NCBI GenBank assembly: GCA_963727625.1
Contig: CAVSHR010000004.1
Coordinates: 224,001-288,000, forward strand
Direction of reading: 5' to 3'
Origin: an uncultured delta proteobacterium
GTDB lineage: Bacteria > Desulfobacterota > Binatia > UBA9968
Length of the DNA stretch: 64,000 nt
Below the pieces are notes generated by a model. It searched no databases and was not told the DNA's origin. It saw only the letters and a list, made by a program, of their open reading frames with translations. Within the stretch, counting starts at the first letter, position 1, and each line of letters begins with the position of its first letter. Positions 1 through 64,000 of the stretch are shown piece by piece. The position numbers and the translations under genes are program-made.

Positions 1-2
1 AT

Positions 3-272
3 AAAGTGAGCTTTGCCCGGCTGCTCGAAGCGATTGCACAAGCCCACGATGTGAAAAGCGAGGTATTGCTGCACGTCGGGCGGCAGCGTCGATGGGTGGC
101 CATGAGAGCGCAGCTGGTGTACCTGGCACGGCAACGGTGTGGACTGACGACGAAGGAACTAGGGCGGCGGCTGCATCGCGATGCGTCCATGATCAGCCGT
201 CTCTATGCACGGTACGAGACGCATCGGGACGAGCCGACCGAGAAGAGACTCGCACGAATGTTGGCTAAATAG
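3..272 (+). mobile_element. 3' part of a probable IS200/RAYT-like (Y1) transposase with C-terminal DnaA_C-like HTH; runs in from the window edge
   Basis: Frame is open at the window start. LVYLARQRCGLTTKELGRRLHRDASMISR resembles the HTH tail of REP-associated tyrosine transposases. The stop is followed directly by TCAATACTCAGGCCTGACACC. The catalytic domain is outside the window. Confidence 0.55.
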
Positions 273-752
273 TCAATACTCAGGCCTGACACCAGATCCC
301 TCGCTGAGCGACTCTGATGCCCTCTTCACGGCATCGCCCGGATCATCGAAGCGCAGCGCGGTTTCATAAAGCTTATTGCCGCACTTCTCACAGGGCCAGA
401 TGAAGCGGTCCATTTCCGCCCTGCTGCGCTTGCGTTCAACGACGAAGGTCCAGGAACCGTCGGCGCGGCGGGGCGAATGCGGGACATGGCCCGGCATGAG
501 GAATAAATCTCCCGCCTTAAGGACCGCAAGATCCGGTTTGCCGCCGATAAAATAATGCAAGTTGAGCTCGCCTTCGAGCTGATAAAAAATTTCGTCGCCG
601 GGGTTGAGGTGAAAATCTTTGCGCCGGTTGGGCCCGCGGGTAACGAAGGCGATGAAATCGGAATCCTGCCAGATCACCCGGCGCTGCCCCCAGCTGCCGC
701 GATTTTCATCGATCCAATTTTGCAAGTTAAAGCCTTTTAAATGTGGAAACAT
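273..752 (-). CDS. nbaC: 3-hydroxyanthranilate 3,4-dioxygenase-like cupin, C-terminally truncated
   Basis: GPNRRKDFHLNPGDEIFYQLEG, VPHSPRR and CEKCG motifs present; the second CxxC of the rubredoxin-like site is absent. Confidence 0.8.
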   Translation of the reverse strand: MFPHLKGFNLQNWIDENRGSWGQRRVIWQDSDFIAFVTRGPNRRKDFHLNPGDEIFYQLEGELNLHYFIGGKPDLAVLKAGDLFLMPGHVPHSPRRADGSWTFVVERKRSRAEMDRFIWPCEKCGNKLYETALRFDDPGDAVKRASESLSEGSGVRPEY

Positions 753-818
753 AAGGCCTCCCTATCGTCGCCTCACTATAGAATTGCGCCGAGACGGGAA
801 TCAAGCTAAATCAGGCGA

Positions 819-1316
819 GTGTTCACGGGCAAAAATCAACGTCTAAGCTTGAAGTCAGGGCATGTCGGTCTGATCTCCGATACCCATGGACTGGTGCGGC
901 CGGAGGCCTGCGCCGCGCTGCAGGGCTCCGAGGTAATTCTTCACGCAGGCGATATCGGCAAACCGGAAGTTTTGATGTCGCTCAAATCAATCGCGCCGGT
1001 GATCGCGATTCGTGGCAATAATGATCGGGACCCTTGGGCAAAAATCTTCCCCGACGTTTTGAATCTGCGGATCAATGGCGTCAAGATTCACGTTATCCAC
1101 GACCTCCATGATATGGAGACCGATCCACTCGCCGGCGGCTTTAAATTGGTCGTAAGCGGCCACTCGCACAAGCCGAACGTGATCAAAAGAGCGGGAGTTC
1201 TCTTCATCAACCCCGGCAGCGCCGGCCCGCGCCGGTTCAAATTGCCGGTGACGGTAGCCCGGTTAAAGATTGACAGCAAAAATCTTAAGGCAAGAATCGT
1301 CGAATTAAAGATTTAG
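819..1316 (+). CDS. YfcE-family metallophosphoesterase
   Basis: SDTH, HAGD, GNND, SGHSH and INPGS motifs. Confidence 0.9.
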   Translation: MFTGKNQRLSLKSGHVGLISDTHGLVRPEACAALQGSEVILHAGDIGKPEVLMSLKSIAPVIAIRGNNDRDPWAKIFPDVLNLRINGVKIHVIHDLHDMETDPLAGGFKLVVSGHSHKPNVIKRAGVLFINPGSAGPRRFKLPVTVARLKIDSKNLKARIVELKI

Positions 1317-1366
1317 GCGAACTTTATTGACTTTGATTGCGTCCCACGATAATTAATCAAGAGAAA

Positions 1367-1399
1367 CCTTTTAACCCGATCCTGTGAGATTGGAAAAGG
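1367..1399 (+). promoter_or_regulatory. PyrR-binding RNA stem-loop (pyr attenuator)
   Basis: CCTTTT-AAC-CCGATC-CTGTGA-GATTGG-AAAAGG fits the PyrR site pattern (CUUUAA...UCCNGNGAG), directly upstream of pyrR. Confidence 0.8.
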
Positions 1400-1437
1400 C
1401 TCCATGAAAAATCTAATTCGACAAATAATTTGTGCTC

Positions 1438-1473
1438 AAAGACCCTCTCGGTAGGCCGGGAGGGTCTTTTTTT
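1438..1473 (+). terminator. Intrinsic terminator of the pyr leader
   Basis: AAAGACCCTCTCGG-TAGG-CCGGGAGGGTCTTT hairpin followed by a T run. Confidence 0.8.
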
Positions 1474-1477
1474 ATCC

Positions 1478-2035
1478 ATGGTGGACGAAAAACAAATCGT
1501 ATTGGAGCAATCTGAACTGGGCCGGGCGATCGGCCGGATGGCGCATGAGATCATTGAAAAGTGTGTTGATCCGGACCAACTGGCGTTGATCGGCATTCGC
1601 TCGCGGGGCGTTCATCTGGCACGACGGCTGGCGCGGCGCATCGGCGAGCTGGGTAAACCGATGCCGCCGGTAGGCGTCATCGACGTGACACCGTTTCGCG
1701 ACGATCGGGCGCAGGGCGAAACCGCCGCTCCAGCTACCGGCGTCGAGATCTCGACGCCGGTGGATGAAAAGACCGTGGTCTTGATCGACGACGTGATCTA
1801 TCGAGGCCGTACCGTTCGCGCCGCAATGGAGGCAATCGAACGATTGGGCCAGCCCAAGCGGATTTGCGTCGCCGTGTTGATCGACCGCGGCGCCCGGGAG
1901 CTGCCGATCCGCGCTGATATCGTCGGCAAGAATCTCGACGCCGGCGACGGCTATCGGGTGAACGTGCGTTTACAAGAAGTGGACGGCATCGATCAAGTAA
2001 CGTTGTCGAATTGGCAAGGGCAAAGCGGAAGTTAA
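1478..2035 (+). CDS. pyrR: Pyr operon attenuation regulator / uracil PRTase
   Basis: RAIGRMAHEIIE, LIDDVIYRGRTVRAA and LIDRGARELPIRADIVGKN. ATG at 1478 follows GGGAGG. Confidence 0.9.
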   Translation: MVDEKQIVLEQSELGRAIGRMAHEIIEKCVDPDQLALIGIRSRGVHLARRLARRIGELGKPMPPVGVIDVTPFRDDRAQGETAAPATGVEISTPVDEKTVVLIDDVIYRGRTVRAAMEAIERLGQPKRICVAVLIDRGARELPIRADIVGKNLDAGDGYRVNVRLQEVDGIDQVTLSNWQGQSGS

Positions 2036-2052
2036 ATCGAGAATCTAAAGCG

Positions 2053-4002
2053 ATGCGCAGTCTTATTTCCATCGCCGATTTGACCAACGACGAAATTGAA
2101 GAAATTTTTTCGTTGGCGGACAACGCCGATCAATTGCGCGCGGCCAAGGCCGCCAGCGGGCAGATCATGGCGACACTTTTTTACGAGCCGAGCACGCGGA
2201 CCCGCTTATCTTTCGAGTCGGCGATGCAACGCTTGGGCGGTTCCGTGATCAGCTGTTCGGATATGAAAGCTTCGTCCACCGCCAAGGGTGAAACGGTTGC
2301 GGATACCGCGAAGGTGGTTTCAAGTTACGCCGATGTTTTGGTGGTGCGCCACAACTGGGACGGCGCGGTCCAGGCGATGGCTGAACATGCCGACGTGCCG
2401 GTGATCAACGCCGGGGATGGCGGCCATGAGCATCCGACACAGACTTTGTGCGATCTGTATACCTTGCGCAAGGAAAAAGGCGCGCTTAAAGGACTCACCG
2501 TGGTGGTATGCGGTGATCTCAAAAACGGCCGGACGATCCATTCGCTGGTGTTTGCCCTAGCGCGCTTCGGCGCCAACGTGGTTGCGTTAGCGGCTAACGG
2601 TATGGCGTTGCCGCAGTATGTCATCGAACGATTGGAGCGGGAGTATGACTACTCTCTGGCGCCGATGGCATCGGACGATCTGAGTGCCGTGGTGACGGAG
2701 ACCGACGCGCTTTATCTGACGCCCAAACAGCCGCACCAGCTCGCGCTTTTTACTCAGGTGGATCAGGTGATTCAGTCGCGCTTAAATAGCATAGCTAGCG
2801 GCTTGCGCTACGACGCCTTTTACATGACTCGCAAGCAAAAGGAGCGCATGAAGGAGGGCACCACCGACAGCAGTTACCCGACCATCGGCGCGAAATTTCT
2901 GCGCGAGCAGCGTTTTCAAGACACCGTGGTGATGCATCCGCTGCCGCGAGTCGACGAGCTTTCGCCGGAAGTTGATAAAGACCGGCGCGGCATCTATTTC
3001 AAGCAGGCCGCCTACGGCGTGCCGGTGCGCATGGCCTTGCTCAAGTTTCTCTTCGATCGGCGTGAGGAGAGACCGAGCGTTAAAAATAGCCGTGCCACCT
3101 CGTACGAAAGCCCGGATCCGATCGGCCCGTTATGCCGCAATCCGAATTGTGTGACGCTCAAGGAGCCGGCGTCGAGCGCCGAGCGCTTCGAGATCCTCAC
3201 GCTCGGCCAAGCCGATGCGTTGATTTTGGCCTGCGCTTATTGCGATCATCGCTTTAAAATCCAGATTGCCGGCAACGCCAAGTTAAAGCGCTACGGGGCT
3301 TTCGATGCCGCTCTGGCGCCGGCCCTCGGTGAATGGCTCAAAGACGGCGAGTTGGCGCTGTTCGACTCGATCAAGAAAGCCGAAGAGTTGGGTTACGAGC
3401 CTTTCAAAAGCGGGCCGCAACGGGTACTGATGGGCGGCGGCGAGATTCAAAGCGCTTTGGCGGAAATGAGCGGGCAGATCTTGCGCGATTGCCGCGACCC
3501 GGATCGTTTGCTGATTCTCGGCGTGCGCAGCGTCGGCTCCTATTTAGCGCAGCGCCTCGCCGCGGAAATTGAGAAGCGGGACCAGCGCAAGCCGGAATTG
3601 GCCGAAATCGAGATCTACGGCTCGGGAGATGGAATCCGTAGACTATCGCCGAGCGATCCGGAAGCGCCGGCGCTGAATTTGAAAGACCGCGAGATCATTC
3701 TCGTCGACGACGTTATCTATACCGGTCGAACGGTCAAGAGCGCGCTGAACATTATTTTTCGCCTCGGACGGCCCCATTCGGTGCGGCTCGCGGTGTTGAT
3801 TGACCGCGGCCACCGCGAAGTGCCGGTGAAGCCCAATTATGTCGGTAAACATATTCCCAGCGCCGAGCAGGATCGCGTGCGCGTCAAGTTGCGTGAGATC
3901 GATCCTGAAAAGAGCGATCAAGCGGTCATCTATTCGATCATCAAGCCGGGCGAAGAATCGCACCGGCTGGCGCGCAAACCGGATCTGAGTGCGACCAAGT
4001 AG
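2053..4002 (+). CDS. pyrB: Aspartate carbamoyltransferase catalytic chain fused to a PyrI-like Zn domain and a C-terminal PyrR-like PRTase domain
   Basis: [21 protein letters not shown] and HPLPR motifs; then CRNPNC...CAYC; then [11 protein letters not shown] and [10 protein letters not shown], all in one frame. Confidence 0.9.
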
Positions 4003-4006
4003 AGCT

Positions 4007-5173
4007 ATGAAAGCGATTTTAGCACTGGCCGATGGGCGAATCTTTGACGGCTTGTCATTCGGCGCCGTCGGCGAGACGGTCGGCGAGGTTGTTTTCAACA
4101 CCAGCATGACCGGTTACCAAGAGATTCTCACCGATCCATCCTACGAAGGCCAACTGGTGGCCATGACCTATCCACAGATCGGCAACGTCGGCGTCAATCC
4201 CGAGGACGTCGAGTCGCGCGGGCCGTTCATGAAAGGTTTTATCGTTAAGGAATACACGTCGCAGCCAAGCAACTGGCGCGCTACACAACCGCTCCATTCA
4301 TACATGGAAGTCAATGGCGTCGTCGGCATCCAAGGCGTCGACACGCGCTCTTTGGTGCGCCACCTACGCGATCATGGCGCCCAAGAAGCGGCGATTTCGA
4401 CGGTGACGGAAAATCCCGAAAAGCTTGTCGCCAAAGCCAAAGCTTCGCCGGGACTTATCGGCAAAGATCTCGTGCGTAATGTGACCTGCGCCGAAGCCTA
4501 TGATTGGAATCAAGGCGGATGGCAGCTGGAAGGCGGCTACAAAGAACGGGACGGAGCAAAACCGGCAGGAAAGCGCAGAGGCAAGGGCAGCTTTATCTCG
4601 CCGGCGTATTTCGTCGTCGCCTATGACTACGGCATAAAGTACAACATCCTGCGCAAACTCGCCGAGGCCGGCTGCCGTGTCAAAGTGGTGCCCGCTGCCA
4701 CTCCGGCCGAGGATGTTTTGGCAATGAAGCCGGATGGAATCTTTCTTTCCAACGGCCCCGGCGATCCTGATGCCGTGCCGTACGCCAAGGAAAACGTCGA
4801 AAAGCTGATCGGCAAAAAGCCAATCTTCGGCATCTGCCTGGGTCATCAGATTATGGGGCTCGCGCTCGGCGGCAAGACATACAAGCTCAAGTTCGGCCAC
4901 CACGGTGCCAATCAACCGGTGATGGATTTAACCACGCGCAAAGTCGAGGTCACCTCGCAGAATCACGGTTTCGCGGTAGATGCCGATTCACTCAAAGGCG
5001 CCGTGGAAATCACGCACTTGAATTTGAACGACAACACCGTCGAGGGGCTGGAGCATCGCGAGCTGCCGATCTTTTCGGTGCAGTATCATCCGGAATCATC
5101 GCCCGGGCCGCATGACGCCGATTACCTGTTCAAGCGATTTACCGACCTAATGGCAAAACAAAAGAGCACGTAA
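4007..5173 (+). CDS. carA: Carbamoyl-phosphate synthase small subunit
   Basis: [34 protein letters not shown] and QYHPE motifs. Confidence 0.97.
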
Positions 5174-5179
5174 GGATCC

Positions 5180-8419
<3,240 letters not shown>

Positions 8420-8566
8420 AGCGCCCGAATGCTGGCGCAGAGAATGAAAAAAAATGAGCGGGCTCTGGCGCGTCTTGACGAACGCAGCGTCGTAATCCCA
8501 GAGAGCAGTTGCGTCCCATGCGCCCGGGAGTTCAGCAAATAAAATCTCCACGTCAACGGCCTTGTC

Positions 8567-10771
8567 TTGAAACCCGCCGGATCGTCGCCAAGAGTTAATC
8601 GGCCCAGCGAAATCCCATCAGCCGGCACAAGCCGGCGGCGGCGCGTCCTGGATGCGCCGATTCAATTTCTCAAGGGTGTCGGCCCCAAGCGGGCCGCGCA
8701 GCTGGAAACGTTTGGCCTCAAAACCATCGAGGATCTGCTCTATCATCTGCCGTTTCGCTATGAGGATCGCCGCCAGATCAAAAAGCTCGCGGTCGCATTG
8801 CCGGGTGAAGAAGCGAGCTTTATCGGCCGCCTGATCGCGCTGCAGAACCGGTATATTCCGCGCCGGCACAGCCAGATGTTGCTCGGCGCCCTGCAGGACG
8901 ACAGTGGGAGTATCGACCTGGTCTGGTATCGCGCGCCCAAGTTCCTAGTCGACGGCCTGGTCAAAGGCCAGATCCTGTTGGTGCATGGCAAAGTAGAGAT
9001 CGGGCTCCATGGGCACCCGCGTCTCAGTCATCCGGATTTTGAAGTGATCGATAGCGAAGACGCCGCCCCATTGCAGCGTATCCTGCCGGTTTATATCCAT
9101 CCGGCCGGCCTTTCCTTGACCTGGCTGCGCGGCTTGATGGGGCAGGCGTTGCAAGAATATCGCGACGACGTGGCGGATTGTCTGCCTGCCGAGGTCAAAC
9201 GGCGCCAGGGCTTGATGCCCATGCGCCAAGCTCTGGCGCAGCTGCACGAGCCGGATTCGGATATTGAAATCGAGTCGTTGAACGATTTCTCCTCGGCGGC
9301 CCATCGCACGATAATCTTCGACGAGCTTTTTTATCTCCAGCTCGGCCTGGGATTGAGAAAACGGGCGCGCTCCAACAGCGCGGCGGTTCGCTTGTCTCCT
9401 CGCGGCGCCAAGCTGGCAGAGCGCATGATCGCATTGTTGCCGTTCAAGTTGACCGGCGCCCAGGAGCGTGTGCTCAGCGAAATTTGCGCCGACATGGCCG
9501 GCGACCGGCCCATGCAGCGCCTGGTCCAAGGCGATGTCGGCTCGGGGAAAACCATGGTGGCCTGGTTCGCGTCGCTCGCCGCCATCGAGCACGGCTGCCA
9601 AGCCCTGTGGATGGCGCCCACCGAGCTCCTCGCCGAGCAGCACTACCGCAACTTAAAACCGTTCGCCGACGAATTAAAAATTCCCTCGGCGCTGCTGACG
9701 GCCGCGACTCCGGCCAAAGAAAAAAGATCTTTACTGCAGGCCATCGAGCAAGGCGACGTCGCCTTTGTCGTCGGTACCCACGCCCTGATCCAGCAGGAAG
9801 TGCGCGCGCCGCGCATGGGCTTGGGTGTCATCGACGAGCAGCATCGCTTCGGAGTCCTGCAGCGCCTGTCGTTGCAGCGCTTGGTAAGCGGTACGAATGC
9901 GCCGTCGCCGTTGAGCGGACAGCCGCATATGCTGCTGATGAGCGCGACGCCGATTCCGCGCAGCCTCGCCATGGTGCTCTACGGCGACATGGAAGTCTCT
10001 TTCATCGATGAAATGCCGCCGGGCCGGACGCCGGTGCAGACCCTGGTATTCAACGAACGCGAGCGGCGCCAGGCGTACGGCCTTGTGCTCGAACAGCTAA
10101 AGCATCGCCATCAGGCCTTCGTGGTCTTGCCGCTGGTGGAAGCCTCCGAACAACTGCAGCAGGTGCGCGACGCCACGCAGATGGCTGAGAAGATGGGCCA
10201 GACGCTGTTTAAAGACTTCGGCATAGGACTGGTGCACGGTCGACTAAAGGCCGAGGAGCGCGACGAAATCATGCGTGCTTTTCGCGACGGCAAGCTGGGA
10301 ATTCTGGTTGCCACCACGGTCATCGAAGTTGGCATCGATATTCCCAACGCCACCGTCATGGTGGTCGAGCATGCCGAGCGCTTCGGTTTGGCGCAATTGC
10401 ACCAACTGCGCGGCCGGGTCGGACGCGGCAAGGCGCCCGGTTATTGCTTGTTGATCAACCGCGGCGCGGCAAACCCGTTGGCTAGCGCGCGCCTGCACGC
10501 CATGGAAAAGGAGCATGACGGGTTCAAGATCGCCGAGGCGGATCTCAGGCTGCGAGGCGCGGGAGAATTACTCGGCACGCGCCAGTCCGGGCTGGCGGAT
10601 TTTCACCTGGCGAGTCTGGCGCGCGACGGCCATTTGCTCACCGAAGCGCGCAAAGAAGCTCTAGCCTGGCTCGAAGGGGACCCGCGCTTGGCGCGGCCGG
10701 AGTCAGCGGGGATGAAAGAACTGTTGCGCCATCGATGGGGCGCGTGCTTACAGCTGGGTGCGGTGGTTTAG
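8567..10771 (+). CDS. recG: ATP-dependent DNA helicase RecG (start uncertain)
   Basis: LKGVGPKRA, QGDVGSGKT, DEQHRFG, SATPIPRSL and QLRGRVGRG motifs. Confidence 0.95.
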   Translation: MKPAGSSPRVNRPSEIPSAGTSRRRRVLDAPIQFLKGVGPKRAAQLETFGLKTIEDLLYHLPFRYEDRRQIKKLAVALPGEEASFIGRLIALQNRYIPRRHSQMLLGALQDDSGSIDLVWYRAPKFLVDGLVKGQILLVHGKVEIGLHGHPRLSHPDFEVIDSEDAAPLQRILPVYIHPAGLSLTWLRGLMGQALQEYRDDVADCLPAEVKRRQGLMPMRQALAQLHEPDSDIEIESLNDFSSAAHRTIIFDELFYLQLGLGLRKRARSNSAAVRLSPRGAKLAERMIALLPFKLTGAQERVLSEICADMAGDRPMQRLVQGDVGSGKTMVAWFASLAAIEHGCQALWMAPTELLAEQHYRNLKPFADELKIPSALLTAATPAKEKRSLLQAIEQGDVAFVVGTHALIQQEVRAPRMGLGVIDEQHRFGVLQRLSLQRLVSGTNAPSPLSGQPHMLLMSATPIPRSLAMVLYGDMEVSFIDEMPPGRTPVQTLVFNERERRQAYGLVLEQLKHRHQAFVVLPLVEASEQLQQVRDATQMAEKMGQTLFKDFGIGLVHGRLKAEERDEIMRAFRDGKLGILVATTVIEVGIDIPNATVMVVEHAERFGLAQLHQLRGRVGRGKAPGYCLLINRGAANPLASARLHAMEKEHDGFKIAEADLRLRGAGELLGTRQSGLADFHLASLARDGHLLTEARKEALAWLEGDPRLARPESAGMKELLRHRWGACLQLGAVV

Positions 10772-10868
10772 CCAGGCCAGCCGAGAAGTGTTTAGTTGCA
10801 CCGATTCTGACGATAGCTTATAAAAAGAGGTTGTAATATTGCTTCGAGAAAGGATCGGGTAGCGACGC

Positions 10869-12047
10869 GTGGAATTTCAGCGCATCAAGCGGCTGCCGCC
10901 CTACGTCTTCAGCATCATCGACGGCATGAAGATGGAGGCCAGGCATCGGGGTGAGGACATCGTCGATTTCGGTATGGGCAATCCCGATCTACCCACGCCG
11001 CCGCATGTGGTCGCCAAGCTGGTCGAGGCGGCAAGCAAACCGCAGAACCACCGCTATTCGGTCTCGCGCGGTATCTACAAGCTGCGTCTAGCGATCGTCG
11101 GTTGGTACAAACGGCGTTACAACGTGGATCTCGATCCCGACAGCGAGGCTATCGTTACGATCGGCGCCAAAGAGGGCATCTCCCACTTGGCCTGGGCGAC
11201 CATCGATCCCGGCGACGTGGTGCTCTGCCCCAGCCCGACCTATCCAATTCACCAATATGCCGTGGTGCTGGCGGGCGGCGATTTGCGCTGCATCCCGCTG
11301 ACTACCAGCGAAGCCTTCTTCGGCCATCTCGAAGAAGCGATCCGCCAGACTTGGCCTAAGCCGAAGATGCTGATCATCAGCTTTCCCCATAACCCGACCA
11401 CAGAAGTGGTCGACCTCGGATTTTTCGAACGAGTCGTCAAGACTGCCCAGGAACATGGGTTTCTTGTGATTCACGACCTCGCCTACGCCGATCTGACCTT
11501 CGACGGTTATCAGGCACCGAGCTTTCTGCAGGTGCCGGGCGCCAAGGATGTCGGCGTGGAATTTTTCTCGCTCTCGAAGAGTTACAACATGCCCGGCTGG
11601 CGCGTCGGTTTTTGCGTCGGCAACAAGGAAGTAATCCATGCCCTGGCGCGCATCAAGAGCTATCTCGATTACGGGATTTTTCAGCCGATTCAGATTGCCG
11701 CCATACAGGCTCTGAATGGACCGCAGGATTGCGTCGAGGAAATCCGCCTGGTGTACGAAAACCGGCGCGACTCCCTGATCGAAGGTCTCGAACGCGCGGG
11801 TTGGCATGTTCCCAAGCCTAAGGGGACGATGTTCGTCTGGGCCGAGATTCCCGAGCCGGCGAAGAAAATGGGCTCGGTGGAGTTTGCCAAATATTTGCTG
11901 CAAGAGGCTCAGGTTGCGGTATCGCCGGGAATCGGCTTCGGCCAATACGGCGACGAGCATGTACGCTTCGCCTTGATTGAAAACGAGCACCGCACCAAGC
12001 AGGCGGTGCGCAAAATCAAAAAGGCGCTGGGAAAACTGCTCGATTAG
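10869..12047 (+). CDS. alaC: Class I/II PLP aminotransferase (AlaC-like)
   Basis: [18 protein letters not shown] and [14 protein letters not shown]; upstream of hom as in alaC-hom clusters. Confidence 0.8.
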
Positions 12048-12088
12048 CCGGTAGCTAAATTTCTCTCGAATAATATCAAAGGTCCGAT

Positions 12089-13483
12089 ATGGCATCAGCG
12101 AACCCACCGCATAAAGTCGGCGTCGGCCTGCTCGGCTCCGGCGTGGTCGGCGAGGCGATCCAAGACATTCTCTTTCGTCGCTTAAAAGACGAATCGAACG
12201 GCGAGATCCAGCTCGAGCTCCGTAAAATTTATACCCGCAATCCCATAGGCAAGAAGTGGTTCGGCAAACGGCGCAAGCTCTTTACCCGCCGCGCCGAAGA
12301 TGTGATCGATCACCCGGAGGTCGATATCGTCATCGAGGCGCTGGGCTTTCAATCCGCGACCCATCTACCGCAGTTTCGCGATTACATTTTGCGCGCCTTT
12401 CGCAACGGCAAGTCCGTCGTTACATCGGACAAGGCGGTGCTGGCGCGCTACGGGAAAGAAATATGGGCCGCGGCAAAAAAGACCGGCCAGCAGCTGCGCT
12501 TTGAAGCCTGCGTCGGCGGCGGCATTCCGGTGATTCGCTCTTTGAGCGAGAGCTTTGCCGCCGAAGAGCCCGAGGCGATCTTCGGTATCGTCAACGGCAC
12601 CTGCAACTACATCCTTTCGCAGATGGAAAAAAGCGGCAAGCCCTACGCCGAGGCACTCAAGGAGGCCCAGCAAAAGGGTTACGCCGAGACCAACCCGGCA
12701 TCGGACGTAAACGGCAGCGACGCCGAGGCGAAGTTGTTGCTGCTCAGCATGGTCGGCTTTGGCCTGCAGTTGCAACCTGGGCAAATCTGGCGCAAGGGCA
12801 TCGAAGATATTCAAGCGGTGGATTTTCGCTACGCCGGGCGGATCGGCGGCAGCACCATCAAGCAGCTCGCGGTGGCCCGGCGCCGGGGGTCGGCGGTACA
12901 AGTCTTCGTCTCGCCGGCGCTGGTGCCAAGAGACAATTTTCTCGCCCGTGTCGACGGCGCTACCAACGCCATCTGCTTCGCCGCCAAAGGCAGCAGCGCC
13001 GGCCGCGGCGAGCGCGATTGCGACTATGTTTTGGTCGGTCCCGGGGCGGGCGGCGGTCCGACGGCGGTGGCGGTTCTCGGTGATGTCTGCGAGCTGGCTC
13101 GCGCCAGCCGAAAATTTAGCGGCGCGCCGGCTCTCGTGGCGCCGGGGCGGCTTAAGCTCCAGGCCGAAGACGATATCGAAGTGCCTTTTTATATTCGCTT
13201 TGTGGTGAAAGACCGCGCCGGTATCGTTGGAGACATCGGGCGAAGCTTCGGCCGCATCGGTGTCAATATTTCAGAAATCTGGCAATTGAGGCATGTGGAG
13301 GAAGAGCTTGAGGGCTTTGCACAGAACTATCAGCTCAAGCATAAATCGACGGAGATCTTGCCCTTCGTTATGACCCTGGAGAGCACCTCGCTGCGGCAAA
13401 TGCGCCGGGCGCTGGATTCCATCCGCCGACGTGACTATATCCTGGTGGAGCCCGTTTGGTTTCCGATTTGGGGCGGGAAATGA
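12089..13483 (+). CDS. hom: Homoserine dehydrogenase with C-terminal ACT domain
   Basis: GSGVVG, FEACVGGGIP, NGTCNYIL, GYAETNP and GPGAGGGPTA motifs. Confidence 0.9.
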   Translation: MASANPPHKVGVGLLGSGVVGEAIQDILFRRLKDESNGEIQLELRKIYTRNPIGKKWFGKRRKLFTRRAEDVIDHPEVDIVIEALGFQSATHLPQFRDYILRAFRNGKSVVTSDKAVLARYGKEIWAAAKKTGQQLRFEACVGGGIPVIRSLSESFAAEEPEAIFGIVNGTCNYILSQMEKSGKPYAEALKEAQQKGYAETNPASDVNGSDAEAKLLLLSMVGFGLQLQPGQIWRKGIEDIQAVDFRYAGRIGGSTIKQLAVARRRGSAVQVFVSPALVPRDNFLARVDGATNAICFAAKGSSAGRGERDCDYVLVGPGAGGGPTAVAVLGDVCELARASRKFSGAPALVAPGRLKLQAEDDIEVPFYIRFVVKDRAGIVGDIGRSFGRIGVNISEIWQLRHVEEELEGFAQNYQLKHKSTEILPFVMTLESTSLRQMRRALDSIRRRDYILVEPVWFPIWGGK

Positions 13484-13554
13484 TTGGGACGGTAGCGGAA
13501 CGAGAGCCATTTCGGTCGCTCGGCTGATCGTTTGCGAAAGCAGGAATTAGGAAT

Positions 13555-14775
13555 ATGAAATACATCATCCTTCAAGGCGACGGCATGGCGGATTATCCGC
13601 TCGATGTGCTAGGCGGCAAGACACCCCTGGAAGCGGCCCGAACGCCGAACATGGATTGGTTGGCGCAGTATGGCGTGTTCGGCATCGCCCACGTGATTCC
13701 AGAAGGCTTCTCGCCGGGCAGTGATGTCGGCAACATGAGCATTATGGGCTACGATCCGGCGGTGTATCACACCGGCCGCTCGCCGCTCGAAGCGGCGAGC
13801 ATGGGTGTGGCGTTGGGGCCGAACGATATCGCGTTTCGCTGCAACTTGGTGACGCTCGGCGGCGCGGGCGCGGAAATTTTCATGGAGGACTTCACCAGCG
13901 GCCATATATCCACCGAAGAAGCCGCGGAGCTGATCCGCGATATCGGTCATGAGCTGAGCGGTGGCGGCATCGAATTTTTCCCCGGCGTGAGCTACCGCCA
14001 CCTAATGGTCTGGCGCGACGGCAAGGAAAATATGGAGACCACACCGCCGCACGATATCACCGACCAAAGAACCGCCGGCTATATGCCCAAAGGCGATGGG
14101 GCGGATCGCTTGTTAGAACTGATGGGCAACTCGCAAGGCATTCTGGCCGAGCATGCAATCAACAAAAAACGCCAAGCCGCAGGGCAACGGCAAGCGACTT
14201 CGATCTGGCTTTGGGGCCAGGGTAGGGCGCCGCAGTTGCCGCCGCTGACCAAACGCTTCGGCATCAAAGGCGGGGTCATTTCCGCAGTGGATATCATCCA
14301 CGGGTTGGGAGTTTATGCCGGATTGGAGCGCATCGACGTGCCGGGCATCACCGGTTTCCTCGATACCAATTATATCGGCAAAGGCGAGTACGGCGTACGC
14401 TCGCTGGAGAAAAACGATCTGGTGTTTATTCACGTCGAGGCTACCGACGAGGCCGGCCACATGGGCGATGTCGAAAAAAAGATTCAAGCGCTGGAGGATT
14501 TCGATGAGAAGGTGGTCGGCACGGTGCTCAAAGGCATGGCGCAGCGCAAGGATTTTCGCATTCTTTTGATGCCCGATCATCCGACCGCAATCGCGCTCAA
14601 GACCCACGTGGCCGAGCCGGTGCCGTTTGTTTTATATTCGGCGGAAACGCCGCAGAACAACGGTGCCGTCGGTTATAACGAGAAAGACGCGTTGAAGACT
14701 GGAATCGTAGCCAAAAAAGCTTATCGCTTGATGGACGCTTTGATCCAAGGGAGACCGACATGGACCGAAACTTAG
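13555..14775 (+). CDS. apgM: Cofactor-independent phosphoglycerate mutase
   Basis: GDGMAD, TPLEAARTPNMD, PGSDV, HVEATDEAGH and PDHPT motifs. Confidence 0.9.
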   Translation: MKYIILQGDGMADYPLDVLGGKTPLEAARTPNMDWLAQYGVFGIAHVIPEGFSPGSDVGNMSIMGYDPAVYHTGRSPLEAASMGVALGPNDIAFRCNLVTLGGAGAEIFMEDFTSGHISTEEAAELIRDIGHELSGGGIEFFPGVSYRHLMVWRDGKENMETTPPHDITDQRTAGYMPKGDGADRLLELMGNSQGILAEHAINKKRQAAGQRQATSIWLWGQGRAPQLPPLTKRFGIKGGVISAVDIIHGLGVYAGLERIDVPGITGFLDTNYIGKGEYGVRSLEKNDLVFIHVEATDEAGHMGDVEKKIQALEDFDEKVVGTVLKGMAQRKDFRILLMPDHPTAIALKTHVAEPVPFVLYSAETPQNNGAVGYNEKDALKTGIVAKKAYRLMDALIQGRPTWTET

Positions 14776-15710
14776 CATTGGAAGCCGTACGTGTGACCGA
14801 AGCGGCGGCGCTCAATTGCGCGCGCTGGACCGGGCGCGGCGACGAGAAGGCCGCCGATCAAGCGGCGGTGGACGCCATGCGCAAGGCGTTCGACGCCCTG
14901 CAAATCGACGGTACCGTGGTGATCGGCGAAGGCGAGCGCGATGAGGCGCCGATGCTTTACATCGGGGAAAAAGTCGGCTCGGGCGGACCCAAGGTCGATA
15001 TCGCGCTCGATCCTCTCGAAGGCACGACGATCTGCGCCACCGGCGCGCCCAATGCGTTGGCGGTCATCGCCATGGCCGACGGCGGCAACTTGTTGCATTG
15101 CCCGGACACCTACATGGCCAAGATCGCCGCGGGGCCCATCGGCAAAGGGGTGGTCGATTTGGATCGATCGCCGACGGAGAATCTGCGTGCGCTGGCCGAA
15201 GCCAAGCGCTGCAAGGTTGAAGATCTCACAGTGATTATCTTATTGCGACCGCGCCATGAGGCGCTTATCCAGGAAGTGCGCAAAGCCGGCGCGCGCATTC
15301 GCTTGATCGGCGACGGCGATGTCTCCGCCGCGATCGCTACGACCAAACCCGAGACCGGCATCGACTTGCTGCTGGGCATCGGTGGCGCGCCGGAAGGGGT
15401 ACTGGCGGCGGCGGCACTACGTTGCATCGGCGGCGAATTTCAAGGACGTTTGGCGCCGCGCAACAACGAAGAAATCGAACGGGCGAAGAAAATGGGGGTG
15501 GCGGATATCAAGCGAAAGTTCAAAATCGACGAGTTGGCCGCGGGCGAGGTCATGTTTGCCGCCACCGGGGTTACGGACGGAGACTATCTGCAAGGGGTTC
15601 ATGCCTTTCCCGGTGGCGCGACCACCCAATCCGTGGTCATGCGCTCCAAAACAAAAACCGTCCGGATCATAAACGCAACTCATCATTTCGACAGCAAGCC
15701 GATCTACTAA
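14760..15710 (+). CDS. glpX: Class II fructose-1,6-bisphosphatase
   Basis: VIGEGERDEAPML, DPLEGT, DGDV and GGAPEGV motifs. Confidence 0.95.
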   Translation: MDRNLALEAVRVTEAAALNCARWTGRGDEKAADQAAVDAMRKAFDALQIDGTVVIGEGERDEAPMLYIGEKVGSGGPKVDIALDPLEGTTICATGAPNALAVIAMADGGNLLHCPDTYMAKIAAGPIGKGVVDLDRSPTENLRALAEAKRCKVEDLTVIILLRPRHEALIQEVRKAGARIRLIGDGDVSAAIATTKPETGIDLLLGIGGAPEGVLAAAALRCIGGEFQGRLAPRNNEEIERAKKMGVADIKRKFKIDELAAGEVMFAATGVTDGDYLQGVHAFPGGATTQSVVMRSKTKTVRIINATHHFDSKPIY

Positions 15711-15808
15711 CCCGGGAGCGCCCGATCACAAGCAGCGCCGGAATTTTTCCCGGTCGCATGGCTCCAAGGGGGCCGGGCCGGAAGCCCGTTTCGAGAAGCT
15801 CACTCACC

Positions 15809-16090
15809 ATGGCACGCAAGAAGAAGCGAAAAACCGGTTGGTTTAGAATCCTGCTCTTGTTCCTTCTCGTTCCTCTGACCGTGTGGTTTGCGGCGTTGGT
15901 CATTTGGTTTTATTGGTACGATCTCAACAGTTGGTTAAGGCCGGATCACCTCCGTCGAGCTCAACCGAGTGCGGCGCGGCAACGCGAACCTGACGAAAAA
16001 CGTGAAACCAGCGCGGCAAAGCAACCCAAAGAGCGCATCCTCGATGACGATCGAAAAACACTGGAAGATATTCTCAAGCGCCATAATTGA
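15809..16090 (+). CDS. Small hypothetical membrane protein
   Basis: MARKKKRK followed by a hydrophobic helix and a charged tail; start taken at ATG 15809. Confidence 0.6.
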   Translation: MARKKKRKTGWFRILLLFLLVPLTVWFAALVIWFYWYDLNSWLRPDHLRRAQPSAARQREPDEKRETSAAKQPKERILDDDRKTLEDILKRHN

Positions 16091-16289
16091 TCGGCGTTTA
16101 GGGTCGGCGCTTTCCAAGAGATAATTTTGGGCGGGCGTTGTCCCCGAAGCGTCATGAGCTCCGTGGCTAAATCCGGCACAGGCGCGACTTCTCATTGCAA
16201 CGCCCCGGCGAATATGAGGCACACAGTTGGCGAATCTCAAGCCCGGTTTGAAGGGGCGCTGTAGCGATGATATTTTACTTCGTGTTCCC

Positions 16290-17453
16290 ATGAACTTTTG
16301 GCGCCAAATTCCTAAGCCGATCATCGGCCTGTCACCCATGGACGGCGTGACCGATGCCTCGTTTCGTTTCATTACGGCGAAACATGGCGGGCCGGACGTG
16401 ACGTTGACGGAGTTCGTCAACATCCAATCGGCCGTCTATTCACCTCACCTATTGCTCAAAGATTTTGCTTATGCGGAAATCGAGCGTCCCGTGGTCGCGC
16501 AGATTTACGGTCGGACACCGGAGTTGTTTTACAAAGTCGCGCATATCGTCGGGGAGCTCGGTTTCGACGGCCTCGACATCAATATGGGTTGTCCGGCAAA
16601 AAAAGTGGCGGCGGCCGGTTGCGGCGCGGCGCTGATTCGCACGCCCGATCTGGCGCGCGACATCCTGCGTGCAGCCAAGCGAGGCATCGAGGATTGGTGC
16701 AACGGGCAGAGCCTCGAAGATCTCGACTTTCCCGGTGAATTCATCGAACAAATCGAAGAGACCCATCGACGGCGCAGCGGCGGCGAAGGAGTGATCGAGA
16801 AACGGCTGATTCCGGTCTCAGTGAAAACGCGTTTAGGATACGATCGCGTCCTCATCGACGATTGGTTGCAAACATTACTGGCCGAGCAGCCTGCGGCGGT
16901 TTCACTTCATGGCCGCACCTTGGAACAGGGTTACAGAGGCGAGGCCGACTGGGATGCGATCGGCCGGGCCGTGGAGAGTGCCAAGGGCTCCGGGACGCTA
17001 ATCCTCGGTAACGGCGACTTGCAGGATTTGCGCGACGTTTATCTCCGTGTGCGGCAGACTCAAGTCGACGGAGTGTTGATCGGCCGCGGTGCGCAAGGCG
17101 ATCCCTGGCTTTTCCGTGACAAAGAAGCACTCAAAGACGCCATGGGCCGGGGCGCCGGGTTCATTCCTCATGCTCAGCCGGTTGAACTCGCGGTAAGATT
17201 TGCCGTCCTCGTCGAGCACAGCGAACATTTCGAAGCGCTCAACGGGCGGGCTCGATTCGTCGCGATGCGCAAGCACCTGACTTGGTATTGCCGCAATTTT
17301 CGCGGCGCCGCGGAAATGCGCGCTCAGTTGACTCGGGCGAATAACGCTGGCGAAGTGCGCGCCTGCCTGGCGGCATTTCAGGCGCAGAGCCGTGAACCTG
17401 TGCCGGGTTACTCGGATTCACCGCGGGCGCCGGCTTTTTCTCTCTCGCCTTGA
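16290..17453 (+). CDS. dus: tRNA-dihydrouridine synthase family protein
   Basis: LSPMDGVTD, DINMGCPAKKV, VSVKTRLG, LHGRT and GNGD motifs. Confidence 0.9.
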   Translation: MNFWRQIPKPIIGLSPMDGVTDASFRFITAKHGGPDVTLTEFVNIQSAVYSPHLLLKDFAYAEIERPVVAQIYGRTPELFYKVAHIVGELGFDGLDINMGCPAKKVAAAGCGAALIRTPDLARDILRAAKRGIEDWCNGQSLEDLDFPGEFIEQIEETHRRRSGGEGVIEKRLIPVSVKTRLGYDRVLIDDWLQTLLAEQPAAVSLHGRTLEQGYRGEADWDAIGRAVESAKGSGTLILGNGDLQDLRDVYLRVRQTQVDGVLIGRGAQGDPWLFRDKEALKDAMGRGAGFIPHAQPVELAVRFAVLVEHSEHFEALNGRARFVAMRKHLTWYCRNFRGAAEMRAQLTRANNAGEVRACLAAFQAQSREPVPGYSDSPRAPAFSLSP

Positions 17454-17466
17454 CACTAGATATTTC

Positions 17467-18096
17467 ATGCGACTGATTCTCGCCTCCAGTTCGCCGCGCC
17501 GCAGTGAGATCTTGGCGCTGCTCGGATTGCCTTTCGAAGCGATCACCCCGGAGTTCAACGAACGGGTTTCCGCGCAAACTTCGATCGAAGAGGAAGTTCT
17601 TGGCTTTGCGCTGGGGAAAGCGCGCTCGGTGGCGATTGACAATCCGCAAAGCACGATCATCGGCAGCGATACGATGATTCTTCTCGACGGCGCGAAGATC
17701 GGCAAGCCGCGCGACACGGCCGACGCCGCACACCTCTTGCGTTCGCTTGCCGGCAGGCGGCATGAAATTTTTACCAGCGTGGTCATTCTCGACAACGACA
17801 ACAGGCCGCCTCTCGCGATCATCGAAAAGGTTTCGGTGCACATGCGGCCGTACGGGGAAGGGGAGATCGAACGCTATCTTACGTACGGCGAATCGCTGGA
17901 TAAAGCGGGTGCATATTCCATTCAGGGGGAAGGCCGCAAGCTGATTGACACCATTTCGGGCGATTACCTCGCCGCGGTTGGACTGCCGCTCAAGCCGATC
18001 GCGGGTTATCTTGCCGGCCGTGGTATTGAGCTGCCGCGCGATGTCGATCAATTGTATGAGGCGAGAGATTTTTTAAATTGGCGGAGTTTCGATTGA
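17467..18096 (+). CDS. maf: Maf-family nucleoside triphosphate pyrophosphatase
   Basis: LILASSSPRR, IGSDT, GKP and DKAGAYSIQG motifs. Confidence 0.93.
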   Translation: MRLILASSSPRRSEILALLGLPFEAITPEFNERVSAQTSIEEEVLGFALGKARSVAIDNPQSTIIGSDTMILLDGAKIGKPRDTADAAHLLRSLAGRRHEIFTSVVILDNDNRPPLAIIEKVSVHMRPYGEGEIERYLTYGESLDKAGAYSIQGEGRKLIDTISGDYLAAVGLPLKPIAGYLAGRGIELPRDVDQLYEARDFLNWRSFD

Positions 18097-18148
18097 CGGC
18101 GTGGCCGGCGCGCCTCGGTTCGGCTTGGCACCGGTGGCGAGTAAGCGC

Positions 18149-18784
18149 TCACTGGCGGGCCGCGCGAACGGTTATCTGGGTCGCCGAGAGCGTACCGTCG
18201 GTATTGCGGGGTCCTCGGAGTGAGACCTCCAGGCCGGTCTTCAATGCTTCCCGGTTGCGCACGACTCGTTTAACGACCGGAATATCCGGCGGCACCACCA
18301 CCTTAACCTCGCCGCCTTTATATTTGAGCGTCATGATTCTGCCTTTGACATTCTGAACGGTGACATCTTCAACCCGCTCGACGTTGGCGTTGGTCATAGT
18401 CGCACCGCTTTGTGGTGCCGAGCCAAGCGGACGATGGCCCTCGCCGGTGCCGCGCTGATCTTCCGAAAAGACATGGACTTCGGACGCTAAGAAATTGCCG
18501 TCCGGCTGTTTTGTCGCTGTGGTGCCGAGATACATGCCTCCGGCAATCTCCGATAACCGAATTGCCTCCTCGACGCGGATGACCGTCTTGTCCGTCAGAA
18601 CGGCTTTGACCGCGCCACCTGGACCTGCAATGGTCAGCTCCCGCCCCTTGAGTGCCGTGATTTTGCCCCGCGTCACTGAGGCGGCACGCGTTTGGGCTTC
18701 GATGCCGGAACTCAGGCCCAACACTAGGCTGAGCCACGCCAGTAGCGGGATAGCTACGGCCTTCATGGTAGTTGACTGATGCAT
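18149..18784 (-). CDS. Secreted hypothetical protein with repeated OB-like (DUF5666-like) modules
   Basis: Signal peptide, ASEVHVF...GEGHRP, TMTNANV and DGTLSATQI. Confidence 0.7.
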   Translation of the reverse strand: MHQSTTMKAVAIPLLAWLSLVLGLSSGIEAQTRAASVTRGKITALKGRELTIAGPGGAVKAVLTDKTVIRVEEAIRLSEIAGGMYLGTTATKQPDGNFLASEVHVFSEDQRGTGEGHRPLGSAPQSGATMTNANVERVEDVTVQNVKGRIMTLKYKGGEVKVVVPPDIPVVKRVVRNREALKTGLEVSLRGPRNTDGTLSATQITVRAARQ

Positions 18785-18987
18785 GGTCTGTGACCTCGGT
18801 CCACGTATAGGCCATCAGCCAATTCGCTTCAAGCTAGGCAAGGGCCAATTCGGCTGGGCCGGCACAACATGCGCACGGGCCGGGACACAACTGTACGCTT
18901 TGGTTCGTTATTTATGGCCAACGTCGACAAATTTTGTTCATTATATGCGGCACCGTCGGAATGCTTTTGACGTAAATTAAGCTACTT

Positions 18988-19224
18988 ATGATTGGTACGG
19001 AGCTTGCTCGTCTGATTTTACAGACTGTTATGAAATCAGCGACAAGCTACGGAGAGCACGATCAGAACTGGCATTGGCCGGAGAAAACCTGGTTCCGGGA
19101 GCGCCTTAATGCGGTGAAAGCCCTGGAGCACGAGCAACGCAGAAAAGTCATGGTCAGCGGGAAAAAACCCGAACAAGATCGACCCTCAACCAGGGCCGAC
19201 AACAGCAAACTTAAGATCGACTGA
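18988..19224 (+). CDS. Small hypothetical protein
   Basis: 78-aa ORF in otherwise empty space; no recognised motif. Confidence 0.35.
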   Translation: MIGTELARLILQTVMKSATSYGEHDQNWHWPEKTWFRERLNAVKALEHEQRRKVMVSGKKPEQDRPSTRADNSKLKID

Positions 19225-19554
19225 CGCCTCGACAGCTGTTCAGGTATCCCTCCCGACGCCACTTTAATTTTCTAGCGTTCATCCGACCATGCCAATCCTA
19301 CCGATCGGTTCAGCGAAGGGTTTCCCCTCCTTGGGCAGTGAAACATCGAAAACATGTATGATCCCGTGCCGACTATCGCATAAATCCGCAAGCGCCGATC
19401 AAATCGATCAAGCTTGACTCCCGCGGCAAACGAATCCTCCAGCTTGAGCGCTGTCTCGGCAAGCTCGCCATTTCTCAGCCAGACGGCATAGGGCTTCGCA
19501 CCTGATCACGCACGCCTCTGATAGCATCAAAGATTTTTTTCAACTTTGTTGAAC

Positions 19555-19733
19555 GCGCGCTTTCCTTTAGCGGCGGTTGTCTACTCATGTTCAAGGCTCT
19601 TGCGTGTTTGTTGTTAGTCATCGGATCTCAAGAGCCCGCATCGGTTCAAGGTAAATTCTTAGCTGACGGTGTTGATCCGTCGGAACAGAAAAAGGTAAAA
19701 AGGACAACCGCGATGCTCATCCTGAAAGCGCGT
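19555..19733 (+). ncRNA. Candidate structured non-coding RNA (~180 nt)
   Basis: Nested helices: 19555-64/19724-33, 19573-81/19703-11, 19595-602/19629-36 and 19663-69/19677-83. G-U pairs favour the + strand. Confidence 0.5.
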
Positions 19734-19888
19734 ACAGAAGCGGGTTCCGACTCTACGGCTTGTAAATTTTCCGGCGCGGTTGTAAGCGAAGCTAGTTGCC
19801 CGTTGAAAAAAGGGCAGCAAGGGTCGCCGGAGCGCGGCGCATTTCAAAGAATGAAATAGTTCGAAAACATCGTGAGGGAGGAAAATCG

Positions 19889-21628
19889 ATGGCACAAACA
19901 ACGGTAAATCTCGACGGCAACTGGGATCTGGAAGCCGACGTGGTGGTGATCGGTTCGGGCGCGGCGGGGCTGCCGGCGGCGATCAAAGCGGCGAACGCCG
20001 GCGCTGCGGTGATCGTCGTCGAAGCCAATTACGACGTGGGCGGGCATGCGATCATCAGCGGCGGCAATGTGCCGCTCGGGGGCGGAACCAGCGCGCAGAA
20101 AAAATACGGCATTAAAGATTCGCCGGACACCGTTTTCTCGGATCTCACCGATTGGACCATCGTGCAACCCAACGGCTGGCCGGATTACCGTTATAACGAT
20201 CGCGAAATTATGCGCTCGTTTGCCGACCATTGCGCGGCGACCTATGAATTTCTCGTGGAAAACGGCGTGGAGTTCAAAGACATACCGCCCGACAATCAAG
20301 GCGGGCATAACCTCGGCAATTCCGCGCCACGGGAGAATCATGCCTTTTGGACCAAGGGGGCGGGCTATGAAAGTCCCAACAACCGCGCCGGAACCGGCGT
20401 CATCAGGCCGCTGGAAAACAGCGCGCGGGCCAAAGGCGTCAAGTTCTTGCTGAACTACAAGATGACCAGTTTCATCCGCGAAGGAAAGAACGCGGGGCGC
20501 GTAACCGGCATCACCGCTCAATACACGCCGCGCATCATGCCGGGGCAGTCGACACCGCTCAAGAGTTTCCGCTCCGACGGTAACATCGAGAGTACCCAGC
20601 CGGCGATGCGCATCCGCGCCAAGAAAGCGGTCGTCGTCGCTACCGGCGGCATGACCAGCAACGTAAACTTCCGGCGCATGTTCGACCCGAGATCAACCGC
20701 CGTGCTCACGGTCGCTGGCGAACCCTATAGCTACCAGGATGCCAGCGGCGAGCTCGCCGCCTTGGCGATCGGCGCCTCGCTTTGGGGACTGGTAAACCAA
20801 ACTTTGGAAAACGGCGACAACATTCGCACCCAGCGAGTGTTGGCGACGAAATGGAATTACATGACTTGGGAACTCGAGAGTCCGATTTTCCCGCTGGTGC
20901 GTTCCACCGGTTTGGGTGCGAAGGACTGGCACGATCTGATTTTGGTCAATCAAGTCGGCAAGCGTTTCTACGACGAGACCAAAGGCGATTACCCCCATGG
21001 CAACGTATACAACGACATTAATCCTTACACGCCCAACGATTACCGCAACAACGAAAACATCCATTACCATCCCAGCAAATATAATTTCTTCAACGCCGCG
21101 GTGGCGATGAACGAGTATTCACAGCCGCCGGATTATTCCGCCGGGCCGATATGGGCAATCTTCGATTCAGAAGCAGTCAAAAGAAACAAATGGAATGTTA
21201 CTCCCCCTTATGTCGATCCAGACGGATACTTCTTTAGCGGCAACACGCTCGACGAGTTAGCCGCGGCGATCAAGAACGAATATCAGGCGAAGCCGATGAA
21301 GGGGGAGACGCTCCATGCCACCGTAGAGCGTTATAACTCGTTCGTCGACGCTGGCAAAGACACTGACTTTGGTAAGCCGGCGCCGAAGTACAAGATTCAG
21401 GCAGCGCCATTCTACGCCGCATGGGCAACACCCAACGTGCACGACACTCGGTCCGGGCTGCGCATCAACGCTAAGTGCCAGGTTATGGATATGAACGGGC
21501 AGGTCATTCCCGGCCTCTATTGTGCTGGAGAAAGCGCCGGCGGTTTCAACCAGCATGGCCTGGGCCGGTGCACGACGCAGGGATTTATCGCCGGGACCAA
21601 CGCTGCTGAGGAGCCCAGCCGAAATTAA
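19889..21628 (+). CDS. FAD-dependent oxidoreductase (fumarate reductase / ketosteroid dehydrogenase flavoprotein-like)
   Basis: DVVVIGSGAAG, VVVATGG, GKRFYDE and IPGLYCAGES motifs; RBS GGAGG upstream. Confidence 0.88.
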   Translation: MAQTTVNLDGNWDLEADVVVIGSGAAGLPAAIKAANAGAAVIVVEANYDVGGHAIISGGNVPLGGGTSAQKKYGIKDSPDTVFSDLTDWTIVQPNGWPDYRYNDREIMRSFADHCAATYEFLVENGVEFKDIPPDNQGGHNLGNSAPRENHAFWTKGAGYESPNNRAGTGVIRPLENSARAKGVKFLLNYKMTSFIREGKNAGRVTGITAQYTPRIMPGQSTPLKSFRSDGNIESTQPAMRIRAKKAVVVATGGMTSNVNFRRMFDPRSTAVLTVAGEPYSYQDASGELAALAIGASLWGLVNQTLENGDNIRTQRVLATKWNYMTWELESPIFPLVRSTGLGAKDWHDLILVNQVGKRFYDETKGDYPHGNVYNDINPYTPNDYRNNENIHYHPSKYNFFNAAVAMNEYSQPPDYSAGPIWAIFDSEAVKRNKWNVTPPYVDPDGYFFSGNTLDELAAAIKNEYQAKPMKGETLHATVERYNSFVDAGKDTDFGKPAPKYKIQAAPFYAAWATPNVHDTRSGLRINAKCQVMDMNGQVIPGLYCAGESAGGFNQHGLGRCTTQGFIAGTNAAEEPSRN

Positions 21629-21956
21629 ATCAGTTTCCGCAACACATCGCCTGACCGGAGGCTCGACGGAAGGATCCCCGGTCGGTAAAACGCCAGCGCG
21701 TTCAGACGAGATCTCGGGCTTACAAGTCGAACACGCATCGATTTTTGAAGAGAAGCTTGGCACCCAAATCTCGCGCGTCGATAATTATTTCTAACCGCCA
21801 CTCGGCAGCTGAGCGCTAACCGTCGTCAAGGCCATCGTTGTTATCACTGGTATCCTCGGGCCGAAGGGGAATTTGGAATGAGGGTGGCAAGCGTTAGCTT
21901 AGAGCGACGGCGGATGACGCGAACGACCTGGTTCAACGAGGGGATATCAAAAATAA

Positions 21957-22442
21957 ATGACGACGATGATTTCCGAGCCCAGCTACGCCAATCAATATCT
22001 CGCCGGGCATGTCGAGCGCCTGCTCGTCAGTTTGCGCCGCTGGACCGGTAGAAATCTCGTCGAGCCCGGCCTGACGCCGAAGGAACAAGCGCGCCGGATA
22101 TTTTATGCGCCGTATGTGGTGCTTTCGCATAACACGAAAAACGACCCTATTTTAAATTATACCAATCGGGCAGGCTTAGAGCTTTTCGAGCTTAGCTGGC
22201 AGGATTTGATTGTCACGCCATCGCGCCAAACCACCGAACCGGTCCATCGCGCCGAGCGCAACCGTTTGCTCTCGGACGTAGCAAATCACGGATATATCGA
22301 CGACTACCGCGGCGTACGTATTTCCAAGAACGGGCGGCGTTTTCAAATTGAACGGGCTACCGTATGGAATCTGTTAGATGAACAAGGCGCGCCCTATGGT
22401 CAAGCCGCGACCTTTAGCGCTTGGCAATTCCTCGATGCCTAG
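21957..22442 (+). CDS. MEKHLA-domain (PAS-like) protein
   Basis: VVLSH...DPILNYTN, GYIDDYRGVRISKNGRRF and VWNLLD...GQAATF. Confidence 0.88.
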   Translation: MTTMISEPSYANQYLAGHVERLLVSLRRWTGRNLVEPGLTPKEQARRIFYAPYVVLSHNTKNDPILNYTNRAGLELFELSWQDLIVTPSRQTTEPVHRAERNRLLSDVANHGYIDDYRGVRISKNGRRFQIERATVWNLLDEQGAPYGQAATFSAWQFLDA

Positions 22443-22720
22443 CAAGCGAGAACGTTTAGCGACGGCGACCATTCCGCTAGAGACGACTCTTAAGACCGGC
22501 GATGATCTGCCGCGAGAGGTAGAAAAATAACCTGCTCGCTGAGAATTGTTGCCGCCGGAAATCAGCGCGGCGACGACGCACGACTCCGAAGAGTAAAATT
22601 CGCGGCGCCGCGGCTTGAATGAAACTTCCCGCCCGCTTACAATTTGACGGCGCATGACAGCTTAAACCAAGGAAAAGATCGAGCTGTCTAAAGAATTCGA
22701 AAGGGAAATAAGGAATTGGC

Positions 22721-23239
22721 ATGCCGCATGCGAAATCATTGAGAGCGATCGGGCAATCATTGGAATCGATCGGCGTGGTCGGTTTTGTAATGGACAAAGA
22801 CGGCAGGAATTATGTCGTGCGCAGCGAATCGCTTCCCGATTTCGCAGAGTTAGACGCCAAGAAAGATGTCTCAGAGAAGGTTTGGAATTCGCCCGGCGGC
22901 TCAGGGCGCCGGCGCAGGCAGATGATTGGCGACGACGGTTCTTGGCATTACGATCCTGCCTACATTTCCTGGCTTGACGCCCAAGGTCGCAGGAAACGGC
23001 GCCGGCGTTATTCCGCGCAGACAACTGGAACCGGGAAAGTTTCTCAATTGTTGCGTACTCTCGGCAGATATCTCGACCGCCTCGAGCCGCATTCCTTCAG
23101 TATCTCATGGACCAAGGATGCCGTTATCATAGACTACCAGTTAGGTGACGGACAAAAGATTCGTGAAATCCTGTTGATGGATAAGTTGCGCGAGTTGACG
23201 GTGCGTTCACGCTTCCGCCGGGCGCGGCGGCGCGTATGA
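22721..23239 (+). CDS. Hypothetical protein
   Basis: 172-aa ORF with RBS AGGA; internal repeat LRAIGQSLE / LRTLGRYLD. Confidence 0.65.
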   Translation: MPHAKSLRAIGQSLESIGVVGFVMDKDGRNYVVRSESLPDFAELDAKKDVSEKVWNSPGGSGRRRRQMIGDDGSWHYDPAYISWLDAQGRRKRRRRYSAQTTGTGKVSQLLRTLGRYLDRLEPHSFSISWTKDAVIIDYQLGDGQKIREILLMDKLRELTVRSRFRRARRRV

Positions 23240-23480
23240 TCCATTGAGTTGAATCCTGAGAGCGAATTGATTCAATCAGACTTGCTCGTTTGTCTCGACG
23301 ACGCTGCGAATCCGTCACTGCCTTACCCCCTCCGTGATCTGATGTTTAAAAGGTTTTTTTCTGATCGAGACCAGCGTTTTCCAATTCATCCGTGTGAACG
23401 GTCCGGCAAACGGTTTGGGATGGATTTTCCCGCTCCTCTTCTTATATACTTGCGGATTTGCCGGTGTTAACCTTAAATCA

Positions 23481-24032
23481 ATGGTAGCTTCATCGGACAG
23501 GTTTGCTCGACCAAGCCTCGCCTGGCTCGTGAGTCTTGTGCCGTTACTGCTCCTGGTGTCCTGTGTCCATCCTTTAACGATGCATTCGAAAGACGGTGAT
23601 CGCCTCGACGGACGCTGGCGTTTCGCCCGCGAGGGTAGCGGTTTGATGCAAGTCTTCGGTCCCGACCGCGAGGTTTTAGTCGGGGCATTTACGCCGGTGA
23701 CGCGGCGCGAGTTTTTTGCAAACTACCAAAAAACTTTCGGCGCCGGCTCCATCGACGCTGACGGCCCGGAGTTGTCTATTTACGGCAATGGGTTTTGGGG
23801 TAACCTGGGAAGTTCCAATGCTCTAGTTGACGTGGTTTATGGAGAAAACTTTAACAGCGCCGCCGGAAAGTCACCGCAAGTCGTGAGCGGGCCGCTTTTT
23901 TATTGGACGGCGAACCTGCAAGGCGACAAGCGTACCGTCATGCAATGCTTCTTGATCGGTTCTTCGTACACCGGCCATGGTCTGGGCCGGTGCAAAGGAA
24001 TCGGATCAAAAGAGTACACGGTTGAATTTTAG
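23481..24032 (+). CDS. Hypothetical lipoprotein
   Basis: Hydrophobic leader ending LLVSC (lipobox-like). Confidence 0.65.
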   Translation: MVASSDRFARPSLAWLVSLVPLLLLVSCVHPLTMHSKDGDRLDGRWRFAREGSGLMQVFGPDREVLVGAFTPVTRREFFANYQKTFGAGSIDADGPELSIYGNGFWGNLGSSNALVDVVYGENFNSAAGKSPQVVSGPLFYWTANLQGDKRTVMQCFLIGSSYTGHGLGRCKGIGSKEYTVEF

Positions 24033-24098
24033 AGCGCTCGCTTATCGTCAAACTTCGCTTCAACGCCAATCTTTCTCATAAGGTGAGTTTTCGGTTTT

Positions 24099-25082
24099 AT
24101 GAGAACAACTCTTAAGTTCGGTCTTCTGCTGCCGCATTTCGGCCCGCTAGCGTCGATTGAAAAGTGTCTCGAAGGCGCGCATCGCGCCGAAGCCTATGGG
24201 TTCAATTCGGTCTGGGCGCGCGATCATCTGATTTTCCGGCCCCACGATCTCGAGGGCAACAACAATACCCATATCGAGAGTTTGATTCTCTTGTCCGCGG
24301 TCGCGTCGACGACTAAACGCGTAACGTTAGGCACTGCCATGACGATTTGTCACCGCCACCCGATTCACCTGGCGCAATCGTTTTCGAGCTTGAGCGTGCT
24401 ATCGAATGGGCGAGTGATTCTCGGCATGGGGCTGGGCGGTTTTGCTCATGAATTTGCCGCGGTGGGCCGGCCAACGGAGATAAAAGAACGGGCCGAGCTC
24501 GCCAAGGTCAATGTAGAAATCTGCCGTGGTCTCTGGAGCGGAGAAAAATTGTCACATAGCGGCGGCGGTTTTTATTTTGACAGCGTCGCGCTCAAACCTA
24601 CGCCAGTTAAACCGATCCCGATTTGGGTTGGCGGCGGCACCACCGCGGCATGCCGGCGCGCGGTGGCGTACGGTGACGGCTGGATGCCCGCCCGCGTAAC
24701 CCTGGCGACCTTCTCGGAGCGAATCGCGTTCTTGCGGCAGCTGTGTTGCGAGGCGGCCAGGCCGATGGTTGAGACCGCGGTGATGCCGCTGACGACGATC
24801 GGCAAAGATCGGCAGCACGCGCTTCGCGGCGTCGATCTAGAAACCATCATGAATGAGTCCCAGCGCTTCACCCAATGGGTAAGGCCGGATGGCGGAGCGG
24901 ATAAGGACAGCAGCCGTGGTATCGTACTCGCCGGCTCTCCCGCCGATATCGTCGATGAAAGCCGCGCTTACGAAGCCGCCGGCGCAAATCATATCGTATT
25001 CGATTTACGCCTGCGCTATGCCGATTGGTACGAACAGATTGATCTTCTGGGAAAAGAAGTGCTGCCCGCGCTCAGAGCCTGA
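24099..25082 (+). CDS. LLM-class flavin-dependent oxidoreductase
   Basis: AEAYGFNSVWARDH, SNGRVILGMGLG, PIPIWVGG and GDGWMP motifs. Confidence 0.9.
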   Translation: MRTTLKFGLLLPHFGPLASIEKCLEGAHRAEAYGFNSVWARDHLIFRPHDLEGNNNTHIESLILLSAVASTTKRVTLGTAMTICHRHPIHLAQSFSSLSVLSNGRVILGMGLGGFAHEFAAVGRPTEIKERAELAKVNVEICRGLWSGEKLSHSGGGFYFDSVALKPTPVKPIPIWVGGGTTAACRRAVAYGDGWMPARVTLATFSERIAFLRQLCCEAARPMVETAVMPLTTIGKDRQHALRGVDLETIMNESQRFTQWVRPDGGADKDSSRGIVLAGSPADIVDESRAYEAAGANHIVFDLRLRYADWYEQIDLLGKEVLPALRA

Positions 25083-25092
25083 TCAAATGGTT

Positions 25093-25677
25093 TCAGATAA
25101 TCCGACGCCAATCTCGCAACGTCAGCGGTAAATTTGCGGGCTTTGACCGTCGACTTGCGGGCTGTAAGTGTTCTTGGGAGCGCTTAAGTTTCGATCTGAT
25201 TTTACCCCAGGAACAATGACTCTCCGTGCGCAACTGAACCAAAGCGGCGTAACTTTTCAACAGCGAAGGTTCACTGAGGTTCGCTCCCAGACTCGCTAGG
25301 TTTGTCTTAAAATCCTCGAAGGTAAGAGTCTTTCCCGAATTTCTTGATAAAGCCGGCCGAAGTTGCCGCGTCTGGCTAGCGCTGCCCTTTAACAGAGTCC
25401 GGCTAGCTTCCCGAATCGGTGTTTGCGGCTCCGTTGAGGCGTCCCATTGCCGGCGATTCCCTCTTTTATGGTCGTCGATCCAGGTTTTGGCGGCCCGTAA
25501 GGCGCATTCAACGGCTTCGCTTTCGCTCGTTACCCGCATGGAAAATCTGACGAATGCGGACTCGCGCACCGCTCCGACCACCCAGCTAATGCTGGCCTGA
25601 GGCGCCCATAAATGGGTAGCGGTATCAAAACTCGGAAAAGCCATGATCACGTGGCCGCGGTAGGATCGGCACCACAT
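25093..25677 (-). CDS. Hypothetical protein
   Basis: Likely start MWCRSYRGH after RBS AGGAG; no known motif. Confidence 0.6.
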   Translation of the reverse strand: MWCRSYRGHVIMAFPSFDTATHLWAPQASISWVVGAVRESAFVRFSMRVTSESEAVECALRAAKTWIDDHKRGNRRQWDASTEPQTPIREASRTLLKGSASQTRQLRPALSRNSGKTLTFEDFKTNLASLGANLSEPSLLKSYAALVQLRTESHCSWGKIRSKLKRSQEHLQPASRRSKPANLPLTLRDWRRII

Positions 25678-26492
25678 AATTAACTCCTCTTTCGGTGAGC
25701 GAGTTGAGGTGCGAAGAGCTAATTCGTCACTGCTTAAAATGTTGGACCAAAAGCCGGGAAAGAACGCCCACCTGACAGATATTGTGATCACTTCATCAGG
25801 GAAAGGCAAGTACTGCTTTTAATAAATTTAAGCCGAATTATTTAAAAGCCTTAAGCCTTTAAAAAATCAAGGTGCTTGAAGTGCGGCAGGTTGGCGCAGC
25901 GGGAAAAACATCAGGAACGGCAGAATGAATTCGACGGCAAAATCATAACCGACATTTTTCAGTTGCCGCTCGGACCGCGCATGCTCGCTTGACCAAGGGT
26001 GTGACCATAAGGGCTAAGCGCGACGATCAAGAGGACCGCGTGAATCTGATCGTAGCTGCAATGCTGACGAGTCTTCAGACGCGAACCCCGTTAGGCAAGA
26101 CTTGGTTAATAGAGCATCAACAGAGCATCTCGCAGGAACGGAGTAAACTGGACGACGGCGTCCCGCCGCTCAAGCTCCATCGCAGCTTGATAGATTCTTA
26201 TTTCTGACGTTCGCTTGTGCACATAGGCACATCAAATCTTGTCGAATGATCCGCTACAAAAAAAACCCCGGGTGTGAAACCTGTGAGCTCATCCGGCCAT
26301 GCCCGGAAACAGGTTCTAGCGCCGCAAAACTCCGCCGAGCTTGTAGGCACTCCAAAGTCAAGTATGATAATCGATAGTTTAGCGGGGGCTCACGTGGACT
26401 GTGAAATCCTGATTTGTTAGGGTCAATCGACCATCCTTCAGCTGTTTCTTGGTTGCGCATTTTGGAACACTCTTCGACCATCTAAATCACAT

Positions 26493-28397
26493 ATGCCGAT
26501 TCTTCGCCTCGACAAAGTTTCGCTCGGCTACGGTCATCTGCCGCTGCTTGCCAGGGTCGATTTTCAGATTGATGCCGGCGAGCGGGTTTGCTTGATCGGC
26601 CGCAACGGCGCCGGCAAAACCACCTTGTTGCGGGTGATCACCGGCGCGGCCGTGCTGGATGACGGGGAGATCTGGCGTATGGAGGCGCTCCGCGTCGCGC
26701 ACCTCGAACAGGAGGTGCCGCCGGACACGCAGCAGACCATCTTCGAGGTGGTCGGCGGCGGTTTGGGTGAACTGGGCCGGCAGCTGAGCGAATATCATCA
26801 CCTCACGACTAAGGAGCTTGATAGCAGATCCATGCAGCGGATAGCGCGCTTGCAGGCGCAAATCGAAGCGCGTGGCGGTTGGAACGTCAATCAAAAGGTC
26901 GAAACCGTGCTCACGCGCCTGGGTTTGCCGCAAGATAAACGTTTGGCCGATTGTTCCGGAGGCATCCGGCGGCAAGTCATGCTCGCCCGCGCCCTGGTCA
27001 ACGAACCGGATCTGTTGTTGCTCGACGAACCGACCAACCATCTCGATATCAACGCCATCGCCTGGCTAGAAAACTTTTTGCTCGAGTACCGCGGTGCGTT
27101 GATTTTTATCACTCACGATCGCACCTTCGTGCGCCGCTTGGCGACGCGCATCGTCGAACTCGATCGCGGCAAGCTTACCTCCTTCCCCGGTGATTTTGAT
27201 GCTTATCTGCGCAAGAAGGAGGAACTGCTGGAGATCGAAGAACGGGCCTCGGACAGGTTCGATAAAAAACTGGCCGAGGAAGAGGCCTGGATTCGCAAGG
27301 GTATCAAGGCTCGACGTACGCGCAACGAAGGGCGAGTGCGGACGCTGCAAGCTTTGCGCCGTGAAAAGGCTGAACGGTTGGAAGCCCAGGGCAAAGCGCG
27401 TTTTGGCATCGACGCCGGAAGCCTTTCGGGCAAGCTGGTGGTCGACGCGCGGCGGGTCAGCTTTCGTTACGGCGTAAATTGGATCGTTCGCGACTTTTCC
27501 ACCCGGATACTGCGCGGCGACCGCGTCGGCCTACTCGGTCCCAACGGCTGCGGCAAAAGCACCATCCTAAAATTGATCCTGGGAGAATTGGCGCCGACGA
27601 ACGGCGAGGTTGTCCTCGGCACGCGCCTGCAGTTGGCCTACTTTGACCAGCACCGGCGCATTCTCGATCCAGAAAAAACCGTGCGCGAGAACATGAGTGA
27701 TTCGGACTTCGTTACGGTCAAGGGCCGCTCGCGTCATGTGATCGGCTATTTGAAAGATTTCCTGTTTCCACCTCAGCGCATCGATTCGCCGGTACGGGCG
27801 CTCTCCGGCGGCGAGCGTAATCGCTTGTTGCTGGCAAAGATCTTTACCCAGTCGGCGAACATGATGGTCTTGGACGAACCGACCAATGATCTCGACGTCG
27901 AAACACTCGAACTCCTTGAAGAGCTGCTGGCCGATTACGAGGGCACGTTGCTTTTGGTCAGCCATGACCGGACTTTTCTCGATAACGTGGTGACCAGCAC
28001 TTTGGTTTTCGAAGGCGAGGGCAAATTCGGCGAATACGCCGGCGGTTACGGAGACTGGGAACGCTATCAACGGCGAATTCCGGAAACGCCGGCACCCAGT
28101 CCGCGACCGAAGATCGACACAGCGGAACTTCGCAGTGAAGAAAAACGCGTCGACAAGCCGCGCAAGCTAACCTACAAAGAGCAACGCGAGCTTGAAGAAC
28201 TGCCGGCCAAGATCGAGGCGCTCGAAGCAGAGCAGGTCGAGCTTCACCAACGCATGGGCGAGGCTGATTTTTATAGACAATCGAGCGACAAGATCACCGC
28301 GACGATGGATCGTCTGGAAGCGATCAAGCAGGAGCTCGAAGCTTGCTACCGCCGTTGGCAAACATTGGAATCGCTCGGCGCAGGAACCGGTGTTTAG
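26493..28397 (+). CDS. uup: ABC-F ATPase Uup
   Basis: Two ABC domains (GRNGAGKT, GPNGCGKS), EEAWIRKGIKARRTRNEGRVR linker and a C-terminal coiled coil. Confidence 0.93.
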   Translation: MPILRLDKVSLGYGHLPLLARVDFQIDAGERVCLIGRNGAGKTTLLRVITGAAVLDDGEIWRMEALRVAHLEQEVPPDTQQTIFEVVGGGLGELGRQLSEYHHLTTKELDSRSMQRIARLQAQIEARGGWNVNQKVETVLTRLGLPQDKRLADCSGGIRRQVMLARALVNEPDLLLLDEPTNHLDINAIAWLENFLLEYRGALIFITHDRTFVRRLATRIVELDRGKLTSFPGDFDAYLRKKEELLEIEERASDRFDKKLAEEEAWIRKGIKARRTRNEGRVRTLQALRREKAERLEAQGKARFGIDAGSLSGKLVVDARRVSFRYGVNWIVRDFSTRILRGDRVGLLGPNGCGKSTILKLILGELAPTNGEVVLGTRLQLAYFDQHRRILDPEKTVRENMSDSDFVTVKGRSRHVIGYLKDFLFPPQRIDSPVRALSGGERNRLLLAKIFTQSANMMVLDEPTNDLDVETLELLEELLADYEGTLLLVSHDRTFLDNVVTSTLVFEGEGKFGEYAGGYGDWERYQRRIPETPAPSPRPKIDTAELRSEEKRVDKPRKLTYKEQRELEELPAKIEALEAEQVELHQRMGEADFYRQSSDKITATMDRLEAIKQELEACYRRWQTLESLGAGTGV

Positions 28398-28427
28398 TCT
28401 TTCGTATAGCTTCGCTTCGCGCCGATA

Positions 28428-29153
28428 TTACTTCACCGCAGGCCAGTCCGCCAATAATCTGCCGTAGCCATGCACGGAAAATTTTAAACCCAGCTTCGAC
28501 AAAAGATTCCAAAGCATGGCGGTATTGCTGGTGATCACCGGCACGGCAAATTCGCCTTCCAAGCGCTGGATCACCGGCAGGGGATCCAGGGTCGCGCCCT
28601 GAAAATAGATTGCCTCGGCGCGCGATTGTGTCTTGAAGCTTCTGACAACGAGATTGAAAAGCTCATCGGGGCTCATATTGACCGCCGTTCCGGCTTTGCG
28701 GTTTTCAAAGGCCGGACCTAGATCAACAACAAAACCGCGTTGGTTGAGGTGGGCTTTGATCGCTTCGTCGGCGGCGGCGTCGAAGGGTGTCATGAGCAGA
28801 ATCGTCCTTGCGTTGTACGCCGTCAGCGCGGTGACTGCGGATGCCACCGCGCTGACTACCGGCAGACCGATCGCATCGGCGACCTTGGCTTCTAACTCCG
28901 GGTTAAACAGGGTTACGAAGCCGCCGGTCAGCATCAAGCCGCGAACTGCATGGCGGCTGACAAAATCCTTGGCCAACTCGACAATTTGATCGCTCTTGCC
29001 GGCTAAATCTTGATAGGATTCGCCGAGCAAACCGAGTCCCTCGTGGGCGACGGAAACGCCCCCAGGCAATATGCCATCGAGCGATTTAAAATGCGGCCGG
29101 TTAGGGGTTGCCGGCGATAAGATTCCGATGTGAACTGGAATAGGCGCAGTCAT
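28428..29153 (-). CDS. Maleate isomerase / arylmalonate decarboxylase (Asp/Glu racemase) family protein lacking cysteines
   Basis: IGILSP, LMTPF, PVITSNTAMLW and GYGRLL; Gly at both catalytic Cys positions. Confidence 0.8.
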   Translation of the reverse strand: MTAPIPVHIGILSPATPNRPHFKSLDGILPGGVSVAHEGLGLLGESYQDLAGKSDQIVELAKDFVSRHAVRGLMLTGGFVTLFNPELEAKVADAIGLPVVSAVASAVTALTAYNARTILLMTPFDAAADEAIKAHLNQRGFVVDLGPAFENRKAGTAVNMSPDELFNLVVRSFKTQSRAEAIYFQGATLDPLPVIQRLEGEFAVPVITSNTAMLWNLLSKLGLKFSVHGYGRLLADWPAVK

Positions 29154-29281
29154 GAAAGCTCCTTTGGCGATGAATACGCGTATACCATGGCGCGGAATTT
29201 ATCACGAGCCGAAGGGCGCCCCAATTTGAACAAAACCTGGGAATCTCGCATAGTCGATTAAAAGATTTTTATGGAGGCCTC

Positions 29282-30208
29282 GTGCAATTTCGCATCGCTG
29301 CCGTAGATCTGGTCAGCAACACTTGTTTCCCCGCGTTGGCCGCCGATGAGCTGGGATATTTCAAAGCGGAAGGTTTAGACGCGCGGATCGAACTGGTTGC
29401 CATGCTTGGCGCCACCCAGGCCTTGCGCAACGGCAGCGCCGACGCCATGATCGCCGGCTCAGTGCACGATGTCTTGACCGAATTTCCCGATTGGACTGGC
29501 GTCAAGATCGCCGTAGCGCTGTCCCAGGGCACGCCGTGGCTCCTGACCGTGCGCGCAGATCTTCCGGCCAGGCGCGGCGATCTCAACGCGCTGCGCGGCC
29601 TTCGCCTGACCGCGGCTGAGGGCCCAGACCTGGCGCTCAAGCAAATGTTGCGTATCGCGACGATTGATCCCGATCACGATTTACAGCTGGTGGAATTATC
29701 CGGCGCCAAATCTCGCGATGTTTCCTTTGGCGTGTTCGCGGCTCGCGCCTTGGAAGCGGGAGAGATCGACGCTTTTTGGGCGAATGCCATGGGCGCGGAG
29801 ACGGCGGTCAGCCGTGGGGTGGGGAAGGTGCTGGTGGACGTGCGCCGCGGCGACGATCCTGACGAGGTGAGGTTTTTTACCTTTGCCGGGATGGCGACGA
29901 CGGATAGTTTCATCGCACGCGAGCCCGAGGCGGTCGGCGCCGCGGTTCGGGCGATCGTGCGAGCACAAAAAGCCTTACGCGACGATCCCGCCTTGGCGCG
30001 CGAAGTCGGTCTAAGAAAGTTTCCTCAAGGTGCCGCTAATTTGATCGGCAACGTCGTCGCGCGCGACGTAACATTTTATGAGCCCGCGATCAGCAAAGAA
30101 GCGGTGGTCAAAATGAACCGCTTCGCCCAATCCGTCGGCCATTTATCCAAGCCGGTTGCTTATGAAAACGTGGCGGCGATTCGCTATAGAGATTTCTGGA
30201 CAATTTGA
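29282..30208 (+). CDS. ABC-type substrate-binding protein (NMT1/SsuA-like), no clear signal peptide
   Basis: AADELGYFKAEGLD, ALEAGEIDA and FIAREPEAV patterns. Confidence 0.8.
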   Translation: MQFRIAAVDLVSNTCFPALAADELGYFKAEGLDARIELVAMLGATQALRNGSADAMIAGSVHDVLTEFPDWTGVKIAVALSQGTPWLLTVRADLPARRGDLNALRGLRLTAAEGPDLALKQMLRIATIDPDHDLQLVELSGAKSRDVSFGVFAARALEAGEIDAFWANAMGAETAVSRGVGKVLVDVRRGDDPDEVRFFTFAGMATTDSFIAREPEAVGAAVRAIVRAQKALRDDPALAREVGLRKFPQGAANLIGNVVARDVTFYEPAISKEAVVKMNRFAQSVGHLSKPVAYENVAAIRYRDFWTI

Positions 30209-30240
30209 GAGATGCTGAAGGCGTCTTCCGAATTCAGCGC

Positions 30241-31620
30241 TTAGCCGACTGTTGCCGTCACCGGAAGCACGGGTTTTTTGACCATCGTATAAAGCAGGCT
30301 CGCCAGCAGCAGCAAAATCGCGGCGGACCAGATCATAATATTATAGCTTGCGGTGCGATCGTAAATCGCTCCCGCGATCACCGGGCCAAGGACGCTGCCC
30401 CAAGTGGAAACAAAGCTCATCGAGCCGCGGATCTTCGCGAAGTTTTTCCGCCCAAAATATTCTCCCACGGTTGACCAGTTCACCGGAAAGGTCGACTCGA
30501 CGACGCTGAACAAGGGAATAAAAACTAAAATCGCCCACTCGGAATGAGCCGTTGCCAGAACCACCATGGCCACCATGGCCAGCAGCATGCAAGCGGCCAT
30601 TAATTGGGGTTTGCTCACGCGATCGCCGATCCAGCCGAAGAGTAGATGGGAGGGAAAAGAGGAAAACGCTTGCGCCGCGAGAAAGAACGCCGCGCGCTGC
30701 TGATCCATTCCCTTCCAAACCATTAATGCGATGTAATGGACGTTGATCGCGCTGAGAATGATCACGCGTATGGCAGTAGCGCTGGTCAGATACCAAAACG
30801 ACGAAGTGCGCAACGCTTGCGCGAGGGTAAAGTCAGCCGGTTCACGAGGCCGGCCGCGGTCATCGGAGCGGCTGTCGGGCGGGCGGGTCAGCACCGCGTC
30901 GCCGTCGGGCTCCAGTCCCATACTCTCCGGCGAACGCCGCACCAGCAATGCCAACGGCATGCCGATGACGATGAACGCGATGCCGCAACCGAAGGCGGCC
31001 TGGCGCCAACCGAAGCTGTGCACGGCTGCCGACAACAGGGGGGTGAAAATAAATCCACCGATCCCGATGGAGCCGCTGATGATCGCCATCGCCATGGTGC
31101 GCTTGCGAACGAACCACGTGTTGGCGATCAGCATCGGGGCGTCCATAAAGCCGGCATGAAACGACAGCGACACCACGCCCATGTAGACAATCACCAGCAT
31201 GAGATAGCTGTTGACCCCCGACAACAGCATATGGCCGATGCCGGTCATCATGAGCGCCATGATCATCAGCGGCCGCGGTCCATGGCGATCCATGAAATAG
31301 CCGGCGATGGGCCCTTCAAAAGCGCCTTGGGCACGTGCTAGCGAAAAAACTAATGCCGTCGAGGCGCGGTTGAGGCCGAGATCCTGGCTCAAGGGCAAAA
31401 AGAAAACCGAGAATCCGTAAAAATACAGGCCGCCGCCTAAGATGCGCAAAATCGAACCGACGGCGATCATGCGCCAGCCGTAGTAGAGATCGGACAATCG
31501 TCCGCGAATTGAATAGAACACGTCGGTCCTTTGAGCTGAGCCTAGCGCGATTGGAAAATCCCGGGGCGAGACAACGGGCTTGGGCGTCCCCAAAGTAACC
31601 GAGTCGCCATGCCATTGCAA
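30241..31620 (-). CDS. MFS transporter (start uncertain)
   Basis: YYGWRMI, MDRHGPR, multiple TM helices and GPVIAGAIYDRTASY. Confidence 0.9.
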   Translation of the reverse strand: MQWHGDSVTLGTPKPVVSPRDFPIALGSAQRTDVFYSIRGRLSDLYYGWRMIAVGSILRILGGGLYFYGFSVFFLPLSQDLGLNRASTALVFSLARAQGAFEGPIAGYFMDRHGPRPLMIMALMMTGIGHMLLSGVNSYLMLVIVYMGVVSLSFHAGFMDAPMLIANTWFVRKRTMAMAIISGSIGIGGFIFTPLLSAAVHSFGWRQAAFGCGIAFIVIGMPLALLVRRSPESMGLEPDGDAVLTRPPDSRSDDRGRPREPADFTLAQALRTSSFWYLTSATAIRVIILSAINVHYIALMVWKGMDQQRAAFFLAAQAFSSFPSHLLFGWIGDRVSKPQLMAACMLLAMVAMVVLATAHSEWAILVFIPLFSVVESTFPVNWSTVGEYFGRKNFAKIRGSMSFVSTWGSVLGPVIAGAIYDRTASYNIMIWSAAILLLLASLLYTMVKKPVLPVTATVG

Positions 31621-31707
31621 TCCGACCAGACTCGGGATGAATGACTAGGCAACGGATGACGACCTGCTTTAACCCGAACCAGCCACGGGCGAAATACGGT
31701 GCGCAGA

Positions 31708-32469
31708 TTACTGGTTTCGCGAAGCTTTCGCTGAAGCGAGTGTCGGCCCGGTTCGAGCGACGCGATATTCCTTTAACACGCTTTCCAGAGTGTCAAAATC
31801 AGCCAGGGTCCGCAGCGAGGCGAAGGTTGGAAAGATCATCGGTAGACTGCCGCGTTCATGGAGCTGCATCGCTCCTTCGGGAGTGAGCCACAGGCTATGC
31901 GCGACTTCGTAGGAATTTTCCAACGGCGCTTGGTCGTCCGGTAATGCCGTGACGAAAAACCTGGTGTCGAAGCGCATGGCAACCTGAGCCGGAGTTTGCC
32001 AGTGGGAATAATAGGCCAGATTCGCCAGAGCGCAATAGAGTCCTTGCATTTCGAGCAGCGCGGCAAACGTCAGCGACTTGTCGAGCAAGGCCCGATGGAG
32101 ATTAGCCAGATGATTCGCCCCCAACTGATCTATTGAAAAGGGTGCGCCCGAAGCCGTGACCGCAAGTAAAATGCCGACCTCTTCGAACAGCTCGCGAATG
32201 GCCGCCACCCAAAAGCCCGTCGCTTCACGCGGGGTGCACTGCGCACCGATGATTTTACGGGCCGATTCGGGTGGAAGACCCGCACAGCGTTGCATCATCG
32301 CCGGCGAAGAGTCCTCTCTAGTCACCGAGCCGCCCGGATAACAGTACACCCCGCCTAAAATCGGCGCGCCTTGGGGCCGCCGAGTGAGAAACACCTCGAA
32401 TCCCATCGGCGCGCGACGGCGCAACAAGATGACGGTGGCGGCTTGCCTCGGTTTAACGTTCTCGCTCAC
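31708..32469 (-). CDS. NUDIX hydrolase (Nudt19-like)
   Basis: PRQAATVILLR, YPGG, AAIRELFEEVG and RFDTRFF motifs. Confidence 0.88.
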   Translation of the reverse strand: MSENVKPRQAATVILLRRRAPMGFEVFLTRRPQGAPILGGVYCYPGGSVTREDSSPAMMQRCAGLPPESARKIIGAQCTPREATGFWVAAIRELFEEVGILLAVTASGAPFSIDQLGANHLANLHRALLDKSLTFAALLEMQGLYCALANLAYYSHWQTPAQVAMRFDTRFFVTALPDDQAPLENSYEVAHSLWLTPEGAMQLHERGSLPMIFPTFASLRTLADFDTLESVLKEYRVARTGPTLASAKASRNQ

Positions 32470-33233
32470 GACACGCCCAGAGTCAGCGCTGAGCCGAAAG
32501 AATTACGGCAAGGAGCGCCGGCACAATAGAAGCTTTCGAAGCGCGACTCGGCTTCGCAGAATCGCACGATGCTCGACGACACGGTGCCGGAGCCCTCGCG
32601 ATGGACACAGATGGCATCGCCGGGATCATCCGAATCAACCGCCAATGAATGGTCGGCGAGCACGGGCTGCAACGCCGCAATCGCGTCGGCGCCGCTCATT
32701 CGAACGATACGATCGTCCTGACCGACGACTTGGGCGAATAAGGAATAGGCTCGATCCGCCTTGGCGGAATGCAGATCGAACTCGGCCGCGCTGCTGAAAA
32801 CATGCAGGCCCGGCGTAAGTTGCCGAATGATGATTTGTTCGGCGTTGTTGTAACCCACTAAAGCGCCGCGCCGGTCGGCGACGAGGACAGTAAAAGGATT
32901 GTACCGAAACTGATGGTCTGCCAAAAAAGCATTGCCTTCGGCAACCGATCGGCACCTGAGTAAATCCAGGCAGAGCCGGCCGCGTGAACGGACATCGGTT
33001 ATAGGCGGACTTTCGCCGTTCCAGCGTCGGTTTAGGATGGCGGCGACGACGGCCCGGTCGTTGACGCCCAGCCAGGTGCCGCCGGCGCGCAAATCCACTC
33101 CGGCGACGATCTTCGGTTCGCCGGCCAGCAAATCCGGCGGGGCTGAAGGGCGGTCGTAGTGCTCGTCACGATTGGCGGCAAGCACCAACGGAAAGCCTTC
33201 GAACATGCGAAAAAATAACGACAATGTGCACAC
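32466..33233 (-). CDS. NRDE/TANGO2-family protein
   Basis: GTG start giving MCTL, then AANRDE, GGTWLG and GTVSS. Confidence 0.9.
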   Translation of the reverse strand: MCTLSLFFRMFEGFPLVLAANRDEHYDRPSAPPDLLAGEPKIVAGVDLRAGGTWLGVNDRAVVAAILNRRWNGESPPITDVRSRGRLCLDLLRCRSVAEGNAFLADHQFRYNPFTVLVADRRGALVGYNNAEQIIIRQLTPGLHVFSSAAEFDLHSAKADRAYSLFAQVVGQDDRIVRMSGADAIAALQPVLADHSLAVDSDDPGDAICVHREGSGTVSSSIVRFCEAESRFESFYCAGAPCRNSFGSALTLGVS

Positions 33234-33339
33234 AGTCCAAGGTTTACAGAAAGAACGGCAGTTCTGCAAATCTGACCAGCGCTGTTGATTGTCGTCAAAA
33301 GTGGTTTGTGTTAGCCTCAAAAGGTTGGAAAGGGTACCC

Positions 33340-34302
33340 ATGTTTCAATCAGTGGATGAGGTGATCGCCGGCTTCGGCGCGCAAAAATATATCTGCAACA
33401 AAAATGTCGCGACGGTGGTCTACCTGGGGACGATGCTGCAAAAACCCATTCTGGTGGAAGGCCCGGCCGGCGTCGGCAAAACCGAGTTGGGCAAAGTGCT
33501 GGCGGATGCGCTCGGCATGGAGCTGATTCGCTTGCAGTGCTACGAGGGCCTCGACGAGGCCAAGGCGCTTTACGAGTGGGAATACGCCAAGCAGCTGCTC
33601 TACACGCAAATTCTCAAAGAGAAAATCGGCGATATCTTGCAAGGTTCGCAGACCCTTCAAGAAGCGGTGGATTGCGTTGCCAAGCAGGACGGAGTGTTTT
33701 TCTCGGATCGCTTTCTCTTGCCGCGCCCGTTGCTGCGCGCCTTGCTTTCCGAGCAGCGCAGCGTTTTGCTGATTGACGAAATCGACAAATCCGACGCCGA
33801 GTTCGAGGCCTTTTTGTTGGAACTGCTGAGCGATTTTCAAATCTCCGTGCCGGAAATCGGCACCCTCAAAGCCAAACATATTCCGCTGGTGATTTTGACC
33901 AGCAATAACAGCCGGGAGATGTCCGACGCGCTCAAACGCCGCTGCCTGCATCTCTACATCGATTTTCCCGAGGCCGAGCGGGAAATGGAAATCATCAAGC
34001 TCAAGGTCCCCGATGTCGGCAAACACCTCGCCGATGAAGTAGTGCGGTTGCTGCACCGCTTGCGCAAATTGGATCTGAAAAAGACCCCGAGCATCAGCGA
34101 AACCCTCGACTGGGTGCGCGCGCTCACGCTGCTCAATATCAAGCAATTGGACCACGAACTGGTGCAGGAGACTCTCTCCACGCTGATGAAATACGAGGCC
34201 GACGTGCGCAAGGCGCATCAGGAGCTCAAATCCTATCTGGCGGAAAAACAAGCGCAACGCCCAGCTTCCGAGGGCGGCAGCGAAAAAGACCATCTGCACT
34301 AA
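33340..34302 (+). CDS. MoxR/CoxD-family AAA+ ATPase
   Basis: EGPAGVGKT, RLQCYEGLD, LIDEIDK and DALKRRC motifs. Confidence 0.92.
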   Translation: MFQSVDEVIAGFGAQKYICNKNVATVVYLGTMLQKPILVEGPAGVGKTELGKVLADALGMELIRLQCYEGLDEAKALYEWEYAKQLLYTQILKEKIGDILQGSQTLQEAVDCVAKQDGVFFSDRFLLPRPLLRALLSEQRSVLLIDEIDKSDAEFEAFLLELLSDFQISVPEIGTLKAKHIPLVILTSNNSREMSDALKRRCLHLYIDFPEAEREMEIIKLKVPDVGKHLADEVVRLLHRLRKLDLKKTPSISETLDWVRALTLLNIKQLDHELVQETLSTLMKYEADVRKAHQELKSYLAEKQAQRPASEGGSEKDHLH

Positions 34303-34327
34303 AATTCCTGCCCGACGGATTTTCCGC

Positions 34328-35734
34328 ATGGAAGAGCGTATTGTCGAATTTGCCACGGTTTTGAGACGCAACGGCATTCGTGTGTCGCTTTCGGAAAACA
34401 TGGACGCATTTCGCGCTCTCGGACTGGTCGGCGTCGCCGATCATTCGCTCTTCCGCCATACGCTGCGCACCACGCTGATCAAGCGGGCCAGCGACGTAAA
34501 ACCCTTTGAAGAGCTGTTCGATTATTTTTTCCTGGGCATCGGTCAGGCGCTAGATGCTCTGGACCGGCGCATCATGGGCGAGCTCGGCTTAACGCCGGAA
34601 CAGTTCCAAGAGATGCTCGAACAGACCCAACGGTTGGTCAAGCAAATGGAAGGAGAGCTCTCGGAGTTGACGCGAGCTCTGCTGAACAACAACCGCGGCG
34701 AGCTCGAGCGCCAACTGCGCGAGGCCATGCAACAGGAAACGGAGCAGGGTACGCCGGACAGTTTTCGTCTAACTCCTTACACGCGCATGTCGGCGCGTTT
34801 ACAGTTTGATCGGGTTCAAAGCGAAATCGAGCGCTTCCGGGGCACGCTGCAGATGCTCGGCGAAAACGGCGAAGATCTGCAAAAGGTCCTGCGCTATCTC
34901 GACGAGCGCGTGCGCGACTTAAACCGCCTCCTGCGCGAAATCATCCAACAGGAGCAGCGCAAGAAAGGTTTGGAGCCGCGGGATTCTACGCAACGGAGCT
35001 CGTTGGCGGACAAGAGCTTCGCGTTTTACACCGAGGACGATATCCGGCGCATGAACGACGCGGTGGCGCGCTTGGCGCAGCGCCTGAAAAACCGCCTGTC
35101 GGTAAGGCGCAAAAGAGCCGCGCGGGGGCGCTTCAACGTCAAAGAAACGCTGCGCAAAAATCTCCAATTCGGCGGTGTGCCGTTCAATATCCAGCTCGAC
35201 CGGCGCAAAAAATCCAAGCCGCAAGTGATGGTGCTATGCGACATTTCCGACTCGGTGCTCAACGCGTCGCGCTTCATGTTGCAGTTCGTATATTCGGTGC
35301 AAGATCTCTACTCCAAGGTGCGCAGTTTCGTCTTCGTCGCCGAAATCGGCGAGGTGACGAAACTTTTCGAAGATCACGACATTCAAACCGCCGTGGAGAC
35401 GGCCTTGAAGGGCGACGTCATCGACGTTTTTTCGCATTCGAACTTCGGCCGGGCTTTCGATCAGTTTTACCGCAGCTTTTTTTCGGCGATTAACGGCAAA
35501 ACCACCGTGCTGATCATCGGCGACGGTCGCAACAACTACAACCGACCCAACGATTGGGTATTGCGCGAGATCCAGCAGAAAGCCAAACAGCTGATCTGGT
35601 TGAACCCCGAGAGCCGCATGACTTGGGGCATCGGCGACAGCGAGATGCCGCGCTACGCGCCCCATTGCCACGTCGCTGAGGAATGCCGCAGCATCAACCA
35701 ACTCTATCATATCGTCGATCTGATCGTGCCATGA
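34328..35734 (+). CDS. VWA domain CoxE-like protein
   Basis: LRRNGIRVS, CDISDS (MIDAS), IGDGRNN and WLNPE motifs. Confidence 0.9.
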   Translation: MEERIVEFATVLRRNGIRVSLSENMDAFRALGLVGVADHSLFRHTLRTTLIKRASDVKPFEELFDYFFLGIGQALDALDRRIMGELGLTPEQFQEMLEQTQRLVKQMEGELSELTRALLNNNRGELERQLREAMQQETEQGTPDSFRLTPYTRMSARLQFDRVQSEIERFRGTLQMLGENGEDLQKVLRYLDERVRDLNRLLREIIQQEQRKKGLEPRDSTQRSSLADKSFAFYTEDDIRRMNDAVARLAQRLKNRLSVRRKRAARGRFNVKETLRKNLQFGGVPFNIQLDRRKKSKPQVMVLCDISDSVLNASRFMLQFVYSVQDLYSKVRSFVFVAEIGEVTKLFEDHDIQTAVETALKGDVIDVFSHSNFGRAFDQFYRSFFSAINGKTTVLIIGDGRNNYNRPNDWVLREIQQKAKQLIWLNPESRMTWGIGDSEMPRYAPHCHVAEECRSINQLYHIVDLIVP

Positions 35735-37098
35735 ACAAGAAACTCTATATTCAAACCTATGGCTGCCAGATGAACCAATATGATTCGGAGCGAATCGCCC
35801 GGGTCATGGCTCGACAGGGTTATCTCCTGACTGACCGCATCGATGCGGCCGACTTGATTCTGCTCAACACCTGCAGCGTGAGGGACAAAGCGGAGCAGAA
35901 AGTCTACAGCGCTCTGGGGGGTTGGAAAGAGTTCAAAGAATTTCGCGACGATGTGATCATTGGCGTCGGCGGCTGCGTGGCGCAGCAGGAAGGAGAGAAT
36001 CTTCTCAAGCGGGTGCCGCACCTCGACCTGGTTTTCGGCACCCACAACATCCACAAACTGCCGGCGATGGTGGAACAGGTTCAACTGGCGCGCGCCCGCC
36101 CGGTGGAAATCGCTTTCTATCGCGACCCTGCTTACATGGAGGAGATTGTCGGCCGAACCGAAGTGCGCGGCGTCAAGTCCTTTGTCACGATCATGCAAGG
36201 CTGCAACAAAGTTTGCAGCTTCTGCATCGTGCCCCATGTGCGTGGCCGCGAGCTCAGCCGTCCGAGCGCCCATATCGTCGCCGAAATCGAATCGCTGGCC
36301 AGTCAAGGCGTGATCGAAGTCATGCTACTGGGACAAAATGTCAATTCCTACGGCAAGCTCACACCGGGGGAGTTGAGCTTCGCCGAGCTGCTCGCGCGCG
36401 TTGATCGGATCGACGGGATTCAGCGAATTCGTTTTACCACCTCGCATCCGCAGGATCTTTCACCCGAATTGATTGAAGCGTACGCCACGCTGAATCAACT
36501 TTGCGAGCATCTCCATCTACCCGTTCAGTCGGGCGCCGACACGGTTCTCGAACGGATGCGCCGCGGCTACACGCGGGCGGAATATTTAAATCGCATCGAT
36601 CGCCTGCGCCGGCGCCGGCAGGAAGTCGCGTTGAGCACGGATATCATCGTCGGTTTTCCCGGCGAGAGCGACGCGGAATTTGTCCAAACTCTAGAATTGC
36701 TGGAACGAGTGGAGTATGATGAAATTTACTCGTTTCAATATTCGCCGCGGCCGCAAACCGTCTCAGCAAAGATTTATGCCGATGATGTTCCCGAAAATGT
36801 TAAAAAGGTGCGTCTAAAAGAAGTGCAGAGTTTGCAGCAGGCGATATCGTTGCGGAAAAACCGCCGGCGCATCGGGGATCTGGAGGAAATATTGGTGGAG
36901 GGGCCGTCCAAACTAAAGAATGGGCAAATTATGGGCCGCACGCGCAGCAACCGAATCGTCAACGTGGTTGCGCCTGACAGTTTGGTCGGCCAACTTGTCG
37001 CCGTTAGAATTAGCGGGGCCACCGCCAATTCGTTGCTCGGCGAAATTTTGTCGGATAAATCGGAAATGAATTCCCAGTTAGAAGAGGGCACGGCATGA
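35731..37098 (+). CDS. miaB: tRNA methylthiotransferase MiaB
   Basis: TYGCQMN, NTCSVRDKAEQK, GCVAQQ, CNKVCSFC and a TRAM domain. Confidence 0.96.
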   Translation: MNKKLYIQTYGCQMNQYDSERIARVMARQGYLLTDRIDAADLILLNTCSVRDKAEQKVYSALGGWKEFKEFRDDVIIGVGGCVAQQEGENLLKRVPHLDLVFGTHNIHKLPAMVEQVQLARARPVEIAFYRDPAYMEEIVGRTEVRGVKSFVTIMQGCNKVCSFCIVPHVRGRELSRPSAHIVAEIESLASQGVIEVMLLGQNVNSYGKLTPGELSFAELLARVDRIDGIQRIRFTTSHPQDLSPELIEAYATLNQLCEHLHLPVQSGADTVLERMRRGYTRAEYLNRIDRLRRRRQEVALSTDIIVGFPGESDAEFVQTLELLERVEYDEIYSFQYSPRPQTVSAKIYADDVPENVKKVRLKEVQSLQQAISLRKNRRRIGDLEEILVEGPSKLKNGQIMGRTRSNRIVNVVAPDSLVGQLVAVRISGATANSLLGEILSDKSEMNSQLEEGTA

Positions 37099-37622
37099 TG
37101 AAAAAGGAAGATACCATCCAAATGTCGGTCGGAGGTTTGACCCTGGACCCGGTGACTAAAACGCCGATCGTTATCCTCAAAGACACCGAAAACAAGCTCA
37201 ATCTACCGATTTGGATCGGTCTGCTGGAAGCGACCGCCATGGCCACAGAAATCGAAGGCATCAAAATGGCTCGTCCGATGACCCACGATCTGCTCAAAAC
37301 TATTCTTGGCGAGGTCGGCTGCTCGGTCGAGTCCGTGGAAATTACCGAGCTCAAAGAAAACACTTATTATGCCTTGGTCAACCTCACCCTGGCCGGCCGC
37401 CAGGTCATGATCGACTCACGCCCCAGCGATGCGATCGCCTTGGCGCTGCGCACGAAGAGCCCGATTTACGTTGCCAAAGCCGTCTTGGAAGCCTCCAGCA
37501 CGTTACAGCAAAACGAAGAAGGCAGTGATCGCTCGGTCGAGAATGTATCGAACGTTTCCAAAGAAAAGTGGGCGGACATCTTGGAAAAAATGACTCCGGA
37601 TGATTTTAAATATAAACAATAG
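37095..37622 (+). CDS. Bifunctional nuclease family (DUF151)
   Basis: LPIWIG, RPMTHDL and DSRPSDAIALA motifs. Confidence 0.92.
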   Translation: MMKKEDTIQMSVGGLTLDPVTKTPIVILKDTENKLNLPIWIGLLEATAMATEIEGIKMARPMTHDLLKTILGEVGCSVESVEITELKENTYYALVNLTLAGRQVMIDSRPSDAIALALRTKSPIYVAKAVLEASSTLQQNEEGSDRSVENVSNVSKEKWADILEKMTPDDFKYKQ

Positions 37623-37708
37623 GCAAGGCTTCATTTCGTCCTGAGAAGGTGCGTACGACTATCGAACGACTCGGTCGAGATTTCTCCCTGCGCGTTTCAA
37701 AATAACTT

Positions 37709-38392
37709 ATGGCAACCGCAAGCAAGCGAATAACTAGGAAACAACTGCGCCAGCCTGACTGGTTTCAAGTGACCACAGAAAATGCGCTGGAATATTTTAA
37801 CCACCACCGATCCCTGGTGTTCGCCGCGGTCGCCGGAGTCTTGCTTTTAGGCGCGCTCGTTTGGGGTTGGCAGCTGTTCAAGCAAAAGCAAAATCTTGCC
37901 GCTTCGCAGGAGTTCAGCAAAGCGCTCGCGCTGTATCACAGCGAAAAATTCGGCGATGCCGTCAACGCCTTTGAAAGGGTAAAAAGCTATCGCTGGTCGC
38001 GTTATGCGGTCTTGGCCCACCTTTATTTGACTAACAGCTACCTGGCGACCAACGCCCTCGATAAAGCTGTAACCGAGGGGCAACGCTCCGTGGCGGCAAC
38101 CAGCCCGGATAGCCTTTATCGCCAGATCGCGCTTATCGATCTCGCCACTGCCGAAGAACAAAAGCAGCAGTGCAAAGTGGCGATAGGCCGCTATAGCGAA
38201 GCGCAAAATATCCCTGGTCCCTTGCAAGCCAAGGCTCTGCTCGGCAAAGCTCGCTGCGCCGAACAACTCGGGGAGGTGCCGACCGCAATCGCTGCTTATA
38301 AGGAGTATGTCAAAGACAACCCCGGCTCGCCGTATGCTGTGAGGGTAGCTGAACTAGAAGCCAAAGCGGCCGCGACTGCGGCGGCCAAGTAA
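37709..38392 (+). CDS. YfgM-like membrane-anchored TPR protein
   Basis: RKQLRQPD N-terminus, a single TM helix and TPR-like helices. Confidence 0.75.
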   Translation: MATASKRITRKQLRQPDWFQVTTENALEYFNHHRSLVFAAVAGVLLLGALVWGWQLFKQKQNLAASQEFSKALALYHSEKFGDAVNAFERVKSYRWSRYAVLAHLYLTNSYLATNALDKAVTEGQRSVAATSPDSLYRQIALIDLATAEEQKQQCKVAIGRYSEAQNIPGPLQAKALLGKARCAEQLGEVPTAIAAYKEYVKDNPGSPYAVRVAELEAKAAATAAAK

Positions 38393-38411
38393 GTTTGCGG
38401 GTTTATATATA

Positions 38412-38439
38412 ACGTCTGATAAGATATAGAAAATTTGAT
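38412..38439 (+). other. Partial dif copy (XerC arm + core, degenerate XerD arm)
   Basis: ACGTCTGATAA GATATA GAAAATTTGAT. Confidence 0.75.
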
Positions 38440-38459
38440 TTTCAGAGTAGGGTAGTATC

Positions 38460-38489
38460 ACGTCCGATCGTCCTCCAATTATGTAACCC
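38460..38489 (+). other. Second dif/cer-like site with an 8-bp spacer
   Basis: ACGTCCGATCG TCCTCCAA TTATGTAACCC; arms match the dif arms at 8/11 and 9/11. Confidence 0.5.
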
Positions 38490-38492
38490 TTA

Positions 38493-39140
38493 CTAATTTT
38501 TCTTATCTCTTTTTTCTACTGCATTTTTCGCCCCAGCCGGGAGTGTTTCATATAAGTTCCCCACTCGCATTGGCATGGATATCATGTACTCGACAATGAG
38601 ATTTACTAAAGGGAAAAGCTTGTCTGCCACCCCTACGTCATCCGCATCGATCTGACCCGGATGTACGGCATTGTTTCCTATAACGCGAACACTATCCAAC
38701 GCTTTTTGCATGGTTGCAGGTAAACCTTTTGACACCAACATTCCAATATCATCATTGAGATTGGTACCCGCACCCCCGAGATGAATGCACAGTTTCTGTA
38801 TTGCTAGACGAAGCAATGCAGCTGCCCCTCTCGGTGAGATCAGCGCGATTTGTGCCGCTTCTTCGTAATCAGCTTTCACCGCCGGTGGCATGTCTGCGGG
38901 TGGCAAAGGAGCCGCGCCCCGATTCGGATACACTATCGAATGCGCGTGCCATATAGATAATTCCCCGCAGTGTTCGCACTGCCCCAAGGATACGTCGGCT
39001 TCAAAATAATTCGGATGGCCTTCTGGAACTGCAGGACAATTGCGAGAGTTCCTGTACCCCCATTTGTAAGACCGGGCATACACGCCACAATGCGGGCAGG
39101 TGAATGCTTTGGTATCACGATCCGGCGCCACGTAGCTCAT
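38493..39140 (-). CDS. DUF4145 (HEPN-like) protein with N-terminal zinc ribbon
   Basis: FTCPHCG, CEHCG, AAALLRLAIQKLC and RVIGNNAVHPG. Confidence 0.85.
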   Translation of the reverse strand: MSYVAPDRDTKAFTCPHCGVYARSYKWGYRNSRNCPAVPEGHPNYFEADVSLGQCEHCGELSIWHAHSIVYPNRGAAPLPPADMPPAVKADYEEAAQIALISPRGAAALLRLAIQKLCIHLGGAGTNLNDDIGMLVSKGLPATMQKALDSVRVIGNNAVHPGQIDADDVGVADKLFPLVNLIVEYMISMPMRVGNLYETLPAGAKNAVEKRDKKN

Positions 39141-39408
39141 GAATCAAGATCCCCATTCGTGCCGAACTTTCTCAATAATTTTTAAGTCCCTAATTTTAGT
39201 ACTCCAACTATCGGTATCCGCGCAAGGCCGTGCCCGAGGAAATATTGAGCGACGATCAAACAGCAGCGCGTGCACTTGCCTTGCAGTGCTCCGCCACATG
39301 AACCTTTTTCCGGACCCGGGAAAACCCTCGGGCACGTAAGAGGGTTTTCCATCGAGTGCTTACCACTCCGAGGCATCGCGCGCCTGGATGCTCCGGGCGC
39401 ACGGTGCC

Positions 39409-39684
39409 TCAATGAACTCTCACCGATGAATCTGAGAGATTCAGCTTTGAAACTTTTCCGCCACCCTCAATAACAGCATCAGCGATCTCATTGATTACAG
39501 ACGGACCGCCAAGAACGAGAGTAGAGTCACAGAACACGCAATGAATCTCTAAATCGTCCGAACCGAGATCAAACCGTTGAACCCTCAACTTATGGTCGGC
39601 TTCAAGATGACGCCTGATAGCCCGGCGGATCTGTTTTCCCGCTAATCTCATGCTAGCCCTCTGTAACCCTTTGATTTTATTCAC
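39409..39684 (-). CDS. Orphan small protein in the dif element
   Basis: 91-aa ORF with HCVFC, co-oriented with neighbouring island ORFs. Confidence 0.5.
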   Translation of the reverse strand: MNKIKGLQRASMRLAGKQIRRAIRRHLEADHKLRVQRFDLGSDDLEIHCVFCDSTLVLGGPSVINEIADAVIEGGGKVSKLNLSDSSVRVH

Positions 39685-39733
39685 TCGGTTCTAAAACGTT
39701 TAGCAATCAAGATTAAAGAGAGAATTCCACCGT

Positions 39734-40021
39734 TCACTCTGGCAGTCCTCCCTGTTCGCGATCTGCAGCGCCCTTAAGCTGAGAGATCAGCCGCTTTAGA
39801 CGATCAATGCTCTGGAATTCATTATCGCGCAGAACGTCTTCGAAGAATCGCGCCGCATAGATCAGCACGCCATCCTTAAACTTGATCACACTCTCCAGAC
39901 GTTTGATTTCTGCGTGCAGGCGGGCGAGCTCGCTGCAGAGCGCTCGGTGATTATCTTCAACAGTCCGGTGTTGAACTGTTGCCTTATATTCAGGTGGAAG
40001 AAGCTGGATACGACGGCTCAC
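39734..40021 (-). CDS. Orphan coiled-coil small protein in the dif element
   Basis: 95-aa ORF; its GTG start overlaps the TGA of ORF 40018-40230. Confidence 0.5.
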   Translation of the reverse strand: MSRRIQLLPPEYKATVQHRTVEDNHRALCSELARLHAEIKRLESVIKFKDGVLIYAARFFEDVLRDNEFQSIDRLKRLISQLKGAADREQGGLPE

Positions 40022-40305
40022 GGCAAATTTACCCCTTGGATAAATTCACCGTCACCATTTGCACGGCGTTCAGGTCCTAGTAGACTCTGCGGACCTGTTT
40101 TCTCCGGACGCACCGGTGGAAACTTAACACAACTAGAACGGCGAGGTATTTGCCTTAAGCCCCTCAACAGGCGCGATGTACTTTTCGAACTAGCCGGCCA
40201 TTGTGAGTCTAGCCGCCCCTTAGATAACACAGGGGGGAGACCCTTACAAGAGGCCCTAAACAGGGCGCTTTGATAAAAAGGGCGCTTACCAGTCCGCCAT
40301 AGCTA

Positions 40306-40333
40306 ACGTCTGATAAGATATATTATGTAAACT
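40306..40333 (+). other. dif: Chromosomal dif site (XerCD dimer-resolution site)
   Basis: ACGTCTGATAA-GATATA-TTATGTAAACT has the 11-6-11 dif layout (compare E. coli GGTGCGCATAA-TGTATA-TTATGTTAAAT). Gene strand bias flips here. Confidence 0.88.
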
Positions 40334-40487
40334 TTAATAGATAGCTTCAGTTTGATTCGCTTAAAGATGCCGAACTCTTTCCTGTTTCGCCTTCCCCGCC
40401 ATCTCGTTTGAATATTGACTCGCTCCATCCATGCACGACTCGAAAGCTCATTTCGCCCTCGCGCCCGACCATTAAAGCTACGCTGGA

Positions 40488-41645
40488 TTAGAAATAACGC
40501 CAGAGCCACCATTTCTCGAAACCGAGCTTAGCCCAGTAGATCAGTTTCGACGGGCCCCAGGTGCGCGGCTCGGTGGCGCCGAACGGTGGCCAGCCGGTAG
40601 GATAAATGGTTCGATTAGCAGCGGCGCGTCCAGCACCGTATGCCAGCAGTCATATGGTGTGGAGCCACAAGTCTACCGGTCTTCCTTTGCCGGTAATCTC
40701 AGCGGCCAGGTTGTGCGCAAGCACGTCGGCTTCCTGATGAGCTACGCCGCCGGATTTGGACGCCGGCATGTCGGCACAATCGCCGATCGCGTAGACGTTG
40801 TCCCATTTCGTCCGGAGCGTGTCGTAATCGACACGAATGCCGCTTTCACACTCCGCCAGCCCGCAATCGAATAGCACTTTAGCTGGGCGATGCGGCGGTA
40901 CCATGACCAGCAAATCATACGGAATCCTGTAGTCGTATAGCCCCTTGACTTCCTTGGCTTGGGGATCGATCGACCGGACGACAAATTCGTAATGCTGCGT
41001 GATGTTTCGGCGCCGGCTTTCCTCATCCATCCAGACAATCGGATTACGGTGTTCACCGGTGGGTTCCGGGTCGCGGGTGAAATATTCGATTTGCACTCGG
41101 TCGCGGATACCGCGTTTCTTGAAGTAACTGTCCAACATCCACTGCGCTTCGTATGGCGCCGGCGGACAGCGATATGGCCCGAGCGGGATCCCGACGACGA
41201 CTCGTCCGCCGTTGAATGTTTCAAGCGTACTGCGCAAGCGCATGGCACCGTCGAGCTCCCAGGGATGGATCGACGCTTCGGCAAAACCGGGAACCAGATC
41301 GGGCCTTACCTGCATGCCGAGGGAAACGATGAGATAGTCGTAATCAAGTTTCTGATCCCGCAGTTCAACTTCTTGACGTTTTGGATCGATACCCAAAACT
41401 TCGGATTGGATAAACTTGACGTTGCGCTTTTCCAATAGGCTCAAACTGCGCGTGATGTCGCGTGGTTGGCGCTCACCGACCATGACGAACAAAAATGCCG
41501 GCATGAACAGATGATCGGCCCGCTTGTCGACAAGGATGACGTCATGGTTCTCGCCGAGCTTCCGGCCAAGATTCGTCGCCGCTACCACGCCGCCGCTGCC
41601 GCCGCCCAAAATGACTATTTTTTTTCTCCCGTTGACGGCCGTCAT
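40488..41645 (-). CDS. Sulfide:quinone oxidoreductase-like FAD oxidoreductase, probable selenoprotein (UGA332 = Sec), 385 aa
   Basis: GGGSGG, CPPAPYE (C160) and YAIGD motifs. After TGA 40650-40652 the frame continues LLAYGAG...AKLGFEKWWLWRYF to TAA at 40488. Confidence 0.8.
40616..40645 (-). promoter_or_regulatory. Putative bacterial SECIS hairpin
   Basis: mRNA UGGCA-UA-CGGUGC-(UGGAC)-GCGCCG-C-UGCUA; the loop starts 17 nt after the UGA, with G at loop position 2. Confidence 0.65.
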
Positions 41646-41828
41646 CTACTTCTTGCCACCATGCCGTTGCTGCCAGCGCAGCGTCAAACCTTTGAGATTC
41701 CTCATCCGTTGCTCACGCCACAGCTCCTGTTCGCGCCGGCCTTCGCGTGTGAGTTCCTGGCCGAATCGCGATGTGGCATAAAGAAACCAGAGAATGAGTT
41801 TATCGGATAAATCTCTGAGCCGTTCCAT
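41646..41828 (-). CDS. Small hypothetical protein directly upstream of the SQR-like gene
   Basis: 60 aa; its TAG abuts the ATG of the next gene. Confidence 0.55.
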   Translation of the reverse strand: MERLRDLSDKLILWFLYATSRFGQELTREGRREQELWREQRMRNLKGLTLRWQQRHGGKK

Positions 41829-41938
41829 ATTTTTTAATAGGGCGCCGCCTGTTCGCGGCGACGCGAAGTAAAAATTTTCATTTATCCTTAAGTGGATACT
41901 CCGACAACCGCTTGAAGCAGTAATGCTGAGCCGTCTCT

Positions 41939-42906
41939 CTACCGAAGGAAGGTATCTTCCTGCCGGAGTTTCTCCCCCGCGGCCAACAACCCCTGCGGCG
42001 TCGGCCCCGCTTCGCCGATGAGTCCAACCTGGCGCAGAAACTGTCCTATCTGCTCATGGTCGCGTGGACTTACCGGCGCGTAGGGACGGCAAGGATTGCC
42101 GAGATCGACGCCGAAGTGTTTCATCGCGGACTTCATCACCGGCGGCAATCCGTACGCTGCCCATTTTCCTGGAAACAACGCGTAGCAGCGCGCCCAAAAG
42201 CGCGCGGTCTCGAGATCTCCGGCGCGAAATGCCTTGACGATTTGTGCGCCGATTCGCGTTCCCGGCGGCGGCATGGTCGCGCCGGAGCCGCCCAACATAA
42301 GCGTGACCAGCAGCGGTTGCATCGTTGTGAAATAATGCCCCCGCCCGGCGATGTCGATTTGCTCGATCAACCTGGAGATTTTAGTTATATCCCGCGAACT
42401 TTCCTTAAAGTACCGGATGTTGCCGATCTCACTGATTTTGACAAAGGCATCTTGGGGCGGGTCGGCGCCGGGTCCAGGGTTATGATAACAAGTGACCGGC
42501 AGCGGGCTTGCCGAAGCCACTTGAGTATAGAACTCCATCAATTCGGCGATGGTCGGCTGCCCCCCCAAGGGCGTAGCGGCATCAGCACTTGCACCAGATC
42601 GCCGCCCACTTTCGCGGAATAATCCGCGAGCTCGATCACCTCGCGCGGCGACGGGCTGGAGCAACCGAGAATGACCGGCACACGCTTGTTCACCATTTCC
42701 GTCGCAACTTTCAGCACCTCTTTGCGCTCGTCGCGTGTAAGCATGGTGTATTCGGCCGCTTCGACGGCGGCGATAGTGACGGCGTCGCAGTCCGCAACGA
42801 GAAATTCGATCTCTTTTTCCAGCGCCTTGTAATTCACCCGGTCATTGTCATCGAACGGGGTCAGGCAGGCGCCGATGATTCCTTTAATCGGTTTTTCCAG
42901 TGCCAT
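41939..42906 (-). pseudogene. DapA/DHDPS-family aldolase-like gene with a -1 frameshift in a G7 run
   Basis: N-half (CLTPFDDNDRVN...LRPWGG) and C-half (GGQPTIAEL...YHNP...YFKESS) lie in different frames, joined at the C7 run 42560-42566. Confidence 0.85.
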
Positions 42907-42911
42907 AGTAT

Positions 42912-43568
42912 TTAGCTCAAAAGCTCCGCAATAATTCGCGCGTGTCCGGCATCGCTTCCCTTAACGCGCAACGGTAAAGCCATGATGCGGGTGCGTTTGC
43001 CGACGATGCTGCCGAGGTTGGCGACGTTTTCGGCGATCAAAATTTCGTTGCCGAGGAGCGTCTTGTGCACTGGGAAGTCGAATCCCTTCGGTCGTAGCGG
43101 TGTCGGTAAATCGACCGTGATGCAGTCGATGCCGAACATCTTTATGCCCTTCTTGACCATCCATTCGGCCGCGTCGACCGATAGATAAGGGTGCATATTA
43201 TAGTCCGGGCTGTCGAATTTTTCGTCCCAACCGGTGTGCAGCATCAAAATATCACCGCGATTGACGGGGACTCCCGAAGCCTCCAGATCTTTGGCTGTCA
43301 CCTCTTCTCCGCCTTTCTTCTTCACCCCGATCACGGCGCCGGGTCCGACAAAGGCATCCAAGGGCAGCTCTTCGATCGACTTGCCGTTAGGCATAATATG
43401 AATCGGCGCGTCGACGTGAGTCCCCGCGTGACAGGGCAAGGACAATTCGGTGACGTTGAGCGGATGGCCTTTTTCCAGGCTCAAGAATTTTTGCACGTGG
43501 ACGTCCGGCAGTATCGGAATCTTCGGCATGCCGTCATAGATCAGCCGCGACAGATCGACCATTTCCAT
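42912..43568 (-). CDS. Cyclase-family metal hydrolase (kynurenine formamidase-like)
   Basis: HAGTHVDAP, HTGW, GID, IAEN and ALPL motifs. Confidence 0.9.
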   Translation of the reverse strand: MEMVDLSRLIYDGMPKIPILPDVHVQKFLSLEKGHPLNVTELSLPCHAGTHVDAPIHIMPNGKSIEELPLDAFVGPGAVIGVKKKGGEEVTAKDLEASGVPVNRGDILMLHTGWDEKFDSPDYNMHPYLSVDAAEWMVKKGIKMFGIDCITVDLPTPLRPKGFDFPVHKTLLGNEILIAENVANLGSIVGKRTRIMALPLRVKGSDAGHARIIAELLS

Positions 43569-43585
43569 AGGATTATCCCCTTTCC

Positions 43586-44326
43586 TTATTTTCCGTTGCA
43601 CCAGCGGGCATAAAGTGGATCCTTGTCAACATAGGCGCGCTTGATTCCGTCAAAGGCAAGCCAGAATTGGTCCAGTGTTTTTTGCACCGCCGCGCGCACT
43701 CCCGCTTGCTGAGGCTCGCTCACCGCGTAGCGCTCCACTGCGAGCGGTCCGACTTTCATGTGCTCTTCATCGACACCCATATGCAAGGTCCAATAGCGAA
43801 TATCCTCGGACTCTCGGTCAAAGCCGTAATGTTTGGTCAAACCGTTGACGATACGCGTCATTCGCTCACTCGCCGTGCCTTCGAGACAAAATCCCTGGCA
43901 AGCGTAAAGCTCGAGCCAGCTTCGCTGAAACATCAATAGCTCGCGCCAATCCAGAAACGCCTGGGTCTCCGGCAGCGCCTCGACGCGATCCAATTCTTCT
44001 CTGGTGTAGCCACAGGCCTGAGCGAACCGAATAAAAAGCCCTTTATGACTGTCCGTTCCCGTGATCTCGCCGGTGCCCTCCTCGACCACGTTTTCGATCC
44101 ACATCTTTTCGAGCTCTGGATCATCCGGACATCGACTCAGCATCGCGGCGATCGGCTTGGGAAAGGGCTTGGGGAAAAAAAGATAGAATTGACCGATGAA
44201 ACCTTTCAGCTGGTCGCGATCGAGCTTGCCCTCTTCGATCATGCCGATGACCGGGTGGTTTTTGGAGTGCTTGTTGCGCACCATCCCCTGAATTTCCTTG
44301 ACAAACTCGCTGCTAGAAATGGTCAT
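43586..44326 (-). CDS. Heme-oxygenase-like diiron (PqqC/CADD/TenA-like) redox protein
   Basis: HP N-motif, ENVVEEGTG...SH, CLEG and HMGVDEEH ligand pattern. Confidence 0.8.
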   Translation of the reverse strand: MTISSSEFVKEIQGMVRNKHSKNHPVIGMIEEGKLDRDQLKGFIGQFYLFFPKPFPKPIAAMLSRCPDDPELEKMWIENVVEEGTGEITGTDSHKGLFIRFAQACGYTREELDRVEALPETQAFLDWRELLMFQRSWLELYACQGFCLEGTASERMTRIVNGLTKHYGFDRESEDIRYWTLHMGVDEEHMKVGPLAVERYAVSEPQQAGVRAAVQKTLDQFWLAFDGIKRAYVDKDPLYARWCNGK

Positions 44327-44379
44327 AAGTTCTTGCTCCCTGCCCTATTCTACTTGCTCATCAACTGCGTAAAAATAAT

Positions 44380-44453
44380 TGCCCCCGGCGAGATTCGAAC
44401 TCACGGCCCCAGGATTAGGAATCCTGTGCTCTATCCACCTGAGCTACGGGGGC
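44380..44453 (-). tRNA. tRNA-Arg(CCT), CCA not encoded
   Basis: GCCCCCGTAGCTCAGGTGGATAGAGCACAGGATTCCTAATCCTGGGGCCGTGAGTTCGAATCTCGCCGGGGGCA folds as a cloverleaf. Confidence 0.95.
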
Positions 44454-44529
44454 GCATGGGTTGGTGAACCAACCTTCGCTTTGTTGTTTTCCCGTCTCTT
44501 TGTTACCATCAATGTTAAAGTCGGGTCAA

Positions 44530-44811
44530 ATGCCATTGGTAAACAATCCCCAATCATCGTCATTCTCCTTTTGCCCGCTGACGGGTCTCCATGCCATCGG
44601 GCTGTTGCTCGGTTGCGCCGTTGTGCTTTGCCTGTCGAGCTGTAGCTCGGCATCCGCGCCACTGTCGATCACCCTGTATAATGCCGAGACCAACCAAACG
44701 CTCACTTGCGCCGCGCGCGATCGAACGGGCCGGGCCGATCTCTCGGTCCTCGCCGTTACGGTTGAGAGTTGCGCAAAACAGCTGGAGGCGCGGGGCTTTG
44801 TCAGACAATAA
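44530..44811 (+). CDS. Small hypothetical lipoprotein
   Basis: VLCLSSC lipobox-like segment; ends CAKQLEARGFVR. Confidence 0.55.
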   Translation: MPLVNNPQSSSFSFCPLTGLHAIGLLLGCAVVLCLSSCSSASAPLSITLYNAETNQTLTCAARDRTGRADLSVLAVTVESCAKQLEARGFVRQ

Positions 44812-44909
44812 AAACCCCCTTTCCGTCTTTGCTCATCTTGACGCTAAGGAATTTTTCCGGCTAATCTCCAATGCGGTAGACTTGTCATCGCAATTGGCAG
44901 GGAGGAATA

Positions 44910-45266
44910 ATGAATTACCGTTTGGATCACATCGCGCTCAATTGCAAGGACCTAGACGAGTCGGTGCGTTTCTACGAGACCCATTTCGGCGGCAACCCCA
45001 CGGCGTTACGCCAAGGTGGCGACGGCCACAAGTTCTGTTTCGTCAATATCAGCGGCGCCGCGGCGATACAGTTGATCGAATCTCCGGGTGAAACTGGCAT
45101 CAACCACTACGGTTTTGTCGCTGACGACATGGATCAAGTGGCGGCCGAGCTGCGCGCCAAGAATGCCGAGATTATCCGCGAGATTCGCGACCCCAGCGGC
45201 AAGCTGACCACGCTGTTTGTCAAGGATGGCACCGGTCTCAAGATGGAGGTTCGGCTACCCCGTTGA
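44910..45266 (+). CDS. VOC/glyoxalase-family protein
   Basis: LDHIALNCKDLDESVRFY, INHYGF and FVKD..G..ME; RBS GGAGG. Confidence 0.88.
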   Translation: MNYRLDHIALNCKDLDESVRFYETHFGGNPTALRQGGDGHKFCFVNISGAAAIQLIESPGETGINHYGFVADDMDQVAAELRAKNAEIIREIRDPSGKLTTLFVKDGTGLKMEVRLPR

Positions 45267-45366
45267 GGCCGACCGGACGTAAGGAATAACGTCGTGCTTG
45301 AGTTCATCTTGACATCCATTAGGGTGAGGCTTAATTTGGACCTACAAGGTCCATCTAGGAGGAATC

Positions 45367-46536
45367 ATGGCCAAGAGCTTTCAGGAGATTATGGCCGAAG
45401 CGCGCAAGGAAATTCCCGAAGTGAGCGTGCAACAAGTCAACGAATTACTTAAGAATAACGGCAAATCGCCGGTTTTGCTTGACGTTCGCGAGAGCGATGA
45501 GTGGCGCCAGGGGCATCTGGAAGGAGCCCTGCCGTTGCCACGCGGCTTTCTTGAGATCAAAGTCGAGAGCGCGGTCCCCAACAAGGATGCTCCGATAATC
45601 GCCTATTGCGCCGGCGGCGTGCGCTCGTTGTTGGCCGCGAAGGTGATGAAGGAAATGGGTTATCGGAACGTTTCTTCGATGGCGGGCGGTTACGCAGCGT
45701 GGAAAAATGGCGGATTCAAATGGGTGCAGGATTTTCAGTATACGCCGGAGCAATTGATCCGCTACAGCCGCCATTTTCTCCTGCCCGAGGTTGGCGAAGA
45801 CGGCCAGGCGAAATTACTTCAAGCCAAGGTGCTGATGGTTGGAGCGGGCGGTTTGGGCTCCCCCTCCGCCTATTATCTGGCGGCGGCCGGGGTCGGAACG
45901 ATCGGCATCATCGACAACGACGTCGTAGATATTTCTAACCTACAGCGCCAAATCCTTCACGCCAACGACCGGGTCGGCATGCCAAAAGTCGAATCGGCCA
46001 AGAAGACTCTCGAGGCGCTCAACCCAGACGTTAAAGTGATTCCTTACCAAGCCAAATTAACCTCCGAAAATATCATGGAGATCATCAAAGATTACGACTT
46101 GGTCGTCGACGGTTGCGATAACTTTCCAACGCGCTACCTGGTAAACGATGCCTGTGTACTGACGGGAACGCCTAACGTGCACGGCAGCATCTTCCAGTTT
46201 GAGGGCCAAGCCACGGTATTTTATCCCGGCAAGGGCCCCTGCTACCGCTGTTTATATCCGGAACCGCCGCCCGCCGAGATGGCGCCCAGTTGCGCCGAAG
46301 CCGGTGTGCTCGGCGTGCTGCCGGGCTTGATCGGCGTGATCGAGGCCCTCGAAGCGGTAAAACTCATTCTCGGCAAAGGCGATAGCTTGGTCGGCCGCTT
46401 GTTACACTTCAACACTCTGACCATGGAGATCAACACGCTCAAGCTGCGGCGCGATCCCAATTGCCCAATGTGCGGCGATCATCCGACGATCCACCAGTTG
46501 ATCGATTACGAAGAATTTTGCAGCTTGCGGCACTAG
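45367..46536 (+). CDS. moeB: Rhodanese-fused MoeB/MoeZ adenylyltransferase
   Basis: LDVRE...YCAGGVRS rhodanese; RYSRH, GAGGLG, SNLQRQ, PCYRC and SCAEAGVLG. Confidence 0.93.
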   Translation: MAKSFQEIMAEARKEIPEVSVQQVNELLKNNGKSPVLLDVRESDEWRQGHLEGALPLPRGFLEIKVESAVPNKDAPIIAYCAGGVRSLLAAKVMKEMGYRNVSSMAGGYAAWKNGGFKWVQDFQYTPEQLIRYSRHFLLPEVGEDGQAKLLQAKVLMVGAGGLGSPSAYYLAAAGVGTIGIIDNDVVDISNLQRQILHANDRVGMPKVESAKKTLEALNPDVKVIPYQAKLTSENIMEIIKDYDLVVDGCDNFPTRYLVNDACVLTGTPNVHGSIFQFEGQATVFYPGKGPCYRCLYPEPPPAEMAPSCAEAGVLGVLPGLIGVIEALEAVKLILGKGDSLVGRLLHFNTLTMEINTLKLRRDPNCPMCGDHPTIHQLIDYEEFCSLRH

Positions 46537-46563
46537 TTCGGGTATTTATCTCAAGGGGTTACT

Positions 46564-46590
46564 AAAGGGCGGCCAAGTGGCCGCCCTTTT
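46564..46590. terminator. Bidirectional intrinsic terminator
   Basis: AAAGGGCGGCCA-AG-TGGCCGCCCTTTT between convergent genes. Confidence 0.85.
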
Positions 46591-46653
46591 AAAATTTATT
46601 GCCCGGGTCCGTCTTAACATCGGCGCCGGTGAGGCGATCTGCACGGCAATTTG

Positions 46654-47382
46654 CTAAAGACCGACGGCTTTCTTGAGCGAATCGACTTCGCCCCGGCTGA
46701 GCGGCCGGAGTTCGCCCATCGGCAATGCGCCAAGGGCCAGCGAGCCGATACGAATGCGGATAAGTTTCTCGACGAAATAACCCAGCGCCTCGAACATGCG
46801 CCGCACCTCGCGCTTGCGACCTTCCTGCACTTCGATCTCGACCCAGGCATTTTTTCTGAGCTTGGTGACCACTCGAGCATGTGCCGGAGCGCTCATGCCG
46901 TCCTCCAAACGAATGCCTTTGCGCAAGCGGGCGAGATCCTCTTCGCCGGGACAGGCGCTGAGCTTGGCCCGATAAACTTTTTTCACGCCGTAGCGCGGAT
47001 GGGTCAGGCGGAGCGCGAAGTCGCCGTCATTGGTTAGAAGTAAAAGCCCGGTAGTATTGTAATCGAGGCGCCCCACCGGAAAGAGCCGGCGCCTTTCGCC
47101 CAGGCCGGCGAGATACGGAGTCAAGTCGGGGCGATGCTCGGGATCGTTTAAAGTCGTGATCACCCCGGGCGGTTTATGAAATGCATAGTAAAGCAGCGCG
47201 GCAGCGGGTTTGATCCGCTTGCCGTCGACCTTAATGCTGTCCTTCGCCGGGTCCGCCTGTGAACCGAGCTTGCGCACCACGGTTCCGTTGACCATGACTC
47301 GGCCTTCGGCAATCCAGCGCTCCGCCTCGCGCCGGGAAGCCAGTCCCGCCCGCGCGAGAATTTTTTGCAGACGCTCCATCAT
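46654..47382 (-). CDS. rluB: rRNA pseudouridine synthase (RluB/RsuA family)
   Basis: ERLQKILARAGLASRR S4 domain, PVGRLD and EGRKREVRRM; follows scpB. Confidence 0.88.
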   Translation of the reverse strand: MMERLQKILARAGLASRREAERWIAEGRVMVNGTVVRKLGSQADPAKDSIKVDGKRIKPAAALLYYAFHKPPGVITTLNDPEHRPDLTPYLAGLGERRRLFPVGRLDYNTTGLLLLTNDGDFALRLTHPRYGVKKVYRAKLSACPGEEDLARLRKGIRLEDGMSAPAHARVVTKLRKNAWVEIEVQEGRKREVRRMFEALGYFVEKLIRIRIGSLALGALPMGELRPLSRGEVDSLKKAVGL

Positions 47383-47391
47383 CCGACCGGA

Positions 47392-47967
47392 TCAACTCTC
47401 TCCGAGCTGATCGAAAGAGATCGTGTCACCGGGAATTTCCGGTAGCGATATTTCTTCCATTTCCTTGAGGGTGGGCAGTTGGGACAGATCCTTGAGATTG
47501 AAAAGTTGGAGGAATTCCACCGTAGTGCCGTATAGAAACGGCCGGCCGGGGACATCCTTGCGCCCAACGGCGCGAATCAAGTTGCGTTCCGTCAGTGTGG
47601 CGATCACACCGTCGATATCGACGCCGCGGATCGCTTCCACCTCCGCTTTCGTGATCGGTTGGCGGTAGGCGATAATCGCCAGGGTTTCGAGGGTTGCTTT
47701 ACCCATCCGAGACGGGCGGCCGCCGAGAAATTTTTTGACCCAGTCGGCGTTGGCTTTCACGGTCCGTAGCTGGTAACCGCCGGCGACCTCGACCAAACGG
47801 ATGCCTCTACTCTGACTTTCAAATTCGCCTTGGAGCTCGCTCAACACGTCCTGGAGGGTTTTCTTGTCGACTTGATCGAGGATCTCGGCGAAGCGTTGCA
47901 AAGGCTGCGGCCCATCGGCGACAAACAAAAGACTCTCGATGATCGATTTTATTTCTTCACGCTCCAT
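47392..47967 (-). CDS. scpB: SMC-Scp complex subunit ScpB
   Basis: IESLLF, LETLAIIAYRQPIT and GRPFLYGTT motifs. Confidence 0.95.
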   Translation of the reverse strand: MEREEIKSIIESLLFVADGPQPLQRFAEILDQVDKKTLQDVLSELQGEFESQSRGIRLVEVAGGYQLRTVKANADWVKKFLGGRPSRMGKATLETLAIIAYRQPITKAEVEAIRGVDIDGVIATLTERNLIRAVGRKDVPGRPFLYGTTVEFLQLFNLKDLSQLPTLKEMEEISLPEIPGDTISFDQLGES

Positions 47968-48727
47968 TTTGACTTTCCTCGGCATCGTCGAGGACGATTC
48001 GCTCGACGGCTTCATCCATATCTGCCGCCGCTTCGATCACGATCGGCCCGGCCATCTCGTCTTGAGAGATCCGGATCGCCCTCACCTTCACCAGCTCCAG
48101 CATCGCCAGGAAGGTCACGACGACTTCCATGCGGCTTTTGACCTCGTCGAACAAGGCTTCGAACAATATTCTGCCCTGGCTGCGTAGCTTGTCGAGCAGC
48201 ATGGTCATCTTCTCGCGCACGGTGATCTTCTCCAGGATGACCTCATGGGCAACGTCTTTGGGCAAACGATCGATGACTCGTTTAAGCGCGCCCAACAGCT
48301 CGAAGACGGAGATCTCGCGAAATTCGCGCGGCCCGGCTTCTTCCAGCGGCGCCGAGGCGCGCACAAATACGTCGCGGGTGAGAACTTCGCGCTGCTCCAA
48401 CTCGATCGCGGCATCTTTGTAGCGCTGATATTCCAACAAGCGCCGCACCAGCTCGTCGCGCGGGTCGATGCCCTCCTCTTCCTCGTCGTCGTCTACTCCC
48501 GCCGGCAACAGCATGCGCGACTTGATATGAATCAGGGTCGCCGCCATGACCAAAAACTCACCGGCCATGTCGAGATTCAGGCTCTGCATAAGCTCTAACG
48601 TGGCGAGATACTGTTCGGTAATCGTGGCGATGGGGATTTCGGTGATGCTGACTTCGTTTTTCTTGATGAGGTGGAGCAAGAGGTCCAAAGGCCCCTCAAA
48701 AATCTCCAATTGAACTCGCGTGCTCAC
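47957..48727 (-). CDS. scpA: Segregation/condensation protein ScpA
   Basis: FEGPLDLLLHLI, KSRMLLP and TFLAMLELVK motifs. Confidence 0.95.
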   Translation of the reverse strand: MSTRVQLEIFEGPLDLLLHLIKKNEVSITEIPIATITEQYLATLELMQSLNLDMAGEFLVMAATLIHIKSRMLLPAGVDDDEEEEGIDPRDELVRRLLEYQRYKDAAIELEQREVLTRDVFVRASAPLEEAGPREFREISVFELLGALKRVIDRLPKDVAHEVILEKITVREKMTMLLDKLRSQGRILFEALFDEVKSRMEVVVTFLAMLELVKVRAIRISQDEMAGPIVIEAAADMDEAVERIVLDDAEESQNGA

Positions 48728-49701
48728 AGCCCCAAAGTCTCGCGCACTTCGGCCATTGTCGCGCCGGCTTTTTCTTGCGCGGCCCGGTTGCCGTCAGTCA
48801 GAATCGCTTCGACAACTTCGGGATTCTTCTCGTAGGACGCGCGCCGCTCGCGCACCGGCGCCAACTCTTCGATGACGTGTTTGATCATGACCTTCTTGCA
48901 ATCCAAGCAGCCGATACCAGCCGTGCGGCAGCCTGTGGAAACTTCTGTGATCTCTTCCGCCGTCGAATAGATTTTGTGGAATTGAAAGGCCGGGCACTTT
49001 TCCGGTTCGCCCGGGTCGGTGCGCTTGACGCGGGCTGGATCGGTCATCATGCGGCTGATTTTCGTGTCGATTTCCTTGGGCGAATCCGAGAGAAACACCG
49101 CGTTGCCGTAGCTCTTGCTCATCTTGCGGCCATCCGTACCGGGCAATTTTTGCGTCTCGGTCAACAAGACTTCAGGCTCCGGAAAAATTGGTCGGTACAC
49201 CTGGTTGAAGCGCCGGACGATTTCCCGGGTCAACTCGACATGGGGCGCCTGGTCGACACCGACAGGAACTTTGTTGGCCTTGTACATCGTGATGTCCGCC
49301 GCTTGCAACACCGGATAACCGAGAAATCCGTAGGTCGAAAGATCCTTGCCGACGATCTCTTTGATTTGCTCTTTATAGGTTGGATTGCGTTCGAGCCATG
49401 GCACCGGCGTGATCATCGAATAAATCAAGTGCAGCTCGGCATGCTCCTTGATGCGCGACTGGCGGAATATAGTCGATTTTGCCGGATCGAGGCCGACGCT
49501 CAACCAATCCATCATCATTTCGACGGTGCTTTGCCGGATGCCTTGCGGCGTTGCGTAATCGGTCGTCAAGGCATGCCAATCGGCGACGAAAAAATAGCAA
49601 CGAAACTGCTCCTGAAGCCGAAGCCAGTTGCTGAGCGCGCCATGAAAATGGCCGAGATGCAGTCTCCCCGTGGGGCGCATGCCACTAACGATGGTTTCCA
49701 T
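48724..49701 (-). CDS. trpS: Tryptophan--tRNA ligase
   Basis: SGMRPTGRLHLGH, YPVLQAAD, PVGVDQ and KMSKS; true start at METIVSG. Confidence 0.96.
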   Translation of the reverse strand: METIVSGMRPTGRLHLGHFHGALSNWLRLQEQFRCYFFVADWHALTTDYATPQGIRQSTVEMMMDWLSVGLDPAKSTIFRQSRIKEHAELHLIYSMITPVPWLERNPTYKEQIKEIVGKDLSTYGFLGYPVLQAADITMYKANKVPVGVDQAPHVELTREIVRRFNQVYRPIFPEPEVLLTETQKLPGTDGRKMSKSYGNAVFLSDSPKEIDTKISRMMTDPARVKRTDPGEPEKCPAFQFHKIYSTAEEITEVSTGCRTAGIGCLDCKKVMIKHVIEELAPVRERRASYEKNPEVVEAILTDGNRAAQEKAGATMAEVRETLGL

Positions 49702-49712
49702 GGTTTTCCAAC

Positions 49713-50390
49713 CTAGAAGATACCCAAATAGAGTTTCAACAGGAACTCGGTCGGCGGATCGATAATATGATCCAACGTGCGCGTCATCAACAGCACGATC
49801 AGAATAATGAAGCCGAAGGGCTCGACCCTCGCCACCTTGAGCGAGAGGGTACGTGGCAACAGGCCGACCAGCACGCGACCGCCGTCCAGCGGCGGCAAGG
49901 GCAACATATTGAACACCGCCAACGTGACGTTGATCAAAATCCCGTTCTGCGCCATCAGAACGATCGGCACAAAAAAATTGGCGATCCCGGAAACCGAAGT
50001 CGATTGGGCTTGGAACCCGGTCATGGGCGCCAGCAGTTTCCAAATGATCGTGAACAAAGCGGCGAGCAAAAGATTCATCGCCGGGCCGGCGGCCGCGACC
50101 CAGATCATATCCCGCTTGGGATTGCGCAGATTGTGAAAGTTCACCGGAACTGGTTTGGCGTATCCGAAAACGAACGGCGAATGGGCCAAGATCAGCATCA
50201 AAGGCACGAGAATTGTGCCAAAAAGATCCACGTGAGCGAACGGATTGAGCGTCAATCGGCCGAGCTTCTTCGCGGTCGGATCGCCGAGCCGATTGGCTAC
50301 CCATCCATGGGCAACCTCATGGAACACCACCGCCACCAGCACCGGCAGGGCCCAAATAATAATTTGACCGACGATTTCTTCCAAGACCAT
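49713..50390 (-). CDS. Site-2 (M50) protease family protein
   Basis: HEVAH, AAAGP and NMLPLPPLDG motifs. Confidence 0.92.
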   Translation of the reverse strand: MVLEEIVGQIIIWALPVLVAVVFHEVAHGWVANRLGDPTAKKLGRLTLNPFAHVDLFGTILVPLMLILAHSPFVFGYAKPVPVNFHNLRNPKRDMIWVAAAGPAMNLLLAALFTIIWKLLAPMTGFQAQSTSVSGIANFFVPIVLMAQNGILINVTLAVFNMLPLPPLDGGRVLVGLLPRTLSLKVARVEPFGFIILIVLLMTRTLDHIIDPPTEFLLKLYLGIF

Positions 50391-50530
50391 CTCACGGGAG
50401 AGTTACTTAGTATGAATACGGCAAGCGTGGGCAAAAGACAAGGCGGAGAACAAAGCCATTCGAGCGCTGGAGTATCGGAAAATTGGAGTAAGCATGACCC
50501 AGCCCCTCTTCCCAACTCTCCAACGCTCGA

Positions 50531-51478
50531 TCACTCAAGGACTCCACCACCCCTTTGCCCTCTGCCGTCCTTCTCTCTCGGATGAAACTCCCGGTGAACT
50601 TTTTTCAGCCGCGCACCGTCGACATGGGTGTAAATCTGCGTCGTGGAAATATCCGCATGGCCCAACATCGATTGTACGGACCGCAAGTCCGCGCCGCCTT
50701 CGAGCAAATGGGTGGCGAACGAATGGCGCATGGTATGCGGCGTCACGCGTTTCTCGATCCCCGCAAGCAGCGCGTAGCGCCGAATAATCTTCCAGAAACC
50801 TTGGCGGGTCAAAGGATTTCCCGAGCGATTGGTAAAAATGAACGGGCTGCTTTTGCCTTTGAGTAAAATCGCTCTTCTCTGGTTCAAGTAGCTCCAGAGT
50901 TTGTCCCTGGCCCATTTGCCGAAAGGCACCGCCCTCACCTTCGATCCTTTGCCTTTGACCGTAAGATAATTGCCCTGGAAATTGATTTGTCGGGTCTCAA
51001 GCCGCACCAGCTCCGAAACCCGCAGGCCGGTGGCGTACAAAAGTTCCAGCATCGCCTGGTCCCGCGCGCCGAGTAGCTCGATTGGGTCGGGCGCGCTCAA
51101 TAGCTTTCGCACATCGTCGCCGGACAAAGTCTGCGGCAGCTTTCTTGGCCCGGGAGGGAGAAAGATAGTCGGTAACGGGCTTTCTTTGAGCAACCCTTCG
51201 CTCACGAGAAAAACCAGGAAGCGGCGCAGCGTGACCACGTGACGGGCGATGCTTCTCGGATTTAAACCTCGAGCGCGTAGCGAGCTCAAAAACGCGCGCA
51301 GCTGCGCGCCGTCCACGTCACGCCATTCGGCTGCGCCGTGCGCAAGCAGAAACTCCGCAAGCCCGGCGAGGTCACGTGCGTAAGCGTCCACGGTGTTTCG
51401 GGCCAGCCCCCTTTCCACCGTCGCCACCGCCAGGAATGCGTCAATGGAGGGGCTGATCGAGTCTTTCTTCGGCGTCAT
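50531..51478 (-). CDS. xerD: Tyrosine recombinase XerD
   Basis: ERGLARNTVDAY, LYATGLRVSEL, KGKGSK, TRQGFWK, HTMRHSFATH and LGHADISTTQIYTH. Confidence 0.93.
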   Translation of the reverse strand: MTPKKDSISPSIDAFLAVATVERGLARNTVDAYARDLAGLAEFLLAHGAAEWRDVDGAQLRAFLSSLRARGLNPRSIARHVVTLRRFLVFLVSEGLLKESPLPTIFLPPGPRKLPQTLSGDDVRKLLSAPDPIELLGARDQAMLELLYATGLRVSELVRLETRQINFQGNYLTVKGKGSKVRAVPFGKWARDKLWSYLNQRRAILLKGKSSPFIFTNRSGNPLTRQGFWKIIRRYALLAGIEKRVTPHTMRHSFATHLLEGGADLRSVQSMLGHADISTTQIYTHVDGARLKKVHREFHPREKDGRGQRGGGVLE

Positions 51479-54158
51479 TTTGGGGCAGCAAATTTTCGCG
51501 CAGAAATTCACGAATATGTTCGACCCGGACGGCATCCAAGATTTTATCGCCCTGCTCCTCGGTAACGTAAAAGACGTCTGCTACTTGGTCCACGTTGGTG
51601 GAGATTTTGGCGACATGAATCGACAGAGCGAGACGGTGCAGCGCGTAAGCGATCGTAAAAAGAATGCCGATGCGATCTTCCGTGAAGACCTCGATGATTG
51701 TGAAATCATCGGACGCCTCGTTGTCGATATTGACGACGGTGGACACCTTCGGCGCGCGTCGTTGCAGAAACACCGAGGGCTTGGAGGAAGCCACCAGATT
51801 GGCCACATCGATTTTGCCCTCTAAAACGCCTTCAAGCACGATGCGGAACTTCGTCCACTTTTGCTCCACCATCACCAATTCCGGCCGGCCATGATGAGAA
51901 ATTCGAAACACGTCAAGAATCCGACCGTCGCTGGCGGTGAAAATCCGCGCATTAAGAATATCGAGGCGAAGCGAGGTTAAAACGCCGGTGATCGACGCGA
52001 ACAGCCCTGGACGGTCTTCGCAGCACACGATGACCGAGGTGCAGTCGCGCTCGGGATAGTGTTCCACCGACACGGCCGCCTTCTTGCCGCGATTCCGTTC
52101 CATCAGCTCAAAATGACCGGGAATCTCCTCTTCCGGCGTTGCCAGGAAATAGCGCTCGGGCATGGCGTCGAGAAAACTCTCGACTCTTTCTTCTTTATGA
52201 TCTTTGAGCAGCAGCCGACGCACGCGGGCCTGCGTCCTGCGGATCGCGGCGCGCACGTCCTGGCGCTGGAACTCGCCCTTCTCGACCTCTTCCAAGAGAT
52301 TCAAAGCCTTGACGTAAAGCTCGCCCAGCAATGAAGCCTTCCAGGGATTCCAGACATCGGGGCCGACTGCTTTCACGTCGGCGAAGGTCAGCAGAAAAAG
52401 CATCTTCAGATTATTCACGCTGCCCATCGTCTTGGCAAAGTCGAAGATGGTTTTGTCGTCTTCCAAGTCGCGGCGAAACGCCGTGTGGGTCATCAGCAGA
52501 TGATGGCGTACGAGAAATTCGACCAGGGCACCGTCGTCGGCATTGAGGCGCATGCGGTGCGCGATCGGCCGCACCATGCGGGCGCCGATATCGGAGTGGC
52601 CGCCGCCAAAGCCCTTGCCGATATCATGGAACATCAAGCCCAGATAAAGCAGCTCGATCTTTTCCGCCTCGCGGGCAAGCTGAGTCAGCAAGGGCAAACT
52701 TTCAGCATAATCACCGGCGCGCAACCGCTCTATCTCTTTGATCAAACGCAAGGAATGCTGATCAACGGTGTAGATATGATAGGCGTCATGCAGGACCATG
52801 CACAAAAGCCGGCCGAATTCAGGAAGAAAGGCGCCTAGGACGCCGGCGCGGTGCATTTCCAGCAACGTCTCATACACCGATTCCTTCCATTTAAGGATGC
52901 TGAAAAAAGGCAGATTGGCGGCTGCCGAGCGGCGAAACTCATCGTCGACCAGATCAAGGTTTTGGCGCAGCATCTCCCGGGTTTCATGAGCTAATTGGCA
53001 GTTGTACTTCTGCATGTCATCGAAGATCCGGATGAGATTATCGGGACTGCTGCGAAGGACTTCCGGTTTGGTCACTGTCAGGTGGCCCTTTGACAAACGT
53101 ATTCCCTCGCGCAAGTTCCGGCCGAAAACGTAGGATGCGCCGAAGCGTGGCTTGTCGCACTCGGTGACACGGTGAATGATCAGCGACGATAGCCGGCTGA
53201 TCTGCGCCGCATGCAGATAATAGGTGCGCATGAACACTTCGACGGCGCGCAGGCTGCCTTCACGGGCGAAGCCCAGCGCGACGCTGACTTTTTCCTGCTG
53301 CTCAAAGGTCAGCTGGTCTTGATGTTTACCGGTGGAAAAATGCAGTTCGTTGCGTACCCGCAGCAAAAAATCCTGCGAGTCCTTTAGGTGCGCGATGTCG
53401 TCGGTGCCGACGATGCCGGCGAGCGCCAGGGCGTCCAAATCCTTGGCTTTGAGCATGGCTCGAGCGATCCAATGCGCCGTTTGAATATCTCTGAGTCCGC
53501 CCTCGCCTTCCTTCACTTCAGGTTCGAGCAGGTACACCGAGCTGCCGTATTGCTCATGGCGCGCTTGATTCTCGGCGAGCTTCTCGCGGAGAAAACGCTT
53601 GATGCCGTTTTTGAGCAGCCGTGACTCTACCTTTTTCTCGAATTCCTCGTAGAGCGAAAAGTCGCCGCATAAAAAGCGCACATCGAGCAAGGCCGTGCGC
53701 ACCCGCATGTCGCTTTCGGCTAGGCTAATGCAACCGGCCACGCTCCGAGTAGCGTGCCCGACTTGGAATCCGGCGTCCCACAGGGTGTGGAGCAACTGCT
53801 CCGTGAGGGCCTGAACGTCCTGGGACATTTTCCACGGGTAGAGAAACAAAATGTCGATGTCCGAGTGAGGATTCAATTCGCCGCGGCCGTAACCGCCCTG
53901 CGCGATCAAGGCAAACCGCCGGTTAGGCTCGGAGAACTGCTGGCCGCGGTCGGCGCTGATCGCCGTGAACAGATGGCGAATCAAGTGATCGATGACGGTA
54001 GCCCAAGCCGAAGCGACCTCCACGCCGCCGGCCCCCGCGCGGTGTCTTTCAAACAGCAAACGCCTCCCGTCGTAAATATACTTGCGCGCCATCGCCTTAA
54101 GGTTCTGCTCGCGTTGCGCGTCCTTGAGCAAGCCCAGTGAAATCGCTACGGCGTCCAT
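51441..54158 (-). CDS. glnD: [Protein-PII] uridylyltransferase
   Basis: GGYGRGELNPHSDID, KEGEGGLRD, HIYTVDQH, HDIGKG and two ACT domains. Confidence 0.96.
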   Translation of the reverse strand: MDAVAISLGLLKDAQREQNLKAMARKYIYDGRRLLFERHRAGAGGVEVASAWATVIDHLIRHLFTAISADRGQQFSEPNRRFALIAQGGYGRGELNPHSDIDILFLYPWKMSQDVQALTEQLLHTLWDAGFQVGHATRSVAGCISLAESDMRVRTALLDVRFLCGDFSLYEEFEKKVESRLLKNGIKRFLREKLAENQARHEQYGSSVYLLEPEVKEGEGGLRDIQTAHWIARAMLKAKDLDALALAGIVGTDDIAHLKDSQDFLLRVRNELHFSTGKHQDQLTFEQQEKVSVALGFAREGSLRAVEVFMRTYYLHAAQISRLSSLIIHRVTECDKPRFGASYVFGRNLREGIRLSKGHLTVTKPEVLRSSPDNLIRIFDDMQKYNCQLAHETREMLRQNLDLVDDEFRRSAAANLPFFSILKWKESVYETLLEMHRAGVLGAFLPEFGRLLCMVLHDAYHIYTVDQHSLRLIKEIERLRAGDYAESLPLLTQLAREAEKIELLYLGLMFHDIGKGFGGGHSDIGARMVRPIAHRMRLNADDGALVEFLVRHHLLMTHTAFRRDLEDDKTIFDFAKTMGSVNNLKMLFLLTFADVKAVGPDVWNPWKASLLGELYVKALNLLEEVEKGEFQRQDVRAAIRRTQARVRRLLLKDHKEERVESFLDAMPERYFLATPEEEIPGHFELMERNRGKKAAVSVEHYPERDCTSVIVCCEDRPGLFASITGVLTSLRLDILNARIFTASDGRILDVFRISHHGRPELVMVEQKWTKFRIVLEGVLEGKIDVANLVASSKPSVFLQRRAPKVSTVVNIDNEASDDFTIIEVFTEDRIGILFTIAYALHRLALSIHVAKISTNVDQVADVFYVTEEQGDKILDAVRVEHIREFLRENLLPQNDAEERLDQPLH

Positions 54159-54165
54159 AAAGATC

Positions 54166-55452
54166 TTACAGCGTCTTCGCCATCATGTTTGATTGGCCGA
54201 ACTTTTGGATGCCCGAGAAGAGCGATTGCACCAGGGCGTCCTGATAGCTATCCCGGCTCATCGCCCGGCCTTCCTTGCGGTTGGTGATAAAAAACATTTC
54301 CACCAAAACGCTCGGCATGCGCGCACCGACCAATACGTAGAACAGCGCCTTTTTCACGCCCAAATCTTTGGTATCGCCCATGATTTTCGCCATGCCCTCG
54401 ACCAGCCCCCCCTGCAAGCGGTGCGCGAGAGTAATCGAATCTTCCAACTTCATGTTCTGCGTCATGTCGCTCAAGATAAATTGCAAATCGGAAATATTGC
54501 GGCGCGAGGTGCTGTTCTCTCGGGCGGCGAGCCGAATCGCGGCTTCGTCGGTGGTGTTGTCAAGGTAGTAGGTTTCGATTCCCTTGGCTTCTCTATTTGG
54601 GCTGGCATTCATGTGCAGCGAGATGAATAAATCCGCATCCTCGGCATTGGCCGTCGCCGTGCGCTCCTCAAGCGGCACGAAGCGATCGTCGTTGCGGGTC
54701 AAAACCACCTGCACACCCATCTCGTTTCTGAGTTTGCGGGCCAATTTTTTTGCAATCCTGAGCACGATGTCCTTCTCGGCGACGCCGCCGACGCCGATCG
54801 CGCCGGGATCCTTGCCGCCGTGGCCTGGGTCCAGAACAATTTTGCGCAAGCCGTTAACCGGCGGCGCGGGGTCCGACCGTTTCATCGTTGCAAGCGTTGC
54901 TGGACTCGCCGGTAGCGAAACCGCAGCCGCGTCGCTCACCGAGTTTGCCGCAGTCGTATTCTTGTTCTTGCCGAGTATATCGATGACCAGCCGCGACGGA
55001 TTCGGCAACATAAAAGCGTTGTGTGCCAGCAGCTTGTCCATGTCGAGAACGACACGGACAACGTCTGCGCTGTACTGTCCGACGCGAACTTGACGCAACA
55101 GGCCCTTGTCGACCGCGATCGGCTCTTTGAATGCCAACGCCAGTTTCGCCTTTTGCAAGTCGACATAGACGCGCGCCGGCATTCCCATTGCCGGATTTTC
55201 TTTCAATTGGCGCATGTCAAATTGTGTTTCCCGGGAGAGGTCGAGTAAAATGCGCGCGGAGTCTTTGCCCGTCTCGAGTCGAAGCCCGGTGACCTGGGCC
55301 ACGCCGTCGTTCACCGCAGCCGTGCTGTTTTGAGCCAGCGCAGATTGCATGAACTCGGCTACCGGCATCACCGCCAACAACAAAACGCCGGCAAACATCA
55401 GGATCGCGATCTTATGACATTTCATAGGCACTTTTGCCTCCGGGTAAGTCAT
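54166..55452 (-). CDS. N-acetylmuramoyl-L-alanine amidase with AMIN domains (start may be 55425)
   Basis: VLDPGHGGKDPGA, EKD, SLHMNA and PSVLVE motifs. Confidence 0.92.
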   Translation of the reverse strand: MTYPEAKVPMKCHKIAILMFAGVLLLAVMPVAEFMQSALAQNSTAAVNDGVAQVTGLRLETGKDSARILLDLSRETQFDMRQLKENPAMGMPARVYVDLQKAKLALAFKEPIAVDKGLLRQVRVGQYSADVVRVVLDMDKLLAHNAFMLPNPSRLVIDILGKNKNTTAANSVSDAAAVSLPASPATLATMKRSDPAPPVNGLRKIVLDPGHGGKDPGAIGVGGVAEKDIVLRIAKKLARKLRNEMGVQVVLTRNDDRFVPLEERTATANAEDADLFISLHMNASPNREAKGIETYYLDNTTDEAAIRLAARENSTSRRNISDLQFILSDMTQNMKLEDSITLAHRLQGGLVEGMAKIMGDTKDLGVKKALFYVLVGARMPSVLVEMFFITNRKEGRAMSRDSYQDALVQSLFSGIQKFGQSNMMAKTL

Positions 55453-58013
55453 TTCTTAGCTTCTTCAGTCAGACGATGAAGCGCATTGAGAGCTTCGATC
55501 GGCGTCATCGTGGAAACGTCGAGTTGGTTTAATTGGTCGAGCAGACGCGCCTCGGGAAAATCGAATAGGCCTATTTGCGCCGGCGATTCGGGTGCGCCGG
55601 TTGCATCCGCCAAATCGCCGCGGCGGTCCTGGCTGGTTTCCAAGCGCGCGAGAATTTCCTTGGCCCGGGCGATGACCTGTGTCGGCATGCCAGCCAAGCG
55701 CGCGACATGAATGCCGTAACTGTGGCTGGCGGCGCCATCGAGCAAATTGCGCAGGAAGATAATATCGCCGCGCCACTCCTTTACGGCAAAGTGAAAATTT
55801 TTAAGGCGTTCCTTGGTCTCGGCCAAATCGGTAAGCTCGTGATAATGGGTCGCGAACAACGTACGTGGCCGATGCGTCGAGTCATGCAGCGCTTCGGCGA
55901 CCGCCCAGGCGATCGAGATGCCGTCGAAAGTGCTCGTGCCGCGCCCGACTTCATCGAGCAAAATCAAACTACGCCGGGTCGCGTAATGTAAAATATTCGC
56001 GGTCTCTTTCATTTCGACCATAAAAGTCGATTCGCCGCGCGCCAGCGAATCGGCAGCGCCGATACGGGTGAAAATCCGATCGACGACGCCGATGGAAGCG
56101 TCGGCGCAGGGCACGAAGCTGCCCATCTGCGCCAAAATAACCAGCAATGCCACTTGGCGCATGTAAGTCGATTTGCCCGCCATGTTGGGGCCGGTGAGCA
56201 GAATAATTTGTTGGGATTCGGGATCGATGGCGCAGTCGTTGGGCACGAAGGCGCCGCGCCCCACCGCCGCTTCGACCACGGGGTGGCGGCCCTCGATAAT
56301 CGATAGACAACTGCCGCCGTTGACCCTCGGTATGACAAAGTGACCCGCTTCGGCGACTTCCGCCAAAGAGTTTAAAACGTCGATGACTGCCAGAGCATGG
56401 GCGATAGCTTTCAAAGCGGCATAATGGCCGGCGATTTGCACGCGCACCCGGGTCAACAGCGCTGCTTCCAATTTCTCGATCAAGCTCTCCGAGTTGAGCA
56501 CTTTCGCTTCGTACTCTTTGAGCTCCGGAGTGATATAACGCTCGCCGTTGGCTAGAGTTTGCTTGCGTAAGTAATCGTTCGGCACCGACTTGAGATTGGC
56601 TTTGGTCACTTCGATGTAGTAGCCGAACACGCGATTATAACGTACTTTGAGCGAGGAAATACCGGTGCGGCGGCGTTCGCCGAGCTCGAAGGTTTGAATC
56701 CAATCTTTGGCATGGGCGCGCATCCCGCGGATTTCGTCCAGCTCTGCATCGAATCCGGCGCGAATGAAACCGCCGCCTTTAATCACGAATGGCGGATCGT
56801 CGATGATCGCGCGCTCGATCAGGCCGATGACTTCCGGCAGGTCGCTCAAAGCATCCCGCAGATTCAAGAGGATCGGTGACTGAACCCCATTGAGTCGCTG
56901 GCGCAGCTCACCCACCCGGCGCAAAGTTTCTTTGATCGCGACCAGATCTTTGGGCACTGCGGTGCCGGCGACCGCCCGCGCGGCCAGCCGTTCGAGATCC
57001 TGGATTTTGGCCAGTCCTGCGCTGAGCTCTTGACGCAGCGCGTAGCTTTCCACCAACTCCTGGACGCCTTGGTGGCGTCTACGAATTTCCCGCTCGTCGA
57101 TGAGCGGATATAAAAGCCACTGGCGTAAACGGCGCGCGCCCATGGGCGTCAAGGTTCGGTCGAGTATAAACAACAGCGAGCCCTTGCGTGTGCCCCGATA
57201 ACTCGTGACGAGCTCCAAATTGGCGCGCGTGGACTCGTCCAAAACCAGATAATTCGACGCTTCGTAGGAGTCGAGCTCGCGCAACAGCTGAACAGACTCC
57301 GTCGCGTTGGCTTCCAGGTAGTGCAAAATCGCCGAAGCGGCGCGCACACCGTCCGATAGCGTGATCTCGGCAGTCGCCAGTTTGCCGGCTGCAGCAGCGT
57401 CGAAACTCTCGTCCGCAACCGCGGTGTAATGAATCGACGGCTGTTCCTTGTACAGCCGCTCGCGCAGACGCGCGTCCCGTCCGGGCAACAACAGCTCGCT
57501 GGGCTGAATGCGCCCCAGTTCGTCGAGCAGCGCCGCTTCTTCGACGATTTCCGTGCAGCGAAATTCGCCGGTCGTAATGTCGCTGACGGCCAGCCCAAAA
57601 ACGTCTGGCCCTTTGCATAAGGCCGCGAGAAAGTTGTTGCCGCGCGCATCTAGCGCCTCTACGGCGGTCACGGTCCCCGGCGTGATTACCCGCACGACTT
57701 CCCGTTTAACCACACCCTTGGCCATCGCCGGATCTTCGATCTGCTCACAGACCGCGACTTTGTGGCCGGCGTCGAGTAGTTTCTGGATGTAAGGCTCGGC
57801 CGAATGATAGGGCACGCCGCACAGGGGCACTCCGCCATCCTCGCTCTTGTGGCGCGAGGTCAGCGCGATGTCGAGAATTTTCGATGCCGTGTGGGCATCT
57901 TCGAAGAACATTTCGTAAAAATCGCCGAGACGAAAGAACAAGATGGCGTCGCGGTGGCGCTCCTTGATCTGCAGATATTGCTGCATCATCGGGGTGATTT
58001 TGGCCGCTTCCAT
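55449..58013 (-). CDS. mutS: DNA mismatch repair protein MutS
   Basis: TPMMQQY, GDFYEMF, TGPNMAGKST, STFMVEM and DEVGRGTST motifs. Confidence 0.97.
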   Translation of the reverse strand: MEAAKITPMMQQYLQIKERHRDAILFFRLGDFYEMFFEDAHTASKILDIALTSRHKSEDGGVPLCGVPYHSAEPYIQKLLDAGHKVAVCEQIEDPAMAKGVVKREVVRVITPGTVTAVEALDARGNNFLAALCKGPDVFGLAVSDITTGEFRCTEIVEEAALLDELGRIQPSELLLPGRDARLRERLYKEQPSIHYTAVADESFDAAAAGKLATAEITLSDGVRAASAILHYLEANATESVQLLRELDSYEASNYLVLDESTRANLELVTSYRGTRKGSLLFILDRTLTPMGARRLRQWLLYPLIDEREIRRRHQGVQELVESYALRQELSAGLAKIQDLERLAARAVAGTAVPKDLVAIKETLRRVGELRQRLNGVQSPILLNLRDALSDLPEVIGLIERAIIDDPPFVIKGGGFIRAGFDAELDEIRGMRAHAKDWIQTFELGERRRTGISSLKVRYNRVFGYYIEVTKANLKSVPNDYLRKQTLANGERYITPELKEYEAKVLNSESLIEKLEAALLTRVRVQIAGHYAALKAIAHALAVIDVLNSLAEVAEAGHFVIPRVNGGSCLSIIEGRHPVVEAAVGRGAFVPNDCAIDPESQQIILLTGPNMAGKSTYMRQVALLVILAQMGSFVPCADASIGVVDRIFTRIGAADSLARGESTFMVEMKETANILHYATRRSLILLDEVGRGTSTFDGISIAWAVAEALHDSTHRPRTLFATHYHELTDLAETKERLKNFHFAVKEWRGDIIFLRNLLDGAASHSYGIHVARLAGMPTQVIARAKEILARLETSQDRRGDLADATGAPESPAQIGLFDFPEARLLDQLNQLDVSTMTPIEALNALHRLTEEAKK

Positions 58014-58020
58014 CTTGAGC

Positions 58021-58497
58021 TTATGCCGAGCCGCTGGGTTTTTCCTCGAAGCGCTGCGGGCGCCGGCGCCGGCGCAAACTGAGCATGGCGCGCTTGGCCT
58101 CGATATCCAGCTCACGCACCAAGCTGCCGATGCCGAGTGACAAGACGAATTGGCGCTTCATCGCGTCGAGAATCTTTTGCCGGTCGTTGGTAAGCACGAA
58201 CAGTTCTTCGCCGTCGGTCAAATATCGCAGAGACTCGACCGGCCGCACCGTGCTCGAAGTATTTTTCTTGAGCGGCCGCAGGCAGCGGCGGATCATCTGC
58301 AAACTGAAGCCATGATGGGCGAGATCTTTGACAACCTTGAGGCAGACCAGATCGTTAAACGAGTAAAGTCGCCGGGTGCCCCGTCCCTCTGCGAGCTTGA
58401 CCGACGGCCGGATAAAGTCTTGCTCGTCCCAATATTGCAACTGGCGCAAACTCACTCCGACGATCCGGCTCGCCGTCTTGCTATCGTAGGTTTCCAT
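58021..58497 (-). CDS. MerR-family HTH regulator
   Basis: VSLRQLQYWDEQDFIRPS...RRLYSFNDL. Confidence 0.88.
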   Translation of the reverse strand: METYDSKTASRIVGVSLRQLQYWDEQDFIRPSVKLAEGRGTRRLYSFNDLVCLKVVKDLAHHGFSLQMIRRCLRPLKKNTSSTVRPVESLRYLTDGEELFVLTNDRQKILDAMKRQFVLSLGIGSLVRELDIEAKRAMLSLRRRRRPQRFEEKPSGSA

Positions 58498-58606
58498 GAC
58501 GATCTCTTCGTGAAATGAAAACAAGGATGTTTTCATGAGGGTAGACCGCAGGGCCGGAATTGTCAATGAAACCTCTATTGACCGCTAACTGCGGTTATGG
58601 TGAAGA

Positions 58607-59422
58607 ATGTTTATGGCGCTTCCGGAAAATCTCTTGGTCGGTACGTCGAGTTGGTCAAGCAGCGATTGGCTCGGGCCGTTCTATTCTCCCAATCTCAAAC
58701 CGGGACAGTTCATCGAAGCCTATGCGCGCCGCTTCCGTGCCGTCGAGATCGATTCGACTTATTACAGCATTCCGTCGCCCCATGTGGTAACGAGTTGGCG
58801 GGAAAAAACACCGCAGGGCTTTGTCTTTACGGCGAAAATTCCCGGCGTGATCACCCATGAAAAAGTCCTTAAAGACTGCCAGGCCGAGTTTACGACTTTC
58901 CTGAAAAACATTGAATTGCTCGGGGATCGGCTCGGGCCGTTGCTTTTGCAGTTCCCCTACTTCAATCGTAAAGTCTTCCCGTCACGTGAACCTTTCGAAA
59001 GGCTGCTCAAACCGTTTCTTCAAGCATTACCAAAGGACTTTAAATTCGCCCTGGAGATCCGTAATAAAAATTGGCTTAGCTGGGATTTTCTCGAGCTTTT
59101 GCGCGACCACTCCGTGGCCTTTGCATGGGTGGCCCAGGCGTGGATGCCGCGCATCGATACCCTCGCCAAAGCGCTGGATTTGTTGACCGCCGACTTCGCC
59201 TACGTGCGCTTTATCGGCGACCGCAAGGGCATCGAAGCAAAGACAAACAAATGGGACAGGCTGATCGAAGACAAGTCTCCCGAAATGGCGGTGTGGATCA
59301 ACGAGCTTAAAAAAATCGTCAACAAGGGAGTCAAAACTTACGCGTTCTTCAACAATCACTACGCTGGTTTCGCTCCAGGCTCGGTCAAGCAGTTTGAAGA
59401 TCTGTGGGATAAGGTTGCCTAG
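58607..59422 (+). CDS. DUF72 protein
   Basis: GTSSWS, VEIDSTYY, LLQFP, YVRF and FFNNHY motifs. Confidence 0.92.
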   Translation: MFMALPENLLVGTSSWSSSDWLGPFYSPNLKPGQFIEAYARRFRAVEIDSTYYSIPSPHVVTSWREKTPQGFVFTAKIPGVITHEKVLKDCQAEFTTFLKNIELLGDRLGPLLLQFPYFNRKVFPSREPFERLLKPFLQALPKDFKFALEIRNKNWLSWDFLELLRDHSVAFAWVAQAWMPRIDTLAKALDLLTADFAYVRFIGDRKGIEAKTNKWDRLIEDKSPEMAVWINELKKIVNKGVKTYAFFNNHYAGFAPGSVKQFEDLWDKVA

Positions 59423-59511
59423 GCGAATTTTTACTTGACCCGCGGTTGGGCATCGACGTATGTTTTGAGCCGATGGTTCGAGAAAAATAACTCTTGCCAC
59501 GGAGGTGATCC

Positions 59512-60489
59512 ATGACAAGCAACGAGACAAGCGATCGCGCGCTGCATCTGGCGACCCATTCCGGCTGGTACCGCTTCGAACGGCGCGGCGAGAATTGGGA
59601 ACAAGTCGACCGCGCGTTGACTTACTGGCAGATGAGCTGCATTCAGGTCGATCCTGACGATCCCACGCGCGTCTACATCGGCACGGAACACTCCGGCATG
59701 TTCGTCACCAACGACGGCGGCAAGGATTGGACGCGGGCAAACCCCAACGTGCCATGCCTGACGATGTCGTCAATGTTGGCCCTTTCCGGAAAAATCATGG
59801 TCGGCACCATGCCGGCAGCATTGTATGTCACATCGGAAGGAGGCTCATGGCAGGAAATCAAAGGCGTCCGCCAAGGCGCCATCGGCGGGAGTTTTCCGCC
59901 GAATCCCGACTTTGCGCCGCGCACGCGGGTGCTGGCTCGTGAGAAAACAACCGGTGGACGGCTCTTCGCCGGCATCGAAGTCGGCGGTATCCTGGTCAGC
60001 GACGACGAGGGACAAAACTGGTCCATGGCAAACGATGGGTTGACCGATCCCGATATTCACCGAATCTTGCCGTCGAAACAGAAAAGCGGGCTGGTCGTCA
60101 CCGCTTGCGGAGAAGGCGTCTCGCGCAGCACGGATCGCGGCTCCCTCTGGCAAACAGTAACCCCGGCAGGCGGTAGGACTTACGGCAATGCGCTTGCGGA
60201 AGACGACAACGGCAACATTTATTTGGGTATCACCCAGGATCGACCGCGTACCTGGACACGCTCGGGACGCGCACGCACGGCGATTTTCAAATCCAACGAC
60301 GGCGCCAACTGGCAGTTTTTGACCGAGAAATTGAGCGGCGGAGTGATGGACATCTGTAGCGCCGCAGCGGGTAATGGGGTGCTGATCTCAACTGCTGACG
60401 GTGAAGTAGTCAGTGTCGATCCGTCGGGCGAAACCCGCATCCTTATCCGCGGGCTGCCATGCATCACCGCGATCGCGCTCGGAGCCTAA
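59512..60489 (+). CDS. BNR/Asp-box beta-propeller protein
   Basis: Repeated TNDGGKDW / SDDEGQNW / STDRGSLW / SNDGANW boxes; GIEVGG. Confidence 0.85.
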   Translation: MTSNETSDRALHLATHSGWYRFERRGENWEQVDRALTYWQMSCIQVDPDDPTRVYIGTEHSGMFVTNDGGKDWTRANPNVPCLTMSSMLALSGKIMVGTMPAALYVTSEGGSWQEIKGVRQGAIGGSFPPNPDFAPRTRVLAREKTTGGRLFAGIEVGGILVSDDEGQNWSMANDGLTDPDIHRILPSKQKSGLVVTACGEGVSRSTDRGSLWQTVTPAGGRTYGNALAEDDNGNIYLGITQDRPRTWTRSGRARTAIFKSNDGANWQFLTEKLSGGVMDICSAAAGNGVLISTADGEVVSVDPSGETRILIRGLPCITAIALGA

Positions 60490-60572
60490 GACAATCTGGC
60501 GCTGGGAGTTTTGTATCTCGCGTCCCCGACCTAAACTCTAGACTCTGGACGCAGGCCCCAAACTACTGCCGC

Positions 60573-61052
60573 CTACTGGGTAGGCAGGCGCTGATATTTT
60601 CCCTTGAAAAAAAGCAGTGGCCGGTCGCCGGTGGCGCTGGCGTTGACGATCTCGCCGACCACGATGGTGTGGTCACCGCCGTCGTAACACTGGGTGATTT
60701 TACATTCCACATGGGCTAGCGCGCCGTCGAGGATCGCCGCGCCGTTGCTGCCGGCGCGCCAGCGAAGATCGGCGAATTTGTCGATGCCTTTGGTCGCAAA
60801 GCGTCGCGAGATCTCTTCCTGGTCTTCACTCAGAAAATTGACAGTGAAGCCGTTTTCCAATTCAAAGCAAGCGTAACAAGTAGCGCCCTTATCGACGCTG
60901 ATCAGAACCAGCGGCGGATTGAGCGACAGGGACATAAACGCATTGGCCGTGAGCCCGTTGGGGTTGCTGTCTTTGTCCTTGGTGGTGATTACGGTGACGC
61001 CGGTGGCGAAATGGCCCATCACCCGGCGCAGCTCTTGCGGTTCCAGTGGCAT
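60573..61052 (-). CDS. Flavin reductase family protein
   Basis: RRVMGHFATGVTVIT, SLSLNPPL and GGDHTIVVG motifs. Confidence 0.93.
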   Translation of the reverse strand: MPLEPQELRRVMGHFATGVTVITTKDKDSNPNGLTANAFMSLSLNPPLVLISVDKGATCYACFELENGFTVNFLSEDQEEISRRFATKGIDKFADLRWRAGSNGAAILDGALAHVECKITQCYDGGDHTIVVGEIVNASATGDRPLLFFKGKYQRLPTQ

Positions 61053-61197
61053 GGTCTTTCTCGATCTAATCAAAGTTTTTCCAACAGGTACCAGAGCCCG
61101 CCTCGGGATGTCAATCACCTCGCCATTTTTGCCCTCGCCCTAGACGAGCGCGCGCGGAAAATGCTAAAGATTGTCGTAACGAAGGGAGGAATCTTCA

Positions 61198-61752
61198 ATG
61201 GCTGTACAAGAACACAAAGCGGATAATTCTTTTGACCGTTATATCGCCGAAGTCAGGGCCGCCTGGGGCGACGGCAAAGATCCTCAGTTGCCCTTTAAAG
61301 TGGCGGCGCTGATGGAAAAACTATTCAATTCGACCAGCCCGGATGATCCCTGGATGGCCGAGCTGATTCGCGACGGCAAACCCTCGCGCGAGCTCTATCG
61401 CGATCCCGAATTGGGATTTATTCAGATGGGCCATATCCACAAGCAGGGCCACGGCAACAAACCCCATGATCACGGCCCCTGCTGGGTGGTGTACGGCTCT
61501 TTCAAAGGCGTCACCGAGATCACCAAATACAAACGCACCGATGACGGCTCGCGGGAAGGCGTGGCCAAGTTGGAAAAGGAACGCCTCGATCGTCTGTCGC
61601 CCGGTGTCGTAGTGCCTTACCTCCCCGGCGATATTCACTCCACCAACGCCGTCGAAGGCCCCGGCGTAGTGTTTCGTTTCCTAAGTTACGATCTGGATAA
61701 GATCGACCGCTATCGCTACAACATGGAAAAAAGCACAGTCGTAAAGGTCTAG
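61198..61752 (+). CDS. Cupin, thiol-dioxygenase (CDO-like) fold
   Basis: PHDHG..W..YG...G.TE and GDIH motifs. Confidence 0.7.
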   Translation: MAVQEHKADNSFDRYIAEVRAAWGDGKDPQLPFKVAALMEKLFNSTSPDDPWMAELIRDGKPSRELYRDPELGFIQMGHIHKQGHGNKPHDHGPCWVVYGSFKGVTEITKYKRTDDGSREGVAKLEKERLDRLSPGVVVPYLPGDIHSTNAVEGPGVVFRFLSYDLDKIDRYRYNMEKSTVVKV

Positions 61753-61865
61753 CTTCTCAAGGATGAAGGCAAAAGGATAAAGGACGAAATGAATGACGCG
61801 GGTACACGTGCTCATGCTTATCCTTTTGCCATCTTCCGTCATCCATTTATTCAAAGAGGTCGCTG

Positions 61866-62579
61866 ATGGGCGGTGAGGAGATTTTTTTCGAGCAAATTCG
61901 TTCCGCCGGCTGTTTGTCATACATTCTGGGGTGCGCCCAGGACAAAGTCTGTGTCGTCATCGATCCCGAGCTGGACAAAGCCGACGATTACGCCGGCTTA
62001 GCCGAATTCTTTAAAGCGAAGCTTCTCTACGCCCTTGACACTCACACCCACGCCGACCACAATTCCGCTTGCAAGGTCATGCGCGAGCGCTATGGCGTAA
62101 AAGTCATCATGCACCGCGCCACCGACGCCCCTTACGTCGACTTGCCGGTCGAAGACGGCGATCAAATCAAGTTCGGCCAGCAATCGCTCAAGGTCGTCTA
62201 CACGCCGGGCCACACCCAGGATTCCATGTGCCTGCTGTTCGGGGATAGAATTTTTACCGGCGATACGCTGCTGATCGGCGGTTGCGGCCGCACCGATCTC
62301 CCCGGTGGAAGCGCGGAGTCGCAATATCAAAGCCTGCTAAAACTCAAGGCGCTCGGCGACAAGATTCGCGTCTATCCCGGCCACGACTACCGCGAAGCGG
62401 TCTCGACCCTTGGCGACGAAAAACAAAATAACGCGCGCATGCTGATCCCGACCAAAGACGAATTCATTCACTTCATGACTTCGCGCAAACCTCCCCTGCC
62501 GCGCAAGATCCAAGAAGCACTCGAGTGGAACCGCACGCCTATACAAGGCACACAGCGCGGAATGGGCGAAGGGATTTGA
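61866..62579 (+). CDS. MBL-fold metallo-hydrolase (persulfide dioxygenase/ETHE1-like)
   Basis: CLSY, DTHTHADH, TPGHT, FTGDTLLIGGCGRTD and YPGHDY motifs. Confidence 0.85.
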   Translation: MGGEEIFFEQIRSAGCLSYILGCAQDKVCVVIDPELDKADDYAGLAEFFKAKLLYALDTHTHADHNSACKVMRERYGVKVIMHRATDAPYVDLPVEDGDQIKFGQQSLKVVYTPGHTQDSMCLLFGDRIFTGDTLLIGGCGRTDLPGGSAESQYQSLLKLKALGDKIRVYPGHDYREAVSTLGDEKQNNARMLIPTKDEFIHFMTSRKPPLPRKIQEALEWNRTPIQGTQRGMGEGI

Positions 62580-62750
62580 AGAGTTGACAGCGAGCAGTTT
62601 CCAGTCGTCAGTTCTCCGCAAAGATTCTCCGGACCCGAGATGTTGCGTACCCGGCCTTAAAGGCCTCGTTTAGCGCCCAAGGCTTTGCGCGCAATACACG
62701 GTTCTGCGTCTTACTGTTGCCTGATATCTATTGCGCTCTTGCTTCCCCAT

Positions 62751-64000
62751 ATGAATTCAGCAAATAACGACATCACCGCAGGCATCCTTGACTCAGTGCG
62801 CCGCTACTGGGGCTACACCGAGTTGCGCCCGCTCCAAGAGCAAGCCATCCATGCCGAACTGGAGCAAAGAGACTCGCTCGTGGTCATGCCGACCGGCGGC
62901 GGCAAATCGTTGTGCTATCAAGTTCCGCCCGAGCTGGCGCAGCGCACCGATGTCGTCGTCTCGCCGCTGATTTCCTTGATGAAGGATCAAGTCGACGGCC
63001 TGCGCGAATGCGGCTATCCGGCCGGAGCACTTTACAGCGGCATGCCGGCGCACGCGGTTCACGAGACCGAAGAGCAGTTTGCCGCGGGCCGTTATCGACT
63101 GCTTTTCGTCGCGCCGGAGCGTTTGCTGACGCCGCGTTTTTTACAGCTGATGGAACGGGTCCATGTGCGCGCCTTCGCCATCGACGAAGCGCACTGCATC
63201 AGCCACTGGGGCCATGATTTTCGCCCCGAATACCGCCAGCTCGCGAGTCTTAAACAGCGCTTTCCGCAAACGAGCGTGCACGCCTACACCGCCACCGCCA
63301 CCGAGCGCGTGCGCGCTGACATCGCAGCGCAATTGCGTTTGAAGAATCCGGTGACACTGGTCGGCACCTTCGACCGCTCCAACCTCGTTTACCGCGTCAT
63401 TCCGCGAGTCGACGCCCGCTCGCAGGTGCTGGAAGTTTTGCGGCGCCACCCGAAGCAGGCCGCGATCGTTTATTGCATCAGCCGCAAAGACACCGAATCG
63501 ATGGCCGCGTTCCTTCAAGCGAATCGTCTGCGTGCGGCTTACTACCATGCCGGCTTGGAAGCCGACGAGCGCCGCCGTACCCAAGATGAATTTGCATCGG
63601 AAGCACTCGACGTCGTCGCCGCCACCGTGGCCTTCGGTATGGGCATCGATCGCAGCGACGTGCGCTGTGTCATCCACGCCGCTATGCCCAAGTCTATCGA
63701 GCATTACCAACAGGAAACCGGCCGCGCCGGCCGCGATGGCTTGGAAGCCGAGTGCGTTCTCCTCTACTCCGCCGCCGATGCAATGCGCTGGGAATCTCTA
63801 GTCGAACGAAGCGCCGCCGAGGCCGGCGCCGCGCCGGAGATTATCGCCGCATCTCGCGAGCTGCTCAATCACATGCGCCGCCTCTGCTCCGGTGCACACT
63901 GCCGCCATCGCAAGCTCTCCGAATACTTCGGCCAGGCCTATACCAAAGCGAACTGTGAAGCTTGCGATGTCTGTTTGAACGAAGTCGAAGGGTTAGCCGA
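62751..64000 (+). CDS. recQ: ATP-dependent DNA helicase RecQ (runs off the window; missing from the ORF track)
   Basis: Manual translation from ATG 62751 gives WGYTELRPLQ, MPTGGGKSLCYQ, DEAHCISHWGHDFRPEY, ATVAFGMGID and QETGRAGRDG. Confidence 0.95.
   Translation, partial: MNSANNDITAGILDSVRRYWGYTELRPLQEQAIHAELEQRDSLVVMPTGGGKSLCYQVPPELAQRTDVVVSPLISLMKDQVDGLRECGYPAGALYSGMPAHAVHETEEQFAAGRYRLLFVAPERLLTPRFLQLMERVHVRAFAIDEAHCISHWGHDFRPEYRQLASLKQRFPQTSVHAYTATATERVRADIAAQLRLKNPVTLVGTFDRSNLVYRVIPRVDARSQVLEVLRRHPKQAAIVYCISRKDTESMAAFLQANRLRAAYYHAGLEADERRRTQDEFASEALDVVAATVAFGMGIDRSDVRCVIHAAMPKSIEHYQQETGRAGRDGLEAECVLLYSAADAMRWESLVERSAAEAGAAPEIIAASRELLNHMRRLCSGAHCRHRKLSEYFGQAYTKANCEACDVCLNEVEGLA

Follow-up and report, generated by a model that had tools for sequence, protein, structure and literature searches.

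Three classes of bacterial aspartate transcarbamoylases (ATCases) are distinguished: class A with DHOase, class B with PyrI, and class C, which consists of bare trimers. The class B holoenzyme of Escherichia coli and archaea is built from six PyrB catalytic and six PyrI regulatory chains, with regulatory dimers that bridge two catalytic trimers and with control by CTP/ATP, and each PyrI chain carries its effector domain N-terminal to the zinc domain. A second system that has to be considered here is PyrR, which a review describes as a UPRTase that acts as a UMP-bound dimer and binds UMP/UTP and GMP (PMC7430163).

In the window (the whole 64,000-nt stretch of DNA that was analyzed), which derives from an uncultured Binatia bacterium of soil and sediment, one gene combines parts of both systems (Table 1). 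The open frame spans positions 2011..4002 (+), and translation from the ATG at 2053 gives a protein without internal stops, whose start methionine is the same in the aligned relatives. In Pfam, the fusion protein matches OTCace_N (residues 2–139, 171.8 bits, cut-off 29.9), OTCace (residues 146–332, 74.3 bits, cut-off 29.4), PyrI_C (PF02748; residues 361–403, 27.4 bits, cut-off 23.4, E 2.9e-6), and Pribosyltran (residues 465–599, 58.4 bits, cut-off 26.3). The NCBIfam matches are asp_carb_tr (TIGR00670; 296.8 bits, cut-off 236.95), PyrB (NF002032; 284.9 bits, cut-off 263), and, narrowly above its cut-off of 138, PyrR (NF003549; residues 457–620, 145.2 bits). The ATCase, PyrI-type zinc, and PyrR domains that the original prediction had placed in one frame thus all score above curated cut-offs, and the observation of an ATCase–zinc–PyrR fusion is confirmed. 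Features that the original prediction did not mention are the free pyrR and PyrR-binding RNA upstream, the connector, the insertion in the aspartate domain, the degeneracy of the fused PyrR domain, and a PyrR-less sister family. The domain search proposed along with it reveals PyrI_C similarity, and the ORF is unsplit in the window and in most relatives. The AF2 model of the fusion protein is of moderate quality (pLDDT 77, pTM 0.66). Among sequencing runs, no RNA run was listed as containing this DNA, and the best DNA run contained 0.13 of the sampled words.

A literature search at listing level found no paper on an ATCase–PyrR or ATCase–zinc-domain fusion. The annotated bifunctional PyrB/PyrI fusion (NF009916, 525 aa) likewise has catalytic and regulatory parts on one chain; the fusion protein does not belong to this family, for which it reaches 90.5 bits (cut-off 800) with the ATCase part only. 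All database records inspected name the proteins described here only as ATCase catalytic subunit.

Table 1. Features of the pyr locus, with positions counted from the first nucleotide of the window
Feature	Position	Strand	Details
Sigma-70-like promoter candidate	1270..1297	+	TTGACA, 16 nt spacer, AAGAAT; 10/12 matches
PyrR-binding attenuator RNA (Rfam RF00515)	1363..1475	+	57.5 bits over the full model (1-115), gathering threshold 54
Free canonical pyrR	1478..2035	+	185 aa from ATG at 1478; NF003549 194.1 bits, cut-off 138
Fusion gene	2053..4002	+	649 aa plus stop codon; ORF, Pfam, NCBIfam, alignment of relatives
ATCase catalytic domain, E. coli/archaeal type	2053..3063	+	residues 1-337; fold, sequence, full active-site motif set
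Family-specific insertion in aspartate domain	2728..2811	+	residues 226-253; alignments of relatives
PyrI_C-type zinc domain	3097..3264	+	residues 349-404; Cys361, Cys366, Cys394, Cys397; Pfam, family profile
Connector module	3265..3408	+	residues 405-452, ~48 aa, strand-helix-strand-helix; alignment, AF2
Degenerate PyrR-type PRTase domain	3409..3939	+	residues 453-629; NF003549, PyrR structures
carA	3989..5173	+	listed from GTG at 3989; CPSase_sm_chain 180 bits, GATase 195.6 bits
carB	5180..8419	+	1079 aa; name from sequence and synteny

The catalytic domain is complete and belongs to the PyrI-associated type known from E. coli and archaea, in keeping with a zinc domain that serves as a docking piece. 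Its fold aligns with the E. coli catalytic chain (PDB code 1i5o_A) over 294 of 310 residues (Z 34.3, rmsd 2.1), and its sequence matches the Methanocaldococcus jannaschii enzyme (PDB code 2rgw) with an E value of 7e-72. Like the class B chains of the same catalytic subtype, to which it is 40–43% identical (Z 33–34), it carries the HPLPR motif. The motifs of ATCase that bind carbamoyl phosphate and aspartate are STRTR, HxxPTQ, TRxQ, and HPLPR, and none of the 38 aligned fusion proteins deviates at STRTR, Lys-78, Arg-99–His-100, His-127, Gln-130, Arg-160, Arg-260, Gln-262, or HPLPR. The genome has two OTCace_N matches, the second of which lies elsewhere, on contig C8, and the fusion protein is the sole ATCase found in it.

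In contrast to class B enzymes, the fusion protein possesses an additional insertion in the aspartate domain. This insertion comes after the sequence DALYLTP, a degenerate duplicate of the motif (12 protein letters, not shown) that forms the substrate-binding strand; HMMER places both copies on the same target strand. The insertion is 28–36 aa long and occurs in all 38 fusion proteins as well as in a PyrR-less sister family (see below), whereas plain pyrB in relatives from the class lacks it. The AF2 model has a pLDDT below 50 at residues 226–244, which lie within the insertion.

Whereas class B enzymes carry their zinc domain on separate regulatory chains, the fusion protein has it on the C terminus of the catalytic domain, followed by the connector and the PyrR-type domain. 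The same four cysteines as in PyrI_C are present, and the two motifs CRNPNC (Cys-361 and Cys-366; 3133–3150) and CAYC (Cys-394 and Cys-397; 3232–3243) lie exactly where the original prediction had located them. All four cysteines, the asparagine between the first pair, and a following glutamate are invariant in 38 of 38 fusion proteins, and together with the score above the PyrI_C cut-off this bears out the proposal that the docking zinc domain is kept. A family profile of this domain retrieves 12 distinct PyrI regulatory-chain sequences from the PDB (E 6.9e-6 to 9e-3), including residues 108–150 of E. coli 1d09_B, and no non-PyrI match below E 0.3. In Foldseek, ranks 1–18 are all ATCase regulatory chains, with a best E value of just 0.12, and the comparison with 2be7_D (VIA) yields a Z of 3.6 over 48 aligned residues (29% identity); the pLDDT of the model is 72 in this part.

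The effector domain of PyrI, in turn, is missing, as had been supposed. PF01948 was found neither in the own genome, which is 98.45% complete, nor in any of 151 genomes of the class, the search being positive in seven of 14 reference genomes that served as control. The PyrI_C domain of the fusion protein is also the sole PyrI_C in its genome. Unlike in class B, there is neither a separate regulatory chain nor a PyrI effector domain. The logic is likely shared, with the zinc domain as the docking piece and a second domain attached to it. Between these two parts of the fusion protein lies the connector, in which Trp-428, Leu-434, Phe-437, and Ala-443 are invariant among the fusion proteins and for which no matching Pfam family was found. 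It shows a weak resemblance to N-Ada (PDB code 1u8b_A; Z 5.1, VIA), and Ada_Zn_binding reaches 13.3 bits in the sister-family protein P0388, below the cut-off of 23; this Z value and one sub-cut-off Pfam match are too weak to assign an Ada fold.

The PyrR-type domain aligns with solved PyrR structures (E 3.8e-34), is 36% identical to the free PyrR of the window, and is followed by a disordered tail that reaches position 3999. With Bacillus-type PyrR, an attenuation protein and UPRTase, it shares the fold, the family, the DDV..TG.T loop, and DRGHR..P. In contrast to that protein, it sits on an enzyme, lacks YRDD, and in most relatives has lost the arginine of TGRT. The flexible YRDD loop is required for catalysis in type I PRTases; its arginine and both aspartates occur in 0 of 21 fused Binatia domains, compared with 21 of 21 free neighbors and 79–80 of 80 other PyrR proteins. 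Tryptophan stands in place of the TGRT arginine (e.g. SGWT) in 18 of the 21; the three exceptions are the window copy, which reads DDVIYTGRT at the phosphate loop, and those at loci L122 and L123. All 21 fused domains retain DDV, G, and T within the ribose-phosphate loop (DDV..TGRT) as well as DRGHR..P. Because YRDD is lost and the TGRT arginine mostly so, ligand binding of the PRPP or PyrR type cannot be assumed, and nucleotide binding by the fused domain may be weakened or lost. The proposed role of the PyrR fold as a UMP/PRPP/GMP sensor for ATCase is plausible.

A further difference to Bacillus-type PyrR concerns RNA. In the N-terminal helix of Bacillus subtilis PyrR, the RNA-binding residues are presumably Thr-18, Arg-19, His-22, and Arg-27. 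The fused domain of the window has alanine, glutamate, glycine, and aspartate at these positions, where the consensus of the fused domains is variable; the free neighbors keep Arg-19 in 21 of 21 and His-22 in 17 of 21 cases. In the tree, the fused domains form a clade on a long stem branch (0.43), and a quick tree does not unite them with the neighboring free PyrR as sister clades. Grouping all 24 fused domains in one clade is not rejected and even gives the better tree (p-AU 0.877).

A canonical PyrR and its RNA site are encoded separately, directly upstream of the fusion gene. The attenuator RNA ends in a terminator-like hairpin (1438–1469; 14-bp stem, then TTTTTAT) and is the only RF00515 site found within positions 1–12000 of the window. 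At the same place in relatives, RF00515 scores above gathering in two of 19 loci; in seven of eight re-scanned loci the score is below gathering (36.5–51.9 bits). The promoter candidate is weak evidence alone because one site was found and 1.2 are expected in shuffles. The free PyrR matches solved PyrR structures with an E value of 5e-47 and keeps YRDD (as FRDD), TGRT (as RGRT), Arg-19, and His-22. In the loci of all 20 relatives, a homologue of its gene immediately precedes the fusion gene, and the genome of the window encodes two canonical PyrR paralogues with YRDD. With a free pyrR upstream in every one of these loci and RF00515 in front of it, RNA-level control is already provided.

Downstream, the fusion gene is directly followed by carA, whose translation may actually begin at the in-frame ATG at 4007, and carB is 72–78% identical to the gene at the same position in relatives. 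The window contains no pyrC-like match, and a DHOase is encoded elsewhere in the genome. The original prediction had read the lack of pyrC between pyrB and carA as fitting an enzyme that is not built on a DHOase scaffold. This argument fails because 18 of 20 relatives carry a pyrC-like gene directly after the fusion gene, two of them confirmed by NCBIfam (388.6 and 380.9 bits, cut-off 279). A class A-type complex with DHOase can be neither demonstrated nor dismissed from the order of the genes.

The closest relatives of the fusion proteins in the tree form an apparently unstudied sister family of 885 proteins (∼447–491 aa, typically ∼467 aa) that consist of ATCase, zinc domain, and connector. 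Their MAG labels are Chloroflexota, Dehalococcoidia, and Planctomycetota, and they are annotated only as ATCase. The ATCase domain of these proteins is 52–58% identical to that of the fusion, and they share its insertion, its zinc domain (PyrI_C 30.8–42.7 bits), and its connector. In contrast to the fusion, they end exactly after the connector, without a PRTase domain. On the ATCase tree, a single clade of all three-domain proteins is not rejected (p-AU 0.123), and the PyrR domain may either have been gained in Binatia or lost in the sister clade.

We consider the chances about even that the only ATCase of this organism is a self-regulating single chain, in which the PyrR-derived domain couples nucleotide occupancy to activity. 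The tethered zinc domain would dock on the catalytic domain as in the holoenzyme of E. coli and archaea, and the PyrR-derived domain would stand in for the missing PyrI effector domain. Since PyrR is dimeric in solved structures, the PyrR-derived domain is expected to pair as PyrI effector domains do, and this pairing would link two catalytic trimers, so that the fused chains form a hexamer. A nucleotide in the remaining ribose-phosphate pocket would then be coupled to ATCase activity, and the PyrR-derived domain would act as a built-in regulatory and assembly module. UPRTase activity and RNA attenuation would be tasks of the canonical free PyrR, which is encoded upstream next to its RNA site; the fused domain itself probably no longer performs either.

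A more specific version of this arrangement is tentative. It would amount to an additional class of ATCase organization, in which six fused chains would form the hexamer, PyrR-derived dimers would replace the PyrI effector dimers, and control by ATP/CTP would give way to another signal in the old PyrR pocket, e.g. uridine versus guanosine nucleotides; alternatively, pairing with the free PyrR might couple the state of the enzyme to attenuation.

The PyrR-derived domain could instead be a pure assembly scaffold, i.e. a ligand-free pseudo-enzyme that holds or stabilizes the catalytic trimers, which we regard as rather improbable. Its model would be the Pseudomonas-type ATCase, in which an inactive DHOase-like PyrC′ acts as a scaffold. 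Two otherwise near-universal PyrR motifs have been lost (YRDD from 21 of 21 fused domains, the TGRT arginine from 18 of 21), and the fused clade has a long stem branch; both would suit such a scaffold. The 885 sister proteins point in the same direction, as they indicate that the ATCase–zinc–connector part works without a PyrR domain and that zinc domain and connector are sufficient alone. Against a ligand-free scaffold stand the ribose-phosphate loop residues DDV, G, and T together with DRGHR..P, whose invariance in 21 of 21 domains, across ∼40% overall identity, would be difficult to account for if selection did not act on a pocket.

That the C-terminal domain is an active UPRTase, which would make the fusion a bifunctional enzyme coupling uracil salvage to de novo synthesis, appears quite unlikely. 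The catalytic YRDD loop is absent from all 21 Binatia fused domains, and the two canonical PyrR paralogues, which retain it, could supply the activity. In favor of a UPRTase, no Upp-type enzyme (PF14681) was found above cut-off in the own genome, the window copy has an unaltered DDVIYTGRT loop, and PyrR proteins have UPRTase activity according to the review cited above (PMC7430163).

We see very little room for a fused domain that takes part in the PyrR circuit, either by binding pyr mRNA or by pairing with the free PyrR and thereby linking attenuation to the state of the enzyme. The constant adjacency of the free pyrR (20 of 20 loci) and the 36% identity of the fused and free PyrR folds would suit such a partnership, and so would the dimeric working form of PyrR described in that review (PMC7430163). 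However, a single RF00515 site was found within positions 1–12000 of the window, and in the tree the fused domains and the free PyrR proteins do not group as sister clades. The replacement of the presumed RNA-binding residues in the fused domains argues against mRNA binding as well.

The original prediction also suggested a census of the architecture, and in genomes sampled from the same class the zinc–connector–PyrR part (threshold E ≤ 1e-45) was found in 166 of 401, mostly within open frames of ∼640–700 aa. Seven of the 166 fusion-bearing genomes are unpublished; without those, the count is 159 of 394. Among the best 120 metagenomic matches, 104 have a length of 621–665 aa and 16 are shorter than 600 aa. 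All 20 relatives' loci that were inspected contain the fused frame and the four cysteines, with 636–662 aa in 19 of them; at the remaining locus (L107), the frame is N-terminally shortened to 624 aa, and its start codon was not found. An assembly or frameshift artefact that joined separate pyrB, pyrI-like, and pyrR genes, for which one could cite the 16 short matches and truncated or frameshifted versions on other contigs (e.g. the 385-aa P0356 and P0360 on long contigs), is refuted by this conservation of an uninterrupted frame in 166 of 401 genomes and 19 of 20 loci, and the apparent short forms start inside the C-terminal helix of ATCase, which marks them as fragments.

A stand-alone zinc–PyrR regulatory chain was rejected as well. 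The short matches P0121, P0126, P0130, P0147, P0175, and P0212 begin within the ATCase C-terminal helix or within the zinc domain and are fragments, and no zinc–PyrR part was found as a separate gene among the short matches examined. Although the fusion proteins have diverged to ∼40% identity across the class, the fusion is kept in 166 of 401 genomes, indicating that the whole chain is under selection. The ATCase–zinc–connector–PyrR chain is a conserved, unstudied way to build an ATCase.

ATCase is the classic model of allostery, and few bacterial forms of it are known. In a class of uncultured soil and sediment bacteria, the docking domain of PyrI is kept and a PyrR-derived domain is found where the effector domain would be, and a related, widespread sister family has no effector domain whatever. 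If the PyrR-derived domain senses nucleotides, nature would have swapped one domain of an allosteric machine for another. Studying it could then reveal how regulatory specificity can change with the zinc domain retained as the transmission piece, and how the fold of an RNA-binding regulator and enzyme is turned into a sensor domain.

The fusion gene occupies a single open frame and codes for 649 amino acids counted from its ATG, a start that the alignment shows to be common to the relatives. Pfam matched all four domains listed in the original prediction (OTCace_N, OTCace, PyrI_C, and Pribosyltran), and NCBIfam assigned the N-terminal part to ATCase (TIGR00670, 296.8 bits; cut-off 236.95) and the C-terminal part to PyrR, which confirms the triple-domain frame that had been claimed. 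The cysteine pairs CRNPNC and CAYC lie exactly where they had been placed.

Features of the fusion protein and of its surroundings in the window
Feature	Residues	Window position	Strand	Remarks
3-HAO-like gene		273-752	-	3-HAO 110.5 bits
Metallophos_2 gene		819-1316	+	114.2 bits
Promoter-like site		1270-1297		upstream of fusion gene
PyrR-binding attenuator RNA (Rfam RF00515)		1363-1475	+	57.5 bits, gathering 54
Free pyrR, canonical		1478-2035		NF003549 194.1 bits; E 5e-47 to solved PyrR structures
Open frame of fusion gene		2011..4002	+	ATG at 2053
OTCace_N	2-139			Pfam 171.8 bits
OTCace	146-332			Pfam 74.3 bits
Aspartate-domain insertion	226-253	2728-2811	+	behind degenerate strand-motif duplicate
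Zinc domain	349-404			PyrI_C type
CRNPNC		3133-3150		
PyrI_C	361-403			Pfam 27.4 bits, gathering 23.4
CAYC		3232-3243		
Connector	405-452	3265-3408	+	predicted strand-helix-strand-helix
PyrR-type domain	453-629			E 3.8e-34 to solved PyrR structures
PyrR (NF003549)	457-620			145.2 bits, cut-off 138
Pribosyltran	465-599			Pfam 58.4 bits

The catalytic domain (residues 1-337) superposes with the E. coli catalytic chain (Z 34.3, rmsd 2.1, 294 residues aligned). In sequence, it is closest to the ATCases of M. jannaschii, P. abyssi, and E. coli, the subtype that works with PyrI, and the ATCase active-site motifs are all invariant among 38/38 aligned proteins. The fusion protein is an intact ATCase and the sole one of its genome (6.6 Mb, 98.45% complete), where the only other carbamoyltransferase gene lies on another contig. 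Class relatives without the fusion possess a plain pyrB of the HPGP..NR type (32% identical) that adjoins pyrR. Every fusion protein carries an insertion in the aspartate domain, which was not found in solved ATCases or in the plain pyrB of class relatives. The insertion is preceded by DALYLTP, a degenerate duplicate of the true substrate-binding strand motif ([12 protein letters not shown]), and is modeled poorly (AF2 pLDDT below 50).

The zinc domain of PyrI is kept, as had been proposed, with four invariant cysteines, an invariant asparagine between the first pair, and an invariant glutamate that follows. Against the PDB, its family profile retrieved 12 PyrI regulatory-chain sequences at E 6.9e-6 to 9e-3, and no other hit fell below E 0.3; fold searches likewise placed PyrI chains alone on top, with weak matches (Foldseek best E 0.12; VIA Z 3.6). 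The predicted absence of the PyrI effector domain was borne out, as this domain was found neither in the own genome, where PyrI_C occurs in the fusion gene only, nor in any of 151 class genomes (PF01948). The connector matches no Pfam family and contains the invariant residues W428, L434, F437, and A443. It is free of cysteines and weakly Ada-like (VIA Z 5.1 to N-Ada, 1u8b_A); a second, separate weak hint of this kind is a Pfam Ada_Zn_binding match of 13.3 bits, under the cut-off, in the sister-family protein P0388.

The closest ATCase-domain relatives of unfused length (447-491 aa, 52-58% identity) comprise OTCace_N, OTCace, and PyrI_C, and no PRTase domain was found in them. They share the insertion, the zinc domain, and the connector with the fusion protein, and end right behind the connector. 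With the C-terminal part of this two-domain family as query, 885 proteins were found at E <= 1e-5 (911 candidates); the best 120 are almost all 466-473 aa long, and the named ones are labeled Dehalococcoidia or Chloroflexi. The database proteins P0345, P0351, P0370, P0388, and P0390 are members, annotated as ATCase only. This ∼467-aa ATCase-zinc-connector family is widespread, has no nucleotide-binding domain, and represents an ATCase form that is unstudied in its own right.

A quick tree was built from the shared part, with plain class pyrB as the root. In it, the three-domain proteins of Binatia form one clade (SH-aLRT 97) and the two-domain proteins another (SH-aLRT 91); P0133 and P0148, which are divergent, have three domains, and come from unplaced metagenome contigs, are basal on long branches. 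Neither a single clade of all three-domain proteins (p-AU 0.123) nor one of all fused PyrR domains (p-AU 0.877) was rejected, so the PyrR domain may have been gained once or lost once. A quick tree does not place the clade of fused PyrR domains as sister to the neighboring free PyrR.

Sequence identity between the fused PyrR domain and the free PyrR is 36%. We compared the motifs of 21 fused domains, their 21 free neighbors, and 80 other PyrR representatives.

Conservation of PyrR motifs in fused and free proteins
Motif	Fused	Free neighbors	Other PyrR
YRDD loop	0/21	21/21	79-80/80
Arg of TGRT	3/21 (window, loci L122 and L123); Trp in 18	21/21	80/80
DDV, G, T of TGRT loop	21/21	21/21	D, D, V, G 80/80; T 72/80
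D, R, G, P of DRGHR..P	21/21	21/21	77-80/80
H, second R of DRGHR..P	both 21/21	second R 16/21; H to E in 10	H 67/80
R19	replaced	21/21	60/80
H22	replaced	17/21	43/80

Judged from these motifs, the fused domain is degenerate; YRDD is still present in P0133 and P0148. The domain of the window carries A/E/G/D at T18/R19/H22/R27, which we take to be RNA-binding positions of PyrR. The residue roles reportedly go back to Savacool and Switzer 2002 and Chander et al. 2005.

We propose that, in the manner of class B enzymes, the catalytic domain serves as the docking site of the zinc domain, and that the PyrR-derived domain takes up the place in which a PyrI effector domain would operate, dimerizes, and passes on the binding of some nucleotide. 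Taken as a whole, this reading seems to us about evenly balanced between right and wrong. AF2 gave a model of moderate quality (pLDDT 77, pTM 0.66). The PyrR-derived domain retains its ribose-phosphate pocket in part and is devoid of the catalytic-loop and RNA-binding signatures of PyrR. The main alternative, a PyrR-derived domain that serves as a ligand-free assembly scaffold, is rather unlikely. According to a review (PMC7430163), PyrR is a UPRTase, and its UMP-bound dimer binds RNA, which is promoted by UMP/UTP and antagonized by GMP. No Upp-type UPRTase exceeds the cut-off in the own genome, yet an active UPRTase in a C-terminal domain devoid of YRDD is improbable.

A canonical PyrR with its own RNA site is encoded separately from the fusion. 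The RF00515 element terminates in a 14-bp terminator hairpin and a T run just ahead of the free pyrR; the pyr operon thus has classic PyrR attenuation, in a lineage far from Bacillus. The free pyrR lies immediately 5' of the fusion gene in 20/20 loci of relatives. RF00515 exceeds gathering in 2/19 of these loci and is the sole Rfam match at E <= 1 in 7/8 re-scanned ones, there below gathering (36.5-51.9 bits) and at a constant place and strand. That the fused domain is linked to this PyrR/RNA circuit is slightly less probable still than UPRTase activity; the fusion gene adjoins the free pyrR throughout, and the fused domain has the RNA-binding positions replaced.

Downstream of the fusion gene follow carA and carB. 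The original prediction had argued from a missing pyrC in between that the enzyme is not built on a DHOase scaffold; this argument falls, because a pyrC-like gene occupies that place in 18/20 loci of relatives (two confirmed at 388.6 and 380.9 bits) and is absent after the fusion gene only in the window and two loci of family f87. The own genome encodes a DHOase elsewhere (342.8 bits). It also holds a third PyrR paralogue (G000:C2, L129:1363-1914, minus strand, 183 aa) with YRDD and TGRT kept, next to a 409-aa ORF that by eye only is M20-type amidohydrolase-like. The 3-hydroxyanthranilate 3,4-dioxygenase-like gene and the Metallophos_2 phosphoesterase gene in the window appear to lie outside the pyr operon.

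The fusion gene is real and conserved. An architecture census, suggested with the original prediction, found the zinc-connector-PyrR part at E <= 1e-45 in 166/401 genomes sampled from the class, for the most part within open frames about 640-700 aa long; seven of the 166 genomes are unpublished (G536, G586, G403, G567, G282, G408, and G539), and 159/394 remain when these are excluded. The unpublished genomes enter into none of the other conclusions. The fusion occurs in families f1 (53/63 genomes), f6 (89/94), f91 (18/19), f87 (4/4), and f89 (1/1), and was not found in the other class families searched (e.g. f86 0/27, f4 0/55, f5 0/25, f94 0/26). In G224, an f86 genome of the same order (one contig, 99% complete), the sole carbamoyltransferase match to TIGR00670 is under the cut-off (145.7 bits); f86 may lack a recognizable ATCase or have a divergent one. 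Among the matches listed for a phylum sample of 201 genomes, the zinc part was reached only by the own genome and one other class genome. The zinc-connector module was confirmed in 214/267 candidate species representatives, mostly labeled "Candidatus Binatia" or the old "delta proteobacterium" and in a few cases Chloroflexota, Verrucomicrobiia, Udaeobacter, Limnocylindrales, or Acidiferrales.

A search that used the C-terminal 315 residues yielded 751 proteins at E <= 1e-3 (8000 candidates scored). Of the best 120, 104 measure 621-665 aa, and the 16 shorter ones include fragments from short contigs as well as shorter calls located on longer contigs. P0356 and P0360 (385 aa), on contigs of 195 kb and 897 kb, are f6-type fusion genes with the frame broken right behind the ATCase domain; the breaks are probably indel errors from long-read assembly rather than signs of a genuine short form. 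The fused frame with its four cysteines was present in 20/20 fetched loci from five families (636-662 aa in 19; shortened N-terminally to 624 aa in L107), and an artefactual fusion is next to inconceivable.

Our literature search, at the level of search results, turned up no publication that describes a fusion of this kind, and database names of the proteins read only "aspartate carbamoyltransferase catalytic subunit" or "PyrR." The protein is not a member of the annotated PyrB/PyrI fusion NF009916 (90.5 bits versus 800), and its C-terminal domain scores as a PyrR family member, although without the defining motifs of PyrR. It also stands outside class B because both a separate PyrI and the effector domain are missing. 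In its working, however, the fusion protein would be most like a class B ATCase.

Follow-up and report, generated by a model that had tools for sequence, protein, structure and literature searches.

The window (the whole 64,000-nucleotide stretch of DNA that was analysed) carries on its reverse strand a gene for a flavoprotein related to sulfide:quinone oxidoreductases (SQRs), the reading frame of which contains an in-frame TGA. The frame opens with ATG at 41645, the TGA stands directly after ...LWLHTI, and 53 sense codons lead on to a TAA at 40490-40488. The mechanical ORF listing ends this ORF at the TGA with 331 aa, as the sequence-only reading had also seen in its ORF track, and read-through gives a product of 385 residues, in which the continuation past the TGA has exactly the residues that were quoted there. 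Upstream on the same strand lie a short conserved ORF and a gene of the DHDPS family. The features discussed below are as follows.

41645-40488, minus strand: full seleno-SQR-like gene, 385 codons plus TAA stop (translated with TGA as U)
41592..41609, minus strand: GGGSGG dinucleotide-binding motif, FAD site, residues 13-18
41166..41168, minus strand: codon (TGT) of Cys160, first catalytic cysteine, in PYRCPPAPYE; near-invariant column, corresponding to the Cys201 motif of human SQOR
40652-40650, minus strand: in-frame TGA, codon 332, read as Sec332, at the position of the second catalytic cysteine
40638-40622, minus strand: putative bacterial SECIS, a 17-nt hairpin with a 6-bp stem and a 5-nt loop N-G-G-N-C (RNAalifold consensus)
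40491..40547, minus strand: single C-terminal helix KLIYWAKLGFEKWWLWRYF, residues 367-385, after the TGA; presumed membrane- and quinone-side element
41646..41828, minus strand: conserved 60-aa ORF, candidate accessory subunit; its TAG stop directly adjoins the start codon of the SQR-like gene
41939..42906, minus strand: DHDPS-family gene, conserved upstream neighbour; split by a frameshift in the window, with Pfam DHDPS in both halves

A search of the window's genome (6.6 Mb on 15 contigs) with the window's protein as query gave no paralogue of the SQR-like gene at E ≤ 1e-5. The expectation that standard annotation would truncate such a gene is borne out by the protein collection, where 119 of the best 120 matches are at most 344 aa long and cover at most 86% of the query, the metagenome protein P0019 being the only full-length one among them; the matches bear the names oxidoreductase or sulfide:quinone oxidoreductase.

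Conservation across related genomes

The 80 related loci found on genome contigs belong mostly to ‘Candidatus Binatia’ MAGs, others being labelled delta-proteobacterial or Syntrophobacter, and include a few Acidobacteriota MAGs at 66-67% identity. A six-frame search located the gene in 53 of 61 related genomes, and 36 of the 37 with at least 90% completeness and at most 5% contamination carry it. Outside this group, none of 300 further genomes sampled from the phylum yielded an orthologue: 23 of them gave a match, all at 40% identity or less, and none of the eight other genomes of the class within this sample gave any.

The TGA itself occupies the same column in each of the 158 related loci covering it, i.e., 78 from genome contigs (two of the 80 are cut before this point) and 80 from metagenomes, as well as in 30 of 30 loci fetched from related genomes. 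It is thus shared among orthologues, as the sequence-only reading had anticipated, and not private to one strain. Among the 61 related genomes, 47 rows extend from residue 6 or earlier to residue 385, and each contains exactly one in-frame TGA, one of these rows having a TAG as well. Two unpublished genomes (G005 and G035) are counted in the 61-genome and 30-locus tallies and in that of SelA given below; the public genome-contig and metagenome loci alone give the same result for the TGA.

All 151 of the 158 loci that extend to residue 385 have a stop codon right after it (TAG 55, TAA 45, TGA 51). Because 51 of them end on TGA, this codon is an ordinary terminator in these organisms, and therefore no reassigned code needs to be invoked. 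Between the in-frame TGA and this stop, the codons vary mostly at their third positions, which is a signature of coding sequence, and they are more conserved than the gene body, with mean entropies per codon position of 0.33/0.23/1.23 after the TGA versus 0.55/0.32/1.39 before it. The tail is, moreover, homologous to the C-termini of full-length relatives with cysteine. Conservation of both the TGA column and the coding tail therefore makes a sequencing error, a private nonsense mutation or a true stop very unlikely.

The machinery for selenocysteine, whose presence in the genome had been proposed as a check, was found in full on one contig (C5), which carries a SelA match of 527 bits, a region encoding the winged-helix domain of SelB, a selD gene with an in-frame TGA of its own, and a tRNA-Sec with anticodon TCA (ARAGORN). 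A strong SelA match was obtained in 50 of the 53 relatives carrying the gene; the remaining three, G001 (65% complete), G009 (93%) and G027 (92%), are all MAGs.

A conserved hairpin downstream of the UGA

In the window, the putative SECIS consists of a 5' arm at 40638-40633 (CGGUGC), a loop at 40632-40628 (UGGAC) and a 3' arm at 40627-40622 (GCGCCG). It begins 11 nt past the UGA and its loop, which contains GG, lies 17 nt past it, so that the distance agrees with that given for the G-containing loop by the sequence-only reading. RNAalifold found a single element in 30 sequences, with the stem C-GGCGC / GCGCC-G at +14 to +30 from the U of the UGA. In 79 sequences (74 of them distinct), 99.8% of the 444 stem cells are paired and one cell is unpaired; ten changes are one-sided, all of them to G.U, and double changes do not occur.

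No covariation was accordingly seen among these 79 sequences, the stem being nearly invariant, and since the stem hardly varies, covariation is uninformative either way. In the absence of compensatory double changes, the support for the hairpin comes from conservation at synonymous sites. When 113 conserved four-fold-degenerate codons of the gene are ranked by third-base entropy, R340, G337 and A341 come lowest (ranks 1-3), and these are exactly the three whose third base falls within the stem; codons A338 and G339, with third bases in the loop, rank 97 and 50. That the synonymous sites of the stem are the least variable shows, at the level of the alignment, that selection acts on the hairpin RNA itself, and together with the consensus fold this bears out the conserved hairpin that had been expected 3' of the UGA.

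Folded alone, the hairpin segment of the window is not statistically unusual (z = -0.93), and an Rfam scan of 40400-40800 (E ≤ 10) gave no matching family and one chance match to a snoRNA. A 5-bp lower stem appeared in the single-window fold and was dropped, being absent from the 30-sequence consensus. Comparison with the hairpin after the TGA of the genome's own selD revealed no clear common shape. The minimal SECIS of Escherichia coli fdhF is a 17-nt stem-loop located 11 nt after the UGA, with a G in the apical loop, and the hairpin described here has the same size and spacing; it differs, however, in sequence and shows no evident bulged U, and binding by SelB is putative.

Enzyme family and active site

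The protein matches Pfam Pyr_redox_2 (PF07992) and FCSD_central (PF21706). Its best sequence match in the PDB is human SQOR (E 6e-34), followed by the Acidianus SQR, FCSD flavoproteins and bacterial type I SQRs. An AF2 model built from a 25-sequence alignment (mean pLDDT 93.2) gave human, Aquifex and A. ferrooxidans SQR and FCSD as top Foldseek matches, with TM 0.82-0.86 and identities to the characterised SQRs of 20-26%. Human SQOR (type II SQR; PDB 6OI5, 8DHK) is hence the closest solved structure in sequence and in fold, but at about 25% identity it differs from the window's protein by sulfur at the second site, its mitochondrial location and a longer C-terminal region.

In the alignment with human SQOR, Cys160 falls on the Cys201 motif and U332 on the Cys of TSCPL, i.e., Cys379, which agrees with the earlier proposal that the UGA takes the place of the second redox cysteine in a Cys160/Sec332 pair. 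The SQR-type motifs named in that proposal are likewise present, PYRCPPAPYE and the C-terminal K..FEKWWLWR(Y/W)F being common to the relatives, including those of the Cys type. In human SQOR, Cys201 and Cys379 are reported to carry a catalytic trisulfide (Cys201-S-S-S-Cys379), and the acceptor groove is described as reaching Cys379 via a short channel (PMC12589024). As U332 aligns with this channel-facing cysteine, selenium would, by homology, occupy the acceptor-facing catalytic position of an SQR-like enzyme. C-terminal amphipathic helices are described as serving membrane and quinone binding in SQRs, most types having two and type VI one (PMC9666304); in the AF2 secondary structure of the window's protein a single one is predicted (H367-384), against the two of most types.

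Both C160 and column 332 are near-invariant. The state of column 332 was assessed in 152 sequences, comprising 150 representatives at 50% identity, the query and P0019.

Cys at column 332: 111/152
Sequence ends exactly before the column: 8/152
Sequence ends earlier (fragments): 12/152
Other residue or gap: 21/152

The Cys/TGA pairing predicted for this column was thus found, both in the 111 representatives and in P0019, a 385-aa metagenome protein that is 71% identical to the window's protein and reads LHTIC at the Sec position. P0019 further has LLAFEPGKAA where the Sec forms have LLA(F/Y)GAGRAA, and because EPGK replaces GAGR, its codons cannot form the hairpin stem. Two further proteins, P0168 and P0172, stop immediately ahead of the Cys column; they are known from proteins alone and were not counted as additional Sec lineages. 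A histidine at -3 was considered as a mark specific to Sec forms and discarded, as it also occurs in 18 of the 111 Cys forms.

Relation to the catalogued seleno-SQRs

Whether the family was already catalogued had been left open by the sequence-only reading. A selenoprotein subtype of type III SQRs is reported as NCBIfam NF049943 (PMC13188914; deep-Sep 2025, PMC12013277), which the 2026 review lists with the motif HxxU, citing deep-Sep (PMC13188914). NF049943 is also the best NCBIfam match of the window's protein, which scores 264.1 bits against a curated cut-off of 525, the true members L199 and L203 reaching 661.8 and 666.8 bits as positive controls. Seleno-SQRs are thus catalogued, and the window's protein lies below the cut-off and belongs to another lineage. 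Within the same GTDB phylum, true NF049943 members with the TGA occur in seven genomes of one family, the two positive controls being among them.

Both groups have Sec at the same alignment column, with HTIU in the window and HATU in NF049943 members, both of which fit HxxU. They share, however, only 33% identity; the window's protein has 385 aa versus about 424 aa, with a shorter and different C-terminus, and the hairpins are unlike each other, that of the NF049943 members having an 8-bp stem (CGAGAAGG/CCUUCUCG) and the loop GGUC at +20 to +39, compared with the 6-bp stem and loop NGGNC at +14 to +30 described above.

Trees were calculated with FastTree for 126 representatives and with IQ-TREE for 42 rows. 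The window's lineage and NF049943 both lie within one well-supported clade (98*) of mostly Cys-type enzymes, and the putative type III label used here is based on the nearest NCBIfam model and on this shared 98* clade. Within it, the window's own clade (P0001, P0019, P0123) is strongly supported in both trees, and the Sec forms of NF049943 fall within another clade of strong support, where they are surrounded by Cys forms. A single clade of both Sec groups is rejected by the AU test (delta lnL 122.7, p 2.5e-9), for which the grouping was defined with the first tree already known and which, with representatives at 50% identity, reflects a thin sampling of the family. Given the score of 264 versus 525 bits, the 33% identity, the other hairpin and the rejected clade, the window's protein represents a second lineage, separate from NF049943. 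The simplest reading of the trees would be two separate Cys-to-Sec replacements and a reversion to Cys in P0019. The seleno-SQR of the Binatia is accordingly a further, separately evolved lineage of a kind of enzyme known since 2025. A literature search, which extended to neither the homologue figure nor the supplements of deep-Sep, returned no relevant paper joining Binatia or Binatota with selenoproteins.

The nearest studied subgroup, by NCBIfam label and compared by description only, are the characterised type III SQRs, which use Cys. For those of Caldivirga maquilingensis and Methylacidiphilum fumariolicum (MFUM_v2_0219), a coupling between sulfide oxidation and quinone reduction is reported (PMC10205796), and binding to the membrane through the C-terminal domain has been reported for type III SQRs (PMC9666304). 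The M. fumariolicum gene is described as sitting with TusA- and DsrE2-like genes (PMC10205796), neighbours that are absent around the window's gene.

Genomic context

No sulfur-oxidation partner genes were found near the SQR-like gene in the window. Its closest neighbour, the 60-aa ORF, was detected by tblastn in 77 of the 80 genome loci and 75 of the 80 metagenome loci, with summed entropies by codon position of 47.5/33.0/80.3, i.e., with third positions the most variable, and in four loci (L063, L098, L111 and L116) it forms an in-frame fusion with the N-terminus of the SQR-like protein. Its product, which contains no Cys, is a candidate accessory subunit of the SQR-like enzyme. It has no Pfam match, none of 33 members compared has an NCBIfam match, and the best score of an Atlas search (0.77) is below any useful level. 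With the copy from the window as query, the protein collection yielded no relatives that are longer through fusion, which is weak evidence, and the ORF was not found in the eight loci examined from the NF049943-like clade (seven Sec forms and one Cys form).

The DHDPS-family gene is a conserved neighbour, being located upstream in the same orientation in 76 of 80 loci. The frameshift that splits it in the window is located at a run of seven G, where the window has one base fewer than L037, and is probably an indel error in the assembly.

Discussion

Taken together, the TGA at codon 332 very probably encodes selenocysteine in place of the second catalytic cysteine of an SQR-like flavoprotein, a decoding for which sequence data by themselves could hardly offer stronger support. 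We put at roughly 85% the probability of the full reading, according to which the gene would encode a 385-residue selenoprotein of the SQR family with a SECIS-directed Sec332 and sulfide-type chemistry, and with a Sec codon separate from that of NF049943. In this model, the 17-nt hairpin starting 11 nt 3' of UGA332 would recruit SelB with Sec-tRNA(Sec), selenocysteine would be inserted at position 332 and the last 53 residues would then be made. The product would, by homology, be a FAD enzyme of two Rossmann domains with one C-terminal helix, in which Cys160 and Sec332 would stand in the places of the trisulfide pair Cys201 and Cys379 of human SQOR. The enzyme would probably oxidise sulfide or a closely related chalcogenide or persulfide through a mixed S/Se bridge, and electrons may pass via FAD to a membrane quinone, with selenium replacing the acceptor-facing cysteine; sulfide as substrate is here assumed from membership in the family. 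The gene would be near-universal within a single order of uncultured bacteria that mostly bear the label Candidatus Binatia, and its Sec codon would have arisen separately from that of the NF049943 family.

Several other explanations for the TGA have to be considered. It could be a real stop, giving a 331-aa product, with the downstream frame being a separate element or only occasionally read through. Public gene callers do end the protein there (119 of the best 120 matches have at most 344 aa) and TGA is a normal stop in these genomes, but the truncated product would be left without the second catalytic residue and the C-terminal helix. Moreover, the 53 downstream codons are in frame, more conserved than the gene body and coding in their third-position pattern, the tail is homologous to the C-termini of full-length Cys relatives, and both a hairpin and the Sec machinery are present, so that we consider a real stop highly improbable. 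Even less credence is due to the idea that a reassigned code or a suppressor makes the TGA specify one of the standard amino acids (Trp, Cys or Gly). Reassigned TGA codes exist in other bacteria; here, however, TGA is a true terminator directly after residue 385 in 51 of 151 orthologues, ARAGORN predicts a tRNA-Sec (anticodon TCA), homologues have Cys in this column and a conserved hairpin lies at SECIS distance. An error of sequencing or assembly, or a nonsense mutation limited to one strain (a pseudogene), might be suspected from the probable indel at the run of seven G in the DHDPS-family gene, at least one such error thus lying 1.9 kb away, but the identical TGA column in 158 of 158 independent genome and metagenome loci has already refuted this explanation, and its remaining probability is negligible.

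A different kind of alternative accepts a genuine selenoprotein of the SQR fold and assigns it another physiological reaction, e.g., selenide, polysulfide or persulfide chemistry, or operation in the reductase direction. In its favour, identity to characterised SQRs is only 20-26%, the protein fails NF049943, the sole curated SQR-subtype model that it matched, its C-terminus is short with a single helix, and the conserved neighbours are a DHDPS-family gene and the 60-aa ORF rather than genes for sulfur oxidation. Use of hydrogen selenide has, furthermore, been reported for human SQOR (PMC12589024; bioRxiv 10.1101/2023.04.13.535674). On the other hand, the protein shares with SQRs the two catalytic positions, the FAD motifs and the C-terminal K..FEKWW helix, the best structural matches are all SQR or FCSD, and for the type III SQRs, the closest group that bears a label, quinone reduction coupled to sulfide oxidation has been reported (PMC10205796). 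We therefore regard another reaction as unlikely, although it deserves serious attention, and favour the sulfide-oxidising selenoprotein.

Building on this sulfide-oxidising selenoprotein, a broader and tentative scenario, which we would at present sooner doubt than adopt, is that Sec was adopted twice independently at the acceptor-facing cysteine of SQRs, and that the Binatia enzymes form a distinct subtype with a short, single-helix C-terminus and an obligatory 60-residue partner, mostly separate and N-terminally fused in a few cases, which might aid membrane attachment or the hand-off of sulfur or selenium. If this were true, selenium would be a hidden requirement for sulfide handling in the order, because almost every sampled genome of the order carries the gene.

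For annotation, the finding means that databases hold the Binatia protein almost only as a 331-aa fragment lacking one catalytic residue and the presumed membrane helix, and that the NCBI selenoprotein rule for SQRs (NF049943) misses this lineage. The very uniform hairpin offers a simple pattern for finding more selenoprotein genes in these genomes. If two separate Cys-to-Sec replacements took place, they would constitute a natural experiment on the contribution of selenium to the trisulfide chemistry of SQRs, to which P0019, nested inside the Binatia clade, would add a natural Sec-to-Cys revertant. With the gene present in 36 of 37 high-quality genomes of the order sampled, metabolic models of these uncultured bacteria would miss both a probable sulfide-oxidising enzyme and a dependence on selenium.

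Gene neighbourhood of the seleno-SQR gene

The following features of the window lie near the seleno-SQR gene, and the first two are conserved among related loci:

41646-41828, minus strand, conserved 60-aa ORF, immediately preceding the seleno-SQR gene, with a stop codon that adjoins the SQR start codon
41939-42906, minus strand, DHDPS-family gene, split into two overlapping ORFs in the window (break near 42560-42570)
45367-46536, plus strand, rhodanese-ThiF fusion gene, of the sulfur-transfer/adenylation enzyme type

The 60-aa ORF was detected in 77 of 80 genome loci and 75 of 80 metagenome loci, and gave no match to any known family; in four loci it forms an in-frame fusion with the SQR. A DHDPS-family gene is the upstream neighbour of the SQR gene in 76/80 loci; the window has a run of seven G and one base fewer than the relative L037, and the split probably reflects either an indel in the assembly or a frameshift of recent date. 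The rhodanese-ThiF fusion gene lies 3.7 kb away from the SQR gene on the opposite strand.

In 29 related loci, a TPR gene is found downstream of the SQR. In the window, the two are separated by about 2.1 kb:

38393-40487, interval between the SQR gene and the TPR gene
38493-39140, DUF4145 gene inside this interval

Small unassigned ORFs are also found here, and the stretch may represent a local insertion.

Further predicted or possible selenoproteins

Apart from the SQR, selD of the window's genome carries an in-frame TGA itself (locus L003, around position 1531, G000:C5:718570; context KAAGUAAKLG), and its selenophosphate synthetase is therefore, as read from the gene, a predicted selenoprotein as well. 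Within the SQR family, two protein representatives, P0168 and P0172, terminate exactly one residue ahead of the catalytic Cys column and are placed in separate parts of the family tree. Both are candidates for further lineages that may have independently come to use Sec.
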